Made by a program: the position numbers and the translations under genes
Shown here: one piece after another, positions 1 to 44,739 of the stretch
Layout of the letters: each line of letters starts with the position of its first letter
Numbering within the stretch: position 1 is the stretch's first letter
Notes under the pieces: model-generated
Databases searched by the model: none
What the model saw: the letters and a program-made list of their open reading frames with translations, nothing else
Told to the model about the DNA's origin: nothing
Assembly (NCBI GenBank): GCA_033442325.1
Contig: JAWQFM010000035.1
Span: 1 to 44,739 of the forward strand
Origin: Salpingoeca rosetta
Lineage: Eukaryota > Protista > Choanoflagellata
Direction of reading: 5' to 3'
DNA: 44,739 nt

Positions 1-174
1 TGACACAGATAAACATATGCGCTCGCTGACATCTCAATACATCAACATAATCACTCCATGTATACTATTGTGCCCTGAAAGACGGCCTAGAGGTGAAGAG
101 AAAGCGGCAAACCTTTCATTCCGTGAGGGCGCGCCGATCAATTCACGTGCACTCCCCTTAATTAGTACTGCCGT

Positions 175-259
<85 letters not shown>

Positions 260-407
260 TTGTCGACTACATGTGAGAAGGTGTTGGGAAGGTGTGCTGG
301 GTTTGATGTGGGCAAGCATGTAACACAAGCATGTAACACACACATACACACATACACACACACACACATGCACATGAACCCGTCATGCGCTGGAGAGGTG
401 TGCGCAC

Positions 408-2494
408 CTCCACGACCACGTCCTTCTTCAGACACTTGACGGCGACGGTTTTGCCGGACGATTTGTCCTTCGCCAGGAGCACCTTTCCGAACGAGCCGCG
501 ACCGAGGACCTGCGCCGTGATGGTGATGGTGATGGTGATGGTGTGTGTGTGTGAGCGTGTGTGTGTGTGAGTGCGAGTAAATGTGTGTGTGTGTGAATGT
601 GGGTGCGTGCGTGTGGGTGCGTGTGCATGTGCGTGCCAATGTACGTGTGGGTGGGTGGTCAAGTGCTGTCATGCGAAAAAAGTGCACGTGATGGCTGCTC
701 ACCTTCTGGAAGGAGTAGGCGTCCAGGCTCGCAGCCACGCTCGCACTCAGCTCCTGTCGTCATACACGCAATCACACGTGTTCACCCGCAACAGAGACAT
801 GTCATGAGGGCACAGTGACAACGCAAGAGGCACAAAAAGTACAAACAGTTCCTGGTGTGCCATGTGCATGCGGATGCGTTGCCTGCACGCACGTCGCTCT
901 TTGAGTCCTCCAGATCGGCCGACTGAAACTTCTTCGTGATGTCCTCAACCTGTGCACACATCCACGCAGCGAAACCGGACATGAGACGGGGCGATGCCAT
1001 GCGATGTAATAGGGTGGTGCAGAAGGAGAAATGCAGCAGCACTCAAGGCTGAAACACGCAGACACACACACACACAGACACAGACACGAACACACAAAGA
1101 CACGTATATCACATGTTCCTGGATCTCCACCAACGTCCACGCCATCCCCTCCTCTCCGCGCAAGTGCGAGTGCGACCTTGAGGGCAGACGCTGCCTCGGG
1201 GACCTTCATGTGGAACTTTGCACCCTGCTTCTTGTCAAGCCACTTGAACCACCCCGTGTACTTGTCCGTGCTGGCGACGGTGACCGTGACGGGTGATGGA
1301 ATGGAGGTGATGGTGATGGGTGAGACGATCACACATGCGATCAACAGCATAAATACACACACACACGCACACAAACACACACACAAACACACAAACTCAA
1401 ACAAACACACACACACAAACACACATACACACACAGAGCCTAGGCAAGCAACCCCAAGTCAACCACAACAGCGCAAAGCATCAGCAGCTCCAATCCCAAC
1501 ACGGGCATCAACGCACCCTGCGGCCTCCTCAATGTCGGAGAGGCGGAAGGTCATGCAGCCCATAAAGTCGTTGCTGCCGATGCGGTCCTTGTCCCAGACC
1601 TCCAGGAACAGCGACTTCTGCTCGAGGTCGGCGCCCGGCGGCACAATGCTGAACACACGGCGGCGGTGGTGGTGAGTGGCGAGTGAGTGGCGAGTGAGTG
1701 AGTGATGGTGGTGATGAGTGAGTGAATGAGTGGTGATGAAACCGTAGTCACGAGCAGGCAGGCAGAATTCAGCAAGACGTAGCGTTCGGACAAAACACAC
1801 ACACTGCATGCCGCCACCAACCCTTGCAGCTTACAACTCAAAGGCGTGGTTGAAGTTTGGATTGAGGTTGGTCGAGTGCACGCGGGTCTTCTGCTTCTCC
1901 TTCTTGTCAGGCAGAATCTTGGCCTGCACACGATGGTGGTGGTGGTGGTGGTGGTTGTGGAGGCATGTTGTGTCATGTTGTGTCGTGTGAGGTTGACAGT
2001 GAGCACGGGGTAATAGTTGAATGAATGAGCTTGGTCCAGGTCAAGTACATCCATGTGTTCTCTTCCACGCCACCTTCGCCTTCACTCATCACCATCGCAC
2101 ACGACATCCAACCTAACGCTCACATCACACCAGGCGCCGCACCTTGCAGTAGGGGTCGCTGGAGCCGCTCGGGTCCATGGGGATGAGGTTGTGTGCCTGC
2201 CCGACGTGGCATGTCACGAGCCGGCTCCCGTCAGAGTTCTGCACCGCACCGATTGGTTGTGGTGGAGGAATATTCGGGGGGGGGGAGGGGGGGAGGGTTT
2301 GAGGTGTTGGTGGCGGGAGAAATGGGCGTGGTGAATGCATGTGTCCTCACATGTGCACGACACAAGCAAGCAAAGCAACCAAAACAAGCAAAGCAAGCAA
2401 AGCAAGCAAAGCAAGCAAAGCAAGCAAAGCAAGCAAAGCAAGCAAAGCAAGCAAAGCAAGCAAAGCAAGCAAAGCAAGCAAAGCAAGCCAGGCA

Positions 2495-2544
<50 letters not shown>

Positions 2545-3541
2545 ACGATTACCTTTGCAATGCCGATCTTGAGTTGGACGCGGCCGCGCTTCTCACGGTG
2601 ATCGAATCCGCACATGTGCGCAACTTTGCTCGTGCACGACTTGTGCACATTCAGCTTGCAGCCTTGCGTGTCGAAAAGGGGAGGGAAGGGGTGATGCACG
2701 AGGCACAAGCAAAAATGTCAGATTGACAAACAGCAATGCGCGACCAAGCAGTGTGATCAACGTCTTTCATATTCAACACCACATATGAGCGTACCTGTTG
2801 CCCTCTACACGCCACCACCTTCTCTCCACTATTCACAACTGCCCGGCACTCCTCCTTCCATCGCAGCGCCTTGCGCAGCAGTCCCTGTCTCACGTGAGTC
2901 TGGAATAACTCACTCTTGCACTGCTTGCCCTGGTGGTAGAGGCCGTACAGCAGAGAGCCGCAGTGGTCGCAGAAGGTGGGCGACATGTACGTGTGCGACG
3001 ACCACTCGTGCTCCTTGGTCGGTGCCTGATTCAACGAAAAAAAAAAAAGTTCACATCGTGCAATGGAGTGGAGGGAGGGGGAAGGTGTCAGTGGGCAAGT
3101 GTGCAGTGGAGTGGAGGGAGGGAAGGAAGGAAGGTTGAAAGATGCAAGTCGGTGCAACGAGGACGGGGAGCAGTCGCAACACGCATCGACGCAAGTACAA
3201 GACATACACAAACAGACACACACAGACACACACAGACACACACACACACACGTACACACACACACACACGTACACAGACAGTGGCACTCACATCCGTTGG
3301 CTTCTCCAGGTCTGTGCCTGGGCAGTGAAAGTGCACAAACTCGTGGCAGCGCTTGTGCACCACAAAGCCGCAATCTATCGTGTGGTGTGGTGTGGCGTGG
3401 TGTGGCGTGCAGAGTTAGCATGCCCGGAACAGGAGCCACAGCAGGGATCACAAATGCATGCACGTCAGCGCATTTGAAGTGCATTCAAAAACAACATTTA
3501 CACACCAAACATACACCACATGTGCGCGCAACATACACCGC

Positions 3542-3602
<61 letters not shown>

Positions 3603-3812
3603 CGCAACAAACAAAACACAACAAAACAAACAAACAAACGAACCGATGCACTGGTAGCCTTGCTTGCCAAAACCCCACATAAACTCGGAGCAGTGGCAGC
3701 AGAAGGTGGGCTGCTTGAAGAACTTGGCCTGGAACTTGTGATCCATCACCTCATGGATCTTCTTCTTGCGCATGGCGCCGCCACGGCGAAAGTCAAACTT
3801 CTTTTCAGACAT
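408..3812 (-). CDS. PKC: Conventional protein kinase C (pseudosubstrate-C1A-C1B-C2-kinase), 5' part; gene continues off the left edge of the window
   Basis: Eleven GT-AG exons join in frame: 3644-3812, 3292-3374, 2914-3025, 2553-2662, 2143-2238, 1835-1923, 1517-1648, 1177-1270, 893-949, 703-753, 408-509. Motifs: pseudosubstrate [10 protein letters not shown]; C1[18 protein letters not shown]...HKRC; C1[19 protein letters not shown]...HKSC; Ca-type C2 ([25 protein letters not shown]); kinase glycine loop [10 protein letters not shown] and VAVK. Confidence 0.95.
2385..2487. repeat. 9-bp tandem repeat (CAAGCAAAG)n in a PKC intron
   Basis: About 11 near-perfect copies visible, followed by a (CA)n tract. 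Confidence 0.9.
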
Positions 3813-4306
3813 GATGGTGGTGGTGGTCTCTTGCTGATCGTGACCTTAAGACAGAGAAACAAAGCAGCACGGCAAGGGTGAGCTGCATTGAGTGCGTATT
3901 CATGAGTTTTGACATGACATGATGTGAGTGAGGCGCAGCCCACGATGCAGCAATCTCCGACACAGGAGGAAGGAGAGTAAAACAACGCGCAGTGACACAC
4001 AACCACACACAGCGGGTTCATCAGCAGTCCATGCATCAACACCAACTTGCTTGCTTGGGGGATGAGGAGGGTCCTTCTTCAAGCCAAAGCGATATGGGGG
4101 AGGGGTGGGTGTTGTTGTGTTTGCGCAAAAGTGATCGCCTCTTGGTTGTTGTGTGTTGTTGTTGTTGTGCGACAACGACAAAGGTAAGAATATCATTTAT
4201 GATACCAACAAATAATCGCCTGATAGGACTGGGTCGAAAAATGCGTGTTGCTGAGTCAGCGAAAACAATGACGACGAAGGAGCGGAAAGACAACACCACT
4301 CCAAAT

Positions 4307-4386
<80 letters not shown>

Positions 4387-4397
4387 CGCATTGTGTT

Positions 4398-4997
4398 CTA
4401 CTCTGGCTTAATGCTCCAGTAGCCCTTTGAGCCAACACGGGAGAAGGTGCACGTGCTGTGCAGCAGGCGAACAAAGACGGCCTGTCTGCTCCCGGCAACG
4501 CGCTTGTTGAAGTGGTCCAGCAACGCCTGTGTCGACGCACGCCCACCTGATTCATGTGTGTGCATGTGTGTGTATGAGAGAGTGTGTGGTTGTAGTGTGT
4601 GTGTGTGGTTGTAGAGAATGAGAGAGGCAGAGAGAGAGAGAGTGTGTGTGTGTATGTGTGTGTGTGTGTGTGTGTGTGTTCGCGCACTTGACGTGTGCGA
4701 GTGCGTGAGTGTCGTGGCTCAATGCCAAACGTGCAGATCGTACAGCAACAAAGCAAGCCTTCGTCACGTCACGACAACGAGGACGTGCACATCATGGCAG
4801 CAGCACCTTTCTCTTTGATAAACTGTCGAATCTCCTTTAGCAGCGGAACAGCAAACTCGGACGCGTGCGCAGCACTCACATCTGCGTGTGTACAGTATAT
4901 ATGTGGGCCAGTGTAGAAGCAAGTGCGTGAGTGAAGCATGTTTTCAAGATGTGCATGTGCATTTGTCCTCACTCGCAGTCCCAACACACACACACAT

Positions 4998-5056
<59 letters not shown>

Positions 5057-5455
5057 CATGCACCCCCCCCCCCAACACACACACTAGCATCCCACCTTGC
5101 TTCCGCTTCTTGATCTGCGCCATAATGCCGCGTGACCCCGTGGTGTCTCCACGGCCACGGCCATCACCATCACCGCTACTGCTGGGACTTGTTCCATCAC
5201 CACCACCAGCACCACCAGCACCAAATGTCTTTCTTCCTCCGCCAAACCGCTTTGCAGCAGACACCTGCAGTTGCATTGTAGGAGGAACGCAGGGAGAAAG
5301 AGAGAGTGTGTGTTTTGTGTGAATGTGTGTGTGTGTGTGTGTGAACAGCAATAACAACAGCAACAGCAATCACAACAGCAACATCGTCGTGTCATAACAC
5401 TATCACCTGTCCAAATCGCTGGCCCGACTTGCCTGTCCACGTGACCGTCCCAATA
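4398..5455 (-). CDS. ERCC6: C-terminal exons of an ERCC6/CSB/Rad26-like transcription-coupled repair factor; ATPase-encoding 5' part not in the window
   Basis: Exons 5407-5455, 5096-5264, 4807-4881, 4398-4546 splice in frame: IGTVTWTGKSGQRFGQ / VSAAKRFGG...IMAQIKKRKQ / ...LLKEIRQFIKEK / GGRASTQALLDHFNKRVAGSRQAVFVRLLHSTCTFSRVGSKGYWSIKPE*. This resembles the CSB C-terminus (PTWTG motif and terminal winged helix GQASTREILQEF...VFRELLRNLCTF...GIWKLKPEY). Confidence 0.85.
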
Positions 5456-5486
5456 CTGCAGCAGATGCAAAGAACCAAGGGAGGGT

Positions 5487-5586
5487 NNNNNNNNNNNNNN
5501 NNNNNNNNNNNNNNNNNNNNNNNNNNNNNNNNNNNNNNNNNNNNNNNNNNNNNNNNNNNNNNNNNNNNNNNNNNNNNNNNNNNNNN
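5487..5586. other. Assembly gap (100 N, probably a placeholder of unknown true size)
   Basis: Run of N separating ERCC6 intron sequence from 28S rDNA. Confidence 0.99.
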
Positions 5587-5699
5587 TGGTCCCTTCGATG
5601 ACACCCTTCCATTGCCACAATGCCCCCACAATGCCCCCACAAGTAGTGACCAAATTATTCCAACCCATTGTAACCCACCAAACCCGCACCCACAATACC

Positions 5700-6904
5700 G
5701 GCCCCTTGCATAGAAAACTTCCGCCGTTGATCCCGCGCTTGGCTTGAATTTCTTCACGTTGACATTCTGAGCACTGGGCAGAAATCACATTGCGTCTACA
5801 CCGTCGCAACAGCCTATCCTCGCAATGCTTTGTTTTAAGTAAACAGTCGGATTCCCCTTGTCCGTACCAGTTCAAGATCGGTTGCTAAATTTTAGTGTGC
5901 GCAGAGGGTAAAGGTGCAAGAGCGGCATGCAAGCACACCCCCTTTCACCGCCACCCCCCACACACACAATCAACCTCTTGAGCCAATCCTTATCGCGAGC
6001 TTACGGATCTATTTTGCCGACTTCCCTTACCTACATTCGTCTATCAAACTAGAGGCTCTTCACCTTGGAGACCTGCTGCGGTTATCAGTACGGCCAACCA
6101 CGCCCACATGCAGCGGAGAAAATAGATTAGCACAAGTGCTCCTCTTCTTCCCCCCACACTGCTACCATTCACACCCTCGGATTTTCATGGACCGCCGGGA
6201 ACGCGCCGGACACCACAACAAAAAAAGGTCAGTGGTGCTTTGCCGAGCCTCTCACCCCATCTCCAGCCAAACTGATTCCAGGGTCAGAGAATGCGAGGAG
6301 GAAGGGTGAAGAGCGCACAGAATACACTCTTTCCCCCTACTCCCCCCACAATGCAGCTCGTTAAAAAGAAAAGAAAACTCTTTCCAGGGCCCCCGGCAGC
6401 GTCTCCGAGTTTGTACGCGTTGCCGCTGCTCTATCAAACATTCTTTGTGGCGTGCGTTGGTCCAGGGAATCTTAACCTGGTCCCTTTCGATGGACTGGGT
6501 AATCAACACGTGTGCAAGCATGGCGATAATATCACCACCACCCACACACACGCAACAACTCCCCACTTGACACAGGACTGCCCCATCTCTTAGGACCGAC
6601 TCACCCGTGGCCAACTGCTGTTCCCACGGAACCTTGCTCCACTTCAGTCTTCAAAGCTCTCATTTGAATCGTTGCTACTGTCACCAAGATCTGCACTGGA
6701 GGCCCCTCCACCCAGGCTCACGCCACAGGCTTCCACGGTAAAAGATTGCTCTCACGCAAACACCTCCACGCCCACCTACTTGTGTGTGGCTACATGTAGT
6801 TTTGAGACGCAACAAGCACGAATGCTCGCTTCGCTCGCTTTCTTCCACACACAGCGGAGTATAGGTACGACGCTTGAGCGCCATCCATTTTCAGGGCTAG
6901 TTGA

Positions 6905-6938
<34 letters not shown>

Positions 6939-7180
6939 ATTCCGACTTCCATGGCCACCGTCCTGCTGTCTATATCAACCAACACCTTTTGTGGGTTCTC
7001 ATGAGCGTCGATTCCGGCACCCTAACTCCGCGTTCGGTTCATCCCGCATCGCCAGTTCTGCTTACCAAAAATGGCCCACTTGAGACTCGGTTATTCAGCA
7101 TTGCCCGCTTCATAAACAAAGAAAGCGCGCCGCCTTACCCATTTAAAGTTTGAGAATAGGTTGAGGGAAGTGGCTCCCCC

Positions 7181-7211
<31 letters not shown>

Positions 7212-8161
7212 AACTAACCACATTGCAATAAAAGTCTCAGCTATCCTGAGGGAAACTTCGGTGGGAACCAGCTACTAGATGGTTCGATGAGTCTTTCGCC
7301 CCTATACCCAAGTTCGACGACAGATTTGCACGTCATGATCGCTACGAGCCTCCACCAGAGTTTCCTCTGGCTTCGCCCTACTCAGGCATAGTTCACCATC
7401 TATCGGGTCCTAAACATCTGCGCNNNNNNNNNNNNNNNNNNNNNNNNNNNNNNNNNNNNNNNNNNNNNNNNNNNNNNNNNNNNNNNNNNNNNNNNNNNNN
7501 NNNNNNNNNNNNNNNNNNNNNNNNNNNNNNNNNNNNNNNNNNNNNNNNNNNNNNNNNNNNNNNNNNNNNNNNNNNNNNNNNNNNNNNNNNNNNNNNNNNN
7601 NNNNNNNNNNNNNNNNNNNNNNNNNNNNNNNNNNNNNNNNNNNNNNNNNNNNNNNNNNNNNNNNNNNNNNNNNNNNNNNNNNNNNNNNNNNNNNNNNNNN
7701 NNNNNNNNNNNNNNNNNNNNNNNNNNNNNNNNNNNNNNNNNNNNNNNNNNNNNNNNNNNNNNNNNNNNNNNNNNNNNNNNNNNNNNNNNNNNNNNNNNNN
7801 NNNNNNNNNNNNNNNNNNNNNNNNNNNNNNNNNNNNNNNNNNNNNNNNNNNNNNNNNNNNNNNNNNNNNNNNNNNNNNNNNNNNNNNNNNNNNNNNNNNN
7901 NNNNNNNNNNNNNNNNNNNNNNNNNNNNNNNNNNNNNNNNNNNNNNNNNNNNNNNNNNNNNNNNNNNNNNNNNNNNNNNNNNNNNNNNNNNNNNNNNNNN
8001 NNNNNNNNNNNNNNNNNNNNNNNNNNNNNNNNNNNNNNNNNNNNNNNNGCACCACACCAAAAGCCCTGATCACAAGGCGCGCCCAGTCTCTGCTAGCTGC
8101 AAGCGATTCTCTGTCAACGGTTTCACGTACTGTTTAACTCTCTTTTCAAAGTGCTTTTCAT

Positions 8162-8195
<34 letters not shown>

Positions 8196-8513
8196 GTGCC
8201 AGTATTTAGCCTTGGATGCAGTTTACCACCCGGCTTTGGGCTGCATTCCCAAACAACCCGACTCAAGAGAATAAACGGACCACACACCGCACATCAGCGC
8301 AAATAATGTAGCACCAACGGGACTCTCACCCTCTCCGGTGTCCTCTTCCAAGGAAACTCGGTGCTGCGCCAAACAACAATGCACAACAAAAGCTGTGCAC
8401 CATCACAAAGACATGCGACGGCCCGCATCCCATAAAGACTACAACTCGCCACAAGCAAGAAGCTTGTGGAGATTCCAATGCTTGAGCTCTTCCCGCTTCA
8501 CTCGCCGTTACTG

Positions 8514-8547
<34 letters not shown>

Positions 8548-8595
8548 GTGATATGCTTAAGTTCAGGGGGTACCCTTGCCTGACCTGAGGTCAAC
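5700..8595 (-). rRNA. 28S rRNA: 28S (LSU) rRNA, 5' part from domain I into domain IV; 3' part absent beyond the gap; internal N gap 7424-8048
   Basis: Reverse complements of conserved LSU blocks: TTGACCTCAG...CTGAACTTAAGCATATC at the 5' end, GTTCGCTATCGGTCTC, CAGCTATCCTGAGGGAAACTTCGG, CGCCAGTTCTGCTTACC, CACCTTGGAGACCTGCTGCGG, GAGCACTGGGCAGAAATCACATTG. Similarity decays left of about 5710, near the gap. Confidence 0.97.
7424..8048. other. Assembly gap inside 28S, covering about the D2-D3 expansion region
   Basis: 625 N between two co-linear LSU segments. Confidence 0.95.
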
Positions 8596-9477
8596 AATAA
8601 GAAATGAGTAGAGGGGGGGAAGGGGTTTGAGAGAGTGAGAGAAGCGAAGCGGAGTGGATGGATGCAGTCGTTTGTGCGCATACACTGCAACAAGTGCAGT
8701 GCAGTGCACACAAACAAACAGTGCTCCGTCCATCACAATTCCAGCTTTCCTCTCTCTCAAATAGATTCAACTCTTCTTCATCAGTGTTTTTGCTCACATG
8801 ACCAGTGTCACAAAAGCCACATAAAGATTGCAAGCACACAAGTGCACATGCCTCTTCACACACGCACACAGCATACACACGCTGCAGAACAACGATGCCA
8901 GTTGACACATCGCTCCACAGCTTGTTGTATCCTGCTGCATATGCAGATACAGCATGCGCGTGCTTGCCGTGGTCTCGCAACAACGGCACCCACACGGCGA
9001 CAGTGAGTGATGACAACAGTATGAGAATAGAAGTGTGATGTGTGTGCGTGAGTGAATCACATCAACAACAACAACACAACGCACAAGGCATCGTATCATC
9101 GTGCAATGCAATCCACATGCTCACTCACAAACACCCACTCCTTCTTCTTCACAGTCACCATCATCACAGTTATCATCGCAATGGAGTCGTAAGCTCTCCT
9201 CTTCAGAGTCCAGTCTCACACAATACACACACACAGCAAAAATGTGTGTGTGCACGCATCGACTAACACCCCATGGCCACCAACAATGCACAGTGTGCAA
9301 ATGAGATATGAGTGCATGCATGCGTGGGCGCTTCTTCATACTGCTACACAACAAACAAACACCACACCAACAAAGGTGTGCTGCTGCTGCTGCGTAGTTG
9401 CAGTAATCAAATACACCCACACACACATACTCACATCCTCATAAGCACACAAAAACGCATTGTCAATGAGATTGAGT
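8596..9477 (-). other. ITS2 (~880 nt, GU-rich on the transcript strand)
   Basis: Lies between the 5.8S 3' end and the 28S 5' end. Confidence 0.9.
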
Positions 9478-9663
9478 GGCGACACTCAGGCAGACATGCC
9501 CGCACGCACAGACACGCACACAATGGCGCATGCCCACACACACAGGCGCAATGTGCGTTCGAAGATTCAATGATTCACGGAATTCTGCAATTCACACTAC
9601 ATTTCGCGTCTTGCCACGTTCTTCATCGATGCACGAGCCAAGAGATCCACCGTTGAAAGTTGT
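9478..9663 (-). rRNA. 5.8S rRNA: 5.8S rRNA (~185 nt, with an expanded 3' hairpin)
   Basis: Minus strand reads ACAACTTTCAACGGTGGATCTCTTGGCTCGTGCATCGATGAAGAACG...GTGAATTGCAGAATTCCGTGAATCATTGAATCTTCGAACGCACATTGCGC...GCATGTCTGCCTGAGTGTC. Confidence 0.97.
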
Positions 9664-10327
9664 CTCATGGTTATTAATTTGGTTGTGTTGAATGAGATGT
9701 TGAGATTGAAGTGAGAGTGGTTGCAGTGCATGTGTCATGTGTGTGTATTCCAACGCACAATGTTTGTTGGCACACACTCACAACACACATCACAACGCTC
9801 TCTCTCGCTCTCTTTCTCTCACTCACTCGTTTGTGGTTATCATGTACGTACGTATGTCCACAGCACAGCACACATGGCTTGGTTGTTGCTGCTACAGCAA
9901 GCTGCTTTTGCCCACACTGTCATGTGTGTGCAATCGCAGCCACTGCCACAACAACAATCCAAAACACGCTTGCTTGCTGTGTTCATTTCTTCTTCTTCTT
10001 TGCACGAGGCAAACAATGTATACACACACACACAAGAACACTGCCATCGCAATGCAACACACACAGTATGCGTGCTCCACTGCGACACTCACAATGTGCA
10101 TGCGTGCATGGGCATGCTTTTGCTTTGTTTTTGTCTTCATTCACACAATGCTCACTCCCACACACACAAAAGCGTGTGAGAGCGAATTGGTTGGTTGGTT
10201 GGCTCAGATGGCTCGGTTGGCTCGGTTGGCTTAGTTGGCTCGGTCCAGTTCCCTCACCATCCCTCACCAATTTCCCTCACCATGCGTCACCATTCACCAA
10301 CCACGCTTTTCAACGTTTTCCTTGTTG
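9664..10327 (-). other. ITS1 (~660 nt)
   Basis: Lies between the 18S 3' end and the 5.8S 5' end; short GGCTCGGTT-like repeats at about 10190-10245. Confidence 0.9.
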
Positions 10328-10328
10328 G

Positions 10329-10385
<57 letters not shown>

Positions 10386-10478
10386 AATGATCAAGTTTGA
10401 CCAGGTTCTCAGCAAAGAAACACATGGGCAGCTGTTGCCAGCGCCCACGCGCCAATCCCGAGGCCTCACTAAACCATT

Positions 10479-10524
<46 letters not shown>

Positions 10525-11055
10525 ATCAACGCAATCTGTTGAATTGCGCTTACTAGGAATTCCTCGTTCAAGATGAATAATTGCAAGCATCTATCCCCAG
10601 CACGACGGGTTTTCACAAGAGTCCCCACGCCTTCCAGCGCAGGAATAGATGTCTGTCATAGAAAAGCACAAGACTTTCCCCACCACAAACACCCAAAGCA
10701 TACTCGCTGCCCCCGTCAGTGTAGCGCGCGTGCAGCCCAGAACATCTAAGGGCATCACAGACCTGTTATCGCCTCAAACTTCCTTCGGCTTACGCTCAAT
10801 AGCAACGCCGAGTGTCCCTCTGAGTGGTGTATCAAAAGACACGCTTGCGCGTAATCTCCAACGCCTGCTGACGCAGGCGCACACCAATCAGCAAGTCAAG
10901 GTCTCGCCGTTTACCGTAATCAAACAGAGATTTCACAACAAAAGCTGGACGGCCATGCACCACCTCCCTTGGAATCAAGAAAGAGCTGTCAATCTGTCAA
11001 TCCTTCCCATGTCTGGACCTGGTGAGTTTCCCCGTGTTGAGTCAAATTAAGCCGC

Positions 11056-11102
<47 letters not shown>

Positions 11103-12430
11103 ATCTTGCGATCATACTCCCCCCGGAACCCAAACGCTTTGGTTTCCCTAAAGGTCCCGATGGCGCCACCATGCTTTGAAACATTTGTGCTGCCCACCGA
11201 GCCCTGGCCGGCATCGTTTATGGTTAAGACTACGACGGTATCTAATCGTCTTCGATCCCCTAACTTTCGTTCTTGATCAATGAAAGCGTCCTTGGCAAAT
11301 GCTTTCGCAGTCGGCGGTCTTTCGTAAATCCAAGAATTTCACCTCTGACAACGAAATACCAGTGCCCCCAACCGTCCCTATTAATCATTACTTCAGACCC
11401 GATGTGGTGAGGGAGGAACAAGAAAACCTTGCGGTTTCTCACTCCACACCCCCGCACCACACGCCAACAGTACAGGCCCAAAAGTCCTCTTCCGTTGTTC
11501 CATGCTAATCTATTCAAGCAAATCAAATGACTGCCTGCTTTGAACACTCTAATTTTTTCAAAGTAAAGCCCCCAACAGCGCCCCACCACTACGTGACTTG
11601 ACACACACCCAATCAAGGGCACGCGCCAAAGGCGCCACCAGGGAATATTAAAACTGCAGAGTGCAAACAGTGGCAGGCAGAAGAAGGCGCGCGTAAAACA
11701 CACCCTCTCCACCCACACACCGTGAACCCCGCATGAAATCCAACTACGAGCTTTTTAACTGCAACAACTTTAGTATACGCTTTTGGAGCTGGAATTACCG
11801 CGGCTGCTGGCACCAGACTTGCCCTCCAATTGTTCCTTGATAAGGTCTTTACATTGTTCTCATTCCAATTGCACAGTGCATAAAAAACACCGTGCATTGG
11901 TATTTATTGTCACTACCTCCCTGTGTCAGGATTGGGTAATTTGCGCGCCTGCTGCCTTCCTTGGAAGTGGTAGCCGTCTCTCAGGCTCCCTCTCCGGAAT
12001 CGAACCAAATGTTCCCCGTCACCCGTTGTCACCATGGTAAGCCAATACCTTACCATCGAAAGTTGATAGGGCAGAAATTCGAATGAGACACCATCACACA
12101 CAAAAGTGTAACGGTCAGCAAAGTTATTCTGATTCACCAGTCATGTTCCTGCTGGCTTTATACCTAACAAATGCAGCCCTCGAGAAGAAAAAATGTGCAT
12201 ACACACACCTCTCTCTCGGGCCTTGTCGCACGTATTAGCTCTAGAATTACCACGGCTATCCGTCTAGCACAACACCGCTCCGAAAAACGAGTTGCAAACT
12301 ATCAAATAAACTATAACTGATTTAATGAGCCATTCGCAGTTTCACAGTATCAAGAATACTATTCATACTTAGACATGCATGGCTTAATCTTTGAGACAAG
12401 CATATGACTACTGGCAGGATCGACCAGTTA
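10328..12430 (-). rRNA. 18S rRNA: 18S (SSU) rRNA, full length, ~2100 nt, divergent
   Basis: Minus strand begins TAACTGGTCGATCCTGCCAGTAGTCATATGCTTGTCTCAAAGATTAAGCC, contains GTGCCAGCAGCCGCGGTAA, AAACTTAAAGGAATTGACGG and TTGTACACACCGCCCGTCG, and ends GTAGGTGAACCTGCGGAAGGATCATT. Confidence 0.99.
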
Positions 12431-15260
12431 TCTCTCCATAGAAGGGGCAGTGGCTGTTCGTGGTGTGTATGAGTATGCGTGTATGAAATGTACGTGAATG
12501 CGTGTGTAGATGCGTGTGGATGCGTGTAGGTTGTAAGCCCATACACATTACACACACACAATACACAACGCATCACAGTCCACACAACACACACCACACA
12601 CTACGGCTGCCGCCCAGCTATGGCTGTCGAGGATTCAGAAGAGACGAGAAACACAAGCAAAGGGAAAAGAGAGAGAAACACACAACAATGCAATGAATGT
12701 CATGCATCTTCCCTTCTTCCCCCTCAGTGTTCACTCACTCACTCCTCCTGCACCCCAACAAACAAAGCTTCCACAAGCAACACGCACATCGCTGCACGTG
12801 CCACTCGGGTCGTTCTGTTTTTCTTTTTGGTTTTGTTCTTGTGGCTATGCACACAACAACAACCCCAGACACACACACACAAAAAGGTGTGGGGATGAAG
12901 CAGTGCCATTCAATGCAAATACATACAATGTGTGTGCTGTTCTCAGCGAGTGCCACTGACAACAACCTGCTCTGTCAACAAAACACACACCACCATTGTT
13001 TCGCATGTGCATGCATGTGCATGTGTGTGTGTGCAAACAACGCAACGTTGCTCACACAACACACAGCACACACCACAGCACACACAAATATAATGGCAGC
13101 ACGTGCCCATCAGCAGCATGCAGTGCGCATGGCTCTCTTTCCAAACAACACACAACACTGTTTCGCATCAAATGTACTTCATCCACGCATGTGTGCGTGC
13201 CCAACATCATCATCGTGCTCACAGCACAGTTTGCCTCCACTCATGATCGAGTGTTGCTCAAGGCACCCTCTCAAGAAGAACAATCCACACCGCTCTCACG
13301 GCGAGATTGCCTCCTGCATGCGCAAGCTTGGTGTCATCAAGGACAGTCGCCACCTGCCAGTTTTACGGCAGACAGCGCCCACCCTCTATCAGAGATCACA
13401 GCAGATAAACACACTTCCATGTGCCTTGCCGTCACTCCGCCAGCGGCTTGCAACTTGCTTCAACATCATAGACTTTTGGCTCAACACCAGCAATCCATGC
13501 AAAGCTTTGCTTGCTCTCGCTCGCAATACTTCATCGACCCGCATGTCACAGCGGGCTGCGCCTTGCCTCCAAAGGCAACCACAGCCACACCCACAACACA
13601 CAGCTGACAACGTTTTCTTTTTCACTGTGCCGCATCCACGTGTGCAGCAAAGCAACTGCCAGCCATTCCCCCACACACAAACACATATTGGCTCATCGCT
13701 CTTCTCCCAACGCACAGCTACACACACAAGGAGAATGCAAACCCGTTCATGCGCACACACGTCATCTACGCGCCAGGCACACCGCTGTGCCCAGGTCTCA
13801 ATGCACCATGCGTGCAGGCTTGCTTCCTGCGTCTCGCTGCGTCACATATCACACAGCAATGTGAATGTGAGGAGAGAAGAACAATCAAGAGCCAACAAAT
13901 GCGTATTCGTGTGAGAAGAATGACCAGCGCTTCACGCTGTCACACTCAGAGGAAGCTGATCAATCAGCTCGCCCTCTTTCCGCAAACACAGTCGTTGCTC
14001 GCCACAAACGCATGCCGTGTGTTGCTTTGCTTCTGTGTGGTAGATGATGCGATTGCACATGCGAGTGATCACAAGAACACACACAGAGATACGAGCAATC
14101 GCTTGCTCGCCTCCCCGCATGTGCCTCATCACACCCACACACAATGCTCACGCATCACCCACACACAAACAATCACACACTGACACACGCGCCCGTGCTG
14201 TTCTCATTGCATGTGCTGTGCATGCGTGTGTGCTCGTGCAAGCTTTGCTCACAACACACTCAAGTGTCGCTTCGCTTTGCCTGCACTCACACACACACTA
14301 CACACACACACAAATGAAGAGAGAGGTCGCTCAGAACACAGCAGAGCAAAGACCCAAGAAGAAAGAGAAGTTGTAGCTGCAAGGGCGCAGACGCGGCTTT
14401 TCGTGCCCGCAAGCAATCCTGCTCAGCGACATTCGCCTTGCTCTCATGCTTGCGCCTCTACTCAGCGGCTCTTTGCCCTTGCCTTCTCTTTTTCTTTTTT
14501 GTCTTGCTCATTTGCATCCTTCCCCTCATGTATGCCAATCCATCGAGCGGCAGCTGTTTGAATCGCTGCTTCGCCCTCGTGCACTTTGCCTTCAGGCACC
14601 GCAATCTAGATTCAGCCAATCTGCTAGATCTAGATTTGTGACTGGATCTAGCGAGTGCGCACAGCTTCACTGCATCAAGATTCTTCACATTGCTCACACC
14701 CAAAAATCCCCTGGTCCGTGACCAACCAATGCTTGCATGCATGCAATTTGCTTCGCTTGCGTACGCTGCATGCTGCACAGCTGCACTGGTGCATCGCGAC
14801 GCAGTGTTCAGACACTACTCATCACAGTGTTCAGCTTTTTTTCATCACATGATCGCACTTTTTCTGCACCACTTTTTGACTCCACCGCGCCAGTCTCCCT
14901 ACTCCGGTGATCAAATGAGCAAGCGAGCAAACGTCACTGCACCATGCTGTGAGCTGCTGCAACAGAGTCAAGACCACGTGGCTGGCTTGCAGGCACACGT
15001 GCACGCGAGCACACTGCACTGTGCACACTTCTACTTGCCTGCAGGCACGCTGCGCTGAAGCAAGAAGGAGCAAAGCAGAGGAACTGTGGAGTAGAGCAGC
15101 GAGGATGGATTCGTTTCCATGTGATTGCACAAGAGACAAGCAAGCATGCAGAGAACGACGAGGAACAGCGCAAGGGACACGTGTGCACGTGTGTATGCAT
15201 GCGTTTGTGTGTAGATGTTGCCTGCAGGCACGGGAACGTGTTTCTAATTAAAGTGGATTG
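12431..15260 (-). other. Putative 5' external transcribed spacer and Pol I promoter region
   Basis: Directly upstream of 18S with no credible exons. The first ~2 kb shares the GU-rich strand bias of the ITSs. The transcription start cannot be located from sequence alone. Confidence 0.55.
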
Positions 15261-15269
15261 AATGAGTAG

Positions 15270-15990
15270 TAATCCTCTGCTCACTGCAGACACACTTGCA
15301 TGCGATTGTGCAGTGCTGCTGCGTTGCTTGCAAGCATTGGTAGCTTCTCCTACTTGCATTGGATTCACTCCACTACACCCCCCTACTCACTGCAAACACA
15401 CTTGCATGCGATTGTGCAGTACTGCTATGTTTGTTCTAACTACTCACTGCTGTGTTACTCGCAAGCACTCACAACGTCTCCTGCTTGCATTGTATTCACT
15501 CCACTACGATCCGTTTACTCACTGTTGTGTTACTTGCAGGCACTCACAACTTCTCCTACTTGCATTGGATCCACTCCACAACAATCCTCTGCTCACTGCA
15601 CACACACTTGCACGCGATTGCACAGTGCTGCTGCGTTGCTCGCAAGCATTGGTAGTTTCTCCTACATGCATTGGATTCACTCCACAACGATCCTCTGCTC
15701 ACTGCAGACACACTTGCATGTGATTGTGCAGTGCTGTTGTGTTACTCGCAAGCATTGGTAGCTTCTCCTACTTGCATTGGATTCACTCCACTACATCCGT
15801 CTACTTACTCGCAGGCACTCACAACTTCTTCTACTTGCATTGGATTCACTCCACGACATCCGTCTACTCCCTGCTGTGTTACTCGCAAGCACTCACAACT
15901 TCTCCTGCTTGCATTGAATCCACTCCACCACATCCGTCTGCAAGCGCTCACAACTTCTTCTACTTGCATTAGATTCACTCCACACATCCA
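15270..15990. repeat. Degenerate tandem subrepeat array, IGS/Pol I enhancer-like
   Basis: Eight copies of the core CTACTTGCATTGGATTCACTCCAC at about 15350, 15481, 15556, 15662, 15768, 15831, 15905 and 15960, with 55-131 bp periods and related linkers. Confidence 0.85.
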
Positions 15991-17486
15991 TTGCTCGCTA
16001 CAGACACTCCTGTGTAAGCTTGCTTGCTCCGTGCGTGTTGCTTGCAAGCACCCACAACTTTCCTTGCTTCCACCCTGTTCACTTCACAACACGCCTCCAC
16101 TCACTCGTCACTGTGTCACAGCATCACCCACCATGCCTGCACGTACCTGCAATCGGCCCTTTATCAATCCTCACCATCACTCACACATTGCTCTGTCGCC
16201 CCCTCACCACTTCACTCCACTCCACTTCGCTCAGCAGCAACGCCTCCCGTCTTGGATTCACGCTCCAACATCACCTGCGCTTCCTCTCTCGCCTCCAGCA
16301 GCGATATGATCAGGTGCGTAAGAAGCTCACTGCAATCGTCTTCTCCTCTTCCCACTTCACCTTCTCTCTACATGCATGTGTGCTACTGCTTGCAATGTTT
16401 GTGCTTCTGCTTCCTTTGCTCCACCGCCACAAACACAACACACACACATCCATGCATGCGCCGCTTTGTTCATTTGTCTCACCCTTCACTCACTTGCTTC
16501 CTTCTCTCTTCCCTTTGCCTTTCCACATTCCATGTGTTGCATTGTTGCTCTGCACTTGTTGCCACATGTATGCTTCATTCACCCTTGTCTCTTCCTCTCT
16601 TCCATCCACTCACCGCCACACAGCACCCCTCCACACAACATCACACATCCTTCACTTCACACGTCACAACACAGCACCACACAACACAACCCACTGTGTG
16701 CATTCGTGCTTCCCTTCGTCACTTTCTGTCACCAACGTGTCACCACAAGCCTTGTTTGTCTATTTCACCTGCGTTCCACCACACCCTTCCTGTCTTGTTT
16801 CAATTCTTGCCACTGCTGCTGTTGTTTCCATGTGCTTGCATGCCTTCCCTTGTCTCTGTTCACTACTTTGACCGCCACTCCTCCCCTCCCCTCTCCTTAC
16901 CCTCTTCTGCCTCGTTCATGTTTCATGCTGCATGTGTTACAACACATGGTAAACCCACCAAGCCCACACTGCCACCTTCTTCACCATCAGCCCTGTTCAC
17001 ATCCACCACCACCAGTCGCTGCAATCATCACTCACTCGCTTCATCCTTTCCCCCACACCCACGTTCACTGCTGCTGCTGCTGTCCTCACCTGCGTGCAAC
17101 ACCCACTCCACAGCCACACGCCCAGCTCAACACCAACCCAAGTCACATCACATCACACACACACATTGTGTTGACTGCACTGCAACCATCCACAACCATC
17201 CTCCAGCACCATCACACGATACACACAGCTGCACATGCGTGTTGCATTGTATGTTTCCACTACACTTCAGCAACACGACAGCAAGCAAATACACACAGAC
17301 ACACAGACACACGTGGCAAGAACAGGCGAGAAAGCATCCCCATATCAACTGCAAGCAACACACACACACAACAAGCGACAGCTCCATGCTACGCCACACC
17401 GCTTCACTCCCCTATCAGCCGCCATCATACCTTCAACCAACAACAACAGCAGCAACAGCAGCAGTGTGCATGCTGTGGCAAGAGAG

Positions 17487-17534
<48 letters not shown>

Positions 17535-19405
17535 GAAAGGGAGGGAGGAAGGCAGAGGGATACAAGGAGAGAGACGTGCACGCTGTCAACAACAACACAC
17601 ACAACAACACAACACAATCAACATCACCCGCTCACGCTCCCCTCCTTCTCCAACGAGGTGCGTGATCTATGGGTGCCCCACGTCTTGCTTGCTTGTCCTG
17701 TGTCCATACTTGCTCGTGTGTCCTTGCTTGGTTGTGCGTGCCATGCCATGGGTTCCAACAAACAGCCTGCACTTCCCCTGCACAAGCGTCCATGTGTGTG
17801 TGTGTGTGAGTGTGTGTGCGTGAGTGTGTGTGCGTGTGGGGATGACAAAGAGGGAAGAGGGAAGGGAGCAGAAGAAGAAGAAGAAAAGGAGAGATGGGAG
17901 GTGCGTGAGCACAGACGATGGTGATGGGTGCACACGACGTGGTTGTGGTGAACACACACACACACACACAGAGAAGCAGCAACGCACAACAAACACAACA
18001 GACACAAACAGGGGAAACAAGAGCAGCAGTGCTGCAACACACACACACACGCACACACACGCACCAAGGGAAAGGACATCAGCCATCCAATACCCCTTGC
18101 ATCCACTGGTCCATCCATGCACCAGCGGTGGTGGTGGCAGGAGAGGGAGAGGTAGAAAGGGAGAGGAGGAAGGGTGTGCCCTGCCCTGCTTGCCTGCCTG
18201 GCTTGGCTGCCTGTGTGGGCATGTGTGTCTGCACACTCACCCACTGTGTGTGTCTGCGTGTGTGTGTCAACATCCATACACAGGTGTGTGAGACAGAGGG
18301 AAGCAAGCAGCCACCACACACACACACACAGTGTGAATCACAAGCAGGCACAGCATGAACAACATGCACACAGTCACAGTCACAGTCACAAACAGACACA
18401 AGTGCAACGCACCGCGAGGTGGGCATCAGACTGCCTGTCAGCATGTGCGTGTGCGTGTGTGTTCACACACATGTTTGTGGGTCGATGCAACCCATTATCC
18501 CTCTCTGTGCATGCGTGAGCCAAATGCATCCACAGCAGCAGGACTTCCGACGCAGAGCATGCACACACAAAAGGAGCGTGCACACCTATTCCTGTTCGCC
18601 TGCTATTAACAACAAATGACAGTGCACTGGAGTGCGTGTGAGATCACAACACCCACCACAGCCACTTCCAACCTCTCCCTCCTTCGCAAATACACACAAA
18701 CACCCACACAGCAGTCAATCCAATTGACAGAACTCACCCAAACTCACAGTGCCAGCGTGTCATGGGCCTGTGCAGCTCATATGTCAGCCTCACCGACCGT
18801 GGGCAACGCTTTGTGTGCCTTTGGCCCTGCACACATCCATGGTGTGCGCGCTGCTGTGCGTGTTTTCTGCTTGCACCTGTTCACCATCACACCATCACCC
18901 ACCACACCCCACACAGTCCATGGAACCAAACGAGACCACCCACAACAGAACCGCCAGTGAGTGCCCGTCACAACGCGCACCCTCTCCCTCCTCTCCACCA
19001 ACCCTGCGCCAGCCATGCACACAAACAACGCAACCCGCCACCTCCCACTCAAACACACAAACGCACCTTGATTCACGTTTCGCCTGCTGCTTGTTTGTGT
19101 TGTTGGTCTTGTTGATTCGTGTTTGGGCGATTTGTGGAAGATGCCACAAATAATCGCCCACTGCTGCGTTTGTGCGGCAACTGCTTTTGCTTTTGCTTGT
19201 TGAAGGGCGGACTTGCTTTGCTTGGTTGCTTTGCTTGGTTGGTTGGTTGGTTGGTTTCAATGAGACAAGAAGCAGAAGGAGAAGAAGAAGAAGGGGAACA
19301 ACACTGTGTGTGTGAATGCAACGCAGGTTCACATGCCTTGCAGCCTGAGAAGGGAAGGGAGAAGGGGAGAAGAAAGGGGGGATGGAAAAGAAGAAGAAAC
19401 ACACA

Positions 19406-19446
<41 letters not shown>

Positions 19447-22400
19447 CTGTGGACAGCATGCGCACCCTCTCCTCTCCTCTCTTCTTCACTTCCTCCTCCC
19501 TCTCCTCCTCACAGTCACAACAGACAACCAACAGCCACAAAGGGCTGGAAGAGAAAACAAACAAGGGGAGGGGGCAACAGCCACCCAGCCAGGTCGCCAT
19601 GGAAGAAAGAGGCGAGGCGATAGAGGGGGGGGAAGGAGAACACCGTCCATCAACACACACACACGCACACACATCTGTTGGGAGCCCCATGTCTTATGTC
19701 CTTGCTTCCTCTTCCTCTTCCTTGGCCTGGGTTGAGTTGGGTTGGTTGAGGTGGCACAGCTCGCCATGGCGTGGCATGCGTGTGGGCATGGGTGTTGGAC
19801 GTGGATGGGTTCCTCACTGTGTATGAAAAGGGGGTTGGATGGGAAACAGTGGAAAGGGTGGCAGCAGCAGGGAGGAGGAAGAAGGAGAAGAAGCAAGGGG
19901 AGGGGTGGATGTGAGTATACCATGCGTGAATGAACAACAACAACACATGGGCGTGGGACGATGATGATATGGTTGTGCGTGTGTGATGGCACAAGAACAC
20001 AAACGTCAACCCCAATCACAAACACACACACACCTTGTCGTCGATCAACGCATGTGCCTGGCATATGCGCACACGCGCACGCACATCTGCAGTCACACAC
20101 AGTCACACATGGCATTGCAGAGTGAGACGGTACAACACCATGCACACGCATACACAGCAATGCAAACACAACCACCACAAGCATTTCAACGACAACATCC
20201 CTCTCCCCATCTCCATCACCCCAAATGCACGGTCACATGACCAGGTGCACAGCCGTGGTGGTGATGATGGCCATGATGAACGCCTTCCTCCCCACTTTCC
20301 CTCAACCCCTTCCACCAAACACACACACAGCATTGCGTGCCCTCACCTCGTGCATCGTGTCGCTGTCAGCGTGATTGATGGCGATGCACACACATGTACA
20401 CCCACACACACAAGCACACATCGCCGTGTGTGTTCTCGGTTGAGATGAGCAACGGAGGGAGAGAGAAATGGGTGACACGACACGATGGCCAGTCAACCCC
20501 AGCCAATCCAATCCAGCGTCCACCGCCGTGTGTTGCCTGCTGCAGTCATCATCACAATCACAATCACACGCACACGGGTACAAGCAAAAGAATAAGCCAC
20601 TGATATGGGTGTCATTGTCATGTGATATTACCATCACACGATTCACGTGCATGTATGTGTACACGCATCCCCATCCCCCAACCAACATCATCGCCCTCCT
20701 ATTACTTCCCTTCCATCTCCCTCCTCTCGCTCTGCACTCCCACGTCGCACCACCACCACCACCATCACCGTGTCACTTCCCCTCCTTCCCCCTGCTTCCC
20801 ACCACTCGACACAACACAGCCCACCACCAGCAAACCAACCGCCAACAATCATCCTCACCTGTGCTTGATGCAGCCAGCCAGCCAGCCAATGTGTCACAGC
20901 GAGAGCCAAACAAGGGAACCGCAATCACATGCCACGGCCACCATCGTCATCACTGACGGAGCAGAAAGAGGAGATGAAGGGGGAAGAGTGGTGGGCACGG
21001 GCCGTGTCCTTCCTTGTCTTCATCGGTGCAGCCCCAAACACGGTGCACAGCACACATGCACACGCACGGCCATCATCACAGCAGCACCACCAGCAGCGAG
21101 CCAGCCTGCCTTCCTGTGAGGCAAGAAGAAACCAACCAGAGACGAACAACAACGACCGGTGATGGTGAGGACACGAAAGGAGGGACACAAGGGACCACGC
21201 ATGGGAATATGCAGCATGTTGTGGGCGGGTGAACCAGATACACACAAAAACAACGAAGCAAGCACCCAACAAGCAAGCAAGCAAGCAAGCACACGATACC
21301 ACCATCACAACATCCACCACTACTGCAATACCTGTGTTGGCCGCAGTCTCGAGCACGCCTCAACAGTTCCACATCACATGGGAAAGGCTGATGATGATGA
21401 CAACACAGAGCAAAGGAAATCGGTTGGGAAAGGAGGAAGGATAATCGGCTGGGGAAACTCGCACACATCCGCCTGCAGCCACGCACGGACACGCATACGC
21501 ACATTTGAGTTGTGTGATGGATCCATGTGAGACACACGTCAGTGCAACCACCCCACAGCCAATGACTGCTCTGGTGTGTTGTACATGCGTGTGCGTATGT
21601 GCGTGCGTATGTGTACTACCACCCCATCACCACACACACGCACACACACACACACACAGCGGCAGCGTCTCACCTTGCGCCTTCTTTTCTGGCACATTTG
21701 TGTGTGCGTGTATCGCCCTGCTCGTGTTATGAGGGCTTGGGAAGAGAACGGCCTCCGTCCTGTGCAAATCACACACATGCACACATGCACACATGCGCAA
21801 GCACAAAGAACCAAATTAGCAAGAATGACACGACGCAGTGAGCCAGCATGGCAGAAACAAACCACATCCACCTCCTTGTGCCTCATTCACATCACCTACA
21901 TCATCACCTGTGCACGCACATGTCACATCCCACCACAGACACCAACACCACCACCACCACCACAAGCATCACACTTGCACATGCGTGTGCGTGCGCAAGT
22001 CCACATCCACCACAAACCACTCACCACCATCATCATCGTCGTCATGTGAGGCAACAGCACATCGACGCACATCACATCCTGTGCGTGTATGTGTGGAGAA
22101 AGAGGTGAGTTGTCTCAGAATCAGGATATCAACGACAACTACACCCATTGCCAGCACCAACAGACCCAACGACATCCAACCAACCCTTCACAATCACACA
22201 CATATACATGCTGGTGTTCACACCCAACACATCACACGCCACCCACATCACCACAACCACCACCATTCATCTCACCTCCACATCCATAGCCGCAGCCGCT
22301 GCTGTTGGGGACCAACGACGACGAGGACGAGGAGGAGGAGATGGCCCAGAGGCAGAGGGCCCGTTCATCCACAATGCAGCCACATCAGGTACTGCTGTTG

Positions 22401-23251
22401 CTGATGGTGGAAACGGTGAAAACAAACGGCCCCTTGCCACGCCGTGTCCTTTGCTCGCTCGCTCGGCTGTTTGGTTGGTCGGTTGGATGGTGACGAGATA
22501 CATGGCCCTGTGTCCAAATCAATCGAAAAAGGGGGAAGAAGAAGAAAAGACACATGAGTGGACAGAACAGACAAGGGAAGTGGGAGGCGAAGAAGGGAAC
22601 ACAGCGTGTCAACCAACACACACACACACACACATCTCAGTCGCCCTTCTCACCTTCATCACTCGTCATTGTCATCATCGTTGGTTCCACCGCTTCATGC
22701 GCCTCCTCAACGCTGTGAATATTGTGTGTACAGACACAAGAAGGGAGAGAATACAGGGGGTGAGGTTGACAGCGAAGCATCACCAATCACACGCCAGCTC
22801 ATCCAACCACCCGCACTGACACACAACCACACGCACACATGTTGTCCCCACTCACCACCACCATGCACGCACACGCACATTGCTCACCTCTTCGTCAGAG
22901 CGACTGACATGTGCAATATCTGCCTCACGCCAGATTGGAGCTGGTGTCGGCCGGCGTGTGATGGCGGCTGTGCGGTCGATGGTGATGGTGGTGATGATGG
23001 TTATGGCCGAGCTGAGGTGGAAGAACGAAAAAGGAGAGAGAAATGGGAAAGGTGGATGATGATGCTGATGGGTCGTTCATGGCGGCTTCCTTGCCCTCTT
23101 CTGATGTGGCCCTGGTGCCCATGCAACCAACACACAACGACAAGACACAACAACATCAACACACACAAGGCACAGGCATGGCATGTGAGCACAGCAAGCG
23201 TGTTCACCTTCCTGCTGCCCCCTCTCTTTTGCTTTCCTCCTCCTCGTCCCA

Positions 23252-23305
<54 letters not shown>

Positions 23306-24984
23306 GCACATGATTGCGTCGCTGTGGTTGGATGTGCCCGCCATGACCATGGACGTGTGTGTCCGCAGCTGCTCCTCCAATCCATCATGTGTGCATCGCC
23401 CATCATCCTCAAACGATCCTCACACAGTCGCCGCTGCAGCCACAAGCATACATACATTGCGTGTGAGCTGCACAGCTACACTGGTGCACGAGACACAGCA
23501 GCAGCAACACCAAGCACCCACAACAGCAACACCACCAACACATGCACCATGTGCCAACCAATGAATGCGTGATGGGCTCACCTTGCTCACGCATATGGGA
23601 ACACTGCATGAGCACAGCGGCGGCAGCCGAATCGGAGGAGTTGCAGCAGCAGCAGCCGGCATGCGAGCCCGCTTCCATCAACATCCTAATGTGTGCTGGT
23701 ACCTCACCACCTGTGCATGTGTGTGTGTGTGCGTATGTGCGTGGCTGCAGGGAATGTGAATGGGAATAGAACACAACAGGCACAGAGCAAGCCATCACGT
23801 CAGCATAGCAGAAAGAGTGATTGACATCACACACACCACGTGTGCGCGGGCGTGTGTGTACGTGTGTGCGTGTCGGTGTGTGACCACCATCCCCCATCAA
23901 CCCTCTTCCCGCGTTCACTTCAGCGCACCCCAGCACCGCCACCGCACCCATCACACAACCAACCAACCACTCATCACCACCAACATACCATGTGTGAGGC
24001 GAGTGCAGCTGGCACGCGTAGCAAGTATCCCCGACATTTCCCTCATCCTGCTTGTGCGTGCGCATCGCCTGTGAGTGTGTTTGTGTGCGAGCACCAGCAT
24101 GGTGAGTGAGTGGGAGGAAGGGAAGAGGGAGCATGAATATGTGCGCAGCTACACTGCTGCTGCCACTGCTGGTGTTGTGCATGCATTTGTGTGAAGGAGG
24201 AGAAAGGGAAGAGGGAGAAAACAGAAAACAGAAGGGAAGGAACAAGACATGCTGCACCCCATCCATTCCATCCATCCCTCTTCCTCACACCACCACCACT
24301 ACCATCCTCTGTCATCAGCCACACCGCACCACACCACACTCACCCAGCATCCCCCACCACACATCATCCCATCCATCCATTCATCCAACACACCTCTCCT
24401 CTCCGTTTTCCCTCTTCTTCGCCCTCACCTCTGCTGCTGCTGCCCGCCGAAAATGCAACTTGTGCTGTCGCCACCTGTTCCCAGCTGCAAACAGCCAGCA
24501 GCAGTGGGCGATGGGTTGGTTGCTTGGTTGGCTGGGGAATGTGCTCAGCAGCAAGTGGTGGTGGTGGTGCATTCTCTGCTGCTGCTGCTGCATCGGCGGT
24601 GGAGGGTGTGTTGGCTGCTGCTGCTGCTGTTGTTGTTGTGATGGCCGCCAGTGCGGGCGAGAAAGAGAGGGGAATATAAGCAGCGGCTGCAAGGTGTGGA
24701 ATGTGCAGGTGTGCGGGCAGTTGTGTGAGAGAACGAAGAGTGAGACACTGCATTAAGCAAAGCAAAACAGGCAGCTGCACCACACACATGCATGTACATT
24801 GATGTGGGACAACAAGGGGAGACAGGAGCAACAGAGACAGCGACCACAAAACACGCACACTAGTGCGGTGCTCACCACATCAACACACATGCAGTGGTGC
24901 ACTCACGTTGCTCATCGCTTGCTTGTCTGTGGTGTGTTGCTGGTGTTGCTGCTTCCGCAGCCGCACAGCGTGGCTGGGTGGTCA

Positions 24985-25235
24985 TCACATGGCAGCGCCC
25001 GTCTGTTCATCCCACCAGAGCAGTGGTGGTTGGTGGAAGGGGAGGGGGTTGACAACTGCTGGCTCAAAGGCCCTCTGTGGGGCGACAGCAGAAAGGAAGG
25101 AGAAAGAAACAGACGAGAAGGGTGGTGGTGGTCTTGGTGTTGAGGATGGGAAGGGAAGGATGTGAGCAAACACACACGAAAATGAGAGGTGGTGATGATG
25201 GCGTGTGGGTGCGTGGAGAAGAGCACGTACACATA

Positions 25236-25302
<67 letters not shown>

Positions 25303-25626
25303 GCACGCTCACCTGCCACGCGTTGTCGCCACTGAACAGGTTGATCCTGGCAGACTCCAGCGCTGACAGCAGCAAATAGCACACGAGTTGGCAGATGGTG
25401 AGAGTGGTTGAACGGACACGAGAACAAGTGAGCAACGCACACACTACACCATACTCCCCACACTCACTCGACAGCCCCCTGTCCCAACAACATACTCCCT
25501 CACCTGTGTGCACTTGGGTCGAGAGGGACTTGAAGAACTCCTCAAACATAAACACAACGCGTCTCTGCATCATCTCCACCACCTCATCAGGGATCGACCG
25601 CAGGATCCTCGGAAGCTGAACGCAGT

Positions 25627-25695
<69 letters not shown>

Positions 25696-25799
25696 NNNNN
25701 NNNNNNNNNNNNNNNNNNNNNNNNNNNNNNNNNNNNNNNNNNNNNNNNNNNNNNNNNNNNNNNNNNNNNNNNNNNNNNNNNNNNNNNNNNNNNNNTATA

Positions 25800-25868
<69 letters not shown>

Positions 25869-26050
25869 ACACACACCAACACACACACACACACACACAC
25901 GCACAATGTAAAATCCATCCATACGCACCAGCACGTAGTGATCGACGACAATGACGGGGATGGCACCTGCAGTCATGATATATGAGGCATGAAAAGGGGT
26001 GGCAGGAGATGGAAGGTAGGTAAGAGCACGAACAGGACCGAAATTGTCTG

Positions 26051-26118
<68 letters not shown>

Positions 26119-26963
26119 GAAGGAGGGGTACCCAAATGCTTCCACGATGAGCCCAAACTTGGTCTCCAGCGCCAGCTCCGTGTACGTGTACTTGTTGAAC
26201 TCTTCCTCTGCCTGCTTACACGATGGGTCATATCCAACCTTCCCCCTCACGGCCCATTCGCTCTTCGCCAAACCACCGGCACGCGCACACCAACACAGTG
26301 TCCCTGCGCATACACAAGCAAACATACAAAGGGACGATGTGTGAGTGAGAGAGGTGGATCCAGACAGACACGCACACAATACCAAAACGGGTTGACTCCG
26401 AGGCAACGCACGACACACACACACGGAACACACAAGAACACAAAGCACATCACACACGTAGCACGACACACCTGCCGTTGTGAAGCTTGGGGGGGGGGGT
26501 GGTTGCGCATGGCATCAGAACGAGCAGACTCGATGGTGCTTCTGTACAACAGGGAAAGAAGACACACGTCAAGCAGCGACACCACAAGGGGTTTGGAGTG
26601 AGGTTGCAGCGGCTACAAGAAGGGCGAGTGGTGGTGCAGTGAGCGACACCAACCCCTCTAAATCCAGCAGCAGCAGTGAACATCGAACCTCACAGCGCAC
26701 CACGTCACACCACACACGCATGCATGCACAGACCTGAAGGTGACGAGGTACTTTCTGTTTGTGCAGGTGGAACGCGTCGTTGCTCCGGTGTGAAATGAAT
26801 GTCACAATGGAGAAGAGTGACATGGACACATCGAGGCCGTCACGGTGGTGGAATTCGCTCAGGCCAACCTGATGCAGGTGGTGATGCGAAACAAGGCGGC
26901 ATTGGTGAAGTGTAAGCAACAGCAGTCGTCGATGGTGAGCGCAGGCATGCACAGTCATGTTCC

Positions 26964-27006
<43 letters not shown>

Positions 27007-27850
27007 TGTACCTCTGCAAGAATGCCGTGTTCTGCATGCCAGGGGAGACTCGGTGCGTCCCTGTACTCAAACAGGATGTGGTAGCGGCCCTCGTTCCAAT
27101 ACGCAAGTCTGGCATGTATCAACACATGTGAGCATGTGAGCGTGTGTGTTTGGAAGACATGAACACAGGTCCTCTCACACGCACGACATCAAGATCCACA
27201 AGCACACCAGCACCACGAGCACCACAAGCAACAACAAACCACCACCTCAGCTGGAGAGATGGCGCTCGATGGCTGCGCTCACGGGATGCATCGACTCAAT
27301 GTTGCCAGAGTACGTGCTGTGCATGCAATCTTTCAGCCGCAAGCGCGCAAACACAATTATGAGGTGGTGGTGGGTGATAGTGACTGCTGTGGAAGCCCGT
27401 GCATCTGCACCGACGCGACACACACAATCACACACACACACACAATCACACACACACACACACACACACAATCAAACACACACCTTCACACCAGCACGAC
27501 ACGTCGGTGCCTGGGACGAAGAGGTAAGCCCTGGACGGGTCATCGGTGCTGTACGGCCGTCACGGATGGCGGTTCGGATGGCGCGGTAGATGGCTGGCAA
27601 GGGTAGCCTCTTCATCAGCACTCAGACGGTACACGTACACCTGCCATAGATGCACGCACGCATGAACATGTAATCATAACACACACGCAGACAAAGAGTG
27701 TGAGGTCATCATGCTTCGGTTGCACGCCATTCCACGCCGTTGCTGTTGCTGTTGCTGTGTTGGCAGGTCTTCACCTTGAACGATGGGCACGTGCGAAGAG
27801 GATCGATGGATATGTCGTGCGGTGATCCCTGACATCAGGACCGCCATTGG
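24985..27850 (-). pseudogene. Exostosin (EXT1/EXT2-like, GT47) glycosyltransferase, apparently pseudogenised
   Basis: Co-linear exon remnants: VYVYRL...YSTDDPSRAYLFVPG (~27500-27640), LAYWNEGRYHILFEY (~27015-27110), HRDGLDVSMSLFS...RKYLVTFR (26733-26870, two frameshifts), RSDAMRNH..KLHNG (poly-C frameshift), CKQAEEEFNKYTYTELALETKFGLIVEAFGYPSFR (26117-26280), GAIPVIVVDHYVL, LPRILRSIPDEVVEMMQRRVVFMFEEFFKS (25504-25615), ALESARINLF. Several acceptor sites look damaged. Confidence 0.8.
25696..25795. other. Assembly gap (100 N)
   Basis: N run between a (GT)n and a (CA)n tract inside the exostosin-like locus. Confidence 0.99.
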
Positions 27851-27997
27851 CAGTGCGATGGTGCAGCGGCATCTCGGGGCAGTGCGTTCTGGTAACAGTG
27901 GTGGTTGTGGTGGAGACGATGGGTGCGTTTGTTGTGTGGTGAGGCGCGCGAATGAAAGGGGATGAGAGAAGTGGTGGGAGATATCTGCAACGAACTG

Positions 27998-28049
<52 letters not shown>

Positions 28050-29713
28050 TGTGTGAAAGAGTTCATTCTCTTCTGCAGACATGAAGCTGTCGAGACGAAG
28101 CGGTGTAGAGAAGTGCACAGAAGGATTGCAAGACGATAGCGAGTGATGAGTGGTTCAGTGTGTGCAGGTACACATCAGCAGCAGCAGCAGCATCAGCAGC
28201 GCCGTCGGCGGCAATGCGCCCGCAACAACAACACAATTTGGTGGTTGCACCTCATGTCACCATCATCCTTGTGCCGGAGCAGCGCCTCCTTCCTCTCTTC
28301 AGCTGACGGCGTACCCTGTGGCCCAAACACACACGAGGAACAGAGCTTAGGACCACACATCGCAGCACAAGATCAAACGATGGCACACCAATAGCAGACA
28401 GCAGACGCATGGAAGAATGACCACGTCGACGACACATATGCACACACACATACACATACAGCGTGCGCATACTTTTGAAAGCATTCGCTCTGTCCCGCCA
28501 CGAGCAGCACCTTGCCAATGTTACCAACGCTCTGCTCCGTCGACGCAATCAAGGGCATCCAGTGGATGGCAACCTGGTCGTTAACGGTGGCGAGATGGGT
28601 GTTGCAGTGAGCGAGGGAACGTGCGCAGGAGTGATAAGCCGTCATCAAACGGTTGCCGAGCGTAACGAGAAACACACATGCACACACACACACACACATC
28701 GCTCACTGTCATGATGAGACGTGGGCATTCCATCATCATCCCGAGCATTCGCGCGTCACACATGTCCAGCGAGCGGGCTGTTGTGGGGTGTGCGTGTGAG
28801 GAAACCACGTGCGCATGGGGCGGGTGATGAGCACCTACAGCGTGCATGCCATGTAAACTGACTTGATTGCAAGCTGGAGGATGAATGATGTGTGACCACG
28901 ACAGAGGACTGACCGATGTCAGCGCAAATGCTGTGATTGCTCACCCCTGTACCGCTGTGGAGGTGCGTCCCACTCAAACGTGGCCTTCTGTATTGCTGGT
29001 GCCTTGGTCTCCGCCACTCTCACTTGCCGATTCCTGTCTGTTTGTTGTTTGCGTGGGAGGAAGAGACGATGCAACCGTGAGAACACACGTGCCAACAGCA
29101 GCAGCAAGGCAGCAGCAGTGGTTGTGGTTTGGATATCGGATCACCACCGTGCACTGATACACACACACACACACAACACACACAGAGCGGAGGTGTGATT
29201 GCACCCACCTCGCAGGTGGCCGTGAGTGACACTGCTAGCCGCTTGCCTTGTGGTGTGCGTATGTCAGCGGCACGTGTTGCCAGTGCACTCTGAGGGGCGT
29301 TGTTTCTGCAGGCCACTGCCTTGTCCAACCACAAGAGAACAGCACACATGTTCACGTTAGCCAAGCACAACAACGACGACCTGACGACGACGAAACCACC
29401 ACTTTCAGCAGGCGCGCAGCCCCCTGCACACATCCTTGTGCCACAAGAAGAAGGAAAGAAGGGAGTCCACACCCACACCCACAACGAAGCGGCAGCAGCA
29501 ACAACCGACAGCACTGCCACCACAAACAGGACACCGCGTCCCACGTTCACATACTTGGTTGCGTGACGCATGGAGCGAACGAATAGTGCCCAAGACGAAG
29601 AAGAAGAAGAAGCAGAAGTCGAGAAAGGAACAGCGGGCATGATGTGTGTTGGCTCACGTGGGGATCGTTGACGTGACACCTACTTTGTGTTGCATGTGTG
29701 TGTGTGTGTGTGT

Positions 29714-29788
<75 letters not shown>

Positions 29789-30111
29789 AGAGACCTTTCT
29801 TCCACATTGGTCTGGTTGGCTGTTGGTGACTGGGTAGCGATCACCAACAATCCCCTCTTCCCCTCTCCCACATCTCTCTTCCCACCCCATGCTGCTGTTG
29901 GGGTGACTGCTACATCACTCCTCCTTCCTTCCTTGCCTTGCCTCGCCTCGCTGTGTGCACTGCACCAAAGAGAACAAGAAGAAGAAGAAGATGAAGCGAG
30001 TGCAAGCAAGTTTGGGCTGCCACATCTCCACAGTCGTGCCATCGACTGATTTCAGCTTTCCCCGTCTTCTTCTGCACAGACACAACTCGTGGCTGGTTGC
30101 GCGCAATGCAC

Positions 30112-30147
<36 letters not shown>

Positions 30148-32189
30148 CATTCGCTGCGACGAAAGGAAAGGATGGATGGGGAGGTGCGTGGTGGTGGTTG
30201 GCGGTGGTGGTTTGGTCACATACTCAGCCACAACAGCCACAACAACAACAACAGCAGCAGCAGCAGGGAGCCGCAGGGGGGATATTGATGACAGATGACA
30301 ATGACACATGCAAGCAATCCATCAATCAATCAATCAAGCAGACGAGCAAGCAGGCAAGCGAGCAAGCAAGCCAAGCCAAGGGACATGTATTCATTCACTC
30401 CGCTTGGACGAGCGACACGCCCACCACGTGGTGCGTGCGTGTGTGTTGTACTCACTGCTCTGCTTCCTTTACACTGTTCCTTCCTGCCTCGCAGTCCACT
30501 CTCCCTTTCTTTCCTTTGCACACCCCTTGCTTGACCTGCTCTCTGCACACCATCTCTTCTCCACCCCCCCTTCACTCACACATCTCAAGCCACCTCCCTC
30601 TCACCTCCCCCTTTGCTTTTGGCTGCAACGCTGTGTGCCTTCATCTTCACCACCACCACCTGTTTTGCAGGCTGACGATGAGGATGATGATGGTGGCTTG
30701 AATGACAGCACCGTGTACTTGAGCGGGTGCCATCACCGTGTGCCACGACAACAAGAGGCACTTCCTTCTCTCTCGCTCTGTCTCGGTATGTGTGTGGCTG
30801 ATGGCGTGGGGGGTGGGGTGTTGCCTGGGATTTCCACTCCACTGCACTGCACCTCAATGTGCTGTGTGACGCGACATGCACACCACAGTTTGCACGCCTC
30901 CTTCCCCCACTTATCCCGTCAGCACGTCCTTGTTCTTGTCAACCACCTCCCCTCGTCAATCACACCCCACACCCCACACACATACTCTCTCCTTAACCCC
31001 TGTCACGATGTGTGCTTGCTTCAGAGCAGGCCTCTGACATTGTCATCACCGCTGCCATACGGCGGTCGGTGCCATGCACGGGCATGGAGACAGTGAGCCA
31101 GCTCGTGGTCTCCAGCGTGGTGGCTGGGATGTGCACTGAGGTGAAGGATCCCACCACCACACTTCCGCTTCCATACCACCATGACTGACACCACCAGCAG
31201 ACATCGCTCCCAGCGCCACACAAAACGTGTGTGTGTGTCTATGTGGGTATGTGTGTATGTGTGTGTGTGTGTGTGTGTGTATGTGTGTGATTGAATTCAT
31301 TTGCACTCGTTGCCCCTCCCGCATGTCGAAGCAACCACGCACACCGACCACCCCTCGTCAACACAACACCATTCAACATCCCCACTGGGCTGATGCAGGG
31401 CTGCACTTGCACGTCGTGCACGACAGCTTCTCATCGTCAGTTCTCTCTTCTCTCCTTTTTTGTCTTCACACAAGTCGCATCACCCCCGCCCAGTGGAGCG
31501 CCTGCATCTTGCTCCCCACCCTCCCGTTGCACGCGTGCACACACCGATTCCGGCCCAGCGCAGGCTCTGCTGCTGCAGCCAACCACCCACACACATCGTC
31601 ACCGCAACGCCGCTTCAACCAACCGCAGCCACCGACAGCCACGGGCATTGCACCTTTGCTGTGATTGAGTGCTGCCAGCACGTGGCCCCACCTCAACCTG
31701 CCACATCATCATCACCATCCCCGACACTGCCATGTGTGTGTGTGTGTGCATGCATGCGTATTCACGCCATCGTCAGCCACACCACGCCAACACAGCAACA
31801 GCTGCACTGCTTGCTGTCCTGCGCGGCGTTGTGGCGGTGCACTCAAGGCCCTTTTCTTTTGTCAACCAGTTTCCCGCTGCTGCTAGCTGTGCTTCTCCCT
31901 GACCATCTCAACTGCTGCTGTTTTCCGCCACCTCATCTCCTGCCAGCGAGGCATTCCACCGCGGCCACAGCCGTCACTGCACACTGCCGGTTTCAAGCAG
32001 CTCACTGCGGTGGATGCTGTTGGACCACCACACCGTTGTTGGAAGAGGGATTGGCCGTGATTGTGGCGGTTGTTGTGGTGCTGCACGCCATGACATCAAC
32101 AGCGGCAGTTGACGAGGTGATGGTGTGCTTGCGCTCCTCACTGGTTGCAGCGGCAGCAAGGGGGCGGCCATCGTGTTTCTGGTTCGCAT

Positions 32190-32745
32190 GCATGTGCTGG
32201 CCAACGTGGCGCAGGAGCGGTTCAAGGACTACGACAACGATTCTGTGCCGTTCATGAAGAACATTCTCCAACACTCAAACGACAGGCAATACCGCATGCT
32301 GCGCGGCCTGATGGGCGTGTTTGTTTGCAAGGACATGTTTGCGCCGGATGCACACGAGCTCATGCGCGTTATGCAAGCCAGCGCCGCCCAGATTGAGGAG
32401 GAGGATCCACAATCCACATACATCCACACAAGGTGCGCTCAAGGCCAAGAGAGAGAGGGGGGGTGTGCGCGTGTGAGTGTGTGAGTGTGTGTCTGTGTCT
32501 GTGTGTGTGTCTGTGTGTGAACATGTCGCTTCGTCGCTTCTCTCCTTTCTCCACTTTCGGCTTGCCAAACCTCACCGCCACCCCTTGTCGTCCTGCCGCG
32601 TTCAGGCTGTTGAGTCGCTGCTCGCTGTGATCCAGGGCTCCCGGCTCCCGCGAATCGCCCAACTCCAGCGCGACCGAGAACTGCATCTCCGCCTTTGTCA
32701 AGATTGCACACAACCCAGCACACGGCCTCTCAAAGGTGTGTGTGG

Positions 32746-32811
<66 letters not shown>

Positions 32812-33040
32812 TGCTACACTCCTTCTTCGCTGTCCTTTGCGTTGGTTGTTTGCTCTTGTTGTCACGTTGTCGTCGCTTTTTCTTTAACCTCCTCATCCAC
32901 CCATCCACCACCAACCCTTGCACAGATGAGATGCTGACACATCTGCTTGACTGGCTGTCTATTACAGAAGACGACGATGAAGCAAAGTACATCTTCACAT
33001 ACCTCGTCGAGGTCCTCCAAGCGTGAGTGCTACGACTGTG

Positions 33041-33108
<68 letters not shown>

Positions 33109-33656
33109 ATGGCCTGGTCGTGCTGCATGTGTCGGTGGTGTGCTCTGCCGCCTGTCGTTCTTGTTCGCGACTGACTCTCCCGTTCCCCCTCCCATTGCTT
33201 CCTGTACCTCCCTCTCCTTCCTTTTGTTGTTGCTTCTGTAGGCAAGATCCACGCGAGACTGCGCCTGAGAGCCCGGTGAAGATTGTGCGGGCGTTTGTTT
33301 GTGCAGGTGATTGGCACCCCCGCGGCCGCCGTCGACGAGCCCCACTGCCAGGGCATGTACACAGCCTCATGGTGCGTGGGTTGTGTTGTGTGTGATTTAT
33401 GTGATGTGTGTGTGTGTGTGTGTTTGCTGCCTCGAAGATGCGCGACTGTCGTGTACTTCGTGTACTTTCCCATCGTCTTCCTCCCTCTTCCTCCCTGCTC
33501 CTTCTTCCACTCCTCATTCTCACACCCTCGTGTCGTTTCCTCTCGTAGAATATGCAGGATTCGCCTGCCCACGGCGTGTTGAGGTATTTGATGCAGGACC
33601 CCGAGGTGCACACCCGCGTGCAGCGCGCTGTTGAGGCACTTGGCTCGTCCGCGTAG
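32190..33656 (+). pseudogene. Importin-5 (karyopherin beta-3/Kap121)-like fragment, probably a pseudogene
   Basis: VAQERFKDYDNDSVPFMKNILQHSNDRQYRMLRG-LMGVFVCKDMFAPDAHELMRVMQ...EEEDPQSTYI, then a jump to SATENCISAFVKI (frameshifted) and EMLTHLLDWLSITEDDDEAKYIFTYLVEVLQA, resembling IPO5 HEAT repeats. The KxxECIS segment and a large internal region are missing, and no N-terminal half is recognisable. Confidence 0.75.
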
Positions 33657-34922
33657 TCACCATGTTGTGATGTGGCGTGTCAACTTGTGCACCAGTTTAG
33701 AGCATGGCTGAATGTCTGTCGATTCCTCATCCTCTTGTTTCCCTTTCTTGCTCTCTTCTCTTCTCTTCTTCTTCTTCTCTTCTGTTCTTCCCTTCCTTCA
33801 CTCTCCCTCTCGCCTGCTTGCTTGCTTGCTTATGTCACGCCCTTCTTGTGCTTGCCTGTTGTTTCTATTGTGTGGCGCTGTGTACAGCTGAACACGTTCT
33901 TGGTGTGTTTGGTTGATGTGTGCTGCTGCTGCTGCTGTGCGTATTTGATTCTGGCTTGCAACTGGAGGGTGTTGTTTGATGTGCAGAGGGGCTGGCTGTT
34001 GTTTGGTTGGCTTGGCTTCATGTTGCATTTGGGCACTGCTGTGTGTGTGGATGTGTGGATGTGTGTGTGTTGATGTGTGTTGGGCTGGGGGCGTTGTTTG
34101 TGGGTTGTGTGGCGGACCTGTTCTTTCCTCAGTAAATGGCTCGATGAAGATGATGAGATCCGTTGACGGTGGTGATGGTGGAGCGGCGGTGATGTTTGTG
34201 GTGTTGATGTGGCTACAGACATTGGTGTGTTGTACCAACCAGGCAAAACCAAGCGAGGAGGGCGCGGCTGTTGTTCCTTTCGGCGACAAAGCGAGTCGGG
34301 TCGTTGCTGGCTGGCTGGCTGGAGGCACTTCATCCTGTTTGTTTGTTGTGTTCCCGGCAACAACGAGGGCTCGAAGAGATGGTTGACGAACATCTTCCAC
34401 GGAAGCGCTGGTGTGCGGATAACCTCTGTAAGGTTTTGCGAATCGTCCAATGGCTGAGTCGCAAAACAACAACACACACAAAACAAAGGAAACAAAAAGC
34501 AGCGCGTTGACTTGTCGTCGTCGGGATTATTGCAACTTTACCGCAGGCGCTCGCTAAATTCCCAATGTTTTTTGCTTCTACAGTTTCGGAATTTGCATGT
34601 GTCAAGGCAGCGCAAAGGCGGCGCAGCCGCCGGTTAGGGAAAACCCTGTGCGACAAATCTGGTTCGGGTAGCGCAGCGATGCGGGAGCGAGCGTAGCGGT
34701 TAGCGGGGGTAGGGCTTCACAGCATGCGATTTGATGGTTAGTGGACGCGCCTCGAGCTTTTGCGCGTGGTCACGAACCGGCAATGCTCACTTCGCAACCG
34801 TAGTTTAGCAATGGTCACCGGTAATATTTTTTAAAACCCTGTCGTCGTCCATTTGTCGTTGTCTTCTTCCAGCTCACGAGCACGTCACAACAAGCCACAA
34901 GGAGAAAAGACGACGCGCCGCC

Positions 34923-37900
34923 ATGTCCGGCGGAGAGAAGAGAGCGAGGGAGGAGGTGGAGGCGTTGCTGGCGCAGACGAAGCTGAAGGATGGGGTGAAG
35001 AACAAGATCAGGGCCATCGCCAACAACACGTGTGGGGACAATGTGGGGTGAGTGCAAAAGCAACCAAAACGACGTGTTGGAACATGCATGCATGTGTTGG
35101 ACAGAAGGACACTTCTTGTGGTTGTGCTTGTGCTTATTCTTCCCCCCCCCCTCTCTCTCTCTGCTTGGCTTGTCCTTGTGTTGCAATGAGCTTGGTGTGG
35201 CTTGCTGTTGGGTGTTCACGTGTGCGTGTCCTGTCCCCTCGCACCACCTGGACACATCAACAGAGAGTGTGTGTGCGTGTGTGTTTGTGGCAGGTTGTGA
35301 CTGGCACCCTCATGGTTTTGCTCTGTGTATCCTCAGTCTTCTTGCTCATTTCATGACACACACCATTTGAAATTACAGCTTGAATAATGCTCGCCTCGGC
35401 GTCATTGGGGCGCGTGCGGTGGCCGAGGCGCTCAAGGACAACACCTGCCTCAAACGACTCTAGTGCGTGGTGATGATGAATCTGCATCGTGTGACATGCA
35501 TGGTTGATTGGGGTGGCGGTGTTGCACGTTGCATCCCTTTCTCCTCCCCTGCTTGCGCATGTTTGGACGTGTGTTCACCGTCGCTCCCTGCGGTTCTTGT
35601 GTGTCTGCACAGCCTGCACAACAATTCCATCGGCCCTGAGGGCGCCGTGGCGTTGGCGGAGATGCTGAAGCACAACACGGCCCTCACATGGCTCAGGTGA
35701 GTGTGTGTACACGCACACATGCACATGTATGCTGCGTCACTGCCGCTGCACCTTATCACGTGCACATGTGTGGATTGATGACTGTGTTGCCACCCACAAC
35801 AATCATCACTCACGCACTCACTCTTCCTCATCCATGCGGCATCATTGCCCTGTGTGGCATCATCCAATTTTGACAGCCTGGGAGACAACTCCATCGGCGG
35901 CCAGGGCGCTGTGGTGTTGGCGGAGATGCTGAAGCACAACACGGCCCTCACATGGCTCAGGTGAGTGTGTACACGCACACATGCACATGTATGCTGCGTC
36001 ACTGCCGCTGCACCTTATCACGTGCACATGTGCCCATGTGTGGATTGATGACTGTGTTGCCACCCACAACAATCATCATCACGCACGCACGCACTCACTC
36101 TTCCTCACCCATGTGGCATCATCGCCCTGTGTGGCATCCACCATACCGTCTTGACAGCCTGTACAACAACTCCATCGGCGATGAGGGCGCCGTGGCGTTG
36201 GCGGAGATGCTGGAGCACAACACGACCCTCGAAACACTCGAGTGAGTGTGTACACGCACACATGCACATGTATGCTGCGCCACTGCCGTTGCACCTTATC
36301 ACGTGCACATGTGCCCATGTGTGGATTGATGACTGTGTTGCCACCCACAACAATCATCATCACGCACGCACGCACTCACTCTTCCTCACCCATGTGGCAT
36401 CATCCCCCTGTGTGGCATCCACCACATCATCTTGACAGCCTGTGGGACAATTCCATCGGCGATGAGGGCGCCGTGGCGTTGGCGGAGATGCTGAAGCACA
36501 ACACGACCCTCGAAAAACTCAAGTGAGTGTGTACACGCACACATGCACATGTATGCTGCGTCACTGCCGCTGCACCTTTATCACGTGCCCATGTGTGGAT
36601 TGATGACTGTGTTGCCATCCACAGCAATCATCATCACTCACTCACGCACTTCCTCACCCATGTGGCATCATCCCCCTGTGTGGCATCCACCACATCATCT
36701 TGACAGCCTGTGGGACAATTCCATCGGCGATGAGGGCGCCGTGGCGTTGGCGAAGGTGCTGAAGCACAACACGACCCTCGAAATACTCAAGTGAGTGGAA
36801 GCTCCTCTTTGCAATGTGTGTCTTTATGCGCTGCCTCTGCAGTACACATGTGCAGATCAAGGCACCGCAAGCCACCCACGATGTCTCTGCGACATGTTTG
36901 TCCAACTAACCAACAAATGCTTCCATCCTTCACCTGTGCCACAAGCGCTGCCACATCCTGTGCAATTTGCATTTGCCCCCTTTGCTTCCGCCATTGTGAC
37001 TTCAATGTCGTAGGACCTGATGTGCGAGCGAGTACGCGTGCACGTGATCCATCTGCAACCCACTTTCATCCATGACACTGACACGTGTTGCTTGCCCACC
37101 CGTTCCCCTGCTCTTCCAACATGTATTTCTTGCCACTTGCAGCTTGACCAAGAACTCCATCACCCCGGTTGGCGGTGCGGCGCTGGGTGCCGCACTGGAC
37201 CAGAACCGCACGCTGAAGAAGCTTAAGTCCGTCAATTGCGTTGCGCCTGCCTCATGAACGCCTGTGTCCTGTTGTGGATTTGTGTGACCAATCACCACTC
37301 TTTGAGTGCACGCCACACTGTGTGTTCCTCTCTGCTTGCTTGCATTTCTCCACAACCCTAACCACCAACCCTCCTGACCCACGCACCGCACTTGCTGCTT
37401 GTTCCCAACCACACGCTACCACCACGTGTCCTCGTTCAGCATCGAGAGGAACTCCACCGCCACTGCCCGCGCCTTTGGTGCCGCGCTGCCCGTCGACCGA
37501 GAACTCATCACAGGGGATTGGTCAATGCGTGCTTCCACTCTAGTCGCTTGATCCCTGCTTTCTCTCGACCCTTCTCCTCACGCACACATGCTGCGTGATG
37601 CTTGCGTCCAATGTCGCGTGGGATCACAGGTTTGGCGACGATGAGGGCAACGCCGCCTTCGACGAAGCACGCAAGGAGAAGAAACGACGACACCATGAGC
37701 AACTGTTTGCTGCCTGCAGGGATGGCGACGCTCCAGCTGTCACGTCCCTCATCGAGCAGGACAATGCAGACATCAACCAACAGGACAAGCAGGTATGTTC
37801 ATCATGTGTGTGTCTGGGTGTGTTTGTTGTGCCCGTATGTGACGGCGCTCGCTCATGGTTGCACCGGCCGTGTGTTCGTTTTCAATAGATCCTCACCACA

Positions 37901-38809
37901 CGTGCCATGCCCCTTGCTGCCCCCACCCAACAACAGGGCGACACGCCACTGCACGTTGCCTGCAGGCACAACCAGCCAGCCATTGTGAAGCTGCTCGTCG
38001 AGAAGGGCGCAGACACTTCCGTCAAGAATAAGAAGGTGTGCTTCGCGTCGTGTTGCTGTTTCTGAAGACGTGACACAACTGCTTCTTTGCTTTGCGCTGT
38101 GTTCTCCCCCTCTCCCTGCTTCCCTCCTTCCTCAACTCATGCGTTTTACCTTTCCAACACACGCAGGGAGAGAGGCCCTATGATGTGGCACAGGCCGGCC
38201 ACGCTGCCATCACCAGCATCCAAGGGCTGAAGCCAGGCGGCAAGCCTTCGGAGCAACCACAGCAGCAACAACCAAAACAAGAGCCACCTGCGCCCACTCC
38301 TGCCGCCGGACCGAAGCAAGAAGAACAAGCAGCGCAAGACGTGAGTGATCAGAAGGGTGCTTGCCAGCAACGCACAAGCAAATGCATCACGTCACCCATG
38401 CCATTCCTTCATCACGCTCTCCGTGGTCTCGTATCAAGCATAATCATGATGTCTCACACAACCGTCACCACCGCCACCAGCAGCAGCAGCCCGAGCAGGC
38501 GCGCAGGGAGCGTCTCCAGCAGCGCATGCGGGGGGTCATAGCACGCTTCAACGCGACCATGGCGGGCAGGGCCAAACTCATCTTCATTGGTCAGGGGCGC
38601 GCCGGCAAGACTTCCACGTTCCACTCACTCATGGGTCACATGTTCAACAAGCACGAGCACTCCACGCATGGCGCCGCCTCAACCGACCTCGCCGTCATTG
38701 TCGAATCAATGGACGTTCACGACTGGCAGGTGTGTGAGTGAAGCTGATGCGAGCATGTGATGTGTGCGACGATGGGTGTGAAGCGAGGTGGTGGTTGACA
38801 CGATCATCC

Positions 38810-38865
<56 letters not shown>

Positions 38866-39417
38866 CCTTTGCAGGAGCTGGATGCGGAAATCTCTGAGTT
38901 GATGCGCAGTCTCTGCGGCACAGCGCTGGCGCAGGAATCTGGCGTGGACTTGCAGATGAAGCAGGCGATGATGAAGGCGAAGGCCGACTTGGAGAGCCGC
39001 GTTGCCCAACACCAACAGCAACAGCGGCAACAAGAAGCCGAGAAGGCAGAGAAGGCGACGGGTTCAAAGTCGAAGAAGGAGCAGTTACAGAATTCAAAGG
39101 AGACGCGGTCACGGCCATCCTCCCGCACGTCGACATCGACGGTCCCAAAGCCCAGCAAGGCATCTCATGACTCAGCATCTGCGCCCACGAAGCAGGCCAC
39201 CCTAAACCCTTCCAGCCAAAGTGATGCTGCTGCGCGTGACAACAGCAGCAGCACCACGCCCGGCATGTCTGCTGAGGAAATGGAGAAAGCGATCAAGGAA
39301 TTCAACGTGGACGCCGTCATGGGCGAGGGCAAAGCGCGGGTCACGTTCAAGATCTTTGACCTGGGTGGCCAGTCCACCTTCTACATCTTCCACCCTTTCT
39401 TCCTCACAAAGTGGGTC

Positions 39418-39469
<52 letters not shown>

Positions 39470-42400
39470 TGTGTGTATGTGTGTGTGTGTGTGTGTGTGT
39501 GCCTGTGTGTGTGCGTTTGTCTGCTTGCAGTCCCTCCACCACCTCTCATTCATTCACCTCTCCCTTCATCACCCCACCCACCCAACAGGTACGCGGTGTA
39601 CCTGCTGGTGTTCTCGATGGAGGACCTGCTGCACCAAGACGAGAGCAAGCGGACAGAGGCGTGGGAATTTATGGAGCACTGGCTCTCCTCCCTCCACCTC
39701 CACGCCAAGGGCGCACCCGTCCTCATCGTCGGCACCTTCGCTGATGTGGTCAGCAAGCGGAAGCAACATGAGCAGATCTCACGTGACATTTACAGTCGCC
39801 TGCGCCACAATCCCGCCTTCCCTGGCGTCATCCACAACGACAAGCACGGCCTGTGGTTCTGGCCCGTTGACAACACCAAGTCCATCCACGACTCCATGAT
39901 CCAGGACCTGCGCCAAACCATCTCCTCCACAGCACTGGCGCAGGAATACGTGAGTCAGGAGGTCGCTGTGCCATACCTCCACCTCTACGACAAGCTCAAC
40001 GCCATTGCCCGCGACGAGGAGCGGCCGCTGCTCGCGTTTGACAAGGTGGTGGCGATTGCACGCACATGTGGGCTGCGTACACGTGAGGAGACGAGGGCGT
40101 GCCTCCAGTTCCTGCACCTGTACTCGATGGCGTTGTACTACGACCACGTGCCTGGCATGGAGGATTTCGTGATCCTGAGTCCACAGTGGGCTGTGGACAC
40201 GATGACGCGCGTTATCCGTAACTTTGACCTGCATCACGATGTGCGTGATGGCGAGGCGAGGGCCGTTGGCGCGCAGCTGTGGGACGACCTCGTTGACCGC
40301 GGCATCCTGCACCGTCACCTGCTCGACGTGTTGTGGAACGGCGTGGACAACAACTTGGTGATGCCGTTCCTGCACCTGATGATGCAATACGGGCTGTGCA
40401 TTGAGTATTCCCCACCCAAGCTGGTCGACAGCCGCACGGCACTTGCCCGCACCAACTCCGGCCACGGTGACAACGATGCGAGCGAGAGTGATGAACAACA
40501 ACAACAACACAAGCACCAGCAGTACCTGGTTCCAGCCATTCTGCCGATGACCATCTGCCACAGCAGCAGCACGATGGCATCCGTGTCGCTGAGCACGACA
40601 GCAGCGCAGCGAATCAACCCATATCTTGGGTACGAGGAGAAGACCGCATTTGTTGCCTTCAGCCTGAAGCAATTCAAGCGAAGTGCGAGCGTGCAAGTTG
40701 AAAATGCACAGCACGCATCGTTCCTGCCCGAGGGGCTGTTTACAATCGTGTTGGCTCATGTGCTGGCGCATGCACAGCACGGCGCATCGCAGGAACCCAA
40801 GCTGAGCCGCACCCATGCCATCTGCTTCATGGAGTCGACTAAGCTTGAACTGCAGCTTGTGCCGGCTGTTGGCGGCATCAAGATGAAGATCACGAGTGCG
40901 CAGCCACGCGCCATGCTGCACATGCTGCACACCATGATCAGCGAGGCCGCCAGAGAGCATTACCCAAGCCTGATGAGCAGCCTCCTGCTGCCATTTGACG
41001 ACAAGACGCTGCTGTTCTTTGAGGATGTGCTGCACCACCACAAGAGCAAGCAGGACATGTGGGTAGACGAACAGCTGCTGTCACCCGATGACCTGATCGC
41101 CAAGTATGGCCGTCTCTTGCCCGTTCTCGGCCTGCAGGACAAGTACGACGTCTTCATCAGCTACAGGTGAGTTGTGTGTGTGTATGAGTGTGTGTGTATG
41201 TGTATGGCGCGTGTATGTGTATGTGTGTGTGCCAGTATCTGTCTGTCACTTCCACCCACTAGCCACAACTACTGCATGTAGCTTCCCCTCATCTCATCAC
41301 TACCGACTCCAACCCCCCCCCCCTCCCGCAACCACACCCTCAGGCAACGCGCCAGCAGTGGGCTGGTGATGGCGCTGCATCCGCGCTTGGAGCAGCGCAA
41401 CCTGGTCGCGTTTCTGGACGCCAACAACCTGGAGACGGGCCTCAACTTCAAGCTGTCGTTCATGACGGCGATTGGGCTGAGCCTGGTGGCCTGCCCCATC
41501 GTCTCTGCTGCCACCATCATGCAGATGAGGCAGCTGCAGCACAGCGACTACTGCGACAACGTGCTGCTGGAGTGGATGACGATGCTGGCGCTGCGCGAGT
41601 ACCAACGGGCGCACGAGGAAGATGAGGAGCAGCAACACGCCAAGATCCGCCTTCGCCGCGTCGTGCCCGTGATTGTTGGCAGCGCGTGGCACAATGTGAA
41701 CGACAGCAGCATGAGCAAGGCTGAGGTGAGCGAGTACGACTCGTTTGACCGACTGAAGCGGCTGGCAATGAAGTTGCCGGATGCTGTGAGCAAAGAGACG
41801 GCAGCCGCGCTCGATCAGTACTTTTCACAGGTGCTGCGCCTGCCACCACCCCAGCAACACAAAACCGTGCGTGAGATTGTGCTGTCGCTCTTTGACATTG
41901 ACGCCGTGGTTGCATTGGACGCCGCTGTGGACCGCACGTCGCAGCTGCGCGACATCGCGGAGAAGGTGCGCCAGGTCGTCGCTTCTGCCAGGAGTGCAGA
42001 ACAAGCAACGCAGGGGCCAGCAACAACTGCACGTCGTTCCACGCAAGTGCAAGTATGTTTGAGTGTGAGTGTGGGTTTGTGGGTTTGAGTGTGAGTGTGA
42101 GTGTGAGTGTGGGTGCATGCATGCAGGCGAACTCTCTTCCTCTTCATCTTCCACTAGACGCTCACGCTGTGATTCACCCCCCTCACTCACATATCTTACA
42201 GTCCTCGTTGTCGCTCTCGTCCACCTCCGCGACAACTCCTGTTACACCACCACCTGCCACCCCATCTTCCTCCTCCCCCTCCTCATCGCCATTCGAGCCA
42301 GAGCTCATTCAATGGCTCAACCGCCACTCGCTGCTGTCGCACGTCGAGTCGGCGCTGATAGAGCACGGCATTGACTCGTTGGAAGTGCTGGTGGCTCTCG

Positions 42401-42516
42401 TACATGAGGGCGACTTGACAAAGCAGACGCTTCGGTCCTCCGGTGTGTCAATGGGTCCCGCCATGAAGCTGGTGCGAGAGGCAAAGAAGTACAAGGTGGA
42501 CGTAAGCTCAGCGTAG
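34923..42516 (+). CDS. Roco-family protein: RI/NLR-type LRRs, ankyrin repeats, Roc GTPase, COR, TIR, SAM (~1538 aa, 17 exons)
   Basis: Exons 34923-35047, 35379-35462, 35613-35696, 35877-35960, 36158-36241, 36439-36522, 36707-36790, 37143-37226, 37440-37520, 37630-37792, 37937-38035, 38167-38340, 38481-38729, 38875-39410, 39589-41166, 41344-42052, 42202-42516 are all GT-AG and sum to 4617 nt in one open frame. Motifs: LxxNSIGDEGAVALAEMLKHNTTL (LRR); GDTPLHVAC (ankyrin); KLIFIGQGRAGKT, STHG, FDLGGQ, VGTFAD, VDN (Roc G1-G5); LQFLHLYSMALYY...VILSPQW (COR); YDVFISYR...AFLD...DNVLLEW (TIR); LIQWL...LRSSGVSMGPAMKL (SAM). Confidence 0.92.
35613..36790 (+). repeat. Tandem array of five LRR exon+intron cassettes (periods 264, 281, 281, 268 bp)
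   Basis: The four introns are near-identical (GTGAGTGTGTACACGCACACATGCACATGTATGCTGCG...GTGGCATCC...CTTGACAG) and each exon is 84 nt. Confidence 0.95.
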
Positions 42517-42821
42517 CGCTTGGCCACTTGACCCATGGCATCTCCTTTCTCTTCCTTTCACCACCGTCCATTTTGTGGCTTCTGTTCTCTCCTCCAGTCC
42601 TGTCATTGTGGTGCTGTTGTTACATTGCGCTCATTACCCACTGTTCTGTTCACACGCACGCCAGTTGTGGTTTCCTCGTTGCTGCTCCCTTGTTTTCGCT
42701 CCCCCCTTGTTGCTGTTGTTGTGTATGACGCATGTGTGCATAGGTCTACCCTTTGTGGTATGACTCTGCTTGGTTTCATGATACACGCGTATGCAGCCGG
42801 TGGAACGGTTTCGCGAAACAT

Positions 42822-42889
<68 letters not shown>

Positions 42890-42890
<1 letters not shown>

Positions 42891-43290
42891 ATGTCGAGGG
42901 CGATTCAGGAGTCTTCCTTGAACGTACTTGGGCAGGGAACCCAGTGATCGATGTGCTCATCGCCGGTGATGCGCCCGTCGCGCTCGACAGGGGCAAAAAG
43001 CGTGATGAAGCTGTTCTGCCACACACTGGTGCCGGCGGCGAAGCAATGCACCATGCGCGACTGAATGCGCGCGAACACACCCGGAGGGACCACCATGCCA
43101 GACCCTCAGGGAATGCCGAGGCCAGGGTCGGCGTACACGTCCATGGTGGTGTCTGCAGGATTCCAACGGCGATCAGGGTCCCACTGCAAGCTCGCTGGGT
43201 TATCTTGCACGGTTCTTGTCATGTAATTTCGCACCACTGCCTCCTCCTTGTTGCTCCCACCCCTGCTGCTTTGGATGCAGTGACTGCCAG
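42890..43290 (-). pseudogene. Coding-like fragment with two in-frame TGA stops; identity unknown
   Basis: One frame reads ...NYMTRTVQDNPASLQWDPDRRWNPADTTMDVYADPGLGIP*GSGMVVPPGVFARIQSRMVHCF...HWVPCPSTFKEDS*IALDM and ends at a GT donor plus a (GT)n intron-like tract. Confidence 0.35.
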
Positions 43291-43570
43291 GACTGCCACA
43301 CGTGTCACGTGCTTGCTCGCTCCCCTTCCTTGCCTTGGTGCAGACAGTGGTGCCTGTATCAAGCCAACCAGCTAAGACCAACCGCTGGTTGCCATCTGCA
43401 TCAGCAAAAAACCGGACAGTGGCACAGAAGCAGCGAGAACAACAAAGCAACAACAACAGCCAAGACATCCCTCATGTTTGCATGTAACGCTCTTTGCAGA
43501 ACAACGTGCTTAACCACGCCGTGCTCACGTGCAACCGACCCAAACACCACCACCATCACTTGAACTGTGA

Positions 43571-43671
<101 letters not shown>

Positions 43672-43713
43672 CGTGTGTGTGTGTGTGTGTGTGCGTGTGT
43701 GTGTGCACGCCAG

Positions 43714-43939
43714 CGTGTATTTGTGCTGGCCCGACCCTGAGCCGAACTGGGTGTTTCTTGGTGCCATCACAAACGAGGCACCGTCATCCCTATTCCGCAT
43801 TGCCAAGATCAAACCCACCGCTGCCGATGGTAGCAGCCATCCATTTGGCGCTGTTGTCTTTGACCCTTCACAGCACCCAGTGCGTTGTGGCTGTGTGTAT
43901 GTATGTGTGGGTGTGTGCTTTGTTCGTGCGTGTGTGTGC

Positions 43940-43978
<39 letters not shown>

Positions 43979-44610
43979 GTGCTTGCTTTGTTCGTGCGTG
44001 CTTGCTTTGTTCGTGCGTGTGTGTATGTTTGTGTTGTTGCGTGTGTGTGTGCTTTGTGTGTGTGTGTGCGTGTGCGTGTGTTTGTGTATGGTTCTATGTG
44101 CTCTTGTGTGCGTGTATATTTGTGCTCTCGCTGCTCGCAGAAACATGTCTCAAGAGTGCTATTTCAGGCTCTCATTCCTTGTGCTCCACGCTCGCACACG
44201 TTGACACACACGTTGGCACACGCACACATGGTATGTTCATGCCGCTGCAGGTAGAGGTGGCACAGATTGGCATCTCCATTGAGCCTCTCGCAGATATCCA
44301 GCAGGTAACACAAGTATTTGTGTGTGCGCATATATGTCTGTTTGTATACGAGCGGGTGCATCACTCAGTGCTTGACGATACACCTGTCATGCCTCTCCTT
44401 CGGCCCTTTCGTTTTGCGTGTCACGTACCCAGAATATTGCGTTCCTCTCCTCACGCCAACACTTCGGCCACAACAATGGCTCTCATCTCCATTCAGGCAA
44501 TGGCAGCGTCGGACACGGACGTGGTGTTGCAGTCGGACATTGTGCAGTTTGTCAACTTTGCTGTCGAATCCCTCTTCAACTTTGTCGCTTCCTTTGGCGT
44601 TGATGCACAG
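43714..44610 (+). CDS. HIKESHI: Hikeshi (OPI10/C11orf73) Hsp70 nuclear import carrier, internal exons; continues off the right edge
   Basis: Exons 43714-43879, 44251-44304, 44497-44610 join in frame: VYLCWPDPEPNWVFLGAITNEAPSSLFRIAKIK...HPFG / VEVAQIGISIEPL / ...QFVNFAVESLFNFVASF, resembling Hikeshi WQLLGFVTNGKPSAIFKI...HPFG...AQIGISVE...FYNFASSF. Confidence 0.88.
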
Positions 44611-44617
44611 GTTGGGT

Positions 44618-44699
<82 letters not shown>

Positions 44700-44739
44700 G
44701 TGTCGTGTGTGTGTCGTCGTTCGTTCGTTCGTTGTGTGT

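Follow-up and report, generated by a model that had tools for sequence, protein, structure and literature searches.

Likely compensatory turnover of a conserved head-domain junction in the 18S rRNA of the choanoflagellate Salpingoeca rosetta

How does a junction of the small-subunit rRNA that is normally conserved come to be rewritten over several helices, and to match a bacterial 16S rRNA in one of them? The question is raised by a stretch of Salpingoeca rosetta DNA of 44,739 nucleotides (assembly GCA_033442325.1, contig JAWQFM010000035.1, positions 1 to 44,739), hereafter called the window. Among the closest relatives of animals, S. rosetta is the principal laboratory model, and its ribosome is commonly taken to be canonical. 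Its 18S rRNA sequence has long been public. The literature covered, which was partial, contained no description of the h34-h37 rewrite and none of an S. rosetta ribosome structure.

The window carries a complete 18S rRNA gene of 2103 nucleotides on the minus strand (10328-12430). The gene exceeded the gathering score of the covariance model RF01960 over its full length (1590.6 bits for a cut-off of 50, model positions 1-1831 of 1831) and is therefore a eukaryotic SSU rRNA. The 5.8S rRNA of the same unit is found at 9480-9661 (minus strand; RF00002, 144.6 bits). It is followed by the 5′ two-thirds of an LSU rRNA (5717-8570 or 5864-8570, minus strand, model positions 24-2120), in which similarity to complete rDNA units stops at 5717, near model position 2120 of 3401. 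Three runs of N are present in the window, two of 100 (5487-5586 and 25696-25795) and one of 625 within the LSU (7424-8048). The oddly low GC content of this LSU (37%) was discarded as an artefact of the 625-N run, which also explains the lower LSU score. The unit may be a real truncated unit or may result from a scaffold or assembly join; the conclusion on the motif is unaffected. The same LSU truncation pattern was observed at C24 (about 13948-16845). Downstream of the truncated LSU, exons resembling those of protein kinases are found together with CA/GT microsatellites in window positions 1-5700. On the other side, about 3 kb upstream of the 18S gene, repeats of about 106 nucleotides with sub-periods of 63-75 nucleotides form an array (15271-15989) that may belong to the intergenic spacer of the rDNA unit.

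The rewritten stretch covers 66 nucleotides (10895-10960, minus strand) and sits in the 3′ major (head) domain of the 18S rRNA, at about positions 1283-1345 of RF01960 in the Infernal alignment. Its transcript, when the sequence was re-read, was letter for letter the one given in a preliminary description of the window. The 2-nucleotide deletion proposed there at the h34/h35 junction was also recovered by Infernal: two U of a consensus UUA are absent, leaving a single A. The deletion site lies at 10946-10947 (minus strand), its exact placement within GUCCAG being ambiguous. On the 5′ side of this site, the 5′ strand of h34, GGUGGUGCAUGGCCGUCC (10947-10964), carries a C in place of a conserved U at its end, which reads ...GGCCGUCC, and its last two pairs are non-standard. 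On the 3′ side, still on the minus strand, follow the 5′ strand of h35, GCUUUU (10940-10945), the h36 hairpin GUU-GUGA-AAU with three pairs (10930-10939), the h37 hairpin CUGU-UUGAUU-ACGG with four pairs (10914-10927), in which U10924 and A10917 form the loop-closing pair, and the 3′ strand of h35, AACGGC (10906-10911). All these elements were placed with Infernal, the h35 strands, h36 and h37 also by scoring of the canonical structure, and h36 in addition by comparison with E. coli. The 3′ strand of h34 was aligned further downstream in the transcript (10749-10768, minus strand). Two consensus changes just before or at its start (about 10768-10770), GCAAgA becoming GCGAUA, face the remodelled end of the 5′ strand.

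Compared to the canonical eukaryotic 18S rRNA of the yeast or human type, as represented by RF01960, the S. rosetta gene has the same helices, the same GUGA tetraloop in h36, the same loop length of 6 nucleotides in h37, the same position in the head domain and the same eukaryote-type flanks, GGUGGUGCAUGGCCGU ... CGAGAC. In another choanoflagellate, Monosiga brevicollis, this region is presumably canonical. It differs by the 2-nucleotide deletion in the junction, by the replacement of six pairs, by changes at about eight highly conserved positions, by the non-standard terminal pairs of h34 and by a much weaker predicted stability. The pairing pattern was read directly on the consensus structure. 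Within 10901-10953, 13 paired positions are substituted with respect to the Rfam consensus (Infernal, RF01960). Six pairs are altered on both sides, five of them still being standard, and one pair is altered on one side only and is still standard. Overall, 12 of the 13 pairs of the h35/h36/h37 three-way junction are standard; the sole exception is a U.C mismatch in h35, next to five standard pairs in that helix. The last two pairs of h34 adjoining the deletion are C.A and C.U (5′ 10947-10948, 3′ 10767-10768; Infernal), and these are uncompensated. The proposal of coordinated, structure-preserving changes thus holds for h35 to h37 and fails for the end of h34.

Could such a pattern arise by chance? 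When 13 substitutions were placed at random on the 26 paired positions, a fraction of 2e-4 of the 200,000 simulated trials left at least 12 pairs standard. In addition, the block departs from the consensus at about 8 of its about 40 highly conserved positions, as compared to about 21 of about 860 such positions in the rest of the gene, an approximately 8-fold enrichment (Fisher p = 1.6e-5). These are hand counts made on the Infernal alignments at upper-case consensus positions, taking the block as model positions 1292-1340 and covering the model apart from positions of about 590-812. Taken together, the paired pattern (p 2e-4) and the clustering confirm the observation, which lies far outside what chance would give.

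The predicted stability of the junction was then considered. When the 40-nucleotide junction was folded in isolation, the minimum-free-energy structure was not the canonical one and its z-score was -0.55, a result that is uninformative for a junction supported by proteins. For this reason the canonical structure was scored directly. It gave -0.8 kcal/mol in S. rosetta, as compared to -9.4 kcal/mol for the same 40 nucleotides of E. coli. When the two strands of h34 were folded together, the main stem of this helix was confirmed; the pairing drawn for its terminal part looks spurious.

The resemblance of h36 to a bacterial sequence was examined on E. coli K-12 rrsH. As stated in the preliminary description, the ten nucleotides GUUGUGAAAU are found at positions 1074-1083 of this gene, which correspond to h36 in standard numbering. 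The term "bacterial-type" used there is nevertheless too broad, E. coli K-12 being the sole comparison. In many bacteria the h36 stem is different. The two genes also have in common the CAGCU just upstream of h36, and 16 of 19 letters around h36 are identical. Such a resemblance is what one would look for if the block were a patch from a bacterial or organellar 16S gene, acquired by gene conversion or horizontal transfer. A transferred tract would, however, be expected to have bacterial-type flanks. In an anchored comparison with the E. coli 16S rRNA, only 34 of 57 positions are identical and the identity ends at the end of h36. The 3′ half of the block departs from the E. coli sequence as well as from the eukaryote consensus, and its closing CGAGAC is of the eukaryote type. 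Moreover, the junction is 2 nucleotides shorter than that of E. coli and than the eukaryote consensus, and RF01960 is the best Rfam family for the gene. Because the tetraloop and its closing G-U pair are shared anyway, the h36 match reduces to two stem pairs that both became U-A, and the chance that two paired changes match a given target is roughly at the few-percent level. We therefore consider a transferred patch very improbable. The E. coli identity of h36 is best explained by convergence. This origin, already envisaged in the preliminary description, is the most economical reading, with two stem pairs changed under a pairing constraint.

To place the window gene among the other 18S genes of the organism, the assembly was scanned (55.4 Mb; it is scaffolded with N gaps, so that some rDNA copies may not be independent loci). 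The 18S loci are many and dispersed over scaffolds. A 52-nucleotide block of the motif was found in 14 copies with zero mismatches, on 11 scaffolds, and no copy with 1-3 mismatches was found in the assembly. The assembly also contained no match to a canonical eukaryote-type 40-mer within 3 mismatches. Complete units with a full LSU (C30 and C3) bear the same block. The 18S copies differ from the window copy by 1.3-2.7%, and the differences are concentrated in variable regions. Just 3′ of the motif, the 18S copies of the genome have one or the other of two clearly distinct versions of the V7 variable region (10831-10886, minus strand), the minority version being carried by C25, C9 and C4. A divergence of 1.3-2.7% among 18S copies is high for one genome. 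Two further 18S copies are aberrant. The first, at C9:20062-23333, is rearranged and 3.27 kb long, with an insertion that starts inside the motif and includes a partial duplicate of 18S positions 1476-1847. The second, at C4:7675-9770, lacks positions 1293-1426 and carries single-base indels, with single-base deletions in the motif.

The special status that the preliminary description implied for the window gene was thus not borne out, since the motif is present in the organism's standard 18S rRNA: 14 of 14 assembled block copies are identical. In view of these copies, and with no canonical 40-mer within 3 mismatches in the assembly, a paralogue-specific rRNA was rejected. A broader version of this idea is that the block marks a second, divergent rRNA type of a specialised ribosome that exists beside a canonical 18S, like the A and S types of Plasmodium. 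As in Plasmodium, the rDNA of S. rosetta is heterogeneous and dispersed, with units on many scaffolds, 1.3-2.7% apart, and two V7 versions. In contrast with the Plasmodium types, the differences between S. rosetta copies are confined to variable regions; the core block is the same in all 14 copies and the canonical block is absent from the assembly. The sequencing runs of the organism argue in the same direction, as described below, and a specialised rRNA type appears highly improbable.

Run data were used in the form of Logan contigs, and the stretch 10600-11000 was compared with four runs. In public runs of S. rosetta from six studies dated 2010 to 2025, 84-89% of the sampled words of the 18S gene were present. 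One run of the same organism, whose RNA label is a guess (X1), covered all bins of 10600-11000 with a word depth of 0.2-1.5 million, and of 0.6-1.0 million over the block in its contigs. Among the differences listed for the contigs of this run, no alternative letter was found in 10895-10960. Its conserved flanks showed no surplus depth such as a second 18S type would give. The run thus bears no sign of a canonical block. At the variable-region site 10658, the window copy has A and about 90% of the X1 contig depth has G; therefore, the window copy is probably not the majority expressed sequence at this site.

These data also bear on the possibility that the block is a sequencing or assembly artefact, or that it reflects pseudogene decay of a truncated unit. 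It is true that the LSU of the window unit is truncated, that its scaffold contains N gaps and that the C9 and C4 copies are rearranged or carry small indels. On the other hand, the same block is found in the complete units C30 and C3, in runs of several studies dated from 2010 to 2025 and in environmental RNA. The preliminary description had already argued against pseudogene decay, and it was right in this: the changes are compensated, and the motif is the same as in complete units and in RNA-derived contigs. Artefact or decay is the least probable of the explanations weighed here.

The environmental RNA came from wetlands. Exact S. rosetta-type contigs are present in two wetland metatranscriptomes (X15 and X17). 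In both, a related lineage is represented by further contigs that keep the motif; one of them has 251 nucleotides and 33 differences, mostly in V7. The motif is thus also found in at least one related environmental lineage. Because it is common to S. rosetta and to the wetland relative, the rewrite predates their split. In the relative, two changes, 10917 T>C and 10924 A>G, occur on the same contigs, so that on the transcript the loop-closing U-A pair of h37 becomes C-G. This pair therefore reads G-C in the consensus, U-A in S. rosetta and C-G in the wetland relative. The double change from U-A to C-G is direct covariation in support of h37. In the community data, depth is 10^5-10^6 in the conserved flanks as compared to 150-1000 across the motif, which indicates that the motif is rare among the eukaryotes of those wetlands. 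In a wider set of wetland metatranscriptomes from five studies (X15-X20), 38-44% of the sampled words of the 18S gene were present, showing that S. rosetta-type and closely related choanoflagellates are active there. A metagenome contig was considered as an independent relative and rejected: it was the sole eukaryote-type 18S with the 2-nucleotide deletion that was found, but it is 99.3% identical to the C36 copy.

Ribosomal proteins were also searched in the genome, since the preliminary description had suggested that divergent paralogues of the neighbouring proteins might accompany the rewrite. In 30S structures, S2, S5 and S3 reportedly contact h34-h37. Helix h34 itself has a role in decoding and in head movement. 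For uS5 (RPS2), two loci were found, C3:1433705-1433899 and C14:798362-798556; their first exons are identical and their flanks partly similar, which suggests a recent duplication. The protein is canonical, its first exon being 74-78% identical to animal uS5 and closest to animal and fungal proteins. A single locus was found for uS3. Divergent paralogues of uS5, as judged by the first exon of its two identical canonical copies, or of uS3, with its one locus, were thus not found. Exon-wise searches of the genome with PF00318, TIGR01012 and PF16122 did not locate cytosolic uS2 (RPSA), the sole match being a mitochondrial-type S2 (C8:1900863-1902157). This probably reflects a sensitivity limit of the exon-wise search or an assembly gap rather than absence of the gene.

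These results help to weigh an adaptive remodelling, in which the junction and the loosened end of h34 would alter head dynamics or a binding surface and would have evolved in concert with a partner, for which uS2, uS5, uS3, a biogenesis factor or a snoRNA guide for a nearby h34 modification are candidates. Several features fit this possibility: the changes at conserved positions concentrate strongly in the block, h34 is uncompensated at its terminal pairs, the junction has become shorter, copies that vary elsewhere all have the same block, and, in 30S structures, S2, S5 and S3 reportedly touch this region. However, uS5 is canonical, uS3 is single copy and no altered partner came to light. The uniformity of the block among copies would be expected just as much of any functional rRNA core. 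We consider adaptive remodelling unlikely. Its more specific form seems quite unlikely; there, the h34/h35-h37 hinge of the 40S head would be functionally remodelled, with a shortened and weakened junction, a loosened base of h34 and co-evolved protein or snoRNA partners. If true, this animal-sister model would differ measurably in head dynamics, in the binding of drugs or factors, or in rRNA modification at h34.

We favor, with a probability of about 80%, a lineage-specific compensatory turnover of the head-domain junction in an 18S rRNA that is both the ordinary one and the sole type in S. rosetta. Along the S. rosetta lineage, this turnover would have involved the h35/h36/h37 three-way junction and, next to it, the end of h34. 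Of the six pairs exchanged, five would have become a different standard pair; the junction would have lost two nucleotides, and h34 would be looser at its last two pairs. Helices and GUGA tetraloop alike would have been retained, leaving a junction that is richer in A-U and G-U pairs and presumably weaker than usual. Inside the ribosome, the canonical fold would be held by proteins and tertiary contacts. The structure may thus have been maintained by selection, and the E. coli-like h36 would be a coincidence of constrained change. We infer that the turnover corresponds to nearly neutral compensatory evolution and not to an adaptive change of ribosome function. A functional consequence is nonetheless possible, as the block is the densest cluster of conserved-position changes in the gene and the h34 end is uncompensated.

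Compensatory change in rRNA helices is textbook knowledge and forms the basis of comparative rRNA structure models. The S. rosetta block follows the same rule, with double substitutions that keep pairs standard and a further step from U-A to C-G in the relative. It is unusual only in the concentration of these changes in a very conserved core junction of a fairly conservative 18S rRNA. It makes a clean, small case of compensatory evolution with a covarying relative. Neither a ribosome of a new kind nor specialised rRNA paralogues are indicated by it. What is gained is that a normally conserved core junction of the S. rosetta 18S rRNA is lineage-specific. The block affects rRNA alignment and phylogenetic placement, through misalignment or added branch length. 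It is also relevant to the design of probes and primers and to the modelling of the S. rosetta ribosome on yeast or human structures.

Some further features of the DNA were recorded. Elsewhere in the window, the ROCO/LRR protein that the preliminary description had placed at 34.9-42.5 kb is consistent with Roc and COR-A domain matches in a large gene at 38788-41170 (plus strand; PF08477 weak, PF16095 4.6e-16). The identity of the genome as that of S. rosetta is supported by two features. It contains at least 150 cadherin-domain matches, inside giant open frames of up to 7,500 amino acids. An rpl36a repair-oligo arm has been published for Salpingoeca rosetta (Booth & King 2020, PMC7314544, supplementary file), and a 30-nucleotide stretch of this arm has one exact match in the genome, at C4:1348472.

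What the first reader, a model, noticed from the sequence alone, without database searches (positions are those of the whole stretch)
34923..42516. LRR-ANK-Roc-COR-TIR-SAM protein: candidate intracellular immune receptor
Seen: an intact gene joining a variable RI/NLR-type LRR sensor, ankyrin repeats, a Roc-COR GTPase switch, a TIR domain and a SAM domain, with no kinase. Known: Roc-COR dimerises in a nucleotide-dependent way, SAM oligomerisation activates the SARM1 TIR NADase, and bacterial LRR-Roc-COR-TIR proteins exist. Inference: an NLR-analogous sensor-switch-effector using a GTPase instead of a STAND ATPase.
Basis: partly seen in the sequence, partly recalled or inferred. Interest (0 to 1): 0.75.

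Follow-up and report, generated by a model that had tools for sequence, protein, structure and literature searches.

The report
Choanoflagellate LRR-Roco GTPase with TIR-SAM tail
This is a real, transcribed gene of the choanoflagellate Salpingoeca rosetta, one of about 40 fast-diversifying copies near chromosome ends, that joins a leucine-rich-repeat sensor and a Roco GTPase switch to a TIR enzyme and a SAM domain, so it is built like an immune receptor, but no immune role has been tested.

Summary
Window 34923-42516 (+) holds an intact 17-exon, all GT-AG gene of 1,537 codons. RNA reads show it is transcribed and spliced.

Domain order: 8 RI-type LRRs (one 84-nt or 81-nt phase-2 exon each), 2-3 ankyrin repeats, Roc, COR, TIR, SAM. 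There is no kinase.

- **TIR and SAM:** both fall just under Pfam's cut-offs, but profile and fold searches confirm them.
- **TIR activity:** the TIR keeps the catalytic Glu. A 2026 preprint showed that a paralogue's isolated TIR makes cADPR.
- **Organism:** Salpingoeca rosetta.
- **Family size:** the gene is one of at least 39 paralogues, and relatives occur in other choanoflagellates.
- **Constraint:** the core exons are under purifying selection.
- **Diversification:** LRR exons are recently duplicated and vary at the ligand-face positions.
- **Variable tails:** SAM, PNP_UDP or PARP-like.
- **Location:** the gene lies in a repeat block shared by many contig ends.

An NLR-like sensor-switch-effector role is the best reading, but it is untested. 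The scan had already found this family on other pieces of this genome. The kind (Roco plus TIR) is in print; the family-level features are not, as far as I could find.

The parts
34923..35047 (+). Exon 1: start codon and a hydrophilic N-terminal cap (41 aa), with no signal peptide
   Evidence: ATG in frame, GT donor at 35048. 57% identical to PTSG_03500 residues 159-193. Hydropathy maximum -0.09. The start is not confirmed by RNA.
35379..37520 (+). LRR sensor: 8 RI-type repeats, each on its own phase-2 exon. Exons are 35379-35462, 35613-35696, 35877-35960, 36158-36241, 36439-36522, 36707-36790 and 37143-37226 (84 nt each) and 37440-37520 (81 nt)
   Evidence: All exons are AG/GT flanked and symmetric in phase 2. 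LRR_6 hits. A 281-bp exon-plus-intron tandem array spans 35609-36797, 4.3 copies at 90% identity. The variable positions are the x positions of LxxLxLxxN.
37630..38340 (+). Ankyrin repeats (exons 37630-37792, 37937-38035, 38167-38340) followed by a Q/P-rich linker
   Evidence: Pfam Ank 2.8e-10 on exon 11 and 0.02 on exon 10. RNA junctions 37792|37937 and 38035|38167.
38484..38729 (+). Roc N-terminal part with the P-loop GQGRAGKT. The acceptor alternates between 38481 and 38484 (NAGNAG)
   Evidence: Pfam Roc 1.4e-6, 28.9 bits. RNA junctions 38340|38484 (8 reads plus contigs) and 38340|38481 (9 reads).
38875..39410 (+). About 150 aa of coiled-coil/low-complexity insert inside Roc, then the switch II motif DLGGQ
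   Evidence: Read from the sequence. Roc profile positions 39-77. RNA depth is continuous, and the loose end at 38730 reads into 38875. The insert is shared by paralogues and by the S. infusionum relative.
39589..41166 (+). Roc C-terminal half (GTFAD at the G4 position), COR-A, COR-B, and TIR strand betaA (YDVFISYR)
   Evidence: COR-A 2.4e-16; COR-B weak, E 0.21. At least 39 paralogous exons. dN/dS 0.13-0.27.
41344..42052 (+). TIR domain (betaB onward) with a helical extension. The catalytic Glu codon GAG lies at 41570-41572 (Glu1273 of the model)
   Evidence: TIR_2 E 0.025 on the exon alone. Profile hits to TIR structures. Fold of the intact paralogue. Glu conserved in 52 of 53 sequences. It is the same Glu as the assayed E1118 of F2UB80. 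dN/dS 0.10-0.42.
42202..42516 (+). S/T/P-rich linker, then the SAM domain (about 42295-42500) and the TAG stop
   Evidence: SAM_2 E 0.0015. Model pLDDT above 90 for residues 31-95. Top 21 structural matches are SAM domains. RNA contigs start at 42202.
26000..34522 (.). Upstream repeat block shared with other contig ends and with paralogue loci; this is the setting of the gene, not part of its coding sequence
   Evidence: 32900-34522 recurs at 86-91% identity upstream of at least 13 paralogues. 26000-32900 recurs at 86-89% at more than 10 contig ends. A 1-kb element (26000-27005) recurs at about 25 more ends, on + at low and on - at high coordinates.

Best explanation
The gene encodes a cytosolic multidomain Roco-family GTPase of Salpingoeca rosetta. 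It belongs to a family of about 40 members that lies largely near chromosome ends.

Proposed mechanism:
1. The concave face of the RI-type LRR array, perhaps with the ankyrin repeats, binds a ligand or guards a host target.
2. This changes the nucleotide state or dimer arrangement of the Roc-COR module.
3. That change, helped by SAM-SAM association, brings TIR domains together.
4. The assembled TIR active site converts NAD+ to cADPR, acting as a signal or a NAD+ drain.

This is the logic of an NLR receptor, with a Roco GTPase in place of a STAND ATPase.

Shown here: the architecture; transcription and splicing; the TIR and SAM folds; the conserved catalytic Glu; family size; purifying selection on the core; LRR exon duplication; and the variable C-terminal modules.

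Published for a paralogue: cADPR synthesis by the isolated TIR.

Inferred only: ligand sensing, GTPase control of the TIR, the role of SAM, and the immune function.
For: - Architecture and intact model.
- RNA evidence: + strand transcription, GT-AG junctions, and exact-match contigs in the most divergent exons.
- TIR: the profile search matches TIR structures almost exclusively (Roq1 E 1.2e-4). The model has pLDDT 91.5 and its top 50 Foldseek hits are all TIR, including RUN1 at 7.8e-6 and SARM1.
- Catalytic Glu in DNVLLEW is conserved in 52 of 53 sequences, including the window's.
- Preprint 10.64898/2026.04.20.719644, Table S4 entry 33: the TIR of S. rosetta F2UB80 (residues 1034-1255, catalytic Glu1118, the same Glu) makes cADPR in E. 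coli.
- SAM fold on the window's own exon: p73 SAM Z 8.5 at 1.8 A; SARM1 SAM Z 7.0.
- Family: at least 39 Roc-COR loci, about 35 with a TIR exon downstream and about 25 with a SAM exon.
- Core under purifying selection: omega 0.1-0.4.
- LRR diversification: a 281-bp exon-plus-intron tandem array at 90% identity. pN reaches 0.22 against intron divergence of 0.03-0.09, and changes concentrate at the beta-strand x positions. A paralogue has different LRR exon content and number.
- Effector swaps: PNP_UDP_1 in PTSG_02681; a weak PARP hit in PTSG_11903; SAM directly after COR at two loci.
- Setting: a repeat block shared by contig ends. The genome paper describes shared subtelomeric repeats.
- The same architecture occurs in S. 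infusionum and Hartaetosiga balthica.
Against: - No challenge, knockout or binding data exist for any full-length member.
- The assayed TIR is a paralogue, tested alone in E. coli.
- The LRR selection signal rests on five 27-codon exons and is only suggestive. In 3 of 10 pairs pS exceeds pN.
- The window's TIR junction (41166|41344) and its start codon are not shown by RNA.
- COR-B is weak in the window (E 0.21).
- The gene is expressed in ordinary cultures, so it need not be inducible.
- Enrichment near contig ends is only partly verified, because I know few contig lengths.
- Rapid diversification fits allorecognition or bacterial-cue sensing as well as immunity.
Confidence: 0.55

Rival explanations
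1. The family serves self/non-self recognition between choanoflagellate cells (mating, colony or kin discrimination, or an incompatibility-type cell death) rather than defence against microbes. This would resemble fungal HET/NLR-like genes. The same sensor-switch-TIR logic would apply, with a conspecific ligand.
For: A large, fast-diversifying family near contig ends with swapped effector modules, including PNP_UDP_1. To my knowledge, not tested here, PNP_UDP_1 is a common effector module of fungal NLR-like proteins. S. rosetta has sexual and colonial stages (Fairclough 2013, read for other points).
Against: Nothing links the family to mating or colony formation. Relatives occur in several choanoflagellates with different life styles. 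It cannot be told apart from the immune reading with the present data.
Confidence: 0.15
2. It is an ordinary signalling protein that senses environmental or bacterial cues (prey, or rosette- or mating-inducing factors) and makes cADPR as a calcium-mobilising second messenger. On this reading the many copies reflect subtelomeric duplication rather than an arms race.
For: The paralogue TIR makes canonical cADPR, and in most TIRs tested NAD+ was not depleted. The gene is expressed in standard cultures. The core domains are under purifying selection.
Against: Non-synonymous change concentrated on the LRR ligand face, LRR exon copy-number differences and swapped effector modules are not expected of housekeeping signalling.
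Confidence: 0.2
3. The copies are passengers of a mobile or selfish repeat and are largely non-functional or decaying.
For: Dispersed copies at 67-90% identity are embedded in a repeat block of at least 17 kb shared by many loci. Some copies are broken: there are stops in the TIR at C30:59296 and C5:856672, and fragments at C12, C9 and C18.
Against: dN/dS is 0.1-0.4 with dS 0.28-1.0 across Roc-COR, TIR and SAM. This copy is intact, transcribed and spliced. No transposase, reverse transcriptase or integrase domain was found in the window's long ORFs. Orthologous architectures exist in other choanoflagellates.
Confidence: 0.05

Closest known systems
S. rosetta F2UB80 (UniRef cluster F2UPN6), the protein whose TIR was assayed in bioRxiv 10.64898/2026.04.20.719644
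   Same: Same gene family. The assayed fragment starts at the same YD-x-FISYR strand and carries the same CDNVLLEW block. Its annotated catalytic Glu1118 corresponds to Glu1273 here. The legend of the figure that shows the full-length architectures lists LRR, Roc and COR.
   Different: It is a different paralogue (1,352 aa against 1,537 aa). By eye its TIR is closest to PTSG_03500, which is 61% identical to the window's TIR exon. Only the isolated TIR was studied. The preprint says nothing about family size, the LRR exons, SAM or genomic location.
Brown-algal LRR-ROCO candidate immune receptors (Zambounis 2012; Teng 2024, PMC11378527)
   Same: LRR-Roc-COR order. Each LRR sits on its own phase-2 exon, with exon duplication and shuffling. 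Expanded family (37 genes in Ectocarpus).
   Different: Brown-algal exons are 72 bp and encode a 23-24-aa LRR type; here they are 84 bp and RI-type, 28 aa. Brown-algal proteins stop after COR; this one adds ANK, TIR and SAM. The lineages are unrelated, so the exon-per-repeat design is probably convergent.
SARM1 / TIR-1
   Same: SAM and an enzymatic TIR with a catalytic Glu in one protein. Both the SARM1 TIR and SAM domains are structural matches.
   Different: SARM1 is ARM-SAM-SAM-TIR with no GTPase and no LRR. Here TIR precedes a single SAM. Plant TNL TIRs are better fold matches than SARM1. It is not an orthologue.
NLR / STAND immune receptors (plant TNLs, animal NLRs)
   Same: A tripartite sensor (LRR), nucleotide switch and effector (TIR) arrangement; large variable families; the best TIR fold matches are plant TNL TIRs.
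   Different: No NACHT or NB-ARC ATPase appeared in any exon scan; the switch is a Ras-like Roc GTPase with COR. The domain order is also reversed: LRR at the N-terminus and TIR at the C-terminus.
LRRK1/2, and Trichoplax and Chondrus ROCO proteins
   Same: ANK-LRR-Roc-COR core as in LRRK2. ROCO proteins with TIR have been noted in Trichoplax (Civiero 2014, Fig. 1 legend) and Chondrus (TPR-ROCO-TIR).
   Different: No kinase or WD40 domain, and LRR precedes ANK here. UniRef's automatic name 'non-specific serine/threonine protein kinase' for the paralogues is not supported by any domain hit.

Membership tests
ROCO (Roc-COR) GTPases | Ras-like Roc domain with an intact P-loop and a DxxG motif | tested here: met
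   Pfam Roc 28.9 bits (cut-off 27) on exon 13. GQGRAGKT and DLGGQ were read from the sequence. Intact paralogues score 45-68 bits.
ROCO (Roc-COR) GTPases | COR domain directly C-terminal to Roc | tested here: met
   COR-A 60.4 bits (cut-off 35.3), immediately after Roc in exon 15. COR-B is only weak: E 0.21 here, and 2.5e-4 to 1.7e-3 in relatives, all below the cut-off.
ROCO (Roc-COR) GTPases | GTP binding and hydrolysis; nucleotide-dependent dimerisation | not testable with these tools
   Needs purified protein.
TIR domain (enzymatic class) | TIR (flavodoxin-like) fold | tested here: met
   Model of PTSG_03500 residues 1185-1430, which is 61% identical to the window's exon (a member of the alignment): pLDDT 91.5, and the top 50 Foldseek hits are all TIR. 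The window's own domain could not be modelled whole because an intron splits it.
TIR domain (enzymatic class) | Pfam TIR/TIR_2 score above the curated cut-off | tested here: not met
   15.5 bits on the window's exon; 25.8-27.8 bits in intact relatives, against a 28-bit cut-off. A family profile nevertheless matches TIR structures almost exclusively in the PDB.
TIR domain (enzymatic class) | Catalytic glutamate | tested here: met
   Glu of DNVLLEW, GAG at 41570-41572, conserved in 52 of 53 sequences. It is the same residue as E1118 in the preprint's Table S4.
TIR domain (enzymatic class) | NAD+ cleavage or cADPR synthesis | not testable with these tools
   Published for the paralogue F2UB80 only.
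SAM domain | Five-helix SAM fold | tested here: met
   The window's exon 17 modelled directly: five helices, pLDDT above 90. The top 21 chains of an exhaustive alignment are SAM domains, with Z 8.5-6.3 at 1.8-2.8 A for most. Foldseek alone was not significant.
SAM domain | Pfam SAM_1/SAM_2 score above the cut-off | tested here: not met
   SAM_2 scores 19.1 bits against 20.5 in the window. The Hartaetosiga relative P0068 reaches 21.0 bits.
NLR / STAND | NACHT or NB-ARC STAND ATPase | tested here: not met
   No such hit in any exon or paralogue scan. It is an analogue, not a member.
LRRK kinases | Protein kinase domain after COR | tested here: not met
   No Pkinase hit; TIR follows COR directly.
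SARM1 orthologues | ARM - tandem SAM - TIR order | tested here: not met
   There is no ARM domain, only one SAM, and the SAM follows the TIR.

The most novel reading that the evidence does not exclude
Choanoflagellates, the sister group of animals, keep a repertoire of about 40 GTPase-switched, NLR-analogous intracellular receptors in their subtelomeres. The repertoire diversifies by duplicating single-LRR exons, by exchange between paralogues and by swapping effector modules (TIR-SAM, PNP_UDP, PARP-like), and it signals through TIR-made cADPR. That would be an independent, Roco-based solution to innate immune recognition at the root of animals.
Probability: 0.4. Interest if true: 0.8.

Novelty: new member of a known kind. 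Interest (0 to 1): 0.55.

Why it matters
Richter et al. 2018 did not detect the animal NLR family in choanoflagellates, and their Pfam-based survey listed no Roc/COR partner for TIR. That fits this family's TIR scoring just under Pfam's cut-off.

If the family does sense non-self, it shows that the closest relatives of animals built a large intracellular receptor repertoire on a Roco GTPase. It would link a LRRK2-type switch to TIR/cADPR signalling, and it would be a second, independent case after brown algae of receptor diversification with one exon per LRR.

S. rosetta is genetically tractable, so the idea can be tested. If the family is not immune, it is still a well-defined system for asking how Roc-COR controls an output domain.

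Tried and rejected
- **Intronless copy on C32.** A 3,129-aa open frame around the C32 paralogue looked like an intronless copy but was an N-run artefact.
- **Single-sequence PDB searches.** The TIR exon gave nothing and the SAM exon gave only chance hits. The SAM profile also found nothing in the PDB. Foldseek was not significant for SAM; the exhaustive aligner settled it.
- **Transposon rival.** No mobile-element domains were found in the window's long ORFs.
- **Telomere repeats.** None at the window's start, although arrays exist at other contig ends.
- **Literature by locus tag.** Searches by locus tag or UniProt id found nothing.
- **Origin of relatives.** The environmental Roc-COR-TIR relatives are of undetermined origin. 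One is split like an intron-bearing gene.
- **Joined protein.** Exons were searched singly by reference, and intact database paralogues stood in for the junction.
Full report
**What is there**

The region is broken into many short open frames, which is typical of a spliced eukaryotic gene. Reading the + strand gave a 17-exon model from the ATG at 34923 to the TAG at 42514-42516. Every intron is GT-AG and no exon holds a stop. The model is 4,614 nt, or 1,537 aa.

I laid a 5,401-base stretch (37300-42700) against four runs. In the stranded RNA run X21 nearly all first mates lie on the - strand, so the RNA is + strand. The reads and contigs show these junctions:
- 37792|37937
- 38035|38167
- 38340|38484, with a NAGNAG alternative at 38481
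- a loose end that reads from 38729 into 38875
- contigs that begin at 42202

These results corrected two of my first guesses. Contigs match without a single difference across exons 12-14. Those exons are only 40-60% identical between paralogues, so this copy itself is expressed. Junctions 39410|39589 and 41166|41344 lie next to (TG)n runs that the tool masked.

**Domains**

Exon-by-exon Pfam scans give:

| Domain | Result |
|---|---|
| LRR_6 | E about 4e-4 on single 27-aa exons |
| Ank | 2.8e-10 |
| Roc | 28.9 bits, above the cut-off |
| COR-A | 60.4 bits |
| COR-B | weak |
| TIR_2 | E 0.025 |
| SAM_2 | E 0.0015 |
| Kinase, NACHT, NB-ARC | none in any exon |

The Roc motifs GQGRAGKT and DLGGQ are intact. 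A low-complexity/coiled-coil insert of about 150 aa lies between them. It is exonic (RNA depth is continuous) and is shared by paralogues and by a Salpingoeca infusionum relative.

The TIR is split by an intron right after strand betaA (YDVFISYR | QRASSGLV...), which explains the poor score on the exon alone. Database paralogues with the junction intact hit TIR_2 from profile position 1, at 25.8-27.7 bits. That is just under the 28-bit cut-off.

**TIR and SAM tested independently**

I aligned 53 family TIR regions, with PTSG_03500 as first row and the window's exon as a member (A1).
- Its profile matched TIR domains almost exclusively among 177,635 PDB sequences: 15 of 16 hits, the exception being a pyocin at E 0.22. 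Examples are Roq1 (1.2e-4), AT1G72930, L6, TcpB and SARM1.
- The AlphaFold model of PTSG_03500 residues 1185-1430 has pLDDT 91.5 and pTM 0.89.
- All of its top 50 Foldseek matches are TIR domains, led by the plant TNL TIRs RUN1, SNC1 and L6, followed by SARM1 and SPARTA.
- The glutamate of the block DNVLLEW is conserved in 52 of 53 sequences, including the window's (GAG at 41570-41572).

For SAM I modelled the window's own last exon with 13 paralogue sequences.
- It forms five helices with pLDDT above 90 over residues 31-95.
- Foldseek was not significant.
- An exhaustive alignment against 48,161 chains put SAM domains in the top 21 places: p73 SAM at Z 8.5 and 1.8 A over 61 of 61 residues, and SARM1 SAM at Z 7.0.

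**Organism and family**

The exhaustive protein search returned S. rosetta proteins PTSG_11903, PTSG_02681, PTSG_03500 and PTSG_09165 as the nearest representatives, at 86-53% identity. All are annotated as hypothetical or carry automatic names. The next-nearest hits are from other choanoflagellate transcriptomes:
- S. infusionum: LRR-Roc-COR-TIR, 32% identity
- Hartaetosiga balthica: COR-TIR-SAM, with SAM_2 above the cut-off
- Didymoeca
- Mylnosiga

In the window's own 55.4-Mb genome the Roc-COR exon has at least 39 loci, more than 30 of them full length at 67-90% identity.
- About 35 have a TIR exon 100-250 bp downstream.
- About 25 also have a SAM exon.
- At C13:1246686 and C33:477111, SAM follows COR directly.
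- TIR copies at C30:59296 and C5:856672 carry stop codons.
- PTSG_02681 has no recognisable TIR but carries a PNP_UDP_1 domain (28.6 bits, cut-off 25.1).
- PTSG_11903 has a weak PARP-like tail (E 0.023).

About 55 of the 152 Roc-COR relatives I held carry this TIR after COR, so the fusion is widespread.

**Selection and diversification**

Between the window and 15 paralogues, dN/dS is 0.13-0.27 for Roc-COR, 0.10-0.42 for TIR and 0.25-0.82 for SAM, with dS between 0.15 and 1.0. These are maintained genes. The nearest paralogue changes from exon to exon: for example L007 is 87% identical in Roc-COR, 93% in TIR and 65% in SAM. That suggests exchange between copies.

In the LRR region, four to five exon-plus-intron units form a 281-bp tandem array at 90% identity. 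Among the five young exons:
- non-synonymous differences (pN 0.05-0.22) exceed synonymous ones in 7 of 10 pairs;
- in most pairs they also exceed intron divergence (0.03-0.09);
- the most variable positions (2, 26 and the boundary codon) are the x positions of LxxLxLxxN, which by established LRR structure line the concave binding face.

The C36 paralogue has other residues at those positions and an extra identical copy of one LRR exon. The sample is small, so I call this suggestive only.

**Genomic setting**

The window is the first 44.7 kb of contig C35.
- The 1.6 kb at 32900-34522 recurs at 86-91% identity upstream of at least 13 paralogues.
- The stretch 26000-32900 recurs at 86-89% identity at more than 10 contig ends.
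- A 1-kb element (26000-27005) recurs at about 25 further ends, on the + strand at low coordinates and the - strand at high coordinates.
- TTAGGG arrays exist at some contig ends. On C5 the array is at 4.2-4.5 kb and the element at 19.2 kb.

The genome paper reports that most telomeric supercontigs share repeated subtelomeric regions. No transposon-type domain was found in the window's long ORFs. I conclude that the gene sits in a subtelomere-type repeat block. Enrichment of the whole family near ends is only partly verified, because I know few contig lengths.

**Literature**

- A 2026 preprint (10.64898/2026.04.20.719644) screened isolated TIR domains in E. coli. Its Table S4 entry 33 is S. 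rosetta F2UB80 (1,352 aa), residues 1034-1255, with catalytic Glu1118. The fragment starts at the family's YD-x-FISYR strand and holds CDNVLLEW, so it is a paralogue. It is marked active, the text lists S. rosetta among the cADPR producers, and the Figure 3 legend lists LRR, Roc and COR.
- Brown-algal LRR-ROCO genes have one 72-bp phase-2 exon per LRR, show exon shuffling, and are proposed immune receptors. The same paper notes TPR-ROCO-TIR in Chondrus.
- Trichoplax ROCO proteins with TIR or CARD are drawn in Civiero 2014.
- Richter 2018 lists Ank, Arm and SH2 with intracellular TIRs of choanoflagellates, but not Roc/COR.
- I found no paper on this family's size, LRR exons, SAM tail or location.

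**Earlier notes of this scan**

Earlier notes describe the same family on other pieces of this genome. One gave me the lead to the preprint, which I checked myself.

**Verdict**

The architecture-based reading (sensor, GTPase switch, TIR-SAM effector) is the best-supported one, and an assay on a paralogue's TIR strengthens it. The immune role and the coupling between domains are untested. Roco-plus-TIR proteins are a known kind and a sister copy is already in print, so I file this as a new member of a known kind, with family-level features that look undescribed.

Noticed in passing
window 26000-34522; G000 contig ends listed: A repeat block of at least 8.5 kb upstream of the gene recurs at 86-91% identity at more than 10 contig ends. 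Its first 1 kb (26000-27005) recurs at about 25 more ends, on the + strand at low and the - strand at high coordinates, as subtelomeric repeats would.
   Followed up: partly
window 32372-33679 (-) and 33801-34526 (-): Long antisense open frames (436 and 242 codons) of low complexity lie inside the shared upstream block. They have no Pfam domain, and the + strand is very T-rich here (AT skew -0.55). They could be a co-duplicated gene, a promoter region or chance.
   Followed up: partly
window 38481/38484: NAGNAG alternative acceptor in a CAG run: 9 RNA reads use 38481 and 8 use 38484, which adds or drops one Gln before the Roc domain.
   Followed up: no
window 40522 -> 38466: RNA joint that 'goes back' 2,057 bases, seen in one contig of X1 and 9 reads of X21. 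Both ends lie in Gln-codon (CAG/CAA) runs, so a repeat-driven mis-join or a paralogue chimera is likelier than a back-splice.
   Followed up: no
P0002 (PTSG_02681) residues 1270-1492; P0001 (PTSG_11903) residues about 1400-1490: Two paralogues have other C-terminal modules. One has a PNP_UDP_1 phosphorylase-family domain above the cut-off, with only a degenerate, TIR-like remnant after COR. The other has a weak PARP-like region (FHG ... GIYFT) after an intact TIR.
   Followed up: partly
G000 C13:1246686-1246943 and C33:477111-477347; C30:59296-59685; C5:856672-857325: In two paralogues the SAM exon follows COR directly with no TIR. Two TIR exons carry stop codons and are probably pseudogenes.
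   Followed up: no
window 38875-39300: A coiled-coil/low-complexity insert of about 150 aa lies inside the Roc GTPase between the P-loop/switch I part and DLGGQ. It is transcribed and shared across the family, including S. infusionum.
   Followed up: partly
UniRef names of P0001, P0004, P0006: The automatic name 'non-specific serine/threonine protein kinase' is attached to family members that have no kinase domain. It was probably carried over from LRRK.
   Followed up: yes
window 5487-5586, 7424-8048, 25696-25795; G000 C32 about 763000-770800: N-runs (assembly gaps or withheld stretches). The one on C32 produces a false 3,129-aa open frame in the own-genome search table.
   Followed up: yes
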